A stretch of 64,000 nt of DNA from Okamejei kenojei. Its lineage: Eukaryota. Position numbers and translations under genes: made by a program. Positions within the stretch are counted from its first letter, which is position 1. The number at the start of each line of letters is the position of its first letter. The notes under the pieces were generated by a model that searched no databases, had not been told where the DNA came from, and saw only the letters and a list, made by a program, of their open reading frames with translations. This document shows positions 1 to 64,000 of the stretch, one piece after another. The stretch covers positions 26,350,001-26,414,000 of the forward strand of contig CM069165.1 in the NCBI GenBank assembly GCA_035221665.1. The letters run 5' to 3'.

Positions 1-639
1 ACACCACAGCAAGCTAATCCTCCAATTCATTCACTTCTACCCAAATAGATATTTTACATTTCTTATTAGCCCAATATGCCAACAGAATGGGTTTGATGTT
101 AATTTAAAGAATGGATCTCGCCCTGGGAGCCATTCAATGGGACCAGCAATTTGTTAAAGTGCTCTTAATAAATGTGTGCCACGGACAAGATTAATGTTCC
201 TGATGGTTAATTTCATTGCTGCATCCTCTGGAGGACCCCCACCAGCGCAAAAGCCGGTCTTCAACTATTTTGATGCATTTCATATGATATCTAAAAATGT
301 CCAAGATACTAGATACAGCAGAGACTGTAAGTCTTCAGTGTTGAAGACTTGTACTCTAGAATCAGTTATCTCTAACCAAACTAATTCAGTACATAGTATT
401 TACTTGACAAATGTCCAGGCAAGTTCTGATATCGTCCAATATGATTAATTACCACGTCTATTTTCAATGATCAGCTGTGTGATGGGAAATGCCATCAACA
501 ATGTGAGCATGGGCTCACAAATAAGCTACTCCCTCATGCTCAGATTAACATTTTTCAAAACCAAGTGGCTCCAGATTGTATTAAGATTTTTGTTCGGCAA
601 AAAAACAGAGCCAATCAGACTGCCCTTGATATCAAGGCA

Positions 640-1680
640 CAAATCTGATGAATGAAATATTAGGAAATTATAGAATAGATGGCCCGTGGGAATTTCTGGC
701 AGAAGTCATACTTAGCACAAAGGAAGATGGATGTGACTGTTGGAGGCCAATCGTGTCAGCCCAGGCCAGTGTTGCATAAATTCCTCATTTCTCCACCTTC
801 TTCAGCTGGTTCAATGTCCTTATTTTCCATCACGGGACAGAGGTGGGGAGCTTTGCCAAAAATTCTATTCCAGCTCTTAAAATAACAGAGTTTTACTCAC
901 ATGCATCAAGCAGGATATATGGACTAATAAATGGCAAGTAACACTAATGCCACAACATGTCAAGCCATGACCATCTCCAGCACACAGTTCTGGGATTATC
1001 CCAATATTCGATGATAATCCATTATCATTGTGGGGATAACCACTGGCCAGAAACTAAACTGGACAGCCATAAAAAATACTGCAGCTATATGAGGTAACCT
1101 GTGTCATGTAATGATTCTCAAAGTTTCTCCATCTAAAAGGCACAAGTCTTACTATTTTCTCTAAGGCACAAATCTTTCCATTATCTCTAAGGTATGTCAT
1201 TTTATTATCTTCAGGGCACAAGTCTTTCATTATGTCTGTGATGAAATATTCGCCATCTTACCGGGACATGGGTGATGACAATATGTCCTCCGAAACAACC
1301 ACTTGATTGAACATCCCATCCACCATCTGAACTATTCATTCCCACATCCACTGTGTAGCGTGATTCCAATGTGTACCCGTTGCAAATTGCCTTATCATTA
1401 ATTGCCATGACTATTCCAACAGAGCCTCCCAAATATACCACTACTGGCCAAGGTAAAGGACAGCATAAGCATCAGAATACCATCATGATGCATGCTCCCC
1501 TCGAGAGAAAAGTAGTCTTAATTTGGGAATATATATGTGTTTTTGTAGTCTTTCCAGGAACTCACTGCTTAACATCATCGTGGGACTATTTTCACCAGAT
1601 GCACTGCCATTGTCCAAGATGCCATCTCACCTTTATCTTTTCAGGGGCAATTAGGGCTGGGAAAAAATGCTGGTACACAT
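640..1680 (+). mobile_element. Old, degenerate CR1-type LINE 3' fragment
   Basis: Translation WQKSYLAQRKMDVTVGGQSCQP resembles the CR1 RT segment before GVPQGS; many stops and indels; boundaries approximate. Confidence 0.55.
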
Positions 1681-1979
1681 AACATAAACTAGGGGAACAA
1701 CGCATTTTGCACATAGTAAATCATTCATATGACAAAATGCTGTTCCTGAACATTGTTCTCACTTTATAACAAAAACATATAAATAAATATAAAGAGCATA
1801 GATTGTTAAAGACTTCTTTCACATTCTACTGGCATGTTGTCTCATTTTAATGTGCACTTAATGTGGTCTTAATTTGAACTATCAAAAGGTGTGATAACTA
1901 CTATTTCTAAAAAAAAATACCAGTCCAGCTCTTGTAACGCAAGCTTGCAGAAATAAACGTGCTAGTTTTTGCAACCTAC

Positions 1980-2072
1980 CTGTGTACAAACAGTGTGCAA
2001 CCGCAGAGCCAGGTCAGCCATTTCCGGCAAAAGGGACTGCAGAAGATGCTGTGTTTCCACATCATTTAAATC
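1980..2072 (-). CDS. PARG: PARG coding exon, equivalent to human exon 8 (DLNDVETQHLLQSLLPEMADLALRLHTVCTQ)
   Basis: 93 bp, ttaag acceptor and gtagg donor, phase 0/0; aligns with human [31 protein letters not shown]. The gene continues beyond the left edge. Confidence 0.93.
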
Positions 2073-2520
2073 CTTAAAAAAAATAAAGTTTATCATTGTT
2101 GCAGTGTTGCAATACTGTGTGTACAGCATATAAATAAAACAAATGAACCATACAGATTAAACAGATATACAAAACAAATACCTACGGGATTTTTTTATTT
2201 AATATTTTATATACAAGCATATCACAGTTCATAATATTATGCAATAAACAGTTAGTAAAAATATTGCCTAGGCAATATCCTAATACTCCATAATTTAATT
2301 TATGTCTTAAATTAACTTGATTAAAAAAGTAACTATAATGTTAAAAAAAAGACAATCTTCCTTAAAACCCGGTGTCATAAAATTATCGGTGATGTCTATT
2401 AATGGCTTGCTTCAGTTTCAAATAACTTCAATGCAAGGATGAATTTTATTGGTCATTACTAAATGCTTGTGTTATATTTGTGAAATCAAAATTAAAAAGC
2501 AGGTTTGTGAAATCATAATT

Positions 2521-2887
2521 AGTAGTAGTAGGACCCCTCGGTCAAGACTGACCATGGGTGATGCATCCTAGTTTGCAGGTGATGTGTGGTCGGATGCAAG
2601 CCTGGGCGATGTCATATGGAGGACAGGCTGTTGCCCATGAAGCACGTCCCCCTGCTCCACGTCGCTGATCGATCCAAAGGAACAGCAGGGCTGTTACAGT
2701 TTGGCACCAGCGCGTCGCAGGAGCTGCCAGAACGAGGTTGTAGACAACGGCGAACTGATTTTCTTGAGGTTTACTCAAGGAGCCTTTTCCATGACTGGAT
2801 ATGGCCACAAGGCAGTGGAGGTTTTAAATCAGCGTTTTCCCTCTCCTAGATGGACTGCCTTCCCAGGCTGATGAGCCCCATCTACCC
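2521..2887 (-). mobile_element. Non-autonomous RTE/Expander-type retroposon with (TAC)n tail
   Basis: Minus strand starts GGGTAGATGGGGCTC...CTAGGAGAGGGAAAAC (RTE 5'UTR-like) and ends ...GACCGAGGGGTCC-TACTACTACT; imperfect cataat(t)agt duplication at the flanks. Confidence 0.65.
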
Positions 2888-3241
2888 ATAATAGTGCTTA
2901 TAAAATCCATTAGATTGGATTCTGCAGCAATAATAATAGCAAAGCTTTCAGTACTGGATATTATTACAAGGTACAAGTGACAGTAGTGTCTGGTGTTCAT
3001 ACATCAAGATCCAGAAGTTGGTTTAAAGGATGTGGTTTCCAGTTTTTGTTAGACTCTCTTACTAGCATTGAGTTTTATTAAATGTTTCTCCTCCTGGTAT
3101 AGGATACTACTTATGTTTTATCAGTTGAAATATTGCACAAAGTGTTGGCCAGTTACAAACTGGTTAATCCATCTTAGATTATAGTAAAACACTTAGCTCT
3201 GAATATGGACCCAAAATTTCCAGCTTCTAGGTAATGCATGC

Positions 3242-3267
3242 GGGGGGGGGGGGGGGGGGGGGGGGGG
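3242..3267. repeat. G26 homopolymer
   Basis: Read directly. Confidence 0.95.
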
Positions 3268-6200
3268 TTCAAACCAAGGTTAGTGAGCCAACAGTTAATG
3301 TACTTTCAGCATGGAGGAATTAATTACACAATCCAGCCTGTAATACTTAAAATCCCAAGTACCAAAATAACTCATCACAACCTTAGTGCAGGCCTTCAAA
3401 TATGATCCAGCCACAAATAATATAAGGAATGGAATTACATCAAATGGAAGTAAAAAACCAAGAGATGGAACAATATAGGAATAAAGATTTGGAGTTGGAT
3501 AGACAGCAGAGCTTTATTTCTATGGAATAAATGAAGAAGATGCTAATTTATCCCTTCTAAACTATCTAAACACTGCATCCACCTGCACTGTGGGAAGAAC
3601 AAGACTTAAGGCCCAATGGTAGTGCACTGATCTTGCACTCTGCTGCAGGGCAGTGTACATCAAGTATTGAGCTGGAGGGCTGATATACTTCATATTCATG
3701 TCCCTATTTATGCAAACATAGTTTGTGCATCCAGTGTGGCCTCATTGTGTTGAATGTAGTTTTAATCTGCTTTCGAATTTAAAATAATTTTAAATATGTG
3801 TCAGCATGAGGTACTTCAATAAAAACATAATAAAGCAAATTAAATACAAAAACTAATCACTTACTTTTTTCCCCCAGAGATGATACCTCTTGACAAATGT
3901 GTCTGCACCATGTTTAACTTGCCACAGACTCAGCAGCAGAGATTCCCCAGCCTGAGCGCTTTGAAACCAAGGGAAGGCAATGCGGCCTCCTGGAGAAATC
4001 TGGGCGAGTCCCAACATTAACACTGATGTCGAGGTAGCTATACAGCTGGCAGTGTAGGCATTTGTTTCAATGCTATTATCCTCCCCTGTGATTTCAGTCG
4101 ATACCATGTCATTTTTTTAGTTATTAGTATCTGACAATCTTAAATCAAGGAAATGAAGGTCCGCACTTACGCAACTTTACAACCATGACATTTGGTATTA
4201 GCTATACTGTTTAAGTACTGACAACTCCTGAGAAATACTGGAGGAGAAAAGACAATCAGCCTTCAGAGTGTGACCAAAAGATTGCAGCTTTTTATTGTGC
4301 GATTGATTTCTAACACCTGTCAGTAGCTTCCATACAGTACACAATTCTATCATTCAAAATAATCAATTATCCTTTGGGTACTAACATTTTCCACTTTTCA
4401 ATGTGGAATAAAGGAAACAGCAACAGACTCATAAATAGGATCGTGTAGTTGAAGTTCCGTCAGGCAGGATGGCCATTTCTAGGGGCAATGAACAAAAGAC
4501 TGTATTCCCGAAGATGCTCCACATAATTGACATATCTGCCTCAGTGTTGTGTAGATACTGTAGATTGTTTTAACATGGTTAACAGGGTAATTAAACCGGA
4601 AGGAAAATCGTGGAGTTATAAGAAAATTCTTGCCAACAGTACCGGGTTACGATCGGAAATAAGAGTGGCCAACTCTGCATTAAATCTGAACCAAATGCAT
4701 TCAGAATCCTGACCTGCGCAAGTATTGATTTACGGAGATATTGGCTGGAACATGTCAGCACAATCAATCACTCAGTAATTTTATCACGGCTGTTTTTCAG
4801 GATGCTGATTAAATGGAGGCAATGCAAATGGCTTGATTTAGGTGGAGGTTGGCAACTTCCTGGGCAGACAGCCTTGACTAGCAATTTAGGAAAGTGAACA
4901 TTTATATTGCTAAAAAGAGGCTTGACTAAATACTGTCATAACTAATGACTGCTTGTCACTGTAAAACTGTTCTAGTGTGGGTAATGAATGAGTACCCCTG
5001 ACGGGACGAGATGAGAAGGCGCTGAGGCAGCATGCCTAGCAGGTTTAAATCAAGACTTGACAATGCATCAAATGAAGAAAACCAAGATATGTCACATGAC
5101 CGTAGGCATTTCCATACATCACAATGGAGAAGCAGTAATCAAGTAAAAAGGCAGGTTTAATGCCCCTGTGTACATAAAGGTGGAGATTTACAGTATTGTA
5201 TTTATCCATGCCAATAACCTGACTTGGTTGATTTACTTTGACAGACCTTGACAATAGGATGAATGAACTCTTTGAATGGCTACGTTCTAAACATTTCAAG
5301 TCAAATTTGTAATCAGGCATGCGCCAAGTAAATGGTATTTCAAAGAACCAAGTCGACTGAAAATAAACATATCCATCAGGCTTTGACTTTGTTATCTTGT
5401 GGACGGTAAATCTACATCTGCATTTCAGCTGAACCACGTCTTTCCTTTTGCTCAGGAGCAAGAATGACAAGCGTATTTTTTAAGAAGTTATTATTCATCC
5501 TTCTCTGCTGAGAGCCAAAAGCATCAGTAAATAGACAGCATTCCTTTGTTACAAGTCCCCAGACTGTTTAATACTTCAATGTCATCAAAATTGAGACTGC
5601 CGCTAGACTTTCTACTCTCAAAGGTTAAGATGCATTTTTAGAGAAAAATGCAATTTATTGATTGTAAGTTACATTTGGAAACACGTGGTTACTGCTTTAA
5701 GGAATGCAACAACCATTAGTGATTGTCATTACGCTGAGTGCTTTGTCCAACACAAATTTATTTTTTGACATGGACCAATTTGGTGCAAATTCCCAAGAAT
5801 TTTGTCTGTTATGTCCATAGCATTTAGAACTGGTAGGTTCACATCAAGCAAGATTGGTACATGTGGCACTTTATTTTAGCAGCATCACAGAAAATAAAAA
5901 TCTGGTTTATGAACAATACATTGTGCATTAAATTTTGCTTATCATGTGGTAAAGTGAAGAGCACCTAAAAGTGATTTTTGTTGAACGACAAGGTGACAAT
6001 AATGGGAAGATTTCCTCTACACACTCAGGTTATCAAAATCATAATCTTGCATTCCACTTCATAGCGCTGAGAGTTCAATAAAAATAATTTGCCACCGTTC
6101 AATGTTACTACCGATGAATGCAAAAGTCATTTTGTCAAAGCTATGAAAAGTTTGGTAGCAGAACACAACCTTCCTTGGTAAAGTAAATCACGTAAAAATA

Positions 6201-6494
6201 GTGGAGAACCAAATATACAGTGGGATATGAAAAAACGAACAGCTGAAATTAGTCCTGAACCCTCACAGAAAGGTAGTGAAGACACAAGATATTGCAGTTA
6301 CTGGAATCTTGAGAAAATCACAAAGGTCTGGAGGAATTCAGAGGATCAGGCAGCACTTGTGGAGGGAATTGACAGACGACGCTTTGGGTCGGTACAATTC
6401 ATCAGACTTCAGTTTCATTGCTAATTTTTCGCAATTTCCATCCTGCCATCTCTTTATTTTCTGGATCTGTGTCTCTATCTCAGGAGATAAGGTA

Positions 6495-7260
6495 AAGAAG
6501 GGTCTCGGCCCAAAACGTCACCCATTCCTTCTCTCCAGAGATGCTGCCTAACCCGCTGTGTTACTCCAGCATTTTGTGTCAACCTTCAAAGGTGACCACA
6601 AACATCTATTACAAGTCTATTGACTCCAGATATCTTGACCACCCTTCCTCCTGAAAAGACTCTGTTCCATTCTCCCAGTTCCTCGTCTCTGACCTATTTT
6701 CTCCAATGAGAAGACTTTCCATCGAGGGTGTCCCCCGAAATGTTTTTCATTCTGGAGCACAGCTTCCCTGCTACCACTGTTAAGAAAGACCTTGACAGCC
6801 CACTTGTATCTCACGCCTTTGCTCTCGTCCATTCTCCTCCGGGAAGGAACAAGGATAGAGCTCTCTTGATCTTCACCTTCCCCCACACCAGCCTCTGCAG
6901 TCAAAAGATCCATCACCTTCAAAGGCATTTGATTAACTGTCATACCAGAAACGTCAGCCATTCCGTCTCTCCTAAGATGCTGCCTGTCCTGCTGAGTTAC
7001 TACAGCATTTGTACCCATCTTCGGTTTAAACTAGGATCTGCAGTTCCTGCCTACACATATATTTTTTTCCAATCTCCTTTCAGCATTTAGTAGGGACCAC
7101 TCCCTTCAAAGACACATTGGTCCACTCTTCCATTCCACCAACCATCTCAAAAATATTGCACATAAGGAGTCTGGAGAAGGGACCCGACCTAAAACATGAC
7201 CTATCTATGATCTCCACACATGTTGCATGACCTGCTGAGTTATTCCAACATTTTATGTCT
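6495..7260 (+). mobile_element. Cluster of degenerate Penelope-like fragments and tails
   Basis: RNKDRALLIFTFPHTSL matches the linker of the Penelope copy at 23040; three copies of the gatgctgcc..gctgagttactccagca tail. Confidence 0.6.
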
Positions 7261-10200
7261 TTTGTTCTGTAAACTTGTTTCTACACATTTCTACCAACAC
7301 TGCCAATCCTGATCAAGAAAGCCACCATTTTTTGTTCTAGTTTGCGCCACATTAACTAATATTAACCCAGGAAACAGTATGAGATTCTGCAATTAATATC
7401 CAGGTGAAATGAGAATAGTGGGAAAAAAGTGGCTGGTCTTAAAATATATATATATTTTTTCGAGATTTAGAAAAAGAGTTTTTAATGTATAGGACACGGC
7501 AATTAAAGAATAGGTCCAAAAGTATGGCAAGGAAAAATCGGATGTACAAGAGAACTAAAGCAAAGTGTTGCAGAATACTGCCAGGATGGAGACGGTCACA
7601 ATGGTCTTTAATTTTCACCGATTAAAAACCTAGTAGGGAGCCACTGGGGAGAGGAGAGAATATTTCTGTTTTTCAACGATAAATATTTTCAGAATGGCCT
7701 TTATTACCTACTGGTACGAGGGAAATGTAAAATTAGATGTCTTCATTAATTAACAGATCTTTAAAGGTAGACATCATCTATGATACAATATAGTGTTTTA
7801 TAGTTGTCATTTAGCCGAACTGTCAATCTCACCACCACTCAAACCTCCTTCACCTCCAGGCTCAACCCCGACAGGGTCAGCAGGAAATAATTAACTGAAT
7901 CTTTTCGTCTTTATTTACTTGCAAGGTAATAAACTCAATTGTATTAATGTGATGTGAGACATCCACAAATGTCACCATGCTCCTCAATTACTCTGTTTTC
8001 TGATTAGAAGTAAGAAGATTGTAAAATAATTCTGCACAAAAGTGCATCTATGATTTCTACATTTAATTAGAGCACCAAATTATGCAGCTTCCATTCCACT
8101 CCATAAAAAGGTTGTGTTTTCCCCCCCTTACAAAAACTCAACTCGAGACTTAATTTCAAAAGAAAATTGTCAAACATGACAAGAGGCACTAATTAAATCA
8201 TCCCATTAAAATACTGACATAGTGATCCCAATTATATTTGATATTTACTGTTTGCAAACATCTTGTTCGAATACAAAGAAAATATGTATAATTAATTCAG
8301 GATCATGTGTTTTTTAAATGCACTTTTGTTTTCTTCCCAAATGCAAATTTAAATCAATTTATGTATCAAGTTTCATAGAAATGAAAAGATATTCTAAGTC
8401 AACATTATTTTTTTAATTTATCATTCATTTCAGGATTATTGGTGTTAGTCATCAGGTAGAGCACAATCCTTTTGTTTTAAATTCCAATTGGACACTGTCA
8501 AGTAAACTTACTGTAAAACGCATTACTAAAGCATAATGTTAAACATTTTGGTTGGGATTAAGAAACAACTGAGATACCAAGTGCTTTGTCTTTCACATTT
8601 TTCAGCTCACGCAGGGGTTGGTACTGAGAGCATTTGCTGATGACACAGAGAGATATATGGCCAAGGGTTGAATGCAAGGGGACTTGATACTATTCAGAGA
8701 CACAGAAAATGATTAAGTGAATGAGCCAAGAGGAAATGGACACAATTTAATTTAAGTAAATGCGCAGGAAGGTAAATCCAAGGTTCTGATTTAATGACAA
8801 GAATTATTGCTGGTGCATGAAGAAAGTAGGATGTTGTGGGAGTTGGAGGAAAACAGTGGAAAGAAATGTATTATTTACATTGACACAGGAATAGAAAAGT
8901 ACAGCACAGGAACAGTCCCTTAAGTTCACAAAGACACAAAATGCTGGAGTATCTCAGCAGGACAGACAGCATCTCTGGATAGAAGGAATGGGCGATGTTT
9001 CGGGTCGAGATCCTTCTTCAGACCACAATGTCTGTGCCAAACATTACACCAGGTTAAACTGATCTCCTCTGCCTGCATTGATCGACACCCTTCCATTCCC
9101 TGCATGTCCACGTGACTATCTAAAAGCCTCTTCAATTCCACTGTTATATCTGCCACCACCACTGGCATTGTGTTCCAGGCAGTCACCGTTCCGTGCGAAA
9201 ACAACTTGCTCTACATAAACCTCCAATAGGCAACTCATTTACAAATAGATTACTTCATATTTTCAGAAGATCGCCTGAAATAGCAATGAATGGGTCATCC
9301 ATTGGATGGAAAGCGTAAAGCACTCAAAAAGGAACTGCATTTACTTCACACCTTAACACATCCTGGCAAATCAGATAAAGTAAATGAAATATAATGCAAG
9401 AAATTGTAAAATTGTCCATTTTGGCAGGAAAAATAAAATGCAAATTATCTAAATGATGAGAAACAGCGGAGCATAATTGACGACGATTGGAAGCAATTCA
9501 AAGAAAGTTTAGTAGATTAATTGAATGTGTGGATTGCTTTAAAAGCAAAAGTTGAACAGGCTAGGCTTGTAACCAATGGAGCTTAGAGCAGCCTGAACTG
9601 AACATACTGATCCTGAGGGTTCTTGACGGGATGCATATGGAGATATTTCCCCTCGTGTGAGAATCTAGGTTGGGGAAACATCTCCTCAACAATCCTGCCA
9701 AGAACTCTCAGTTATGTTTCTGTCCAAAACCAAAACTGGCCTGTCCAAAATGTACCTGTCAGACAGGGATAATGATTTAAAGGCAGGGATAATGATTTTT
9801 TTTAAATCTCTCTCGAGGATCATGAGCATTTTGAACTCTGTTGATCAAGGGTCAGTGGAAGCAGAGTCCATATAGGGGGAAGTTTTCCACTTGGATCCAA
9901 TCAACATCAATTTTACCGGGACTTCTTAATGCCAGACTTGGTCAAATGCTGCCTTGTGGCAATAATGTTCACCTCATCTGTAGCTGGCAAAGCACTCTAT
10001 TCGTGCATTTGTACAAGGGTACTAACACGCTTCCTGGTTGTAAATTCTTTATTTCTAAGAAACTGTGGCCATAGGAGTCTATTTGCAAAAACAATTACAA
10101 GTATCAGTTAAAATGTCTAGAAAAATACATAGGCTGCAAAACAACTTACTACATTCCGCTTCATACCACTCATATTTAATTCCATGCACATCAAGCTATG

Positions 10201-11574
10201 TTTCATTAATTGGGCACCATGGGTCTGAATCTCTTTAAATCTATACTCAAACTGCGCTCTTTAAGCTCTTTCGTTTTTGCATGGACTTTGCAAAACATTG
10301 TGTTCTAATTGAGTTAGATTTTGTCAAGGAACTAAACTCCATTTTGCTTTTGACCCCAATAATACAATTGGGAACAAGTCAGACACCTCCTTCCCCCACC
10401 ACCATCAGTCTGAAGAAGAGTCTTGACCCAAAATGCCTCTTATCCACGTGCTCCCGAGATGCTGCCTGACCTGCTGAGTTACTCCAGCACTTTGTGTCTA
10501 TTTTGTAAACCAGTTTCTTGCACCCATGTTTTTGTTTAGTTTGTGCTGCTGAAGATTGAAAGTTTTCTATTTTAGCTTTCTCTTATTTGATCATCCACAA
10601 GGTCCTTTTACTGCAAAGATCTGGTTTAGATGAAGCAGTTTTTAAATGACTAAGTGTCTCTGATAGTGGTTTAGCCAGCAAATCCAAGTCAAAATCTGTG
10701 ACTCTTCAATGTCAAACAAAAGGTCATCATAATTGAATCTGGCAAGATTTTCCCCTGTACGTTGCATTTAGTTCCCAAACAAATTTATTGTTAATATGAA
10801 AATAGGATGCTTGCAGTTTGTCTCAAGACATACATGAACATTTTTTAATATTTTACAGATGGAATTAGGCACAGAACCTATATATATCGTCATAGTCATT
10901 GTACGATGACTCAAAAGCTAATCAAATTTCCATGGAAATCCTTTATTCAATTTCCATTGATAAGAAAAGGTTTTAAGCTATTAGCTTTCACTTATTTGAT
11001 TATCCATAAGGTCCTTTTACTGTAAAGATCTGGTTTCGGCTAAGCAGTTTTTAAATAAGTAGAATTTATACTTAAGTGTCTCTGAGAGCAGATCAACTAT
11101 CAAGTCCAAATCAGAATTAATGACTTTCAATGTCAAGCATTTATGCATTTTGCCAACAGCCGAAACAGAACTGAAACTGTAAGATTACTATATTAGTAAT
11201 CTTACAAGGTTTAGTAGATTAATTGAACGTGTGGATTGTCTTAAAAGCAAAAGTTGAACAGTCTAGGCTTGTAACCAATGGAGCTGAGAGCAGCCTGAAC
11301 TGAACATACTGATCCTGAGGGTTCTTGAGGGCATGCATATGGCGATATTTCCCCTTGTGTGAGAATCTAGAGTTGCAGCTTCTTCATTTGAATGAAACTA
11401 TTACAGGAAAACGTCTTAAAATTCTTCACTATGAATTACCACTGAAGAGTGCTAATATTTACATTAAATGTGGCAGTGATTGCAGCAACTGACAAAAAAA
11501 AAAGTTTGGGGCTGGGGGAATGTTAAAATTCTCAGCATCACTCACCCATCCTCCCCTTCAGATGTAGAATATAG

Positions 11575-12390
11575 AACAGTATTGCACAACAGGCCCTTCA
11601 GCCCACAATGTCTGTGCTGACCATAATGCCAAGAACACCTTTTATCAGACTGCACATAATCCATACCTCTTAATTCCATATGCTATCCACAGTCTCTTAA
11701 ATGCCACTATTATATCTGCTTCGACCACCACCCGCCAACACTGTTTCAGGTGCACACCAACCACCCTTTGTGTAAAAAACCTGCCCCACACAGCTCCTTT
11801 AAACATTGCCTCTCTCACCTTAAAGTTATGCCCTCTGGTACTGATTTTTCCATCCTGGGAAAATAGGATCTGACTGTCTGTCTGATCAACATTGAACCTC
11901 CTCCGCACACTTTCCAAAGCCTCCGCATCCATCTTGTAATGGGTGAACAACACTGCACACAATACTCTAAACGTGGCCTCACCAAGGTCCAATAAAGCAG
12001 CACCACGATTTGCTGGCTCTCATACTTAATAACCTGACCTATGAAAGTAAGCATAACATATGCCGACTACCAATCTATCGACTTGTGTTGCCACTTTCAA
12101 GGAGTTATGGACCTCTAGATCCCTCTGTACATGCCATTAATTAGCTATATTCCCCTTACATTTGACCTCTCAATGTGCATCAGTTGCTCGGATTAAATGC
12201 CATCTGCCATTTCTCCGCCTATTTTTGTAGCTGATCTATTTCCCCACTGTATCCTTTGGCAGCCTTCTTCACCATTCGTAATCCCAGTAATCTTGGCATC
12301 ATCTGCAAACCTACTAACCAACCCATCTACGTTAAGTTCAAGTCATTTATATATATCAAAAACAGCAAATGTCCCAAAACCTCCTAAAAT
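11575..12390 (-). mobile_element. CR1/HER1 LINE 3' fragment
   Basis: Minus-strand LYWTLVRPRLEYCVQ and TRGHNFKV..FFTQRVV motifs of the CR1 ORF2 C-terminus; KFADD region near 12300. Confidence 0.85.
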
Positions 12391-12892
12391 TCTATTCTTT
12401 CCTATACAAACTGCACTCCACATACCGATTAATCTGTCCTATGCTAAAAAAATTACAAATCAATAATAATATTAAAGAAGGAACGTAGTCACAAAACTGA
12501 TGTAGATTTTAGAATATTGTATCAGGACTTTTAACGTAGACAGATCATTTAAAATTCATATGAGCATAACTTCCCTTTGAAGTCACTACAGTAACTAAGC
12601 AAATGTGCTCAGAAACTTCAAGGTTTGAAAAATACCTCAGATTTTTCGATCAGGCCAAAAATCTACAAAACCAAGTCTAATATGAAACCTGTAGTTATGG
12701 GAAATATATTATTCAATTGGTGGTAATGGCATTGCATATTCATTACTGATGATTTGATGCATGTTTATGTTCTAATCATTCTAATGCACTTTTAAATGCA
12801 ATTAATCAATTATGTAAATATCAGTAATATGGGCAACTATACTACTGAGATAATTCAAGGACAAAGGGACAAAAAAAAGCAAAATGACCGAG

Positions 12893-12910
12893 CAGTGCCA
12901 TCTGTTGGCA
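12893..12910. promoter_or_regulatory. Candidate CTCF site
   Basis: cagtgccatctgttggca resembles the CTCF core (TGCCATCTAGTGG-type); motif match only. Confidence 0.35.
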
Positions 12911-13739
12911 GGAACACACTAGAACAGGAACAGAATTTGAAATGGAGATCGGTCAACCGACAAAAGTCCTGATGCAACATCCTAAAATCAACATCAATTA
13001 CGTTCCTTCCCCAATAATAATATTATTGATTTGTAATTATTTGTCTTTTAGCATTGGACAGAGAGGAATTGTATGTGGAGTGCAGTTTGTACAAAGAATA
13101 GAATTTTAGGAAATTCTCGGACTTTGGCTGTTTTGACAATATTCAACGGAGCAGAATTATTTCTTTCCTCACTAGAGGGCACAAGACCCAAACCAAAGTA
13201 TGAAACTTCACGAGCACCACCAAACCCAATCCCTACTTTAAATTACCTTCATTTTAAACAGATTTCTGGTACAAAATTCAACATGGCAAATTTTCCTTGA
13301 AAGGGACAAATGCCAAATAGAGATGCAGCATGCACATAGTGCGGTGTGCTCAGTCATTTAACCACAAACCGGAGTGGCAGCAACCCCCAGCCTTTACCTT
13401 GTGGAACTACTTCAGAGAGAATGTACATACCACCAGAGTGTGTGGCCCCAAGATTTGAAGTGTGCTACGTAAATAAAAACGCAATAAATGTATTCCTTTG
13501 AATATTTTTGATCCATGATATTTTTAAGGCAGAGATAGATAGATTCTAGATTACTAGTGTCAGAGGTTTTTTGGCAGAAGGCAGGAGAAATGTGTTAAGA
13601 GGGAGAGGTAGATCAGCCATGATTGAATGGCGGAGTAGACTTGATGGGCTGAAAGGCCTAATTCTGCTATTACTTATGACCTTAAATGCATACAATTAAC
13701 AGCATTTTTTTCCGTGAATTGTACCGGCTGATTGTTCAA

Positions 13740-14406
13740 TTTCAAATTTATTGCCACTTAACCAATTAAGGTACAGTGACATTTGAGTTTACAACCATAC
13801 TAATGGAAAAGAACAATACAAACATAAAATAAAATGTAACATAAACATCCTCCACAGCAGAATCAACATTCCTCAGTCAATAAAGTTCAGTCATCTTCCT
13901 CCTTGGTTCACCAGGTCGGGGCCTTTGAACCCTCCGCAGTTCGCCGCTACAGACAGTCCAATGTTCAGGCCCTCTCGTCGGGATGATCGAAACTCTGACG
14001 TCCGGATGGATCGGAACCCTCTGCGGCATGGAGTTCACAAGTCGGCCGCTTCTTACCAGAGACCTTCACGGTGCTAAAAGTCCACAGGCCCTGCGGTCGG
14101 AGCACACCTTCTGGCGATCCTCGGCAAAGGATCCCAGCTACCGCGATGTTAAAGTCCGTTTGAAGATCCAGGCTGGTCTCCAGGAAAGGCCGCACCACTC
14201 CAGTTGTTAGACACTGAGAAAGTCGTATCTCCGTCGAGGCAAGTGACTGAAAAAAGTTTACCCCTATTCTCCCCCCCCCCCCACACCCACATAAACTAAC
14301 CAAGAAACATTGAAACAGACATTTAAAACACACTTAAAATAATAAAAACAGAGAAGGGACGTGACAGACTGCTAGAGAGACAGTCATTGCTGTCGCCACC
14401 CGGTGG
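13740..14406 (-). mobile_element. Unclassified non-coding retroposon, CpG-rich body
   Basis: Its 3' tail (..cactgtaccttaattggt..gtggcaataaa..ttgaa) recurs on the plus strand at 43375-43490; no credible ORF. Confidence 0.55.
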
Positions 14407-16024
14407 ATTGTTGCAGTTTTTAAGACTTTTGCAAGCATGTGGGTGCACTTGAAAAATGCTTAAACATTCTGTGCAGGGAAATATCATCTTATATTCCCTG
14501 GGGAAAATCAGTTGTTATCACTAATATAATTGTCATGTCTATTGCTGAGCTATACTCAACACTCCGAAAAGAAATACAAACCATAAGGATTGTTCAAATA
14601 ATCACAACTATAAATAAGGAAAATCAGCAGTAAATGGTAAGAGAATAAAGATAAAATTCATCTTTTACACATATGCACTGTTCAGATTCCAATATCCAAC
14701 ATGCACTATGCACTATCTTCTCATTACAAGTGGAGAAATCCCACTTTCCCAAATCCCAATTAATAAATTCTAGTGTCCATCTAGCGTTTACTGAAACTAA
14801 CCAACCAACAATCCCAGAAAGTGACACATTAAATACTCTATTGGGTCATTCCTAACTTGTGTAAAAATACTTAATGTTCTTTTCGTGAGCAAGAGTAACA
14901 GCTGCTGATTTCATGCTCCATCTCTGCACCTTGCCTAATTAGTTGTCAGTCTACTTCAATCTCATAAAAACATAAAATGTATACTTGAGTTGATAGAGTG
15001 CTCAGCTTCATCAACATTATGATGAGCTCTGTTGCAGACTGTGCAGTCTCTTTCACTGCACAACTTAGTAAAATGAGAGAGATAAAACACACAAAATGGT
15101 TCATCCCCCCCAGATGATATTAATGGTGATTATGTACTGGTATTTTCATATTTGCAAAGACTTTTCACAGTACCTCAGGAGGGGGGGAAGGGGGGGGGAA
15201 CAGAAAATGTTTCAGATTTATTATTAAAATCTGAATTGGTAGTAAAAAGAAATGAAACATATTTAAAGTTATTGCGGTGAAGAAGGGTGAGAGAGCACAG
15301 GGAATATCTGTATGGTGGTGGTGCCAGGTGAAAGTGGGTGATAAAAGGGTGGTACATGTTATGGAAGCATTTCCCCACCATCTTTGTCTCTGTCTATCGC
15401 TAAACGTTCCCATCAGCTAATATTAACTCTGCTTCTCTTCATGGATGCAGGCAAACTTGTTAAGCATTCCTACTATATTTTTATTTAAACACTTAAAAGT
15501 TAGTGCTCCAATTGAGTTTGTGCTCCAGTTCTTAAGGAATTGTTCGACAATATCATCTTACAAATAAATGGCTGCAACTTAAAATATAAATTAATTAATA
15601 GAGTTTTCCCATATGTGCTTCAATAAAGTATATCAAAGATGTATCTTGCCCTCTGCAAAATACCATTAATTTCTCAGCCACATACAGAACACCTTTCATG
15701 GATGCGGCAACACAAATTACAAAAAGCAATCAAAGTTCAAATTAAAATGGGTGAGATTCGCTTACATAGCTGCATCTCTGGGATATCTTGTGAATTTATT
15801 TTTCTTGGCACTTTCAGATTGCTAATTAACCTTACCAGCTGCAATGTTAATGGACTGATGTTGTCAGAGTGACGAAGTGTGCGCTATGTAAGTGTCCATC
15901 TCAATTCAATTTATTGGCATATATCGTATTCCATGCTTGCGTTTGAGTTTCATATTGGCAATAGTGTCCATCTCTTTCTAAAGAAGTGTTGGTATAATGA
16001 TATACTTTGCTTGCAACATGTCAC

Positions 16025-16152
16025 NNNNNNNNNNNNNNNNNNNNNNNNNNNNNNNNNNNNNNNNNNNNNNNNNNNNNNNNNNNNNNNNNNNNNNNNNNNN
16101 NNNNNNNNNNNNNNNNNNNNNNNNNNNNNNNNNNNNNNNNNNNNNNNNNNNN
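16025..16152. other. Assembly gap (128 N)
   Basis: Run of n. Confidence 1.
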
Positions 16153-17518
16153 ATTATATTGTTTTGTTGAGCTGCTGCAAGTAAGAATTTAATTGTTCCA
16201 TCGGGAACATATGACAATAAAACCCTCTTGACTCCATTTCAAAAATGATTTTTATACTTGAGGTGCAAGTTTGCAGTTCCCTGAAAATGGCAACACATGT
16301 AGATGGGTAGCAGATTTTCTTTTATTTTTGCACCCATAAAGAATGATATTTTCAGCGAAGATTCTTAAGAGTTAACGACAAAGTTTGAACATCAAGGATC
16401 TATCTCATGGGACAAAATCTTGCTTCACCACATTCAAGATAAGAGTGCTGCCACAATTTTAATTTGTGGAAATCGGTTACAAAACATATTTCTATAACTT
16501 CCCTTGAAAATGTAAATACAAGACTTGAGGCAAAAATGGAAAAATACTTCGCACTGGACTACATTACCCTAGATTGGAAGTTAGAAACCTGAAATGGCAC
16601 CTCTACTTTCTTTCTCTTCATTGTTGCAGTCTGACCTGCTGAGTATTTTAATATTTTCAATGATTCATTTAAATAGGTCAATTCTCCCATGGGTAGCTTG
16701 CTTGAAACGTTGAAAAGAAAACAGTGTTAAAAAAAACCCATGATTTTCAGAAGCCACTTTGGCGAGTCTGGGAGAGAACTATCATTCATCAGACGTCAGT
16801 CATTAGGCTCAAAAGTATCATGGTCTGTAAAAAGATGGTGCCCTGGATTGGCATTCAAATGAAAAAGTTACGAGTGAATTTTTCAGAGAGACAATTTACA
16901 AAGATTTTTGTTTGATAACAACTCAATATTAGCTTGTGTGTATATTTGTAAACCATAATTTGTTTCTCCAAATGGAGTTGGAAGAAGCATCTTCTTCTCC
17001 ACTTGAAAAATACAAACGAAAGGTCACTTCTGATTGTAGTGTTAGATTAAAAAAAGACTTCCCACTATTGCAAACATTGCTTTTGATTGTACAAACCTTC
17101 AGGCGGACAGTAACTTAAAGTAATTCAAAGAAAATATTTTTATTTTAGCCAGTGCAGATTAATAGAGATGCTGGGTGTTGTCACAGGGCATCACTCAGAA
17201 TAAACATTACAGAAGTGAGATTCAGCCAAAGAAAAAGTAGACTGCAGGCAATGATGATATAATGCACATTACTCAGATTCGGTTAGTCATTTAAAAAATA
17301 ATATTTTGAGGATAGTTTTCCATGCTCTCAATTTTCTGTGGATAAGAACAGGATAAAACAATTTGGAAAGTTTGACAAAATTATTTTAAAATGTTGTGTT
17401 CTGTATGCTGTTCGTAATAATATCTACCTGTAAAAATAATACCATATTTGAGAGTATGTTAATGTGAAAGCCAAAGATGTTGATTAGATGCATCAAAAAA
17501 ATGTATTTAGCTTATATA

Positions 17519-17795
17519 GGGTGGCATGGTAGTGCAGCAGGAGTGTTGCTGCCTTACAGCATCAGACACCCAAGTTTGATCCTGACTATGGGTGCTGTCT
17601 GTGTAAAATTTGTACGTTCCCCCGTGACTGTGTGGGTTTTCTCTGGTTTTCCCCACACAATCCAAAGACGTATAGAGGTCTATAGGTTAATTGGCTTGGT
17701 ATAATTGTAAATTGTCCCTAGTGTGTGGGGATCGCAGGTCGACGCGGACTCGGTGGGCCGAACGGCTGTTTCAACGTTGTATCTCTAAACTGAAC
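17519..17795 (+). mobile_element. HE1-type tRNA-derived V-SINE
   Basis: tRNA-like head (gtggcatggtag..gtttgatcc), central V-domain (gggtgctgtctgtgt..gggtttt..aggttaattggc), CR1-derived tail (gtgggccgaa..tatctctaaact). Confidence 0.85.
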
Positions 17796-18193
17796 ATAAC
17801 CCAAGTGTTTTGTGTACTATTAGAGCGGTAACTATTTGTCTATGGAACTGCTGCCCTCTCTTCACAGCCAACTGAGAAACGGCAGCAAATGCCACACTGT
17901 GATCCCAATTTATGCAGCTCTATTGGAAAGCAAAATCCAAATATAGGCTCTTTACATTTCATGGCGCAAAGCAGCTTCAGAAATACTTGACATCACATAC
18001 CAGTTGATTATAAATGAATCAGTAGGGAAGTGAAATTTAAATTTAGGGTAAAGACAGTGTAAGGGAAAATGGGTGCCGAGACAAATAGGAATACAGAAGT
18101 GCACCACAGGAGTAGAATTAATTAGAGGGTAGCATGGAAGAGCAAGAGTCCTTATAGACAAAACCGGGAATTAGTACATGGACGTTTTTACGG

Positions 18194-18475
18194 TAGTTTA
18201 GTTTAGAGTTCCTGCATGGAAATAGGTGCTTCGGCCTACTGATTCTGCACTGACCAACTAGTCCTATGTTATCCCACTTTCACATCCTCAACACTAGGGA
18301 CAATTTACAGAAGCCAATTAACCTACAAACCTGCACATCCCTGAGATGTTGGAGCAAACTGGAGCACCTGGAGAATACCCATGTACAAACTCCATACAGA
18401 CAGCACCCATTTTCAGGATCAAACCCGAGTCTCTGGCATTGGAAGACAGCAACACTACTGCTGCGCCACTGTGGG
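18194..18475 (-). mobile_element. HE1-type V-SINE
   Basis: Reverse complement of the head, V-domain and tail seen at 17519. Confidence 0.8.
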
Positions 18476-18609
18476 TGAATGAGTACTTTGCATCCATCTT
18501 CATCCAAAAGAGGGAGCTTCTGAAGTGAAGGAGATAGTTGAGACAGGGTTAAAAAATTGAGCATTTATACTGATGAAGTTGGCTAAGTTACGTCAATAGG
18601 ATAAGAAGG

Positions 18610-19262
18610 GATGGAATGCATGTAGAACTTTAAGGGAAGAATGGAGGAAATCATTGGGCACTGATTATAATCTTCCATGGAAAAGGAGTGGTACCAGAGG
18701 GCTGGAGAATACAAATGTAACTCTCTTGCTGAAAAAAGGCCAGTAACTACAATTTAACTTTGATAGTGAGAAAGCATTTAGATGCATCAGTCTGGGGCAG
18801 AATTAAGGAGGAAAATAATTAACAGCAAAGTTTTGTTAAGCACAAATGTTATTTTATCAATTTATTAGAATTTTTGATGAAGCAATAAAGTTGAAGAGGT
18901 CAATACAATTGATGTTGTATATATAGAATACCAGAATGCTTTTGACAACGTGCCATATAACAGGCTTATTAGCAAAGTTGAAGCGCGTGGCATTAAAAGG
19001 AACATTGAGTGCATGAAAGTGAGCTTAGCTTAAGTAACTGGTTACAGAGGATGATGGTGAATGGGTGTTGTTTTATGGACCCTGGGTAAGATAAACTGGT
19101 GCTCCCCAAGGATAGCTTTTTCTGATGTACATTAAGTGACCTAGATTTGGGAGTGCATGCCACAATTTCTACATTTTCTGAAGACACAAAACTTGGTAGT
19201 ATTGTGAACTGCAAATAGGACAGTTATATATTGCAGCAAGATATAAACAGGCAAGTGGAATA
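18610..19262 (+). mobile_element. Old CR1 RT fragment
   Basis: Degenerate version of the RT segment at 26.9-27.5 kb (DVVY..QNAFDNVP, FSEDTKLG). Confidence 0.75.
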
Positions 19263-21717
19263 AGCACAAAAGACACAAAGCGCTGGAGTAACTCGTAGGT
19301 CAGGAGACATCTCTGCAGAATGTTTTGAGTTGGGAACCTTCGTCAGACTGATTGGGATGATGGAGGGGAAGGAAGCTGGAAAGGAGTCTCCTTCAATATT
19401 ACATTAGCAGCTCCTTATTTTGGAATGGGAGGGACCTGTCGGGCCATGGCTCGGCAACAGGACAAGTCATTTCGCCTTGGAACCGGTAAGATTTGGTTTC
19501 AGAAACAGGACAGCTATGTGTACGTATTTTAAATTTGATTTGAATTTTTATTAAAACTGAAACGAATAGCCTGGTTTCTTGCATAAAATGTTATTGCAAA
19601 CTAATTTCAACTCACCGGAAAAACATGAAATACCTTGCCAGGAAACTTTATTCAGATGCAGTAAAATACGTGGCCATCCCCTCATTGTCAAGATACTTAG
19701 AGGTAGGGGAAAAAAAACCTGGAGGAAAGGTTATCTTGAATCTAGTGTTCACGGCTAATTAGAGTTGTATTAAAAATTACATTCGGCTTACCCGATAAAA
19801 TTTAATTAAATGCATGGTTATTTAATTTAATAGCAAGTTTGTAAACCCATTAATATTGCTCTTTTCAATTTGCAAATTAAATCCGTTTTTGAACTAATTT
19901 CACACAGCAGATATTTGATAGAAATCTTAAAGTATTTGATTATAGAGTAATATCTGAAACTCCTTCCTGGCAAGTGGTTTTCTAACTACTTCCCCCTGCA
20001 GCAAGGAAAGACATTTCTGCAGTATTAAAAACTATAGTACTCATTAAAAACTAGATGCAAGTTAAAAATGGCATTAATTTATTGTAATTCCATATAACCT
20101 TTAAAATAGTAAAATATCATTAACTTTGAGAATGAGGTAAATACTGAGATAACACTTCACCTTCCTGATTATTGTATATAGAGGTACACCTAAACTTTTA
20201 CATTGTCAACTGTTCTACAGCAGTTAAGAGAACATGATAGTGCCTGCAGGGATGAGCTGTACAAAACTGTACATCTTGTGACTAGCTGCATGTCGACACT
20301 GCTTTTCCCTTAAATGGATCACGACTAGGATTATACCTTCAATTCGTCATTTTGGTTTTCAGTTTACAATCGATAAAGTAGGAATGTGAAGCCCTTGGGT
20401 GCAAGATAGTAGGGAGGATAAACCTTGAAGCAATTGTACATTTTGATCATAATATAGAATAAATTGACGATCAACTAATTAAAAGAAAATAAAATAATTT
20501 AAGGAGACAAAACAGAGGAATATGTTGAGAAGATGAGACAGAGAGCAGAAGAGGCTCAAACGAAGCCCAACCGAGACAGGTGGCGGTTAACCAAATAATT
20601 AAATAATAAGAGAATTACACTGAAATTCCATTCTAATTTCAGGTGCACCTTGCCGATGAATGCAACAATGCACACACAAGCAAGCAGCAAAATCCTTTAA
20701 GCTTGCATCAACTTAAAAATGTTCTATCTATAATCCAATTACTTCCCCAACAGCTTGAAGATGTTTCTTTTAAAAAAAATAATACACTTAGGAAATTAAA
20801 TAACCATCTTAAATTTATACTTGGTGTAAAATGATAATAGACCATCTGCCTTAATGGGAATTTTGACAATTTTAATAGTAGGCAATGGAGATCAGTTTCT
20901 CTAGGGTTTGTGTACCTTCTGTTGCCTGACCTCCCCTTGCATTGAATCTCGATACAAAACACAGCAGAATCTTGATAAATGATAAGTGAAGTGGAAATTA
21001 ACTATTCGTGAAGTAGAAAGAGAATGGTAATTGGATTCCGCACTAAGTTCTAAAGCAATATGCAAGCAAAGTTATGCTTGCCACAAAAACACAGCAGCTA
21101 CTGGAAGCATCACTAAAACTGAACTGCAGTACAAAAATTTATATTTACATCAGAAGTGCACAGTAAATCTCACACCAAGTACAATGTTGGTTTACGTTCT
21201 TTCACATGACCGAGTAGAAGAAATGGAAGTGGGCGTAGGCCATACAGCCCATCAAACCGTTAGATCTTTTATATTAGGACTACTTTTGTGCACCAGCTTT
21301 ATTTCTCTTGATTTCCTTGTTTCCAGAAATCACAAGATCAAAGTTATTTTATAGAAACATATCCAAATTACCCAATAATGTGAATTAACATAACACAGCA
21401 AAATAAGCACTGTGAACTAAATATAAGGAGTATAACACCTTGTTAGCTGGTCCTTGACATACTGGTCTTTTATCCATTATCAGAAGAGTCAATTGAAAAA
21501 AAAGTTTCATTGTTCCTTTCACGATGTGACAATATTACACACAAACCTAAAATACATTCCTTGGTCAAGATAAGAAAGAAGCAGTAGCCAAAACGCTTCA
21601 GAACTCCTGCATTTCAATATATTATCAACATAATTTCATCTTGCGGATCTAACACTAGTAACTCACTGCCTATACATGTCATCTCAAAAGACAAGCTGAT
21701 GTGTTGGTCTGGTGAGA

Positions 21718-21719
<2 letters not shown>

Positions 21720-21776
<57 letters not shown>
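21720..21776. repeat. G57 homopolymer
   Basis: Read directly; true length uncertain in an assembly. Confidence 0.9.
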
Positions 21777-21777
<1 letters not shown>

Positions 21778-22236
21778 GGGTCAATAATCCTGCCCATTTC
21801 TTCTCTTCATGAGCTGAAGATTTCTTAAAGAGCAATTTTAAATTTGCTTTATATTTTGAATTTTTGGAAAAGTAATTAAGAGCTTCTTTGTAGCGAGAAG
21901 ATTAAAGCCACTAAAATGTAACTGATTTTCATTACAGACATCTTAACATCAACTGACATTACCAACTAATTTATTAAAATAAAGTGATTGTAGGTTAGCC
22001 AATGCCATGCCAAAAGGTAAATCGTTACAATAATTTTAAAACAAGTTGGAAAAAAACTTGTAACATTCTCCTTCACAACACACGATCTATGTTGCAATTT
22101 TTCAACAGCAGCAGCATTAAGGGCAAGTCACCGAAATAAATTGCGTAAGTGGGACAGACCCTCTATGCCAATAGTCGATTTGAAAAGTACATAGCCCAGT
22201 TTCATATCCTTACAAGCTCATCAGTATTTGTCTTAC

Positions 22237-22311
22237 CTCAGTGCAAAGGTAATTCAGGGTAGTGAAGTCCCATTTCTTTGCATATCCTGCATTGTACTTC
22301 AGTATTGCGTC
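22237..22311 (-). CDS. PARG: PARG coding exon, equivalent to human exon 7 (DAILKYNAGYAKKWDFTTLNYLCTE)
   Basis: 75 bp, ttttcag and gtaaga sites; matches human DAILKYNVAYSKKWDFTAL. Confidence 0.95.
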
Positions 22312-22454
22312 CTGAAAAATAAAATCCAAGCAGTAATTATTTAACTGGTTTCATTTGAAGAATACACTCACTACTTGGAGAGTTCGGTGCCAAACATCCT
22401 AAGAAAAGTATTAAGGACAGGAAGTTACTTAAATTCCGTAATGTCAGAAAGGAC

Positions 22455-23850
22455 TTGAGTGACTCCTCCCATTTCCTCCAAATCCAAGGCATAGCTATGG
22501 GCACGCTCATGGGCCCCAGCTATGCCTGCCTCTTTGTAGGGTACGTCGAACAATCCTTGTTCGAGGCGTACCGTGGCACTGTCTCCGAACTCTACCTCCG
22601 CTACATCGACGACTGCATTGGTGTTATCCCCTGCACCCATGCAGAACTCACTGACTTCATCAATTTCACCACAAACTTCCATCCGGCACTCAAATTCACC
22701 TGGACGATTTCCGACATCTCCCTACCATTTCTAGACCTCACTATCTCCATCGCAGGCAACAGACTTCTGACTGACATCCACTATAAACCCACTGACTCCC
22801 ATGGTTATCTGGGTTATACTTCTTCCCACCCTGCCTTATGTAAGAAATCTATTCCCTACTCCCAATTTCTACGTCTATGCCGGATCTGCACCCAGGATCA
22901 GGTGTTCCAAACCAGGGCATCGGAGATGTCCTCATTCTTCAGGAAACAGGGGTTCCCCTCTTCGACTATAGATGAGGCTCTCACCAGGGTCTCTTCTATA
23001 CCCCGTAACTTTGCTCTCACTCCCCATCCCCCCCACTCATAACAAGGGCAGAGTCCTCCTTGTCCTCACCTTCCACCCTACTAGCTGTCACATAAAAGTG
23101 ATAATCCTCCGACATTTTCACCACCTCCAACGGGATCCCACCACTGACCACATCTTCCCATCTCCTCCCCTTTCGGCTTTACGCAGAGACCGCTCCCTCC
23201 GTAACTCCCTGGTCAATTCTTCCCTTCCCACCCAAACCACCCCCTCCCCTGGTACTTTCCCTTGCAACCGCAGGAAATGCTACACTTATCGGTTTACCTC
23301 GCCCCTTGTCTCCATCCAAGGACCTAAGCAGTCTTTCCAGGTGCGGCAGAGGTTCACGTGCACCTCCCCCAACCTCATCTATTGCATCTGCTGCTCTAGG
23401 TGTCAGCTGTTCTATATCGGTGAGACCAAGCATAGGTTTGGCGATCGCTTCGCCCAACACCTCCGCTCAGTTCGCAATAACCAACCTGATCTCCCGATGG
23501 CTCAGCACTTCAACCCCTCCCATTCCGAATCCAATCTTTCTGTCCTGTGCCTCCTCTATGGCCAGAGTGAGTCACACCGTAAATTGGCAGAGCAGCACCT
23601 CATATTTCGCTTGGGTAGTTTAATTGACCTCCAATTTCAGGTAGTCCTTGCTCTCTCCCTCTTTCCCCTCCCCTTCCCAGCTCTCCCACAGCCCACTGTC
23701 TCCGCCTCTTCCTTTCTTCTGCCCGCCCCCCCCCCCCCCACCATCCCCTCATCAGTCTGAGGAATGGTCTGGTCCCGAAACATCACCCATTCCTTCGCTC
23801 CATTGATGCTGCCTCACCCGCTGAGTTTCTCCAGCATTTCTGTCTACCCA
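22455..23850 (+). mobile_element. 5'-truncated Penelope-like element: RT C-terminal half, GIY-YIG endonuclease and pseudo-LTR tail
   Basis: GIAMGTLMGPSYA and YLRYIDD RT motifs; NLIYCICCSRCQLFYIGET..GDRFAQH GIY-YIG motif; one frameshift near 23030. Confidence 0.95.
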
Positions 23851-24350
23851 TCTCCAGAAGAAGTGCCTTGGGATAAGAACAAAGAAAATGCTGCAAAACC
23901 TCTCACTAATAAATCCTCTGGATTTAGAAAACATTCCTTTAAATTAGAAAACTGCGCATATCATTTTATCAATTCATGAAGAGAATTAAAAAATGTCCCT
24001 ATTTTCGCTTGAGGTGAGCCAACTTCAAGACCCATTACAATTTTTCGTGAAGGCCCTCCCACAGCAAGGGAAAGAATTCCACGATTTCGACCCAGCATGA
24101 TAGCAGTGCTACAGACCATAGATTCAGGAAGTGGAGAAAATAGGTTTTCGGAAGTGCAGTGATAATACCCAATGAGGTCACGGTCTACTGGTGGTGTGGC
24201 AGAGTGTATTTAGGGTACAAGGAATATAATTCAAGTAACCTACTTTGCCTGAATACTGTCACACTTCCAGTATTATTGAAGCTGCACTCATAAAGGCAAG
24301 TGGAGAACTTTCCTTAACATTCTTGAATTATGCATTGTAAATTGTGAAGA

Positions 24351-24620
24351 GGGTGGCATGGAGGCACAGCTGGTAGAGCTACTGCCTCACAGCGCCAGAC
24401 ACCCATGTTCGATCCTGAACTCAGGTGCTGTCTGTATGGATCTTGCACTTTCTCCCTGTGACTGCATGTGCTTCCTCTAGTTGCTCCAGTTTCCTCCAAC
24501 ATCTTAAAAATGTGCAGGGTTGTAGGTTAATTGGCCTCAGTAAAGTTCCTCCAGTGTGTAGGGAACTGATGAGAAAGTGGGATAACATAACTAGTGTGAA
24601 CGGGTCGTGGATGGTCTCAT
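24351..24620 (+). mobile_element. HE1-type V-SINE
   Basis: A and B boxes (ggcacagctggtagag, gttcgatcc) followed by the V-domain. Confidence 0.85.
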
Positions 24621-25085
24621 GGAAGAAAGACTTTTGAGTGCCAAGGACCAAATCATCTGTTGTATCCAACATCCAAGTTTCCCTTGTATGTAAAGTATTT
24701 ATAAGACTGGTTTAGCCAAGTTTCTGCACGGCTGGTCTTTAAATGTGAGCAGTTCTGTATATCATATCTTAGGGAGAATAGGGGAATAAATCGGCTTAGG
24801 AGAAAACACATTGCCAATTCACTAGTACAGCACATGGAAAAGTCTAAGGAAGCACTTTGATTTTTTTTTTGTGAACCAGCATCAGCAGTTCCTCGTTTCA
24901 ACATACTGACTGACAGTGTTGTGCATAAAAGTCCGAAGCTAATAACCAGGTAGATTAGAGTTGTTGCAATATTTACTGAACTAAGGTGATCAAAAGAATG
25001 ACTACAATTATATTTCACACAAATTAAGTGAAATCCCTCTCAAGCCCTGTAATACATTGTAGCACAATCTAATTTCACACTGCAC

Positions 25086-25169
25086 CTTTACATCCAGCGA
25101 GTTATCAAACTTTCTCGACAATGCCATTTGAATCAAGTCCCATCGACTGCTTACATTCTTGCTTCCATC
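25086..25169 (-). CDS. PARG: PARG coding exon, equivalent to human exon 6 (DGSKNVSSRWDLIQMALSRKFDNSLDVK)
   Basis: 84 bp, cttcag and gtgcag sites; matches human SRWELIQTAL. Confidence 0.95.
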
Positions 25170-26278
25170 CTGAAGAAAAAAGGGATTGACAATGTAAGAT
25201 GGCAGCTGGTCAGAGGCAATGTAGAAGAATTTACAAAACATTATCAAATGAGAAACATTATTCAAATGTTTATATGTAGGAAGGAACTGCAGATAGATGC
25301 TGGTTTAAACCGGATAGACTCAAAAAGCTGGAGTAACTCAGCGGGTCAGACAGCTTCTCTGGAGAAAAGGAATAGGTAATGTTTTGGGACTCGAGCCGAA
25401 ATGTCATCTATTCAAAAGTTCGTCCTTTAAATCTCAAGATTTACTTGGAAACCAATTAAGTTTCTGAAAAAGTGTAATCTTTCCAATTGTAAAAGTGAGC
25501 TGTGTCATCGTTAAAATATTGCCCTTCACTCAAATACAAAGCATGTGAAAATGTCCCCATTTCTAAAAAGCTATATTAATGAGCCCACAAAATTATTTCT
25601 AAGTTCCTCCAGCAATTTATTTTTGCCAATTTTGATACTAGTCTTAAAGAGACACCTGGTGACAAAAGTTAAAAACTGCAATTGCAAAAAACAGACGCAA
25701 TAGAAAATGTTGATTTGTTTTCTATTCATGCATTTAAGTGCAAGTTAACCAACTAATTTTTAAAATAATCTTTCAAAGTTGCTACCCTATGAGATATCCA
25801 TCATTCCAAAGCCAAATACTGAAAATCTAGAAATAAAAATAGAAAAAGATAGAACTATCAAAATAAGTCAGACCGTGTTTGTGGAGAACGAAACCGTACA
25901 CAATCCAGGTCCTTATTCAATTAAGAAATGTAAGCAAACTGGTTCTAATTGATCTGGCTTTTCACTATAATTGCTTTGGCTTTTAAGTACATTTCAAAAG
26001 CTGAATCAAAGTGATACATATTATTTCAAATTAAGTTTAGGCCTGGAGAGAAATCGAATGAACAGCACATTGCCACTTGTTGCATTTGAAAGATCTGTGA
26101 TACTAGTTAATCAATTGTTGATATTTGCAAGTACCAATGAAGGCTCAGAAAAACGATTACATTCTGGATTGTTGTTCCAACTGCACTGTATTTCAGTCGT
26201 ACATCTATTCCAAGATATTGCAACTACATTCTATGGTTAAGCCTTACCATGCTTTATACATTCAAACTTGCTAACTAA

Positions 26279-26556
26279 AGGGCCTGTCCCACTTACCCGA
26301 TTTTATCGACGACTTGCCGGCACCCGTCATCGTCGCAGCAGGTTCGCGAAAATGTTCAAAATGTTGAAAATCCAAAAAGGCTTGACTCTTTGGGCGACTA
26401 CTCACCACCAAACAGGCGTTACCCCGGTGAGTAGTCGCCCAAAGAGTCATGCCTTTTTCTGGTCGCTGTTGGATTTTCAACATTTTGAAGATTTTCGTCG
26501 ACCTGCTGCGACTGTGACGGGCAAGTCGCCGAAATAAAATCAGCGGGACAGGCCCT
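26279..26556. mobile_element. PIF/Harbinger-type fold-back MITE
   Basis: Termini AGGGCCTGTCCC...GGGACAGGCCCT, flanks TAA and TAG; the whole element is an imperfect inverted repeat. Confidence 0.85.
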
Positions 26557-27508
26557 TAGATATGTGAAGAGAAAGAGGTTAGTTAAAACAAATGTAGGTC
26601 CCTTGCAGTCAGAAACAGGTGAGTTGATCATGGGGAACAAGGATATGGCGGACCAATTGAATAACTACTTTGGTTCCGTCTTCACTAAGGAAGACATAAA
26701 TAATCTGCCTGAAATAGCAGGGGACTGTGGGTCAAAGGAGGAATTGAGTGAAATCCAGGTCAGTCGGGAAGTGGTGTTGGGTAAATTGAATAGATTAAAG
26801 GCCGATAAATCCCCAGGGCCAGATAGGCTGCATCCCAGAGTGCTTAAGGAAGTAGCTCAGGAAATAGTGGATGCATTAGTGATAATCTTTCAAAACTCTT
26901 TAGATTCTGGAGTAGTTCCTGAGGATTGGCGGGTAGCAAATGTAACCCCTCTTTTTAAGAAGGGAGGGAGAGAGAAAACGGGGAATTACAGACCAGTTAG
27001 TCTAACATCGGTAGTGGGGAAACTGCTAGAGTCAGTTATTAAAGATGGGATAGCAGCACATTTGGAAAGTGGTGAAATCATTGGACAAAGTCAGCATGGA
27101 TTTACAAAAGGTAAATCATGTCTGACGAATCTTGTGGAATTTTTCGAGGATGTAACTAGTAGCGTGGATAAGGGAGAACCAGTGGATGTGGTATATCTGG
27201 ACTTCCAGAAGGCTTTCGACAAGGTCCCACATAAGAGATTAGTATACAAACTTAAAGCATACGGTATTAGGGGTTTCAGTATTGATGTGGATAGAGAACT
27301 GGCTGGCAAACAGGAAGCAAAGAGTAGGAGTAAACGGGTCCTTTTCACAATGGCAGGCAGTAACTAGTGGGGTACCGCAGGGCTCAGTGCTGGGACCCCA
27401 GCTATTTACAATATATATTAATGATCTGGATGAGGGAATTGAAGGCAATATCTCCAAGTTTGCGGATGACACTAAGCTGGGGGGCAGTGTTTCTATGTTT
27501 CTATGTTT
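26557..27508 (+). mobile_element. Young CR1/HER1 LINE RT fragment
   Basis: [60 protein letters not shown]; one frameshift near 27270; ends in (ttctatgt)2. Confidence 0.97.
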
Positions 27509-27606
27509 AACTGGTTACCATTTCAGGAAGCTGATACTACACATGATTAAAAACATGTAAACATGTGAAAATTGGCCACAAATGAATTCAATAACCAACA
27601 ATACTA

Positions 27607-27882
<276 letters not shown>

Positions 27883-28155
27883 TTATTTTTTCTGTCTTTA
27901 AATATTAGGAGGCAGCACACTTAAGCAATTTAGAAACAGGCTTTAAAAAAATAGGGAAAAGGTGCCATGACAGTTTCTAATTTATGGATTATAATTTGCT
28001 ATGAAGTATTTTCAGCTTGTAGGTGTTTAAATTCACAATTAAATTTAGAAAATAAGGTTAATTTTGTTAGATTTATACAATCTATTTAGAAATGAGTGCC
28101 ATTCATCTTTTTTTTAGGATTTCATCCCAAAACATCTTAAAATGTGGCTGATGAG

Positions 28156-28182
28156 ATTATTATTATTATTATTATTATTATT
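28156..28182. repeat. (ATT)9 microsatellite
   Basis: Read directly. Confidence 0.9.
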
Positions 28183-28211
28183 AAAATTGTATTTTGCTTG
28201 GATAAAGACTA

Positions 28212-28397
<186 letters not shown>

Positions 28398-31300
28398 TTA
28401 GCATAACCAGACAATAACCTACATCAGAAATTCAGTCACTAAATTGTATATAATCCAACATTTCATACAAATCAGAAAATGAAGATAATAAACTTAGCTT
28501 ACAGCACTTGCTTTCTGTGAAGATTATTAATTGCAAAGCTCAACAGCAGAACCTTGCAGGGGAGCAAACAAATACTCCTTTGATTTAATCTTCAATATTT
28601 ACCTTTACAATTAAATCAAAATTGCAAAAAGATGATGCAGTTAATATAATTGGTACCACTGTGTAACTCGGTGGGAGAGGGCAGGGTAAGGGTTTGCATT
28701 GACATTTTGCATAACATTAACCCACACCGCCTGTACACGTGTGAAGAAACAGTTGTTGCCAAAAATTAATATATTTACTTGCCCCTTACCCCTCCCCACA
28801 TAAATTCCTTGAAGGTGATTGCTAGGGTGACGATTTGTGAATTCTATCAGAGTAAATTTCCATCACCCAAACGGTTGCAACGTGGATTGGGTGATAGTGG
28901 TATGGAGTGATGATTGGGGAGCACCTGTACAGCAAGCGATATTAGTCAGAAAGATTAGAGCTGCATGTAACAATAACCACACAAAGGTGTACTCAACATA
29001 CAGATCAGGCAACCCAAATTTTCAGGAATACTACTGAGGACAAATTCACGGAGCATTTATGAGCGTTCTTTTTTATTTCAACACAAGCAGGGAATCTATA
29101 AGGGAACAAACTATTTTAGACGCAGCATTCTGCAATGAGAAAGTGTTCAATAATAATCTGCTGGTTAGGATGCATTGAGAGAAGTGTAAGCATAATATGA
29201 CAGAACTTTACATACATAGGGAAAGTGATTTTATACTGTCTGAAACCATAATCTTAAACCTAAGTGTAGCAAATTACAAAAGATACAGGTATGAGTTGCC
29301 TACAGTAGATTCAAAAATATTATTAAAAAGGTATGACAGCTAACATTTAAAGTTAAAGCAGTTTGACGCACATATTCAACCTTCAAGTCACAAAAACCCA
29401 CGAGGAAAGGTATTCTAATTGTGACAAATAATCTAAAGGCAGATCAAACAAGGATGCTTTGACGCATTTAAAGACGTTTTTTAGTACATTATTTTATGAC
29501 CGTATGATCTTATTATTTTAATGTTGTTTTTGAAAACTTGGCAATGTGTTTTTTAATGGTTTCCTTTTTTCCTAGGTGCGACAGGCAGGACTGGTTGCCA
29601 TGCCTCGAGTTAAACCCCAATGTTGAACGTGACCATAAATCATTAAGAAAGTACATGAAAAAGGAGAACCATTTAACTTTTAGTCTATACTGTATAAATA
29701 TAATGTGTGCATTTTGCCTCAGAAAAAAGAATGAATGCCAGTCAACCTAAGGCACTGTTGGCTTTAATCTTTCCAAATGCTCCAATCAACATTAATACTT
29801 ATTTACTGTACTTCCTTCTCATTCACTTATCGCCTTTGGAACTGAATGCCAAATAAACTAGTGTCTTGACCCAAGACAAAGTCTTCCATTGGTAGTCATA
29901 TTCTCCCGTATCTGCTAAGAGTAGCAGTAGTATAATGTGGACCTCTAAAGAGAATAGAGGTGTAACTAGTGAGTTACATCCGGAAGATACTATTCACAAA
30001 AATCACAAACCAACATAGGGATGGAAAGAAAAGGTAGGTCACATCATTATTTCACATCATTTTGGCTCAAATGGAGGACAGTACTGCTTGTCCAAGTTCT
30101 GAGCTATACAATCAATGATATAACACTTCTAACTTTGACCAACAGGCATAGTGGCTCGGAGGCAGGAGATGCCGCAGATTCTGGAATCTAGAGGGGAATA
30201 AAAGTTGCTGGAGGAACTCAACGGGTCAGGCAGCATCTGCAGAGCAAAATGGACAATCGATGTTTCAGGTTGAGTCCCTTCACCTGGACTGAGAGAGTAG
30301 TGGGGAAATAGCTGTCATGTAAGAAATGGAGGAAGAGGTGTGGGGTAAGAGTTGGCAGTGATAAGTTGAGTCAGGAAACAGAGGATAAGAGCAGAGAATA
30401 AATGGCTGCAGATTGTGGAATTTAATACGGAAGGAAGGTCAAGAGTAGAACTGAAGGAGTGGTAGCAGATAGGAAAAGCAAGAGGGTGAGAAGGGTGAGT
30501 AGTAAGGGGAAGGGTATCCAGTTTGAGTATTGTGGGGATGAAGTCCAATAGGATTGGTGAAATAAACAGTCTGATATTAGGGGAGAAGGGTGTGTGCGAG
30601 ATGGTCTGGATGGATTGGGCGAGAGAGACAGGGACAGACAGGTATGAGTTACATGCTGTTGGGTTGCAGACCAATCAAACAAACATGCAATGCTCCTACT
30701 CTAAGTTGTGTTTGGCCACACCCTGGCAGTGTAGGCAGAGGGCAGACTGTTACTTGTGGGATAGTGGCTTCTTAGAAATATGCCAATTGTGTAATGTTTT
30801 AAGATCAAGTTATGACAGAAGATGCACAATGCTGCAATGTATTAGGGGTGTTAAAAACACAAACATTCACTTACAGATTTTTCCATTTTTGCCGGCACCA
30901 GATGAACAGCCCAGAAGCAGAGGAGTGCTCCAGATTTCTATTCTTTCCATTGCTGCACATACACATTACTGCAGCACCTCTGCAGATGTACTTTACTATC
31001 TGTCAATTACACAACATGCTCAATTCAATGCAAATATACCTCGGAATAAGCCAGACTGCGCAGAAACCTGGAGCCCTATGACCTGTTTGAGAATCTTATA
31101 TGAATGACTTTGAGCAATATTATGATAATATTTCCCTGTGACATTTAAAAATACTCTGACCAAGGGGTTCCAGCAAAAAGTACATATGAATAGTGCTAAG
31201 TTAAAGATTTCCTTGAAATAAAATGATTAAAAAAACATGTAGTACAAAAGTCATTGAAAGATTAACATAAACCTTCAATTGATTAACTTAAGATTAATTT

Positions 31301-31608
31301 TAAAATAGGGTGAAATACTCTAGAAGCTGTCTGCAGAGTCAGTATGCTGAAGTTCTATTGCCAAATAGGGAGTGTTGCTAGTGTAGTCTTTTCAAACTAA
31401 TTGTAAGCATTGACACAAGAGCCAATGCTGACAATTGGCACGTGTTAGTGGGGACCCAGCACCAGTTTGTTACAAATAAAGTTGATTCTTCCATTTTTAA
31501 AAGTACCGATATCAAATTGCTTTAGGATCGTAATCTCTGGTTAATGTACTTACTGTTTACTATCAACTTAGATGTTTTAATAATGAAATACAATAACTTT
31601 AACATATT

Positions 31609-31821
31609 GTGTAGGAAGGAACTGCAGATGCTGGTTTAAACCGAGATAGACACAAAATGTTGGAGTAGCTCAGCAAGACAGGCAGCATCTCTGGAAAGAA
31701 GGAATGGGTGATGATTCGGGTCGAGACCTTTCTTCAGACTCGACCCGAAATGTCACCCATTCCTTTTCTCCTGAGATACTGCCTAAACCGCTGAGTTACT
31801 CCAGCATATTGTGTCCAACTG
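31609..31821. mobile_element. Inverted Penelope-tail element with 9-bp TSD
   Basis: Two pLTR-tail halves in inverted orientation; taacatatt at 31600-31608 and 31822-31830. Confidence 0.8.
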
Positions 31822-33259
31822 TAACATATTTTCTGATTAAAACTTGGCCTTTAAACACACTGATTTGTCCCATTTCATTTTCTCTTTCAAGCTTTTAATT
31901 CATGCATAAACTCAGAAGTCTAGTTGCCTATTTTGGCCAGTTTTGTTTGTAAGTGAATGGACTTTTGCGAGGGTATAGTTCATGGGCACTCAAATACTTT
32001 TACAATAATGGTCATTTGGACAGAGTGTACACAATGAGTGTATAAATAGGCTCTTTATTTACACTACAGTCAAAATCAATATTCAACCTCAACCAACTGA
32101 TACACCTTCTAGCAAGGATGATGCATAGCAATTCTTTACCTACTGGTAAGAAGAACTTTGCCCGACTTACTTTGTTCCCAAGAGGACATTTTCCCCAAAG
32201 AGTGAGGTAGGTCGGCATTGGGAATCAGATAATAAGACTTTGTTATCTTTATTGTATTAAGATGCAAGGACTAGCAGGCAAACCATAACAGATGAGTAAA
32301 TATATTTATATTATTATAAATTTCATATATTTAAAACACTAACATGATTCATGCAAAATAGTATTAAATTTTCCTTAAAGTAAAATTATGGATTTTTTGT
32401 AGGCCTTTACTTACAGATTACTTCTAAAGTGAATCTATGAACTGAGTAATGAGCACATTTTTTTATTTAAATATATAATGCCACTAACATATCCCAGTAT
32501 CCCTGGTTTACATGAACAATGCCACAAGGAGACACAATTTTGAATCTCACCAAATTTGCAAGATACCTGAAGTAAAATTGAATTGCCATTTTAGTTTCAC
32601 TTTCATTTGGGGAAAAAAAAAAATAAGGAATGATCTTTATTTCACAGCTGCTGCAGGCTCCGATTTCTAATTTAGTTCTTCAACATTTAACTGGAGAAAG
32701 ATTTACTTTTAAGAATCCTGACCTCACTAGTTCCAGTCAGAAAGTAGGAAGATTCTTCACTGTGAACTAGTGCTGCAATGCATTTTATCGGAACCTTCTG
32801 TAATATGAGACAACTGGCACAACAATTTAAAATGGCTTCTCAAAGATTTACAAAGCAATTAATTTTAAGACTTCTTTAAACCCTTAAGGGTTTGTAGATG
32901 GTGCCAAATAAAAGTAGACTATGTGTACCCTCTCTATACTTAGACTACAGGCCGACTCGTCAACTCTGTAACTATCCAGTAAACTAGCAAGTTCAACAAA
33001 ACTGCAACTCCCTTCATAACCAAACCAGCAGCACCATCACTACAAACCTTCATGATTGCAAAACACAATAACTACAAAGCAGCATGTGGTGTCCAATTTA
33101 CAGCAAGTTCAGCTAACTCATTATGCTGCTGTGCAGCTCTCATGCCTCGGCAGTCGACCGTTCCTGCAATCTGTTCAGCAAATCAACTTCACGCACACAC
33201 GGAAGCTACCGCCCACGGTTTACTTCCTGCCTGCATAACAGACCTGATCAACTCAGGAT

Positions 33260-33285
33260 CAAAGATCCTATAGCAAGGATCTTTG
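33260..33285. mobile_element. 26-bp hAT-like remnant
   Basis: CAAAGATCCT-ATAGCA-AGGATCTTTG (10-bp TIRs) flanked by a perfect 8-bp direct repeat ctcaggat. Confidence 0.7.
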
Positions 33286-33660
33286 CTCAGGATGACCATG
33301 GGGTGAATATTACAGTTTAGACACCTTTTGTTTCACTCGTAACTATTTTGCGATCTTACAAATTTAAAAGCAAATTAGCTTTATTTCAGTAATATCTTTT
33401 TTTTTTAAGACATTGAATGTAGATAGACACAAAAAAAACTGTTCAGCGGGTCAGGCAGCTTCTCTGGAAAAAAGAAATAGGCGATGTTTTGGATCGAGTC
33501 CCTTCCTCAATGTGTACACAATGTGAAGAATGTTATCTGCACAACAATTCCCATATTCAGTTACACAACTCCATGTGGAGTTCCTGTGTAGCCCCGCACT
33601 GATACTCTCTCTTTACATTTGAATTACTGTAACAAAGAAAAATTGAAAAACAAACATTAC

Positions 33661-34707
33661 CTCTTGTCATTTATCCTATGTGGCTTCCTGACCAGGTACT
33701 CAAAATGATCGGTGATTTTGTTCGCAACCTTTGCAGTGCCTTTCCAACTTCCAAGCTGTGAAGGGGAACTTGTCGAAGGATACGTTTTTTGCTCTGACTT
33801 TACTGATCCATCCTTTAAACCACGGAATGTTTTCTGTTTTGCCTTTGGGAAGGAATCCTCACATTGACATTGCACATCCTTGTCCACCTCCATCATATCT
33901 TCATCGTTTTTATTATCAGAGTATGGATTAACACAATAAGACCTGTGGCACGGAGAAGCGTCCTCAAAACCTTCTGAAACTTTGGCTGTAAAACATGCAG
34001 GTTCAGTGTCTGATTCGTGAGGGCTATTATCAGCAAAGTCAAAGTGCACGGGAAAGATGGACTTGGTCTCTTTCTTAGCAGTGAGCCAATCTCCTGAATT
34101 TTCCTTCCCATGGTCTTGTTTTTCACCTCCACTTGTGCCAGGGGTACACTGTTCACACCCAGAATCAGAGAGCGGACTTTCAGGAACAACATAAATCTCA
34201 TCCTGTGAATCTTCATTAGAGTTCATGGTCTCAAGTTCTCTCAAGTGATGCTCCTCTTGGTTTTTTTCATCAGCCGGAGTGACAACAGTGTTCCTTGAGC
34301 CTTTTGAATCAGGAGGCTTTACCACCCATTCCTCAAGTGTGTTGCATTTCTTTTTATCTGGAATAATGTTCTTAGCTTTGTCTTTAGAACCAGAGGTTTC
34401 TAAAGTGGGGTTTGGTGCTATTTGGTTACCTCTATCATTTTCAGAGGCGTACCCGTCTACACTTTTAACTAAACAGACAGAGGACTGTTCAAACCTCTGA
34501 GTCTCCACGGCAAAGGAATATTTCCACTTTTGTTTCTGAACCTTCTCATCAAACTCACAGCACTCTGTTGATTTGCTACTCTTAGACTCGGTGCCTGAAG
34601 AATTAACCATCCTGTCCTGTTGCATGAACTGAACTGTCCACGTATCCTTGCATCCTCTCTCAGTGTCTTCTAATCCTCCGTCTTTGCCTTGTAGTTTTTT
34701 CTCAGTG
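33661..34707 (-). CDS. PARG: PARG large N-terminal regulatory exon, equivalent to human exon 3
   Basis: 1047-bp open frame, atgcag acceptor and gtaatg donor, phase 2/2; contains VVPESPLSD and the non-canonical PIP box KITDHF, as in human PARG. Confidence 0.93.
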
Positions 34708-35577
34708 CTGCATGATACAATGTAGAGAAGAATGAGAAAATACTTGAAAACAAATTACAATTTTAAATTGAACCACATTTAAAAAATATTTTTTGTCTTT
34801 AGCCATTCAACCAATCTCTTAGAGGCTTGAAAAATTAACTAGGTTACAATGCTTTATTCAATCATCGACTTATTTTCATCCTGACTAAATTGCACATGTT
34901 AAATCAATTGCAGCGGGATTTTTGAGAGTTAACTACAGGTGGCATGGCATAGGGTTGATATCATGAGTGATTTTGTTAAGGTTTATGATAAATCCTAGGA
35001 CCATTAAAAATGTACGCTGCAGCCCACTCAGCCCTTTGAGCCAATTCCTTCATTAAACATGATCTTTTAACTAAACCCCAAATTCTTGTTCTACCACATC
35101 AGTTGCTTGCTTTAACTTCTATAAATCCATGTCTATTCTGAAAATAACCACCGATTACTAATCCACTAGCACCCGAGGCATTGTACCCATGGCTCAGTTG
35201 GAAATAAAACTTTAACCTGGTTCAGTTCTTTTCACTAATTGTCTCTCTTACTGTCTTGTGTTAATATTTTTTCATTTTCTGAAAACAGCATGCTATCAGG
35301 ACCATGTTATCATTGGGAAGGGAAGCAACGGATTTTCTGCTGTTATGCTCTCTGTGGTTTCTGTTGAACAGGCTTATGCCTGGTCAATACTTGGGCGGGA
35401 GGCCACCAGGTTCGGTGGTAGTTGTTGCCTGAGAAAACACAATCCAAATCAGCAGACAACATTCATATTGAAAAAGGTTTTGTGGTCCTACGGCTAAAAA
35501 TAAAATGACTAGGTCAGAGAATCAAACATTATGGCTAGATTGTGAATCTTTAAACAGGATATGCTAGCTAGATTATA

Positions 35578-35792
35578 TGTGTTAAAGAAGGAACTGCAGA
35601 TGCTGGAGAATCGAGGGTACACAAAAGGCTGGAGAAACTCAGCGGGTGCAGCAGCATCTAAGGAGCGAAGGAGATAGGCGACGTTTCAGGTCGAGACCCT
35701 TCTTCAGACTCGACCCGAAATGTCGCCTATCTCCTTCGCTCCTTAGATGCTGCTGCACCCGCTGAGTTTCTCCAGCCTTTTGTGTACCCTAT
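35578..35792. mobile_element. Inverted Penelope-tail element with 11-bp TSD
   Basis: 82-bp arms (35614-35695 and 35709-35790, two mismatches); gctagattata at 35567-35577 and 35793-35803. Confidence 0.88.
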
Positions 35793-35978
35793 GCTAGATT
35801 ATACCTGGCTTGGTCCATTCTTAAATCTTTATTTTTCTCTGTGGTCAAATCTGCACACTTTTCGTCGTAACCTGCAAGAATTCAAAACATATATCAATAC
35901 ACATTTCATTATTTCAAACATAAAATCAGAAACCCCTGTTGCATTTTACCACTTTTGTCCGAGCTTCTGGCACAATAC

Positions 35979-36112
35979 CTAACAGAAGAGTCATAACTTT
36001 CAAAAACGTGGATTTTGTTTTCCACTGACGGTATTTTTTTCTATTTCCAATTAACTCCACAGAAGCCGTTCCCTTATGTAACTGCATCATCAACAAGAGG
36101 TACTGCTCTCTT
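35979..36112 (-). CDS. PARG: Candidate PARG first coding exon (ATG at 36090; needs +1 nt in the A7 run to join the next exon in frame)
   Basis: ttacttag acceptor, AG|gtatt donor; MMQLHKGTASVELIGNRKK then IPSVENKIHVFESYDSSVS if the run at 36034-36040 has 8 nt. No recognisable homology. Confidence 0.5.
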
Positions 36113-37266
36113 CTAAGTAACAAAATAGTCAAACATTCCCCAAAATCAAAGAATACAAGAAAAATATGTTCTTATTCATTGAGCTCATTAGGTTCAATCA
36201 TCCTGAGCAGGAAAGATTCTTGACCTACGGAACAAGCTGCAAAATGCTTCCAACACAAGTTCATTCCAAAACGAAACAGTTTGAAATGCAAATCTGCACA
36301 TCCTTTATCTTTTTAAAGCCATGGATCATGAATATCTGACTGGTTTGGATGGCTTCATCAATGGCAGAGCAAGCAACTTTTATCTGGTCACATTAAGCCA
36401 AGTGACATTGAATAATTTTTTCATGCAAAAAATATTAGGTTTGAATTAAGGATGGAAAAGAGACCAGACCATAGTTGGAAAGAGTAAGATTTGGGGGTTT
36501 TCATCAGCTGAACACAATTGGGAGTGCACATATGCCTTGGGAATAGCCAGTAATATTATAGATAATAAAAACTAATTTCCATAAAGAGCTCAGATAATGA
36601 TCTTATTTGATGAACAACCATCTTTCCTGCACATGCTGTATAGTTAGGCGACAAGAATACATTACACCAGCAAAACACTGTTTTGTAGCGCAGATGGTGT
36701 TTGGTTGCAACCAGGCGAAATGTTGATATTAAGTAATTAATTATTGATATTGCATATGTAACTTTCCCAACTGCTCACTATATTTATTGTCACTGAAGCA
36801 CGTGGCAGGAATGGCCTCCGTTTGATTCCCAGATATTAATTGGATACAGCAACCCCTATTTGGACAGTTCTAGAAAATTGATCCAAGTGTGCATCCTGAG
36901 CACGATTCGGCATCTCTCAAAAGAAACGCATTAAATAAAAATAACCACGTGGTGAAATATCCTGTAGTATTGTTTTTTACACCTGCAAAATAGGCTGAAT
37001 CTCAGAAGGGACTCAAAAGATAACGACAGAACTTCAACCCGAAAAGGTGACAAACATTAATTGGAGGGAATTAAAATAAGTGTTTAAAGACCCAAGGCTA
37101 GGTAGGTACACAAAAATGCTGGAGAAACTCAGTGGGTGCAGCAGCATCTATGGAGCGAAGGAAATAGGCAACATTTCGGGCCTAGGTAGTACTGATCAGC
37201 TGTTGGACGTTTTAGTAAATTTTTCAATGATAAAGTTTCTTGTTATTCCATTATAATTTGTTAAAG

Positions 37267-37405
37267 TGTTAAAGAAGGAACTGCAGATGCTGGAGAATCG
37301 AGGGTTACACAAAAAGCTGGAGAAACTCAGCGGGTGCAGCAGCATCTAAGGAGCGAAGGAGATAGGCGACGTTTCGGGTTGAGACCCTTCTTCAGACTGG
37401 TTTGT
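37267..37405 (-). mobile_element. Solo Penelope tail with 13-bp TSD and hammerhead-like core
   Basis: taatttgttaaag at 37254-37266 and 37406-37418; core CTGAAGA..GAAACGTC at 37395-37368. Confidence 0.85.
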
Positions 37406-37829
37406 TAATTTGTTAAAGGATTGCTTCCAAAAGTAATTTTCCACTCTACCATGTGCAGAAATAAAATCTGTAACCAAAACTGCTTTATCGCAAGAGATAA
37501 TCTGCAGAAATTACTGCAACATTTATTGGAAATAATTTGCAATGAACAACCACACTGCATGGAAGCAGCCAACATGGAAATAACGCAGCACATGAAACTG
37601 CATGCACATAAACTGCAAAAAATGCTGTCACATTGCAAGGAATAACGTGCCTAATTGTGTGAAATTAACTCGTTGCAAACATTACCCAATTTGCAGTGAA
37701 TGTTGGCGTTGCTTTTATGATTTGTATTGTGTTGTACTGAAATGGTGTGTACGTGGAAACAGTGGAAGTACAAACGTTACTACATGAAGATTGCAATATG
37801 CTGACAGATTGCATGGAAATAATTCGCCT

Positions 37830-38730
37830 TTGCTCCCACTCGCCCTAGTCGCATCGGAGCCCCCCTAGTCCTTACCTTCTACCCCATCAGCCGTGCCAAA
37901 ACATATATAATCCTCTAAAATTTCCACCACCTCCAATGGAATCCCACCACAAGCCACATTTTCTCACCTCCACCCTTTCCGCCTTCCCCAGAGACCGTTC
38001 CCTCGGCAACTCCCTGGTTAACTCATCCCTTCCCACCCAAACCACCCCCTCCCCAGGTACGTTCCCCTGAAACCGCTGAAGATGTAACACCTGTCGCTAT
38101 ACCTCCTCCCTCGACTCTGTCCAGGGACGCAGATAGTCTTTTCAGGTTAGACAGAGGTTCACTTGCACCTCCTCCAACCTCATCTACTGTATCGTTGTTC
38201 AAGATGTGGACTCATACATCGGCGAGACCAAAACACAGACTGGGCGAATGTTTTGCGGAATGCCTTCGCTCAGCTCGCCTGAACTAACCTGATTTCCCGG
38301 TTGCTGGCCACTTTAATTCTCCTTCCCATTCCTACATAGACCTTCCTCGGTCTCCTCCATTGTCAGATTGAGGCTAAACGCAAATTGGAGGAACAGCATC
38401 TCATATTTCACTTGGACAGGTTACAGCCCAGTGGTATATTGATTTCTCTCACTTCAGGTAGCCCTGGCATTCCCTCTCACTCTCTATCGCTCCCCCACCC
38501 AATTCTCATTTTCACCCTACAAATAGCTAACAATGGCAGTTTCCTTTATCATGTTACTTTTTTTGTGTATCTTTCATTCATTGTTCTTTAACTCTCCACA
38601 TCACCGTCTATATCTCTCGTTTCCCTTATCCCAAACAGTCTGAAGAAGGGTCTTGACCCAAAACGTCACCCATTATTTCTCTCCAGAGATGCTGCCTGTG
38701 GGTTACTGTAGCTTTTTGTGCCTATCTTCA
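37830..38730 (+). mobile_element. Degenerate Penelope 3' fragment (GIY-YIG region and tail)
   Basis: Colinear with 23020-23850 (YIGET, LEEQHLIF); multiple frameshifts. Confidence 0.9.
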
Positions 38731-38744
38731 AAATAACCAGGAGC

Positions 38745-39300
38745 TGTGTGTGTGTGTGTGTGTTGCGTTTATAGTGTATGTTGTATTTATTGTGGGTGGG
38801 TGTGTGTATATTTGTCGGTGCGGTGTGTATACTGTCAAGTGTGGTGTGTGAATAGTGTGTGCGTGTGAATAGTGTGCGCGTGTATATTGTGTGTGTATAC
38901 TATCGGTGTGGTGTGTGAATATAGTATGTGTGTATATTGTCGACGTGGTGTGTGTGAATATAATATGTGTGTGTGTATCATGTGTATATAATGTGTGTGT
39001 ATATTGTCGGTGTGTAGTGTGCATGTGTATATTGATTGTGTATTGTGTGCGTGTGTATTATATGGTGTGTATTGTGTGCGTGTGTATTGTCGGTGTGTAG
39101 TGTGCGTATGTATATTGTGTGTGCGTGTGTGTGTTGTGCGTATGTATATTGTGTGTGCGTGTGTATACAGGGCGTGTATTGTGTGTATGTATGTATATAT
39201 TGTGTGTGTGTATGTTGTGCGTATGTATATTGTGTGTATGTATATTGTATTGTGCGTATGTATATTGTGTGTGTGTGTATGTATGTATACGTTGTGTGTG
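38745..39300. repeat. Complex TG/TA-rich simple repeat (gtatattgtgtgt units)
   Basis: Read directly; it explains the CVY/HTY-rich ORFs. Confidence 0.95.
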
Positions 39301-39304
39301 CACC

Positions 39305-39950
39305 AAGGCCGGGCACTGCCAGGTTACAGACCTTTGCTGCAGCCTGCAGTGCCAGAGCTGCTCTCTCCCGGCCCGGCCCCGCTGTGAGAGGAGAGCTGCT
39401 GCGGGCAAACCTCGGGCCGCAACCTTTTCCTCGCCGGCTCTGCGCTCATATTAATTGGGATGGCAACTGCAATGGGATGGGTGGGTCGGGGAGGGAAGGA
39501 GGGAGGGAGGGAGGCGCCGGCGCCCTGCTGCACCACCACCAGCACCTCAGGCCGCCATGACAGACGACAACCGGCAGCGGCGGCCGCCTCAAGATGGCGG
39601 CGGGCGAGGGGGCGGGCATATCCCGCAAACTCGACTTTACAGAGGCGGCCCGCGGTTCAGGCGGCCGCCGGCGACAGCGGAGAGGCTCCACTACCGCCCG
39701 AACATCTTGGTCGCCTCGCCAACCGCCACTGCCCACCGGCAATCCTCTTTTACCTGCCTTGTCTGCGTCCCCGAACGCTGTAGTTTCTCGCCGCCGTGGC
39801 GGAGCCGGGAACCAATGGCCGGAGCTCCGCGGCGGACTACACATCCCGGCATGCCTTGCCCTTGCCGGCGACGTGACCGGCGGCCGCATGCACCAACCAA
39901 GGAAGCGCGCATGCGTCACTGGTGGTGCCAAGCTGCAGGAACTCCAGCCA
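39305..39950 (-). promoter_or_regulatory. PARG: CpG-island promoter and probable non-coding first exon(s) of PARG
   Basis: CpG-rich; YY1 CAAGATGGCGGC (~39590), CCAAT (~39812), ZNF143-type GACTACACATCCCGGCATGC (~39835-39854), NRF1-type GCGCATGCG (~39907); minus-strand donor CAG|gtaaaa at 39754/39753. Confidence 0.8.
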
Positions 39951-41267
39951 TTCATAAAAAATGTATAGAAACAGAAAAACAGGTGCAGGTGTATGTTTAG
40001 GTCTACACCTATAGTGCTGAGTGATGCTCTACCTGAAGCTTTTCAGCGCACTCCATCCAGATCCACACAAAATGCTGGAGTAACTCAGGATCAGGCACCC
40101 ATCTCTGAAAAAAGACACAAAAACCTAAAGTAACTCAGCGGGTCAGGCAGCATCTCTGGGGAAAAGGAATGGGTGACATTTCGGGTCCAGACCCTTCTTC
40201 AAAATCTTTTCTCCAGAGATGGTGCCTGACCCGCTGAGCTTTTTGTGTCCATCTTGTGTAGGTCATTCGGTCCTTCGAGACAGCACCGCCATTCAATATG
40301 ATCATGGCTGATCATACACAATCAGTACCCCGTTCCTGCTTTTTCCCCACATCCCTCAATTCCTTTAGCCCCAAGAGCTCTATCTAACTCTCTTGAATAC
40401 ATCCAGTGAATTGGCCTCCACTGTTTTCTGTGATTCACAACTTTCTGGGTGAAAAACGGTGTCGTGGCAGCAATGTTGTTTGCATTACACACTAATGCAA
40501 AGCATGCTTAAATGTCGTTGCATAACGAATACAATACATGGTTAAATGTGCTGACACAACTCATGCAATGAATAGGTAAATGATCAGTCTGAAGAAGGAT
40601 CTCGACCCAAAACATCGTGCATTCCTTCGCTCCATAGATGCAGTCTCACTCGCTGAGTTTCTCCAGATTTCTGTCTACCTTCGATTTTTCCAGCATCTGC
40701 ATTTCTTTCTTAAACATGAATGGGTATTGCACACTAATGCCAAGTATAGTTAATTGTTGTTACACAACTAATGCAATGCATGGTTAAATGAGAAGACTGG
40801 AGAATGGGGTTGAGTGGGAAAGATAGAATGTCGGAGTAGACTTGACGGGCCCAATGGCCTAATTCTGCTCCTCGAACTTATGTTGCTGTGCAACTAATGC
40901 AATGCATGGTATAAACATTGACTCAATAAACTTTGTATACGACTGTGCACATCATATTATTTCCTTAATGTTATGGCCCTTGGTAAACAGGATGTTATAA
41001 TGCTTTGGTCCACACCTATAGTGCTGAGTGATGCTCTGCCTGGAGCTTTTCAGCGTACTACATCCAAATCCAGATCCAGACAAAATGCTGGAGTAACTCA
41101 TCGGATCAGGCACCATCTCTGAAAAATGACACAAAAACCTAGAGTCAGACAGCATATCTGGGGAAAAGAAATGGGTGACGTTTCGGGTCCAGACCCTTCT
41201 TCAAAATCTTTTCTCCAGAGATGGTACCTGACCCGCTGAGCTTTTTGGGTCTATCTTCAGTTTAAAC

Positions 41268-41279
41268 CAAAGATCTTTG
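41268..41279. mobile_element. 12-bp hAT-like remnant
   Basis: CAAAGATCTTTG flanked by gtttaaac at 41260-41267 and 41280-41287, inside a Penelope tail that normally carries gtttaaac once. Confidence 0.7.
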
Positions 41280-41294
41280 GTTTAAACCAGCAAC

Positions 41295-41630
41295 TTAAGG
41301 GGTTGGAAGGCTAGATGCAGGAAGATTGTTCCCGATGTTGGGGAACTCCATAACAAGGGGTCACAGTTTAAGGATAAGGGGGAAGTCTTTTAGGACCGAG
41401 TGTGGTGAGCCTGTGGAATTCTCTGCCACAGAAGGTAGTTGAGGCCAGTTCATTGACTATATTTAAGAGGGAGTTAGATGTGGCCCTTGTGGCTAAAGGG
41501 ATCAGGGGGTACGGAGAGAAGGCAGGTACAGGATACTGAGTTGGATGATCAGCCATGATCATATTGAATGGCGGTGCAGGCTCGAAGGGCCGAATGGCCT
41601 ACTCCTGCACCTATTTTCTATGATTCTATA
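41295..41630 (+). mobile_element. CR1/HER1 3' end
   Basis: RGHSLRIRG..LWNSLPQ followed by the 3'UTR and ttctatga tail; same family at 40258-40455(-), 43545-43812, 54060-54335 and 61575-62065. Confidence 0.9.
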
Positions 41631-42011
41631 ACTGGGGGTTCCATCCCACTCGGTCTCTCTGGAGAAAATGGATATGTGGCGTTTTGGCTCGGGTGTTTTT
41701 TATGATACAAATAAGTCACTCATTTCAAATTAATTAATATTGCCAAACACCCATAGGTATATTTTTTTAGGGTACACAAAAGGCTGGAGAAACTCAGCGG
41801 GTGCAGAAGCATCTAAGGAGCGAAGGAGATGGGCAACGTTTCGGGCCGAAACCCTTCTTCAGTATAATGTCAAACATCCGTAGGTATATATTAAATATAT
41901 GCAAATATCACTAATTTCACATCAGTGTATATTGTCAATCATCTGTAGGTATGTTTTTATATTTGCAAATGTCAAATTAGTGTATATTGTCAAACATCCA
42001 TAGGTATATAT

Positions 42012-42195
42012 ATTTATATATGCAAGTAAGTCACACATTTCAAATGAGTATATATTTTTATATATGCAAGTAAGTCACACATTTCAAATGAGTGTATATT
42101 TTTATATATGCAAGTAAGTCACACATTTCAAATGAGTATATATTTTTATATATGCAAGTAAGTCACACATTTTAAACGAGTGTATATTGTCAAAC
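42012..42195. repeat. ~44-bp minisatellite, about 4 copies
   Basis: Unit tatatatgcaagtaagtcacacatttcaaatgagtatatattttt; degenerate copies extend back to ~41700. Confidence 0.9.
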
Positions 42196-42249
42196 AATAT
42201 TTTACTTATGGAAAAGTTTGAAGGTAAAATAAAAGTTTTAAGCAGGCAG

Positions 42250-42560
42250 CAGCGTGGCCGTGCCCGAGGTGACTTGTTTGACGTGCGAGGGGTCCTTGGC
42301 CCTTTGGCAGCGCGGCGCGGCGGCGGCGGCAGAGATGGTGAGTGAGGGGCGGCCGCCATCCGCCGCCATCCGCGCTCAATCCCCGCCATCCGCCGCCGCG
42401 CCGGCCCCACACCGCCGCCCCCGCCCCGCGCCGCCCCACCGCGGCCGATGCCCGCTCCATTTCATCCCCAGCGCGGCGGATTGTTGGTTTTAATGCGCCC
42501 GCGGCCTGGTCATGAAGGAAGCCTGGGCCTCGGCTGCTGCTGCCGCCGACTGGGGGAGGG
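42250..42560 (+). promoter_or_regulatory. RPS24: RPS24 CpG-island promoter and exon 1
   Basis: CpG-rich; TGACGT at ~42279; short pyrimidine tracts (tcctt, cccttt at ~42293-42305) as candidate TCT/5'TOP start. Confidence 0.8.
42335..42337 (+). CDS. RPS24: RPS24 exon 1 coding part (ATG only)
   Basis: agagATG|gtgagt; vertebrate RPS24 exon 1 contributes only the initiator Met before NDTVTIRT. Confidence 0.9.
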
Positions 42561-42571
42561 AGAGGTGGCTG

Positions 42572-43526
42572 CTGATGCCCTGCCCTCGCTGCAATCTGGG
42601 GTAGAGCCTGAGCCTGGTCTGCTGGTACTGCTGCCACAGACTGGGAACAGGGACAAAGCCTTGGCTACTGTGACTACTACACTGAGGGAGAGCCTGGGCT
42701 ATTAGTGTTGCTGCTGCAGCTACAGACTTGGTTGTTGGCGCCTGGCCTCATCTACTGATGCCCTGCCCTCACTGCAATCTGGGGTAGAGCCTGGTCCTGG
42801 TCTGCTGGTACTGCTGCCACGGACTGGGGCAAAGCCTCGGCTACTGTGACTACTACACTGAGGGAGAGCCTGGGCTATTAGTGTTGCTGCTGCAGCTACA
42901 GACTTGGCTGTTGGTGCCTGGCCTCATCTACTGATGCCCTGCCCTCGCTGTAATCTGGGGTAGAGCCTGGTCTGCTGGTACGACTGCTGGGGACTGGGGC
43001 AAAGCCTCGGCTACTGTGACTACTACAGACTGAGGGAGAGGGGACATTAATACCCCTCCATCTGTTATTTGCACTTTATTAATTTATTAATTAATGTGTG
43101 TATTTAAGTATATAATTGTAGTCAATGCCTACTATGATCTGTTGTGCTATGCAAAGAAAGAATTTCATTGTCCTGTCAGGGACACATGACAATCAACTCT
43201 TTTGACTTTGAGCCTGGGTTACTAGTATTGCTGCTACAGCTACAGACTGAGCAGAACCTCGGTTGTTGGTGCCTGGCCTCATCTACTGATGCCTTGCCCA
43301 TGTTACACACTGGGGCAGAGCCTTGGATGATGCTTCTACAGAGGTGTCTGCTAGTGCTGCTACTGCCGCAGAGCTTTATTTTATGTGCTGTGTGTATTTT
43401 TTGCTTTTCACTTAGTATGGCTATATGGTAACTCAAATTTCACTGTACCTTAAATTGGTACATGTGACAATTAAATTGAATCTTGAATCTGGACTTGGCT
43501 GCTAGTGCCCTGGGTGGCTGCTGATG
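42572..43526. repeat. ~180-bp tandem repeat in RPS24 intron 1, interrupted by two retroposon tails
   Basis: Units begin ctgatgcc at ~42572, 42755, 42931 and ~43286; insertions at ~43041-43209 and ~43375-43490. Confidence 0.85.
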
Positions 43527-43855
43527 TTGTGCAGTTTTGTTCTCCTAATTTGAAGAAGGGCATTCTTGCTATCGAGGGATTGCAGCGTAGGTTCACCGGG
43601 TTAATTCCCGTGATGGCGGAACTGACATATGATGAATGAATGGGTTGACTGGGCTTGTATTCACTAGAGTTTAGAAGGATGCGAGGGGATCTTATAGAAA
43701 CAAATAAAATTCTTACGGGATTGGACAGGCTAGATGCAGGAAAAATGTTCCCCGTGTTGGGGGAGTATAGAACCAGGGGTCACAGTTTAAGAATAAGGGG
43801 TAGGCCATTTAGACAACAGTAAGTAATTGGACTACTGTGTGATTTTGTTTAATAA

Positions 43856-44011
<156 letters not shown>

Positions 44012-44444
44012 TGATATTTTTTGTAATTCCATAAATGCAAGCATCAGGCTGTACCCATTCATTAGTTTCACTGAGTTTATTGATGTGATATCCTACTGCT
44101 TTGGCTTTGCTTGCTTTTTATCGAGAGTCAGAGGTAGAGCTCTTACTTTTCCCTTGGGTCGTCAATAATTGAATAACCAAAGTTTAGATGAACTAAGCAA
44201 AAAATAAAGTGCTGGCTGACCAGGAAGGAAATGGACAGGTGAGGTTTTGGATCAGCATCATTCTTCAGAAGAAATGTCATCTGTTCATTCCCTCCACTGA
44301 TGCGGCCTAACCTGCTGAGTTCCACCAACACTTTATTGTTTTGCGCAGGATTCTAGCATCTAGTTTCCTGTGCAACTTTACACGTAGATGAACTGGACAG
44401 CACAAAACAGAAAGTTTTATAATTCCATCTGCAGCTGGCCAGCT

Positions 44445-44745
44445 GGGGCGGCCCAGTGAAGCAGCGATAGAGTTGTGGCCTTGTAGTGCCAGGTTCCTGG
44501 GTTCGATCCTGACCATGGGTGCAGTCTGTACGGAGTTTGTACGTTCTCCTTGTGAACATGTGCGTTTTCTCCGGATGCTCCAGTTTCCTCCCACGCTCCA
44601 AAGATGTACAGCTTTGAGGGTTAATTGGCTTTGGTGAATTGTAAATTGTCCCTCGTGTAGGGTCGCGTTAGTGTACGGGGTGATCGCAGGTCAGCACAGA
44701 CTCTGTGGGCTGAAGGACCTGTTTCCCTGCTGTGTCTAAAGTCTA
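44445..44745 (+). mobile_element. HE1-type V-SINE
   Basis: B box gggttcgatcc, V-domain and CR1-derived tail. Confidence 0.85.
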
Positions 44746-45389
44746 TCCTAATTCATTATATTCCATATGTGTATCGGCTTCTCCCACCACACCTCCGTTT
44801 CTAGCACTTACCTCCACACTAGAGGCAATTTACAGGAAGCAAATGTCCTCCCAGCCGGCATGTTTTTGAGATGCAGAAGGCAATACAGTCATAGAGAGTG
44901 CAGACTCCTCGCTGAGAGCACCAGAAGTCGGAAATGATCCTGCTTTGCCAGGGCTGTGAGGCAGCCAGTATTTGATTAGGCCTGAAACAGTTGGTTCCTT
45001 ATTACAAATGATTCATTAAGTTTGAAAATTGTACAGGTGTTGTCAATAATTTTGATTCTGTTGCCTTCTAAAGGAAAATGGTGGGGGGGGGGGGGGGGTT
45101 GGTATTTTAAAAAGGCACCTTCGACCAGCTGTGAAGTAGGAGAGAATTACTGCCTTTTGAAGGTAGACAATAAAGCTGGCGAGGCAGCATCTATGGAGCG
45201 AAGGAATAGGCGACATTTCGGGTCGAGAACCTTTTTCATTGCCTTTTGAGGTCATTCTTTGCAGTTTCTAATGTGTTCTCTCTTGAAACAGTCCCCAGCA
45301 TATCTGGGCAGTTCTATACATCTAATTTGATCTTGAAATCATATGTTTTTTTGATTCTGGTCTCACCCATTTTCTAATTTTATACATAG

Positions 45390-45599
45390 GTTGTCGATGT
45401 CCTCCATCCTGGCAAACCTACAGTTCCCAAAACAGAAATCAGGGAAAAGTTAGCAAAAATGTACAAAACAACGCCGGATGTTGTGTTCGTTTTTGGCTTC
45501 AGGACACAGTTTGGAGGAGGCAAAACAACAGGATTTGCCATGGTCTACGATTCCTTGGATTACGCGAAGAAGAATGAACCAAAACACAGGCTAGCAAGG
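45390..45599 (+). CDS. RPS24: RPS24 exon 3 ([14 protein letters not shown]...NEPKHRLAR)
   Basis: 210 bp, catag and gtgaaa sites; [15 protein letters not shown] signature. Confidence 0.98.
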
Positions 45600-45688
45600 G
45601 TGAAAAAGCAAATTATTTACCATTGGAGTTTTAGGAATACATGCTGCTCTCTCTGTATTTTCATTGATTTGTGTCCATTGTTTTTCAG

Positions 45689-45800
45689 CATGGTCTGTTG
45701 GAGAGGAAAAAGGTATCTAGGAAACAGCGAAAAGGAACGAAAGAACAGAATGAAGAAAGTTCGCGGAACAGCTAAAGCTAACGTTGGTGCTGGCAAGAAG
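45689..45800 (+). CDS. RPS24: RPS24 exon 4 ([37 protein letters not shown]), apparent +1 A at 45730-45733
   Basis: tttcag and gtatga sites; 112 nt instead of 111; deleting one A restores the conserved frame. Confidence 0.95.
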
Positions 45801-46187
45801 GTATGAAACTTTGTGGCAATGAAAATTTAATCCTCCTGCATTTTGTGTCACAATTTAGATTCTTATTCTTAGTATTGACCCTGCAGCTATCTGATCAGCT
45901 ACATCCCTATCAGCTTATCCCTGAAATCTCTCCATACATCCCTTGCTGTCTTCCTCCTTACCTCTTCCTAAACCTGTCTCCTTCATTGAACTGTTGGTCC
46001 TCTGTCTTGCTATTTTTATGACTTGCTTCATATTTTGCAATGGTTTTTTACTATGGTTTGTTAGTTTGAAAGTGTTATTGTGTTAAAATTTGTTTGAAGT
46101 GCCGTATTGTCATCTTGAGAACTTTGCTTTTCAGTATTGTCTTTCTTTTTGTTCATGTTTGCTATCTTTTTCTTCTCTGGACCACAG

Positions 46188-46190
46188 AAG
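46188..46190 (+). CDS. RPS24: RPS24 3-nt microexon (AAG, Lys)
   Basis: Long pyrimidine tract then accacag|AAG|gtaaaa; equivalent to the known mammalian 3-nt exon. Confidence 0.8.
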
Positions 46191-46943
46191 GTAAAAGTAT
46201 TTGTACATGTTGAAGCTTCAGTGTTCTGTTCATCAATCACTTTAGATTTTCAACAGCTAAATAGAATCTCTAATACAAACGTGTGTTTTTACAATTGATT
46301 GTTACAGCATTGTGCAATGTGAACATTCATCCCACTGACTCAGTTGTAAAAAGTAGAATGGTTCTGACAATGGGCTTAAAATAATAGATATTGGGGTGTT
46401 GCAGTGTCGTGAGCTGTGAGTCATAACCCGTGATTCGTTTTGGCTCCATGCACCAAATCAATCAACTTCAGCTTTTTGGTTTCAGGACCAGATACATTGA
46501 CAGGTAATGAGTTCCACTGGTGCAAAAATCTTAGAGTTGAAGCTGTACATGTTCTGTCATTGTGGACAGCAGAAGCTCACTCTTGTTTATGGAGAGCTTG
46601 TCTCTTTTTTGGTTTCCCTAGCCTTTTTCCCCCAAAGAGGCTCATCTTAGGGGTTGTGACACCTATTTCTGGAAATGGCTGCCAGGGAAGACTATCCCTG
46701 TATTAACATGCCCTGCTAATTCTTTCACCCCAAAAAAGAATCTGGCAGAATGCTAAATGTGCGACTAGTGGAAGTTTGTCAACTTAAATAGTTGGCAGCT
46801 GTTGCTTTATGCGGTGAATTTTGATGCTCTTAACTGTTTGCCAACTTCTCTTTTTAAGATTTATTTATTTGACTTGTTACTGTATAACGGTCATTAACTT
46901 TGTTTTGCCTCTTTTTAATGCTCTTATGGAATATGTCCTTCAG

Positions 46944-46963
46944 AAATGAAACATCTGTGGCAG
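46944..46963 (+). CDS. RPS24: RPS24 20-nt alternative exon (AAA TGA, Lys-stop)
   Basis: ccttcag|AAATGAAACATCTGTGGCAG|gtactg; same AAATGAA...GCAG frame as the mammalian 18-nt exon. Confidence 0.8.
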
Positions 46964-48784
46964 GTACTGACGCCTATGCATGAGTGTGATGACCTGAACA
47001 GCACGTGACTGATTTGCCTCGCTCAATGTTGCTCCACTTGATGTCTTGCATGCTGTTTTTCTAATGGGATTGGTGGTGGTTTCTGATCAAAGCCAAGCGA
47101 AAAATTATCTGAAACATCTTAATGGTTGAGGCTTGAGTAGTATTGATGAGCTGCATTGATGCCCAGATAGATCCAGGTTTAGTTTCCCCCAAATTAAGTT
47201 AGAAGTAAAGGCCATAGTTACTAAGCTGTTTGGAATTCTAAATAATTACCTTATTGTCCTTGCATAACCTCGACCCAAATATCATGCCAATTCTTGCTGG
47301 TTTTGAGATGGTATGAATAATTTTGATTGAGCTACAGTTTCACTCATCAGAGGCTGGAATTGTGAATGATGCCGCTTTCACAGATTTATACAGTACGAGG
47401 CTACACCATAATTGGAGTTCAGTATAACCGTAATAATTTTCATGCATCATGAAATTGAAGCAAATGTATCTTGTGAATTGGCATTTTGTTCAAAGGCTTC
47501 ACATGGAACTAATTTATGTTTTAATTCATATTAAAGCAAACATTTATTATGTTCCAATTCATATAAAGCTAACATTATACATAATATGTTATGTCTCTTC
47601 TTGTTATGTATAATGTTATACATAACGAGAAGAGAGAAAACTTAGACCCACATATACCTATAGACTTCTATAAAACTGAATTACACTAAAATGAAATTAA
47701 CATAATTAAGTGCAAAGAGTTGAGTGATGCAAGATAAAAATCAGAGTGAACAGAAGCTCTAGAAAGTTGTCCTTGGTTATATAGTGCTGATTGTTTTAAT
47801 TGTAAGGGTTTGAGTTGCTGAGGATGTACATAAAAGATATTAACATGATTTTAAAAAAGTTTGTGGCATTTTGGATAGAATACATTTGTTCTGGCCAATA
47901 TAAATAGTGGAGCAATGGTATTTTTCTGAGATTAAGGTTTATTGTGCAAATTTGTTGTGGGATGGTATTTTATAATGATCATTTGGCGGTATGTTTAGTG
48001 GGTAGGCTACTTGTGTGAAGCCAGGGTTGAGAGTATTTCAATGTGGTCTGTAGCAACTTGGAACAGCAGCTTGTCGGGCCTGTAAAAGCAAGACACAGAG
48101 ATAATATGGTGGTGGCCCGTCGTAGACGATCACAGCACGGTTGTGCAGTCTTGTGTCTTGTGGGATCCGATTGTTTTAAACAATGCTGCTATATTAAAAG
48201 GTTGCGAGGGAAAGATAGATCAGCCATGATTGAATGGTGGGGTAGACTTGAGCGGCCGAATGGCATAATTCTGCTAGAATTTATCAACTTGTATAGCAAA
48301 ATTAATCCTGACCCTCATCTGCAGTTTGGGGTAAAATGGAATACAATGTTTTTTTCATTTTAGGGGCAAACTATGTGCATGCTTTATTTCAAGTTCATCT
48401 TAAAATTAATCCTGTTGTGAAATCTCACTCAAGGCTTTCAATCTTTTGCTTTCTGCTACCTTGTATTAAATTTAATTCCCTTTAGAATGTTTGTAGGTCA
48501 ACAAGCATTTTCTTACAACAATCACTCCGTGTAAGCAATCACTCTTGGAGAGTTCACATTTTGCTTCTTGTTTAAAACACACTAGTCTCAATAATTTGAG
48601 AATGCCTTTTTCTGTCTTGCTTTTGTTTTAAATCATTGTTCTTTCCTGCAAAACTTTCAGTGCCGTAATTTGTCATGCTGGTTTTAATCATTGATTATGT
48701 GTGTGATATTGTACACCAGAGCTGTGACTTTGCAATTTAGATTAAGATTAATATTACTATTCCTATCAATCATGTTTGTGTATA

Positions 48785-48944
48785 CAGGTGGCCCCCTGCG
48801 TTCGAAAAAAATATCTATGCATGCATCAAAAAATGCAATTGGTTAAATATGACGAGATAAAATTTGCCATTTATTTTACAATTTGTGTTCATTTAATTTT
48901 ATTGGGCATCTCAGATAAACTGGCCATAACATGGGGGCCACCTG
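48785..48944. mobile_element. Tigger/pogo-type MITE
   Basis: TA|CAGGTGGCCCCC...GGGGGCCACCTG|TA: 12-bp TIRs with TA TSD. Confidence 0.85.
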
Positions 48945-49045
48945 TAGTGGTTTGTAGAGAAAACATTTCCTCCAATAAATGATGACACAGCAAGAAATAT
49001 TACTCAATGTGGTTATTTTATTTTTCTACATTTTGTTCCCTATAG

Positions 49046-49074
49046 TAACGTGACTTGTGAAGGTTCCTTGAAAT
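49046..49074 (+). other. RPS24: Candidate RPS24 stop-codon exon (starts TAA)
   Basis: ttttgttccctatag|TAACGTG...AAAT|gtgagt (alternative donor after 49062); positionally like the mammalian 22-nt exon that starts with a stop. Confidence 0.5.
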
Positions 49075-49299
49075 GTGAGTATTTGACTGAACTTGCTGAT
49101 TGTTTCATGAGATGGCATAACCTGTTGAAGAAGTATTATTAAATGAAGTGTGGCTACTTGCTGTTTCAAAAAAGTATTTCATAATGGCAAAATGTATGGC
49201 TTTGCTCAATTATTGAGGAGGCAGTCCTGTGCATGACAGAACTCTCAGATAATTGTTGTTTAAGATGCAGACTTTAATTTTATTTATTTTCACCAACAG

Positions 49300-49372
49300 G
49301 CTGATTTAACCATGGATCGTCATCTCTGATTATTTGTCCTCGTGCTCAAATAAATGCTATAAAAATTGGAAA
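49300..49372 (+). other. RPS24: RPS24 terminal exon with poly(A) signal
   Basis: ttttcaccaacag acceptor; in-frame ADLTMDRHL-stop (49300-49329); AATAAA at 49349-49354; GT-rich tract after ~49373. Confidence 0.78.
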
Positions 49373-50375
49373 GTTGTCCTCTCTTGGTTATGTCGTGCTG
49401 ATTTTTTAAAAATGTGTATGAATTTGAGTTGCTGAGGATGTACATAAAAGATATTAACTTATGATAAAAAAAGAAAGGTTTGTGGCATTATTTTGGATAG
49501 AATATATTTGTTCTGGCCAATATAAATAGGGCAGCAATGGTCATTTTCTGAGATTAAGGTTTATTGTGCAAATTTGTTGTGGGATCGTATTTTATAATGA
49601 TCAATTGGCATGCAGCTAATGGGTAGGTTACTTGTGTGAAGCCAGGGAGTCAAGAGTAATTCATTGTGGCCTGTAGCAACATGGAACACCAGCTTATCAG
49701 GCCTGTAAATGCAAGACACAGAGATAATATGGTGGTGGCCCGTCGTAGACAACCACAGCATGGTTGTGCAGTCTCGTGTCTTGTGGGATCCAGTGTGGCT
49801 CAGGAGTCCGATACACGAGCCACACACGCGGGGCAGTGGGAGCACATGATGGCCGCTGTGAGGGGGATTCAGGGCTGCAGCCTTTCCTCCTGTCTTGGGA
49901 AACCAACGAGTCGGCTTCTACGATTGTCTTTAAAACTGTTGACCGCATTCCTAGTGGTTGTACACCAGCCAGTTCTGTCACTGGCACGGGTTTTCTTATA
50001 ATATATAGCAATCAAAAATTCAATAAATTACTGGCTGTAATATTAGGTGGCCTTGGGTAATATTAGGTAGTTACAGGTCAGATTCATGGTTGCTGAGGTT
50101 AGTGTTGTGCAACGTTCAAGAATGTGACGGTTGCTGGGAGTTGCTGTTCTTCAACGTAGTGGGCATGGTTTCCTAGGATCCTGTGCCATCTTCCGGTTGG
50201 TACGAGCAAAATGAAAACATGGCCAGGGTGGTGTGAGTCTTAAATACTGGCTGCCTTTTTGTTGGTTTTATTAGTTTGGGCTACATTTACTGCATCTGTT
50301 CTATAAGGAAAAAAATATTCCAAAAAACTTGACTTTCACTGACATTTGAGGAAGAGAGTTCCAAGCACATGCATA

Positions 50376-50673
50376 CAGTGCCCTCCATAATGTTTGGGAC
50401 AAAGACCCATCATTTATTATTTGCCTCTGCTCCACAATTTGAGATTTGTAATATAAATAATCACATGTGGTTAGAGTGCACATTGTCAGATTTTAATAAA
50501 GGCCATTTTTATACGTTTCGGTTTCACTATGTAGAAATTACAGCAGTGTTTATACATAGTCCCCCATTTCAAGGCACCATAATGCATGGGACACATGGCT
50601 TCACAGGTGTTTGTAATTGCTCGGGTGTGTATAAATGCCTCCTTAATGTAGGTATAAGAGAGCTCTCAGCACC
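50376..50673 (+). mobile_element. Tc1/mariner left end (IR/DR type)
   Basis: TA|CAGTGCCCTCCATAATGTTTGGGACA with an inner repeat ccataatgcatgggaca at ~50577; no transposase or right end. Confidence 0.8.
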
Positions 50674-51819
50674 AAGGCTATGCTGTTGAGTATTTGATAA
50701 AAACAATAACATTCTTACTTGCAGCAACTTAACAGGTTTGCAAACACTACACAATAGATAAAATAAGAAACAAAGAGACAAACACGGGAGTAACTCAGCG
50801 GGACAGGCAGCATCTCTGGAGAGAAGGAATGGGTGACGTTTTGGGTCGAGACCCTTCTTCATTCCTTCTCTCCAGGGATGCTGCGTTACTCCAGCTTTTT
50901 GTGTCTATCTTCGATTTAAACCAGCATCTGCAATTCCTTCCTACATGTAAAAAAACAATCGCTTTTAAAAAATGGCTAAATGTGTAAGGAGGAGCTGCAG
51001 ATGCTGGTTAAACCAAAGACAGACATGAAAAGCTGGATGGAGCGTAAAAATGTTGTTTGTTCAATTAAAACAATATTGTACAAAAGGAGAACCATGGCCA
51101 AAGTGCAAACAAGGCAATTTGTAGTTCGCTGTATGGTTGGAGTTCGGAGCATCCAATAGCCTGATGATGGGAAGAAGCTGCTCCCGAACCTGGACGTTAC
51201 AGTTTTCAAGCTCCTGTACCAACTTCATGACAGCAGGAGCGAAATGAGTGTGTGGCCAGGATGTTGTGGGTCCTTAATGATGCTGGACAGTGGCACAGCG
51301 GGTGACCAGATCAGCTGGTCTGTAAACGGCTCTCATGTCAGATGTGGACTTATCCAATTAACATCTGCTCCCATTTTACTCTTCCTAGCTCTCGCCTAAT
51401 AATGCTTTAATTTGCCCTCCTCCACTTTTAGCACTTTGCCACAAGTTCCAGATTTATCCAGACTATCTTCAAACTTAAGGTATCACTAAGGCTCTATAGA
51501 TTTGATCAGATTATCAATACAGAGAACATGCACTTGCCCTCCCAAATGCACCACCTTCAGGGCATATCCAAGGTATGCAAATAACGGCCACCTGTGGCGC
51601 TGACAAACTGACAAAGTACGCTGGCTTCTCCTTTGTTCTCCCTCCCCCACAAGTTCTCCCCAACACCGGGTGTCCACAGTTCTTCCCCCCCCTCCCCATT
51701 GTTCCCTCCCGCACGGAGGTCTCACCGCGTTGAGTCCGCCATTGTCCTTCCCCTCCCCCTCAGGGCTGTTCCCCCCCACTCTCATCGTCCATATCGCGCA
51801 CAATTGATCCATATCCCTC

Positions 51820-52270
51820 CATTCCCAGTACATCCATGTGTCTTATCAAAAAGTGTCTTAAATGCCACTAACATTGCCTCTACCACCACCTCTGGCAGTG
51901 CTTTCTAGGCCCACACCACCCTCTGTAAAAATACATACATAAAAGCACACCATGGATATCGTTAAATGTTGCCCCTCTCCCCTTAAAGGTATGCCATCTT
52001 GTTTTTGAACACTCCACCCAGGAACAAAAATTCCAGCCTCCTACCCTTCTTAAGCCATTCATTTGTATACTTCTTTCAGGTCACCCCTCAACCTTGGACA
52101 ATCCAAGTATGTCCAATGCCACCTTATAGCGAATACCCTCTAATCCACGCAGCATCCTGGCAAGTCTTTTCTGTACCCTCTACAAAGCCTCCATCTCTTT
52201 CCTATAATGGAACAACCAGAACTGCACACAATACTCCAGATGCTGCCGAACCAAAGTCCTATTAAGCTGC
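51820..52270 (-). mobile_element. CR1 3' fragment
   Basis: Minus strand LVRQHLEYCVQFWL and TRWHTFK motifs. Confidence 0.8.
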
Positions 52271-52857
52271 AGTACGTCTTTTGCTTCTGACACCCGTTTG
52301 GTTTGAGGATAATGAAAAGCAAGAGCCTCATTCAAGTGTTCTTAAAGGCTTGAGAATCCAATTTACACGGGTAAAGTCAGTCTAAATTACACCAGATCAA
52401 GGGCAATGTCTCACATTTTAATTGAAAAGTTCTGTGATATAATCAGAACACAGAATCCCTAGTCAACGGAGAATGATTCAGTTTATGTCGTAGTCATCCT
52501 TAACAATCATATTCAATCTTTTTTTCCACATCGTAAGTTTACAAGCCAATGGTTTAACAAAATAAATGTTCAAAGAGATCAGATCTTTATATAATAATAC
52601 TTGAGCATTTTGTTCTGTAATTCGGGCTTGAATTTTCAATTTAAAATGATTAAGAAACAAAAGAACCTCGAAGCTGTTGGAAAATCTACGATTTGGAGAG
52701 TTTTCATTGATAAAAAATTCCTTCTAATCCATAAATTTCATTTTATTTGAAGATTTCCGGCCATGAACAAAGGGTACAAACCAATGGCATTTATCTGGTG
52801 GATGTTAGTTGCATGATGATGGTTAAAACAAAAATCCATATGAGTGCGTGATGGGTT

Positions 52858-53122
52858 TGCTGCCTTACAGCGCCGGAGACCTGGGTTCAATCCTGACCAT
52901 GGGTGCCGTTCTACGTAGTTTGTATGTTCTCCCCGTGATCGCTTGGGTTTTCTCCGAGATTTGCGGTTTCCCCCCACACTCCAAAGACGTACAGGTTTGT
53001 GGGTTCATTGGCTTGGTATGAATGTAAATTGTCCCTAGTGTGTGTGTTAGTGTGGGGATCACTGGTCAGTGTGGACTCGGTGGGCCGAAGGGCCTGTTTC
53101 CTCCCTGTATCTCTAAACTAAA
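52858..53122 (+). mobile_element. HE1-type V-SINE
   Basis: B box, V-domain and tail gtgggccgaagggcctgtttc..ctctaaacta. Confidence 0.88.
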
Positions 53123-53597
53123 ACTGGTCGGAAAGGTGTTGGGAAAAGTACTATGCTCACCATCACTTGCCAGAAATTAGCTTTGTCTAATAGAAATAAT
53201 TAAAAGTTCGAAGTTACGCATCAGTGTGACTGAAATGTCTTGAGTAAACTTTGTGTTAGTTATGAATACTGATCGTACAAAACACCGATTTAAAAACTAG
53301 GAAGAAACACTCCCTTAAACTAAGCAAAAGTAAAACAGCAAAAGTCAAACCCAATTTCAATACATCCATTTTCTTTTAATAGCAAGTGCTATGTTATGGT
53401 AGGGGGCACTGTAAGCCTGCTTTCAATTCTGGTCATAAAAATGATTTAGCGAACAATAACATTGCTTGCAAATTGTTCCTTTTCGTTTACAGTGCTAGAA
53501 TCTCAGCAACGGTTTCATTTTAAACTGTTTATCTCATCCTGAATTTTTAAGCGTATTTTGTTCAAAGCTGACCCAGTGATGGTTCATAGAGTCACAG

Positions 53598-53883
53598 ACT
53601 TTAGTTTAGAGATACAGAACGCACCACCGAGTCCATGCCGACCAGCGATCCCTGTACACTAGCACTATCCTATATTATCCATCCTGGGGGAAATTTTCAA
53701 TTGTTACTGAAGCCAGATTAACCGACAAACCTGCACGTCTTTGGAGTGTGGGAGGAAACCAAAGCACCTGGAGAAAGCCCACGCAGTCAAGGGGAGAGCG
53801 TACAGATGGCACCCATGGTCAGGGTCAAACGCGGGTCTCTGGCACTGTTAGGCAGCATCTACTGCTGCGCCACCATGCCGCCC
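53598..53883 (-). mobile_element. HE1-type V-SINE
   Basis: Reverse complement of the same family. Confidence 0.82.
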
Positions 53884-54059
53884 TCTGTTGTACAGCATAG
53901 AAACGGGCCCTTTGGCCCTTCGTGTCCATTCTGCCCATCATGCCTATCTATGCTAATCCCACTTGCCTAGGCAGCCAGAATAATAATTACTGTACGCAAA
54001 GTCCTCCCATATGCTTCTGAGACTTGTACAACCTGCAGCGAGCACCTGGGAGCACTGGA

Positions 54060-54335
54060 AAGGGGTCAGCCATTTAGAACGGAGATGAGGAAAAACGTTT
54101 TCACCCAGAGAGTTGTGAATCTGTGGAATTCTCTGCCTCAGAAGGCAGTGGTGGCCAATTCTCTGGATGCTTTCAAGAGGGAGTTAGATAGAGCTCTTAA
54201 AGATAGCAGAGTCAAGCGATATGGGGAGACGGCAGGAACAGGGTACTGATTGTGGATGATCAGCCACGATCACAATGAATGGTGGTGCTGGCTTGAAGGG
54301 CCGAATGGCCTACTCCGGCACCTTTTGTCTATTGA
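54060..54335 (+). mobile_element. CR1/HER1 3' end
   Basis: FRTEMRKNVFTQRVVNLWNSLP and 3'UTR. Confidence 0.9.
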
Positions 54336-56379
54336 AAGATAACAATAATTCTGTCTCTGCAAAATCCTCCAGATCCACTTGAATGATAAGTGAACCACCA
54401 CTCTCAGGCCAACATTCCCAGCAATGAATATAGACACAAAAAGCTGGTCAGATAGGGAGAAAAGGAATAATGTTCCCGTGACACTTAATTCGGCTCTGCT
54501 GGGCAGGGCACATTGTTTACGTGTCTGACACCACAGTCCAAAACATATTGCCTTTGTTGTGGGAAGAGGCTATCAGGAAAGTGTTCAAGGAAGCACTTTA
54601 AGCCTCCTGGGATTAATGTAACATGCGCACTGAGTACTGGGAATGCTTGTACCATGATCACTCGATGTGGACAAGGAGTGCACAATCTCACAAGCTACTC
54701 ACTCACCCACCCAACCTATCACGAACCTTCTTCCTCATCTGTGAAAGGCTCTCCATTGCCACATTGGGCTCTGCAGTCACTTCAGGAGGACCCGGTGTGG
54801 GGGCCGCTGAGAGGGGGGGTGAGAACAACGGAGACCCGGCCTGGGGTACTTGGTAACTTTGTTGGTGCCCTTTGTGTGGTGACTATTTGCATACCTTGGA
54901 TACCTTGCAAAACAAAGGATATCACATAGGATGCATGTGACAAAATTCATCCATTCAGAACCCATAAGACTGGAGTGAAAGCACATCATCCTCGATCACA
55001 CGGGAATGTCGAAGCAGAAGAAGATTTTCATTATTTTCTGTCGAAAATTGTTCTATTACCAGCTTTAAGGTATTCATTGTGATTTCCCATGTAAAAGAGG
55101 GGTCCACAAAATGTTTTAATCTTCTTAATTGAAGAACACACATAGTGTCTTCTCTGGAGCGTCAGAGGTTGAGGCGAGACCTGATAGAAGTATATCAAAT
55201 TGTGAGAGGCATAGATAGAGTAGACATTCAGAACTTTGTATCCAGGCGGAAATGTTAAAAACCAGGGAGTGTTGCATTGATGTCAGAGGGGGAGCATTTT
55301 TTACACAGAGGTTGGTGGGTGCCTGGAACCAAAGATACTAGGGGAGCGCTCCGCTAGTATCTTTGCCTGGAACATTCTGCCTGGGGTAATTGTGCAACAG
55401 ATAAGATAATGACATTTTAAAGGCCTGTAGATAGGCCCATGGATATGTGTAAAATGGAGGGATATGGATTGCATGCAGGCAGAGTGGATTGACTTGGCAT
55501 CATGCTCAGCGCATGCATTGTGGGTAAAGGGCATGCTCATGTGCTGCACTGTGTGCGTTCAACTTTTACTTGGTTTCAACTTGTACACAAGGTTGCGGTT
55601 TGTGCGTATTTGAGCTTGAGCCACCTATCCAGCGGCAATCTGAATGGAAAATGAGAGACAAGTCCTACCGTAAATGCATTATGCATTTTAGCCATTGCAT
55701 CACTGACGAATGCCCATCGTATGTTTACAGGGGACCGACAGACATTATATAACAAGTAACTTTAATGTCCTTAGCTGATTGAATTGTTAGATTGCATTGG
55801 TGGACATTACTAATGGCATTGCTTCTACTCAATGGCATTGAGTATTAATATCCTCCAAACATTACATTACATTTCTCTCAGATGTATGAACAAAATGATC
55901 AATATTAATATTTAATAGCAGTTAATATCTTTTAACTGATGTAAATAATTATAATGTCATTAATATAATATATTGGATCCATATATACCCATTACTGCTT
56001 GAATTTAATAAAAATAATATATCACAGATTTGCTCATCTGTTTGTCATCAATTAGACTTTAACTAATCATTTTCTTAGGATAATTAAACATTTCAGTCCA
56101 TAAATGTTGATTATCCAATACGTGCCTAAATATTTTTAAAGCAACTTAATTATCTGACTGCAATATTAACTGAAGACACAAGGAATGAGGCAAAATACTA
56201 AACATTTACGGTAAACACATTTTTAATATGTTTTATGTAAAATGGTGGATGTGGTCAGCAGGATGGGTCACACCCATAGACTTAATGTTTCTGGTCAGCA
56301 GAACTGAAGAATTTACTGTTCTGGACTCTATATTCTTAAAAGGACACCAAGATAGTGAGACAGACACTAATGCTGTAGT

Positions 56380-56837
56380 CTTCTACTTATTCTTCTTCTT
56401 GCGCATGGCATGCACAGCCTAAAGTTGTGGTACAACTTGTTCTACTTGACCTTATTTGATCGTGCATACAAGGTTGATTTGCATTCGTTAAAACGGGGCG
56501 GACCACGTGAAGGTTATGGCCCTGTCCCACGGTACGAGTTCATTCCAAGCGCTCTCCCGAGTTTAAAAAAAAAAATCAAACTCGTGGTAAGCACGGAAAA
56601 TGAACATAGCGGGTACGTCGGAGCTCGGGGACGTCTCTTAGCAGCTCGTAACGCTAACGGCAGGTACTCGGGAAGACTCGTGAAGATTTTTCAACATGTT
56701 GAAAAATGTCCACGAGAGCCCCGAGTACCGACGGCCGGCCATTACCGTAAATCTCTGAGTTCGAATCAGGGCACATTCGGGAGAGCTCTTGGAATGAACT
56801 CATGTCGTGGGGCAGGGACATTACAATCTCCCACCCC
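56380..56837 (-). mobile_element. ~151-nt retroposon with 5' HDV-like ribozyme fold and (AAG)n tail, split by a MITE
   Basis: 11-bp TSD aatgctgtagt at 56369-56379 and 56838-56848; reconstructed 5' end GGGGTGG-GAGA-TTGTA-ACC-TTCACGT-GGT-CCGCCCC-G-TTTTAA-CGAA-TGCAA. Confidence 0.82.
56517..56820. mobile_element. PIF/Harbinger-type MITE
   Basis: TTA TSD on both sides; ~45-bp imperfect TIRs TGGCCCTGTCCCACG..GAGTTCATTCCAAG and CTTGGAATGAACTC..CGTGGGGCAGGGACA. Confidence 0.9.
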
Positions 56838-57922
56838 AATGCTGTAGTAACTCAGTGGGACAGGCAGCATCTCTGGAGAGAAGGAATGGGTGAAGTTTCG
56901 GGTCGAGACCCTTCTTCAGTTTGAAGATGGGTCTCGACCCAGAAACGCACCCATTCCTTCATCCTCAGATGCTGCTTGTCCCCCTGAGTAACTCCAGCAT
57001 TTTGAGCCTATCTTCGGTGTAAACCAGCATTCTGCAGTTCCTATCTTCAGGAAAATGCAGATATTGGAATTGTGTGCAAAATACAAAGTGCTGGAGGGTC
57101 AGGCAGCATCTGTGGAGGGAATGGACATTTCAGGACAGGATCCTTCAGTAGACTAAAAAATTAATCAGCATTAATGTGCTGCCTGACCTGAGTAGTTCTG
57201 GCATTTTGCCTCAAAATTCCAGCAGATGTGGAGTTTTGCTTCAGTCTGCATGAAGGCTTGGGTAATGGTTTTGGTTTGTGAGTCTCTGCACTGCCTAGCA
57301 AGTAGCGACACATTCCTCAGATCTCATCTCAATTTCTCTTCTGCCAATTTGTCCAAGTTTGGAACCATCTCCTTTTGAAGCAGTCCTCCACAATTTTGAT
57401 CCTGGTTTGTGGGTTCAGACTTAGGGGAGTGATGGTATTGTCTGTCTTATGTTCTGGTCCTGAATACAATTACCCACACTTTTCCCCAACATTCCTCCCT
57501 TGATAGTGCAAAATTCAACCCTTGACAATTGCAGTGATTGCAGTGTCTCCATCCACTCTGTCCACTGAACCAGTCAATAAAGAAAAGCTTGATGTTTGAC
57601 ATTAGTGCAACAAAAATGTTTGTTAATATAAACAATGGTTTATTTATTGTCACATGTACCTCGGTGAAATGAGGTTCTGTTTTTACATCAGCGAGATTAT
57701 TGGCATTCATAAGTAATCGATATGGTCAGTTTTACAGATTTTCAGTTGTGCGTATTTCTATTTTTAATTTTTTATTGTTGAAGGGATGCAACATTAGTGA
57801 CTCGTGATATTGGGCATTTACCCCAAAAGGATTGTATTGTGTGACCAGTGGCTCCATGTACATATTGCAAAAATGTTTAGTGAGAAGTTTCCAGAAAGGG
57901 TATCCCTCTGTTTGGGATCTCT

Positions 57923-58111
57923 TCTTGCGTTTGAGGCAGCAGAAGTCTGCAGCTATCTGGTTCGACATCGGTTGGTGCCCGCACTTGAAAAGGGCGCACG
58001 CTCCAGGTTGGTGCCATGCTGCGGTGCTGTTGCTGTCTCTGTTTGTTGTCGTTCGCCTGACTTGGGTCAGTTGACAGGGCTCACCACGGGGAGGTCAACA
58101 ACAGGAGCCCC
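57923..58111 (-). mobile_element. 189-nt retroposon headed by an HDV-like ribozyme
   Basis: 12-bp TSD tttgggatctct at 57911-57922 and 58112-58123; 3' end ..GCCTCAAACGCAAGA(AG); no tRNA A/B boxes. Confidence 0.88.
58044..58111 (-). ncRNA. HDV/CPEB3-like self-cleaving ribozyme fold (68 nt)
   Basis: P1 GGGGCUC/GAGCCCU with G1-U wobble; P2 UGUUGUUG/CGACAACA; P3 ACC/GGU; L3 UCCCCGU; single P1.1 C-G; P4 CUGAC-CCAA-GUCAG; J4/2 G-C-GAA with the catalytic-position C at 58055. Confidence 0.88.
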
Positions 58112-58161
58112 TTTGGGATCTCTGAGAAAGCACAGTAGATAAATGATACACATCACTGCGT

Positions 58162-58376
58162 AAGATAGACACAAAAAAACTGGAGTAACTCAGCGGGACA
58201 GGCAACATCTCTGGAGAGAAGGAATGGGTGACGTTTTGGATCGAGACCCATCTTCAGACTGTCTGAAGAAGAGTGTCGACCCATTCCTTATCTCCAGAGA
58301 TGCTGCCTGCCATGCTGAGTTACTCCAGCTTTTTGTGTCTATCTTTGGTTTAAACCAGCATCTGCAGTTCCATCCC
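58162..58376. mobile_element. Inverted Penelope-tail element
   Basis: Two tail halves in inverted orientation around tcttcagactgtctgaaga; similar elements at ~50775-50945 and ~56849-57045. Confidence 0.8.
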
Positions 58377-58519
58377 ACACATATCACTACGTAAATTCTT
58401 CCACTCATGGCTTAATTTTTCAACCATCCTCTCCAATCTAAGGGAGTGAAACCGATATACTGCCTTAAACAGGAGTGAATAAGACAGGAGTGAATGAAAT
58501 TGAATTAATGGAACAGGGG

Positions 58520-58850
58520 CCGATAGGGTGGACCTTTTTCCCAGGATGGAAATATCAAATACTAGAGGGTGCAGCTTTCCGATGAGAGGGGCAAAGTTTA
58601 ACGGAGATGCTCGGGACAAGTTTTTTTCGTACAGAGGGTGGTAGACCTGGAACATGATGCCAGGGGTGATGGTGGAGGCAGATATGGTAGTGGTGTTTAG
58701 AAGACTTTTGCAAGGGCATATGGATATGTTGGAGGAGATCGATTATATGCAGGCAGGTAAGAGTTGGCCATGGCATCATGTTTATCACAAACAAGTGGAC
58801 CAAAGGGCCTGTTCATGTCCCGCACTGTTTTATGGTCTATGTTCTTGGAT
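58520..58850 (+). mobile_element. CR1 3' fragment
   Basis: LFPRMEISNTRG..FFRTEGG-type C-terminus and 3'UTR; similar at 55150-55550. Confidence 0.75.
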
Positions 58851-59526
58851 TTGATTCTGAAAGTCAAGAGCTCTATATATGCAAATAACTTTCAGGGTTC
58901 AATGATTCAATGATAATGTATTGTATCATGTTAATCCATGATACAGGGTAGGTTGTGTATCCTACCCTTCAAAACATATGCATCTTGTCGAAGGTTCCCA
59001 ACCGAAACATCGCCTATCCATGTTCCCCAGACCTGCTGGCTGACCCACTGAGTTATTTGTGTCTCACTATGTCATGATATAAAGATTGCATATTTTATGC
59101 ACTTTTTGTTTTCGAAGCCATTCTATTCCTGGAGACTGGAGGCAGGAATCAAACTTAACTTCCAAAGCTTGTACAAATATAGAGAAGCGTTTGAATCGAA
59201 TTGAACAACCTCCACATCAAATTTAGATGATTGGATTTGATTTGTAAGTTAACCTTTCTTGTTCTTCAATCAAGTGAGTGGTTGAACTTCAAAGTGTGAT
59301 GAGAGATGAGAGCAACGTCACACAAAATGCCACAGGCACTGAATGCAGAACCTGAGCGGCCTGTAAAACACAGGCGCGAGGTGCTGGAGTGACTTGCTCA
59401 CCCAGACCTGCTGTGGACCTCACCTCTACCTTATTCTCCGCAGGGTCCACACCTTCAATCAACACTACGGGAGTTCTCTGAGTTGTCTTTACTTGTCTGT
59501 AATTGCAATGCTTCAAGCCACAGCCT

Positions 59527-59652
59527 TGGTTTAATGATAGGTTGCTCTTGTCTGAGTTACAAGTCCATGTGTTCAAGTCTCACCACACAGGCTGGCGTTC
59601 TCATGAAACTCTGAGGAAGGGCTGCACCGTCTGAATTGCCATCTTTCACATG
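59527..59652 (+). mobile_element. Ancient SacSINE1/Deu-domain SINE-like fragment
   Basis: tctgagt..gttcaagtc head then ctgaggaagggctgcaccgtc..tgccatctttca, resembling the Deu domain from memory; very diverged. Confidence 0.45.
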
Positions 59653-61574
59653 TTCCAACCTGAAATGTCACCCATCCTTTTCCTCCAGAGTTGCTGCCTG
59701 ACCCGCTGAGTTACTCCAGCACTTTCTGTCTATCATCATGTTTGACTGAGTGAGTGTCTTTGTTGCAGATGATGGGAGTGGGTGAATTGGGTTTGATGAA
59801 GGTTGGTGGGTGCCAGAGATGGTGGCGAAGACAGATATCACAGTGTCATCTAAGAGGGATTTCGATGGGCACATGGATATGCATGGAATGGAGGCAAATG
59901 GATCATGTGCAAATAAATTAGATTAATTTATCTTGGTATTATGTTCGTCACAGACATTGTGGGCAGAAGGGCCTGTTCCTGTGCTGTACTGTTCTAGGAT
60001 CTAAAGTACAGATAATTAGGCAATAGCTCAGTCCAAAACTGGGGTCAAGGAACGAGCGTTCACGTCGAGGCCCTGTTTCCACCAATCTTTCCACCACCAC
60101 ACACTAGAAGCGCAAGACGGACACCATTGTATGCAGATGGCGAAGAAGCTCTGGCTGAGGAACTTCTAATCTTGCGTGTGGACTTGATGAGAAGTCCTAA
60201 ACTGTTGAAGAAATGAGAAGTTTCTTTATTTGTGGCTTTTTTCATTAAAGTTCTGAACCTATAGAGACTCCAGTTACTCTGGGATCAGTGTCTGAAAGAA
60301 TTGCTTCTGGTCAGAATGTATTTGAGGAGCTAGATCGTATTCTCCATATTGTTCATTGTGGGCTCTGATCCAGGAGATAGGATAAGTACTTCTATCTCCC
60401 TGGTGTTAAAGGCATAGTGTTGATATCTGTCGGCAGATTAGTTATAAAGTCTGTTGGAGAAGTATGATGTCAGGAGAGGAACTGTGTGTGAATATCCATC
60501 CATGAATCTCAGGGTGAGGCATGTAAGCCAGTGTAGCTCAGAGATGGGAGCATGGATGTGTAGGAAGAAACTGCAGATACTGGTTTAAACTAAAGTTAAA
60601 CATAAAATGCTGGAGTAACTCAGCGGGATAGGCAGCTTCTCTCGATAGAAAGATTGGGTGACATTTCGGGTCGAGACCCTTCTTCAGACACAAGGATAAC
60701 TGTTCTCATACAGACACAAAATAGACAATAGGTGCAGGAGAAGGCCGTTCGACCCTTCAAGCCAGCACCGCCATTCATTGTGATCATCCACAATCAGTAC
60801 CCCGTTCCTGCCTTATCCCCATATGCTGGCTTTTTGAATAGCGAGTCCTGTCAATCCCTTCGATGGTGGGGAGGTCAGTACCTGTGATGGACCGGGCAGT
60901 GTCCACCACACTTCACAAGTAGTTGCTTCAGCTTTTTCTTATCCTTTTGGTTTGCTTGCAGCTGTTGATTAATATTGATGTCCAGGGTATTCCAAGCCAT
61001 TCCTGGAGACCTGGCTGCCTTTGGAGTTCATACTGCAAAAATTCTGATACCTGAACTGTACTGGCCGTGGGCAGTTGCAGTGTGAGGGGGAGACCAGCAG
61101 GTGGAGCCTCTGATTCTGATGTTAGTTGATGCCTCTCCCAAGCAGAGGAGATTAGTTTAACTTGCATCATGTTCAGTGCAGTCATTATGGGTCACAGGGC
61201 CTGTATCTCTGCTGTACAGTGCCAGAGAGTCATGCAGTCATACAGCATGAAAACGCGCCTTTTGGCCTAACTTGTCCAAGACGCCCCATCATCCCACACA
61301 CCCGTGTTTGGTCCATATTTCTCTCAATCTTTCCTACCTGTTGAAGAGTCTTTCAGATGTTGTTCTAGCATCTGCCTCAACTACCTCCTCCGGCAGCTTG
61401 TTCCATACACCCACCACCCTCTGCCTGAAAAAAATGCCCCTCGGGTTGCTATCAAACCTTTCTAACCTTAAACCTATGCCCTCTGGTTCTTGATTCCCCT
61501 ACCAGGAGAAAAATACTCTGTGCATTCACCCTATCTACATCTCAAAGTCAATTTTATTCATCACATGCGATTGT

Positions 61575-62065
61575 GATTGAGGCAGTGGGGCGTAGGTTCA
61601 CGAGATTGATCCCTGGGATGGCGGAACTGTCATATGAGGAAAGATTGAAAAGACTAGACTTGTACTCATTGGATTTTAGAAGGATGAGGGGGGATCTTAT
61701 AGAAACATATAAAATTATAAAAGGACTGGACAAGCTAAATGCAAGAAAAATGTTCCCAATGTTGGGCGAGCCCAGAACCAGTCTTGGAATAAATGTGGGC
61801 CATTTAGGATTGAGGGGAGAAAAAACTTTTTCACCCAGAGAGTTGTGAATTTGTGAAATTCCCTGCCACAGAGGGCAGTGGAGACCAAATCACAGGATGG
61901 ATTTAAGAGGGAGTTAGATAGAGCTCTAGGGGCTAGTGGAATCAAGGGATATGGGGAGAAGGCAGGCACGGGTTATTGATAGGGGACGATCAGCCATGAT
62001 CGCAATGAATGGCAGTGCTGGCTCAAAGGGCCGAATGGCCTCCTCCTGCACCTATTTTCTATGTT
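61575..62065 (+). mobile_element. CR1/HER1 3' end
   Basis: RRFTRLIPGMAELSYEERLKRLDLYSL..RGDLIETYKI and 3'UTR with ttctatgt tail. Confidence 0.93.
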
Positions 62066-62454
62066 TTTGTGCACATCACATGCAGTGAAATCCCTTTGCG
62101 ATTTTAACCACCTCTATAAGGCTCTATATTTGACTAATTGCCACTTGAAGCTCATTGTGGACCTCACCTTTACCACATCTGCAGGCAGTGTGTTCCATGT
62201 TCTAACCACAGGACTAACGTAATGTCACTTCTCTGGGATTTTTCTACATTCTAAATGGCTGCTGCATCTATCTTTAAATGCCAGGACATTTGATGCAAGT
62301 CACTCTATATCGTAGAGTCATTGAGGCCATTTAGTTCATTGTAAAGAAATCTCATTATCTCTTTTTTCCAATACTTAGTCCTGGAGTTCTGAAAATTATT
62401 TTCTCTCAATTATCTGTCCAATTTGGATTTGTTCCCACTATTGTTTAATTAATT

Positions 62455-62743
62455 GTGGCGCAGCTGGTAGAGCGGTTCCTGACCTCGGGTGCTGTCGGGT
62501 ACCAGGTTCGATCCTGACCTCGGGTGCTGTCTGTGTGGAGTTTGCCTGTGAATTCTCCCTGTGGCCGAGTGGGTTCCCAAAGGCCAGCGGGTTTGCAGGT
62601 TAATTGGTCCTCTGTAACTTGCTCCTAGTGTGTAAGGAGTGGATAAGAATCAAAGAACCAGCATGAAAGGGTGATCGATGGTCAGCATCAAGGATTCAGT
62701 GGGCCGAAGGGCCTGTTTCCATGCTGTATATCTAAACTAAACT
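62455..62743 (+). mobile_element. HE1-type V-SINE with a short internal duplication
   Basis: A box gtggcgcagctggtagag; tcctgacctcgggtgctgtc occurs twice; standard tail. Confidence 0.85.
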
Positions 62744-64000
62744 GCCTCTGTTTACCATCTTGACGATCTTCTGCTCCTCCCATCCGTAGGTTTTCCATCT
62801 ATCTCTTTTATCTCGTTCACTCTCGTGCTATGTTCTCTCCACCTCCTCTCTCTGGAACTGAAACACTCTTGTCTTGATGAAGAGCCGTTGTCCCCAAATG
62901 TTGCCTCTCCAATGATGCTGCTTGACCTGCTGAGTGCTTAGAGCATTCTTTTTGATATATTTTGAATGCTTTGATTATCCAGTTCCAATGGCCTAACGAA
63001 CAATACATTCCTGACCATCTCAGCTCTCTGTCTATAAAAAGTTGGGGCATTAGGCTAAAGCAAATTATTTTGTTTTTACCAAAGACTAAAAAGGATATTA
63101 AAGTAATCCATGAACTTCCGGGCACCACTTGGGCAGGGATAGTTGGGGCACCACAGATCTCACGCACTTGACCACCACGCACGATGCTCCAGTTTGTTTA
63201 GTGAATCACGATACAAAACCGTTGACATGTAGCTGAGCTTGTCCAAGTGGACAGACAGCAGAGGGTTGAAGTTGACCCAACTTCCTTGAAAATTCACTTC
63301 AAATTGCAAGATTCAAGAGAGTTTATTGTCGTGTGTCCCAGATAGGACAATGACATTCTTGCTTTGCTTCAGCACAACAGAATATGGTAGGCATGAATAC
63401 AGAACAGATCAGTGTGTCCATATACCATTGTATAAATATAAACGCACATGAATAAATAAAACAGATAAAGTGCAAAGAAACTGATAATGGGCTATTAATG
63501 TTCAGAGTTTTGAACTTATGACCATTGTGCGCTTGAACCACAATCCACAACTCCAACCTCAGCAACTCTAAACACCAATGCATCGTGTCTCTGTTGCTCA
63601 ACACTCTTTGTTTTTGGACTTGTGTGATTATTGTAAGTTTGATGGTTACTAATTTATTGCATGTCTGGTTGTTATATATGAGCTGCGTGTATTGCGTTTA
63701 CAGGTCGGCTAAACTGACGCAAGTAGGAATTGTTCCATTGTTGGTCATTCATGACAGTTGAAGACTCTTGACTCTGTTGGCATTTGACCCCAGCTCGATG
63801 GCTCCCGGCCGGTCCTGACAAATATCACACTCGTCAAAGGAGTTGTGTAACTGTCAGTGACCCACACTCGTCCATCCAATATGACCCCTCTGAACATCAA
63901 GCTCTCCTTGTCCCCTTTGACCAATGGTTTCATGGAATTGTTGTGGAGAATATACCCGGCATTGCTGCAGTGGCTCTCCATTCCTAAGGAATGTTTTCTG

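Follow-up and report, generated by a model that had tools for sequence, protein, structure and literature searches.

The retroposon described here lies on the minus strand of the window, as we call the 64,000-nucleotide stretch of the Okamejei kenojei genome that was analysed, where positions 56369-56848 hold one copy of about 140 bp that is interrupted by a 304-bp MITE. Read in the direction of the element, the copy opens with an 11-bp target-site duplication (TSD; 56838-56848, identical to 56369-56379) that adjoins G1 of a predicted HDV-like ribozyme fold, whose positions 1-17 (56821-56837, in the same register in 59 other copies) comprise the 5′ strand of P1 (56831-56837, G1 being 56837), J1/2 (56829-56830), the 5′ strand of P2 (56822-56828) and the first base of P3 (56821). 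The MITE (56517-56820) sits at the P2/P3 junction, and beyond it the rest of P3 through U38 (56493-56513) takes in L3 (56505-56511), the 3′ strands of P3 (56502-56504) and P1 (56495-56501), G37 of P1.1 (56494) and U38 itself (56493). These are followed by a 5-nt stub in place of P4 (56488-56492), by J4/2 (56484-56487), which reads C-G-A-A and begins with the catalytic-position C44 at 56487, and by the 3′ strand of P2 (56476-56483), which carries a 1-nt insertion in this copy. The body of the element consists of the rest of the 5′ UTR of a parent LINE (56453-56475, element positions 55-77 approximately), a junction spacer that partly duplicates the end of the 5′ part (56436-56452), the 3′ end of the parent with its last codons, a stop codon at 56419-56421 and a short 3′ UTR (56401-56435), a degenerate (AAG)n tail (56380-56400) and the second copy of the 11-bp TSD (56369-56379).

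The inserted MITE ends in 14-bp terminal inverted repeats (TIRs) that match at 12 of 14 positions, and a TTA is duplicated at its flanks (56514-56516 and 56821-56823). Across the window and the fetched loci, TAA or TTA precedes 23 of 26 such TIR ends, and full-length relatives were found at L082 (85%) and L059 (81%), the former being another copy of the same retroposon family that also carries a relative of the MITE. Short TIRs and a 3-bp TAA/TTA duplication, both present in the insert, are what we take to mark PIF/Harbinger MITEs, the type to which it likely belongs. The TAA that it used was created through one base change in P2. When the copy is joined by its coordinates minus the MITE, it holds a 7-bp P1, a 3-bp P3, a 7-nt L3, G37 and the 5-nt stub, with a G1-C pair where the family has G1·U36 and with a P2 of 5 bp, because of the 1-nt insertion in the 3′ strand. 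A preliminary description of this DNA had noticed the TSD next to G1, the MITE with its TTA, P1 of 7 bp, P3 of 3 bp, L3, the C at 56487 and the (AAG)n tail, and we find all of these in the same places; its P2 of 5 bp is right for the window copy and wrong for the family, in which P2 is 7 bp and fully paired (7/7) in 25/29 and 26/30 copies of the two samples described below. The same description took the copy to be probably inactive, and we likewise regard it as likely dead, because 304 bp lie between P2 and P3, P2 is shortened and G1 faces a C. An Rfam search of the whole window returned nothing at gathering level.

A 28-nt word from the head of the family has 5,906 exact matches in the genome and its reversed control none, so the family is not a product of chance; the count is a lower bound on the number of copies. 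An own-genome search with the 3′ half of the element gave 1,979 candidates, 40 of which were scored and 29 fetched as uninterrupted copies, and a second sample comprised 30 copies chosen for exact positions 14-41, which biases its intact fraction upward and includes one duplicated locus (L051/L052). Family copies are some 140 bp long, with (AAG)n at the end. TSDs of 8-16 bp were recognised in 23/29 and 23/30 copies, and in 18 and 17 of these, respectively, the duplication stops at offset 0 or +1 from G1; the family has both marks of target-primed insertion, a TSD and a microsatellite tail. The head is 54 nt long and consists of a 7-bp P1 with G1·U36, a 2-nt J1/2, a 7-bp P2, a 3-bp P3, a 7-nt L3, a single P1.1 pair (C22-G37), U38, the 5-nt stub and C44-N-A-A. 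The entire fold is intact in 16/29 copies and in 25/30 of the sample preselected for positions 14-41, and the catalytic-position C44 is kept in 26/29 and 30/30. The MITE-free copies whose collection had been proposed at the outset mostly have the P1/P2/P3 pairing and the J4/2 cytosine. The earlier proposal of a P4-less HDV-like fold of about 50 nt heading a vertebrate mobile family is upheld for the fold and for its mobility (at least 5,906 copies) and is corrected for length, to 54 nt. The family divides into two subfamilies, distinguished chiefly by the unpaired positions 8, 42 and 45, to which differences in the body are linked.

The element also occurs in sequencing runs of at least five organisms. 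In four of these runs 17,065, 15,159, 10,331 and 1,557 contigs were aligned, and the commonest 5′ loose end is G1 (433, 481, 220 and 40 contigs); the sole head variants above 10% are at positions 32 (U·G to U-A), 42 (in the stub) and 45 (the second base of J4/2). Pieces of both the element and its parent are present in contigs of runs that are only guessed to be RNA, and since contigs show no RNA ends, these data are no evidence of expression or cleavage. A SINE in the strict sense was considered and rejected, as the head is the parent LINE's own 5′ end and no tRNA-, 5S- or 7SL-derived head was matched in Rfam, either in the window or in copy L016.

The head has the hallmarks of an HDV-like ribozyme: a 7-bp P1 that starts from G1·Y, a 3-bp P3 that closes a 7-nt L3, a pseudoknotted P2, an L3 of the form U...CG with a C-G P1.1 pair, and a catalytic C that opens J4/2 as C-G-A-A or C-U-A-A. 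The published descriptor has two P1.1 pairs, where the family has one, and a C-R-R-A J4/2 (PMC6326823), from which the C-U-A-A form departs; the Rfam HDV consensus RF00094 prints C-U-A-A. A canonical P4 helix is absent from both the short element and its parent, and we therefore file the family with the minimal rather than the canonical HDV-like form. Several LINE families of the parent clade in this genome carry an HDV-like head of their own at the start and an (AAG)n end, and positions 1-38 align without gaps across the heads of the clade. In ten hand-picked heads, 97.3% of the P1/P3/P1.1 cells are paired, compared with 44-54% in slid-register controls, and double changes number 25 against 9.1 +/- 2.1 in shuffled alignments (reached in 0/500 shuffles), a figure that is not a probability, because the heads are related to one another and a fold-shaped pattern guided part of their choice. 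U20, C24, G25 and the C22-G37 pair are invariant in the ten heads, and between the family and another head, L215, both sides have changed in 10 of 17 helix pairs with none broken. The P4 region spans 15-51 nt in the other heads and 5 nt in the family, and the fixed register left P2 unresolved in family C (2/7) and in L219. The family-B head matches RF02682 (E 6.5e-5) and the intact copy L055 matches the CPEB3 model RF00622 with 23 bits (E 1.7e-4), below the cut-off of 35, while a 351-nt stretch of copy L016 has no Rfam ribozyme match. Pseudoknot-free folding recovers P1 together with all or part of P3 at energies no better than those of shuffled sequences (z -0.04 and 0.92), scores that are uninformative for a double pseudoknot.

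The lead to the parent came from the Vingi 5′ sequences in the supplement of Kojima 2018 (PMC5786205), which were turned into a motif search. The motif matched eight places in the own genome (control 3) and five metagenome contigs, and in one of the latter, L221, an HDV-like head, which matches Repbase Vingi-1_BF as printed in that supplement, stands directly before an APE endonuclease frame. The L221 APE protein has 140 matches in the skate genome, and three of the 80 regions fetched hold the parent: in L320 the family head begins at 264 and the family 3′ end lies at about 3310, and L330 and L323 are likewise parent copies. Element positions 1-77 match the 5′ end of L320 at 84%, and the 3′ part matches the ends of L320, L323 and L330 at 91-97%. 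A proposal that the body after the ribozyme was the end of an ORF was rejected on comparison with L320, which shows it to be 5′ UTR. Other routes had ended elsewhere: searches with RVT_1 found only L1-type elements in 30 loci, those with PF14529 only one two-ORF family in 30 loci, which is presumably I/Nimb-like, those with DUF6451 one RTE family, and two exclusion patterns (4 and 17 matches) only damaged or truncated short copies.

The parent is a decayed LINE of about 3.1 kb with an RVT_1 match of E 9e-29 and with no RNase H match in four ORF pieces. It appears to be a single-ORF element with APE and RT, an architecture judged, its frames being broken, by end-to-end colinearity with APE+RT proteins of 975-1012 aa. 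We also observed 95-96% identity between a LINE of this genome and a protein labelled Amblyraja radiata. The family 3′ end follows directly after the stop codon in 17 of 20 further parent copies, and the head is kept in 4 of 24 parent copies (two of them inverted), always with the 5-nt stub and C-U-A-A. The short element is built from roughly the first 77 nt of the LINE and its last 45 nt or so, with about 17 nt of spacer between them, and intermediate joints were seen in contigs of other runs; with both ends deriving from one autonomous LINE, these comparisons identify it as an internal-deletion derivative of the parent. Vingi is defined by a single ORF, APE and the lack of RNase H (PMC13708176), the compact organisation found here. 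A quick tree was built from 27 RT rows, among them no clade-labelled Vingi, Ingi or I protein, one RTE row having been left out for its length. In it the parent clusters with families B, D and E (99) within a clade of L221 relatives (SH-aLRT 98) that stands apart from L1 and RTE. The parent is likely a member of the Vingi clade.

We consider it probable that the locus is a MITE-split copy of a non-autonomous retroposon of about 140 bp that stems from this 3.1-kb LINE, likely of the Vingi clade, and that is headed by a predicted 54-base, P4-less HDV-like ribozyme that would cut at G1. We observe the pairing of the fold, its position at the exact 5′ end, a parent that shares both this head and the end of the element, the copy number and the TSDs, and from these sequence data we infer self-cleavage at G1. 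A point against this explanation is that all parent copies seen have broken ORFs. In the mechanism that we propose, a copy would be transcribed within host read-through RNA, its head would fold co-transcriptionally and C44 would catalyse cleavage just 5′ of G1. A Vingi protein would then bind the retained 3′ end in trans and nick a new site, and priming at the (AAG)n tail, followed by copying through to G1, would leave a TSD of 8-16 bp. Each full-length copy would carry its own release signal and be short enough for whole copying, which would explain why the short element far outnumbers its mostly 5′-truncated parent. Release from co-transcripts by HDV-like heads has been described for R2 and L1Tc RNAs (PMC6765202, PMC8256844), and cleavage in vitro is known for P4-less HDV-like ribozymes (PMC10879173).

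It is possible, though we think it unlikely, that the HDV-like fold has been kept with little or no cleavage after the loss of P4, serving as an exonuclease shield or a protein-binding site, and that the 5′ end is fixed by an internal promoter which the bases of the fold also contain, a role proposed for Pr77 of L1Tc. The precise ends at G1 are equally compatible with an internal promoter, the same 77 nt of L1Tc are both promoter and ribozyme (PMC8256844), and the fold is no more stable than shuffled sequences. However, the catalytic-position C, G1·U and the U and G of L3 persist both in the short element and in 4/4 parent heads, the common variants fall at unpaired or pair-keeping positions, natural P4-less ribozymes do cleave (PMC10879173), and the roles of promoter and ribozyme are mutually compatible.

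The predicted ribozyme of the parent clade also bears on the CPEB3 ribozyme of mammals. All seven own-genome heads that were submitted (L212, L214-L219) pass the gathering cut-off of RF00622 (35.1-66.8 bits; cut-off 35), the eighth match of the motif, L213, having been left out because it looked like chance, and so do 5/5 metagenome loci, which include two near-duplicate pairs. Compared by eye outside distal P4, L215, whose head is followed by a decayed endonuclease frame, agrees with the Rfam CPEB3 consensus at 50 of 55 positions, and gharial Vingi-2_Gav agrees with the CPEB3 ribozyme of the elephant at 52 of 54, with 38/40 at positions 2-41 and 14/14 at the end (PMC8233481 supplement); the same 7-bp P4 stem is also present in alligator SINE2-1_AMi. 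The supplement of PMC5786205 prints the 5′ sequences of Vingi-2_Gav, Vingi-4_Crp and Vingi-1_BF and positions 395-451 of Vingi-2_SPur, and as printed there all four can be read as HDV-like folds. From these likenesses, domestication of a Vingi head is the likely origin of the CPEB3 ribozyme. The head also occurs in the Vingi of lancelet and sea urchin and the CPEB3 locus is described as mammalian, so the direction was likely from element to gene. We think it probable, on the whole, that Vingi is a general vertebrate carrier of HDV-like ribozymes, that the skate series runs from CPEB3-like heads with P4 to the 54-nt P4-less form at thousands of copies, and that mammals domesticated a Vingi 5′ end as the CPEB3 ribozyme.

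The preliminary description had tied the window element to CPEB3 through its identical L3, and the relevance of retroposons to the origin of CPEB3-type ribozymes holds by way of the other Vingi heads, not by that argument. Because L3 is under functional constraint and takes different forms in sister heads (UUCACGU, UUCUCGU and UCCCCGU), an identical L3 is weak evidence of kinship; in addition to its sub-threshold RF00622 score, the family agrees with the CPEB3-like head L215 at only 27 of 47 core positions. That the short-element family itself was the source lineage of the CPEB3 ribozyme is accordingly very improbable: its positions 1-38 do stand in the exact CPEB3 register with an identical L3, and there is the weak RF00622 match, but only 27/49 positions match elephant CPEB3 outside P4 (by eye), CPEB3 has a 7-bp P4, the heads of L215 and Vingi-2_Gav are much closer, and the RT tree sets the parent apart from the L221 relatives within the clade. 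Scarcely credible, and already largely refuted, is a derivation of the element from the RTE clade and not from Vingi. In its favour, a decayed RTE family of the genome likewise ends in (AAG)n, its 5′ end has 17/19 head bases around P2-P3-L3 at the same spacing and RTE is known for bipartite derivatives and such ribozymes (PMC5786205), but its 3′ end is unrelated except for the tail, and the actual parent, which shares both ends, has been found and groups away from RTE.

If the derivation from a ribozyme-headed Vingi LINE is correct, the skate family would be a natural vertebrate example of a P4-less HDV-like ribozyme, a form reported to date almost exclusively from gut phages, and its thousands of copies would be able to cut any host transcript that crosses them in sense. 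Vingi, a clade already employed in RNA-based gene writing, would join the LINEs with a 5′ ribozyme, and the long-open origin of the CPEB3 ribozyme would become a specific, testable claim, namely a Vingi insertion in an early mammal. Webb 2009 and Ruminski 2011 reportedly describe lancelet and sea-urchin ribozymes on retroelements, and part of the link between Vingi and CPEB3 may already be contained there. The literature searched under Vingi, Ingi, CPEB3 and drz names, a body outside which lie these two papers, Kojima 2011, Repbase entries, patents and bioRxiv supplements, yielded no claim that the CPEB3 ribozyme came from Vingi; an article on the CPEB3 ribozyme (PMC8233481) has no occurrence of 'transpos' or 'origin'. 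The general link between HDV-like ribozymes and retrotransposons is already in print (PMC5786205, PMC6765202, PMC8256844), as are bipartite Vingi derivatives, and the list of six clades with ribozymes given by Kojima 2018 (PMC5786205) does not name Vingi.

Among known systems, the bipartite Vingi and Ingi LINEs (Vingi-1_EE derivatives, RIME, NARTc; PMC5786205) likewise join the 5′ and 3′ ends of a LINE by internal deletion, lack an ORF and have TSDs, whereas the 5′ part of the skate element is almost nothing but the ribozyme fold and has no P4. L1TcRz/Pr77 of L1Tc and NARTc (PMC6765202, PMC8256844) is similarly an HDV-like ribozyme at the very start of an APE-type LINE that inserts randomly, and of its short derivative, and release from co-transcripts has been proposed for it too; it differs in its 77 nt, its Ingi clade and its protist host. 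With the minimal HDV-like ribozymes (drz-Mtgn, theta; PMC10879173) the family shares the lack of P4 and the retention of P1, P1.1, P2, P3 and the J4/2 cytosine. Nearly 99% of the minimal forms described there are in Caudoviricetes phages, often beside tRNAs, and the eukaryotes named as screened are human, mouse and protists, whereas the skate form heads a retrotransposon with thousands of copies. With the CPEB3 ribozyme (RF00622; PMC8233481, PMC5984629) it has in common the register of positions 1-38, L3, a single C-G P1.1 pair followed by U, G1·U and, in one skate subfamily, C-G-A-A; it differs in the missing P4, in 10/17 helix pairs, in its 23 bits against a cut-off of 35, and in being multicopy and mobile where CPEB3 is a single intronic locus. 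The skate family is, in sum, a variant with an identified parent and, with it, a lead on the origin of the CPEB3 ribozyme.

The ~140-bp retroposon is not the only ribozyme-headed element of the window, as a second one of ~200 bp, which we term family B, occupies window positions 57911-58123 on the minus strand and carries a 12-bp target-site duplication (TSD) and a full P4. A search of the skate's own genome returned 1,319 candidates for this family. Two LINEs of ~3.2 kb (loci L277 and L317) are related to the family B element and bear the same head, and three further LINEs (L289, L304 and L311) are closer to it still. At locus L006, a second copy of the ~140-bp family, more diverged (77%), lies at 1035-1156, near the first copy there. 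Next to the insertion site of the window's ~140-bp element is a nested palindromic repeat with 40- and 39-nt arms (window 56838-57001), a repeat common among the fetched loci. Elsewhere, the plus strand of the window holds a Penelope-like fragment with a weak GIY-YIG match (22359-23760, E 6e-4) and a reverse transcriptase fragment (26489-27367, RVT_1, E 3e-14). A stop-free frame of 365 aa on the minus strand (33657-34754), which had zero Pfam matches, is probably a large exon.

Seven heads from the same genome (L212 and L214-L219) passed the Rfam cut-off for the 'Mammalian CPEB3 ribozyme', and a decayed APE frame comes after one of these heads (L215). Most of the seven are old, and a clear TSD is missing at most of them. 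On four metagenome contigs (L220 and L222-L224), CPEB3-like heads are found with no LINE frame after them; those of L220 and L224 lie upstream of a lectin-like frame, named by eye. The 5' ends of a decayed RTE family (L179, L182, L186 and L194) have the 7+9+3+7+3+7 spacing of the ribozyme head, and their P1 is fully inverted yet paired; they open with C and lack P1.1 and J4/2. This 5' end may be a dead or rearranged homologue.

Moreover, at least five additional Vingi-type LINE families were recognized (L255-L266, L281-L286, L267, L269, L272, L276 and L324), most of which combine a distinct HDV-like or G-rich head with an (AAG)n tail. Among them, the family C head has two G after P1, giving a two-pair P1.1 as HDV does. 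No HDV fold could be parsed in the family E head. The family H head has the P2 sequence of CPEB3 and a different core. Finally, four copies of the parent LINE (L323, L336, L343 and L350) contain inverted 5' parts that resemble the products of twin priming.

Follow-up and report, generated by a model that had tools for sequence, protein, structure and literature searches.

Two short retroposon families of Okamejei kenojei read as head-plus-tail deletion derivatives of two LINE families with predicted ribozyme 5' ends

The 64-kb stretch of Okamejei kenojei DNA analysed here (hereafter the window) holds two short insertions, copies of families that we call A and B, each of which begins with a predicted HDV-like ribozyme and ends in a simple-repeat tail (Table 1). 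Such a pair raises the question of where these elements came from and what moved them: a first-pass annotation had proposed that the two, unrelated in body and helix sequence, share a 3' signature and consequently one autonomous partner. Our reading, to which we give a probability of about 0.88, is that A and B are internally deleted copies of two LINE families, V10 and V1 respectively, with 5' ends likely trimmed by the ribozyme, and that they were likely copied in trans via the 3' tail.

Table 1. Positions, in window coordinates, of the parts of the two insertions and of other features. TSD, target-site duplication.
Feature	Position	Strand	Remark
Short family A copy, ~135 nt element plus nested 304-bp insertion	56380..56837	-	Reads as V10 deletion derivative
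A TSD, 11 bp, copy on element's 3' side	56369..56379	.	
A TSD, 11 bp, copy adjoining ribozyme's first G	56838..56848	.	
A head part 1: P1 and P2 5' strands, separated by nested insertion	56821..56837	-	
A head part 2: P3, L3, P1', short P4, J4/2 CGAA, P2'	56476..56516	-	Predicted HDV-like ribozyme, disrupted here
A predicted head-to-tail stem, 5' strand	56461..56470	-	Decayed in this copy
A 3' piece from V10: final ORF codons and stop, stem 3' strand (56407-56416), CGC(AAG)n tail	56380..56430	-	
Nested non-coding element, MITE, ~45-bp terminal inverted repeats	56517..56820	.	TTA duplicated either side
Short family B copy, 191 nt here vs ~200 nt in family	57921..58111	-	Reads as V1 deletion derivative
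B head: P1, P2, P3, P4 and J4/2 GCGAA all intact	58045..58111	-	Predicted HDV-like ribozyme
B predicted head-to-tail stem, 5' strand	58027..58039	-	
B 3' piece from V1 3' UTR: stem 3' strand (57933-57945) and CGCAAGAAG tail	57921..57946	-	
B TSD, 12 bp	57911..57922	.	Final 2 nt overlap tail
B TSD, 12 bp, adjoining ribozyme's first G	58112..58123	.	
Ribosomal protein S24e exon(s)	45390..45806	+	PF01282, E 4e-33
365-aa open frame	33657..34754	-	No Pfam match; likely long exon of neighbouring gene
Fragmented RT-like frame, then weak GIY-YIG match	22359..23760	+	GIY-YIG E 6e-4, below cut-off; presumably Penelope-like
RT fragment	26489..27367	+	PF00078, E 3e-14; presumably CR1-like element

A and B are genuine retroposon families, each with many copies of fixed structure, variable TSDs and a simple-repeat tail. 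First-look searches of the 2.76-Gb genome returned 2185 candidates for family A (~135 nt) and 1330 for family B (~200 nt), 40 of each being scored, and the 46-nt head of B stands unchanged in 279 genome places, V1 copies counted too. TSDs of 6–20 bp were present in 49/56 A copies and of 7–20 bp in all 28 B copies; lengths of 11–12 bp, as annotated, lie near the mode of both (13/49 and 13/28) and fit the window's own copies, at 11 bp (56369/56838) and 12 bp (57911/58112), within families that range wider. The window's B copy is 85% identical to young B copies, and in its A copy the ribozyme is interrupted by the nested 304-bp inverted-repeat element (56517–56820), a MITE that we take to be Harbinger-like. 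Internal pieces related to this element occur at six further loci.

No significant similarity was found between the bodies of A and B, much as had been claimed, but the companion claim of unrelated helix sequences fails, for the two heads agree at 18/22 nt over P3-L3-P1'. The supposedly shared end, a hairpin followed by UGCC-N3-5-CGCAAGAAG, stood only in part. The motif itself (TGCC-N3-5-CGCAAGAAG in DNA) has just two occurrences in the window, 56395–56410 and 57921–57938, with a maximum of 0 per shuffle over 100 shuffles; across 30 copies per family, however, the tetramer preceding the tail is TGCC in 25/30 of B but in a minority, 6/30, of A (CGCC in 17/30), and the hairpins are non-homologous. 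These small hairpins before the tail appear not to have been inherited from the LINEs, because on a reading of the sequences the V10 3' end lacks the 5' arm of A's (AAGTTGT), while B's spans the deletion junction. The local hairpins had been candidates for a shared RT signal, and were discarded as such since the parent LINEs are without them.

The heads have the nested double-pseudoknot layout of P1, P2 and P3 with a 7-nt L3 and P4, a J4/2 of ACGAA in A and GCGAA in B, and a G1.T wobble in both. Both parse with P3 ACC/GGT, as first noted, yet these letters are generic, ACC/GGU being present in the Rfam consensuses of RF02682 and RF01787 too; likewise, the P3-L3-P1' letters common to A and B also occur in Rfam HDV-like consensuses. 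Against RF02682 the B head reached E 1.2e-4 (32.8 bits, below the gathering score of 44) and the A head E 1.6, again below the gathering score, at which an Rfam scan of the window gave 0 matches. By scripted parse, P1, P2 and P3 pairing is kept with differing letters in A, B/V1, V2, V4, V5 and two families from outside this genome, F1 and F2, and P3 is broken in one V3 copy (L312); ribozyme-like heads were found in five families plus V10. The TSD boundary lies exactly at G1 in 21/49 A and 21/28 B copies, and at most 1 nt off in 37/49 and 25/28, as would be expected of an RNA cut at its first G by the predicted self-cleavage. HE1, a SINE of sharks and rays, carries a head of tRNA origin and shares its 3' end with the LINE HER1. 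A and B resemble it as short elements sharing a LINE 3' end, and to that extent the parallel drawn by the first-pass annotation is apt; it is otherwise loose, in that A and B are headed by the ribozyme-like 5' ends of the LINEs themselves, not by borrowed small RNAs or a tRNA-derived head with a Pol III promoter.

The parents were sought with a degenerate pattern of an RT motif, which matched at 269 places, as against none when the control pattern was reversed; 30 RT-motif loci resolved into about nine families, and there was one further family besides. The pattern missed V10, whose motif is DLSSAYDTV. Since V1, V2 and V4 all end in CGCAAGAAG, this 9-mer is best regarded as a clade signature; most other families end in CG-N0-2-(AAG)n, and V6 and V11 differ. 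Elements of 3.1–3.3 kb running from ribozyme to CGC(AAG)n exist in the genome for each of the two ribozymes, and the suggestion that A and B are bipartite deletion derivatives of related APE-RT LINEs holds, with V10 sharing the ends of A and V1 those of B. A consists of the 5' ~77 nt and the last ~36 nt of V10: the latter piece is present in 28/30 V10 3'-end loci, and a near-full-length V10 copy of 3.09 kb (L301), set in a TSD, starts with nt 10–77 of the A head and ends with A's tail. A search with the last 62 nt of A reached no LINE; the loci that it returned were treated as short copies. B consists of the 5' ~220 nt and the last ~26 nt of V1, its nt 1–172 aligning to V1 5' ends, a single 47-nt gap apart, and reaching the ORF start, and its last 24–26 nt matching the V1 3' UTR. 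The exact tail of B was found at 190 non-B places, with V1-type sequence upstream in nearly all of the 100 listed, and two V1 copies (L303, L304) have both ends, with TSDs. A and B are thus, as far as sequence can tell, internally deleted head-plus-tail copies of two distinct LINE families.

Deletions of this kind recur independently in V1, V2 and V10. Five of 30 V1-tailed loci are other head-plus-tail derivatives, four of them of a ~295-nt type (B0) and the fifth a separate one joining nt 1–106 to the last 71; because all five carry B's ACTTCTG variant, B was likely trimmed stepwise from V1 through B0. The A variants at L224 and L230 have other V10 5'/3' junctions, which suggests separate births of A-type elements. 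V2 is represented by copies such as L168 and L169, each of 3.2 kb, with TSDs of 12 and 11 bp, a head 86% like B's and the end CATACGCAAGAAG; both ORFs are frameshifted, and no intact V2 ORF was seen in these or in four further long copies read over the first 1.5 kb. A ~95-nt V2 derivative at L460 (1484–1580, oriented), made up of the ribozyme and the last ~19 nt in a 12-bp TSD, appears to be a minimal element caught newborn. In twelve V1 copies (L182, L187, L189, L192, L197, L201–L205, L209 and L210) a deletion runs from P4 and takes in the stem strand; these copies, flanks included, have been multiplied by segmental duplication and lie on several contigs.

Ages bear on which LINE did the copying. 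On samples that are best matches rather than random draws, median pairwise identity (%) is 93.8–94.5 for A, 93.5–93.6 for V10, 87.3–90.7 for V1, 99.1 for V2 and 96.4 for B, and pairs at least 99% alike make up 96/405 in B and 1/757 in A. A is the same age as V10. The young B copies (99–100% alike) are later than every independent V1 copy seen (~89%), and V2 was the only young family found; as B postdates the V1 copies and its age fits V2, we are inclined to think that young B switched to V2, the sister of V1, while another young LINE family, missed as V10 was by the RT-motif pattern, may be driving it. Near-identical V1 pairs, potentially young V1 copies, were discounted as such where checked, since they mostly share flanks and read as duplications: seven of nine APE-region pairs share at least 273/300 flank letters and the other two only 105 and 155 in the compared stretch, and both near-identical 3' pairs share flanks.

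The claim of one autonomous partner is not upheld by these parentages, with A from V10, B from V1 and the CGCAAGAAG 9-mer also at V2 and V4 ends, and no single LINE family with the ends of both A and B was found among the families recovered. In a weaker form, V2 may now mobilise B. That a single LINE, today V2, mobilises both A and B would suit its standing as sole young family found (median 99.1%), its end, which agrees with A's tail over all of its last 13 nt (13/13) and with B's at 17/19, its TSDs of 9–15 bp and, weakly, a single contig from another sample that spans the empty site of V2 copy L169 (1199–4411), itself hinting weakly at polymorphism of V2 insertions. It is improbable, given that the 36-nt tail and head of A come from V10 and those of B from V1, and that A is no younger than V10 (the single pair in 757) and so needs no later driver. 

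The clade of the parents invites a similar weighing. V1, V2 and V10 are compact single-ORF APE-RT elements of ~3.1–3.2 kb, frameshifted in every copy read. V2 matched PF03372/PF14529 (APE) and PF00078 (RT) and V10 matched PF00078, a 155-aa V10 APE piece being without Pfam match; no RNase H scored in the V2 and V10 pieces, with control protein P0031 positive. A genome search with PF14529 recovered elements that are presumably Nimb-, L2-, CR1- and L1-like, none of them carrying A or B heads. The nearest long database proteins (1030–1050 aa, APE and RT, without RNase H) show 46–55% identity, against near 30% for RNase-H-bearing ones; further database proteins are up to 71% identical to V2. The V2 protein of L117 is 62–75% identical to database proteins P0121–P0130, one of them named from teleost fish. 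V10 and V2 proteins are 45% identical over 409 aa. In a 28-row tree, whose rows hold no named Vingi or RTE references, the RNase-H-less rows form one clade (100/100), within which V1, V2 and two database proteins group together (100/100) with V10 outside; a V1 plus V10 clade is rejected (p-AU 1.8e-5, an earlier quick tree having been seen first), and V1 and V10 read as distant from one another. Vingi, in the available text of PMC13708176, is defined as compact, with a single ORF and no RNase H, and the 5' end of Vingi-2_Gav (Repbase), as given in the PMC5786205 supplement, shows by eye a head laid out in the same way, with TTCACGT as its loop. From that definition and that likeness the parents are likely of the Vingi clade. 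Of the first-pass choice between Ingi/Vingi and RTE, therefore, the Vingi part fits best, on trees that have no RTE reference. Parents from the RTE clade or the RNase-H-bearing Ingi clade could be argued for from the accessible part of PMC5786205, which lists both among ribozyme carriers and among the sources of bipartite elements, and from the lack of named references in the trees, but the silent RNase H scan, the gap between 46–55% and near 30% identity and the Vingi-2_Gav likeness make them highly improbable.

Established LINE and HDV-ribozyme biology suggests how A and B, as deleted copies of V10 and V1, would have moved. A read-through or Pol II transcript would be trimmed at its 5' end by the predicted self-cleavage at G1, after which a LINE protein would recognise the 3' tail and carry out target-primed reverse transcription in trans, a step to which the shared tails, TSDs and ages point. 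Seven sequencing runs considered for expression are probably DNA and consist of contigs, and so speak neither way. A would have moved alongside V10 while both were active, and the young B subfamily likely changed driver to V2. Deletion products retaining head, stem and tail would stay mobile, A and B being two that spread. Less surely, a stem between the post-ribozyme stretch and the 3' UTR would hold the RNA ends together, and would place nt ~70–105 beside the RT, favouring inversions and deletions there.

Inversions do pile up at this point in V2 and V10. Six of 30 V10 3' ends, picked regardless of their 5' side, bear an inverted head ending at nt 70–77, three of the inverted-head loci with TSDs of 7–8 bp, and one additional such locus lies elsewhere. 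The exact head 28-mer of V2 stands at 17 places: six long colinear copies, four head-plus-tail deletions with TSDs, five inversions, one long inversion and one lone head. In the five inversions the head piece ends at nt 84–104, with a 9–15-bp TSD and a 2–6 nt overlap each, and in both families the breaks fall shortly after the 5' strand of the stem; the inversions in V1 and V3 are long. Altogether 12/17 head-bearing inversions end at nt 70–105, a count that includes the long V3 inversion L114 and takes in neither L461, the lone head, nor L424, a headless V1 piece of 28 nt; before L114 was added, 12/16 gave a binomial p of 1e-9 or less under simple length models, for an interval picked after viewing the data. 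L1 5' inversions arise by twin priming, and those described here are alike in having an inverted 5' piece, a 3' piece, one TSD and 2–6 nt of microhomology; unlike in L1, the inverted piece is mostly the first 70–105 nt of a 3.1-kb RNA.

Whether the ends of the RNA indeed pair is a matter of prediction. After the ribozyme, A and B RNAs are each predicted to form a single domain whose closing stem joins the sequence next to P2 with that next to the tail (z −2.7 and −3.9), and the equivalent complementarity sits 3 kb apart in the parent LINEs. Taking the longest perfect stem that the 40 nt following P2 can form with the 40 nt ahead of the tail, and setting it against body windows, gave 8 bp (1/156 windows) and 6 bp (17/148) in V1, 7 bp in V2 (8/152), V5 (3/146) and V10 (13/146), 6 bp in V3 (35/146) and 5 bp in V4 (85/146; 93/172); V6–V9 and V11 were not among the families whose 5' ends were recovered. 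Outside families F1 and F2, drawn from metagenome contigs (23/80 loci inspected, three used), gave a perfect 10 bp in F1, from an unrelated animal (0/132 and 0/158 control windows), and 6 bp in F2 (39/148). The combined p is about 0.001 for eight families with the weaker copy of each, two of which, V1 and V2, are sisters, on a perfect-stem measure chosen after a noisier energy test; the signal is clear in three families and weak in five, and the stem alone is unconvincing in V3, V4, V10, F2 and one V1 copy. In a 40-nt duplex-energy test the own family was best in 8/11 rows, with V3, V4, V10 and V1a no better than body windows. Between V1 and V2 the stem keeps the same register with letters changed on both strands (GAGACAG/CTG-CCTC vs GAGTCAG/CTGACTC), and the deletion junction of the L460 element falls inside the predicted end-to-end stem.

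We hold it as tentative, at somewhat under an even chance, that Vingi-type LINE RNA forms a closed loop in which the post-ribozyme stretch pairs with the 3' UTR, bringing the 5' end to the target-primed RT and making nt ~70–105 a twin-priming hot spot and the element a steady source of mini-elements that can outlive their parent via a sister family. The complementarity may instead be chance or a by-product, with the hot spot arising from an A/C-rich single-stranded linker or from protein binding to the ribozyme; the stems are after all short (6–10 bp) and in five of the eight families not significant alone, the V10/A stem has the palindrome GTGCAC at its base and scores nearly as well as a direct repeat (7 vs 8), the own-family duplex is not best in 3/11 rows, the head inversions of V1 and V3 run long, and in V1, V2 and V10 the stem is followed by an A/C-rich run. 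This alternative would sit less easily with a combined p of about 0.001 on the weaker copies, the register kept by V1 and V2 despite changes on both strands, the F1 stem unmatched in 132 and 158 control windows, the retention of the stem as closing helix by both short families and the L460 deletion, which joins two strands within it; it, too, is a doubtful proposition that we rate just short of evens.

A and B belong to a kind already known (SIDE, NARTc, RIME), the end pairing being possibly a new structural feature. The available text of PMC5786205 describes bipartite derivatives of RTE, Ingi, Vingi and R2, leaves Vingi off its ribozyme list and leaves open why bipartite elements arise only from these four; the internal-deletion derivatives of Vingi-1_EE and the Vingi-derived SINE parts that it describes are likewise bipartite and ORF-less. 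In trypanosomes, NARTc/L1Tc and RIME/ingi, as far as the text of PMC4035085 at hand goes, have parents that carry RNase H, unlike those here, and differ also in that here two distant parents each gave one short family in an animal genome. In Drosophila, the R2 SIDEs and the R2/R1 hybrid SIDEs (PMC3414825, in the text consulted) are alike in combining a 5' ribozyme with a LINE 3' end, in mobilisation in trans, which for A and B we infer, and in progressive shortening; Drosophila SIDEs are, however, rare and site-specific in rDNA, whereas A and B are dispersed over more than a thousand places with variable TSDs, and each took its head and its tail from a single parent. Anole Vingi-1 serves as a gene-insertion platform whose donors are flanked by both UTRs, according to the available text of PMC13708176. 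A literature search that reached few subscription papers, patents or Repbase reports found no account of families A and B, of end pairing in Vingi elements or of a hot spot like this one, and an earlier description of these elements is possible. As V1, V2 and V10 in one genome have each yielded head-plus-tail deletions, ribozyme-like heads recur across families and inversions cluster just beyond a stretch complementary to the 3' UTR, the RNA-cyclisation model is directly testable. If true, a closed loop would explain both the small number of LINE clades that make bipartite elements and the use of both UTRs in Vingi donor RNAs, and end pairing would bear on Vingi donor design and on inversion by-products.

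Among the other LINEs of this genome, an RNase-H-type copy at L093, presumably Nimb-like, has an open 1276-aa ORF2 and a 401-aa ORF1.
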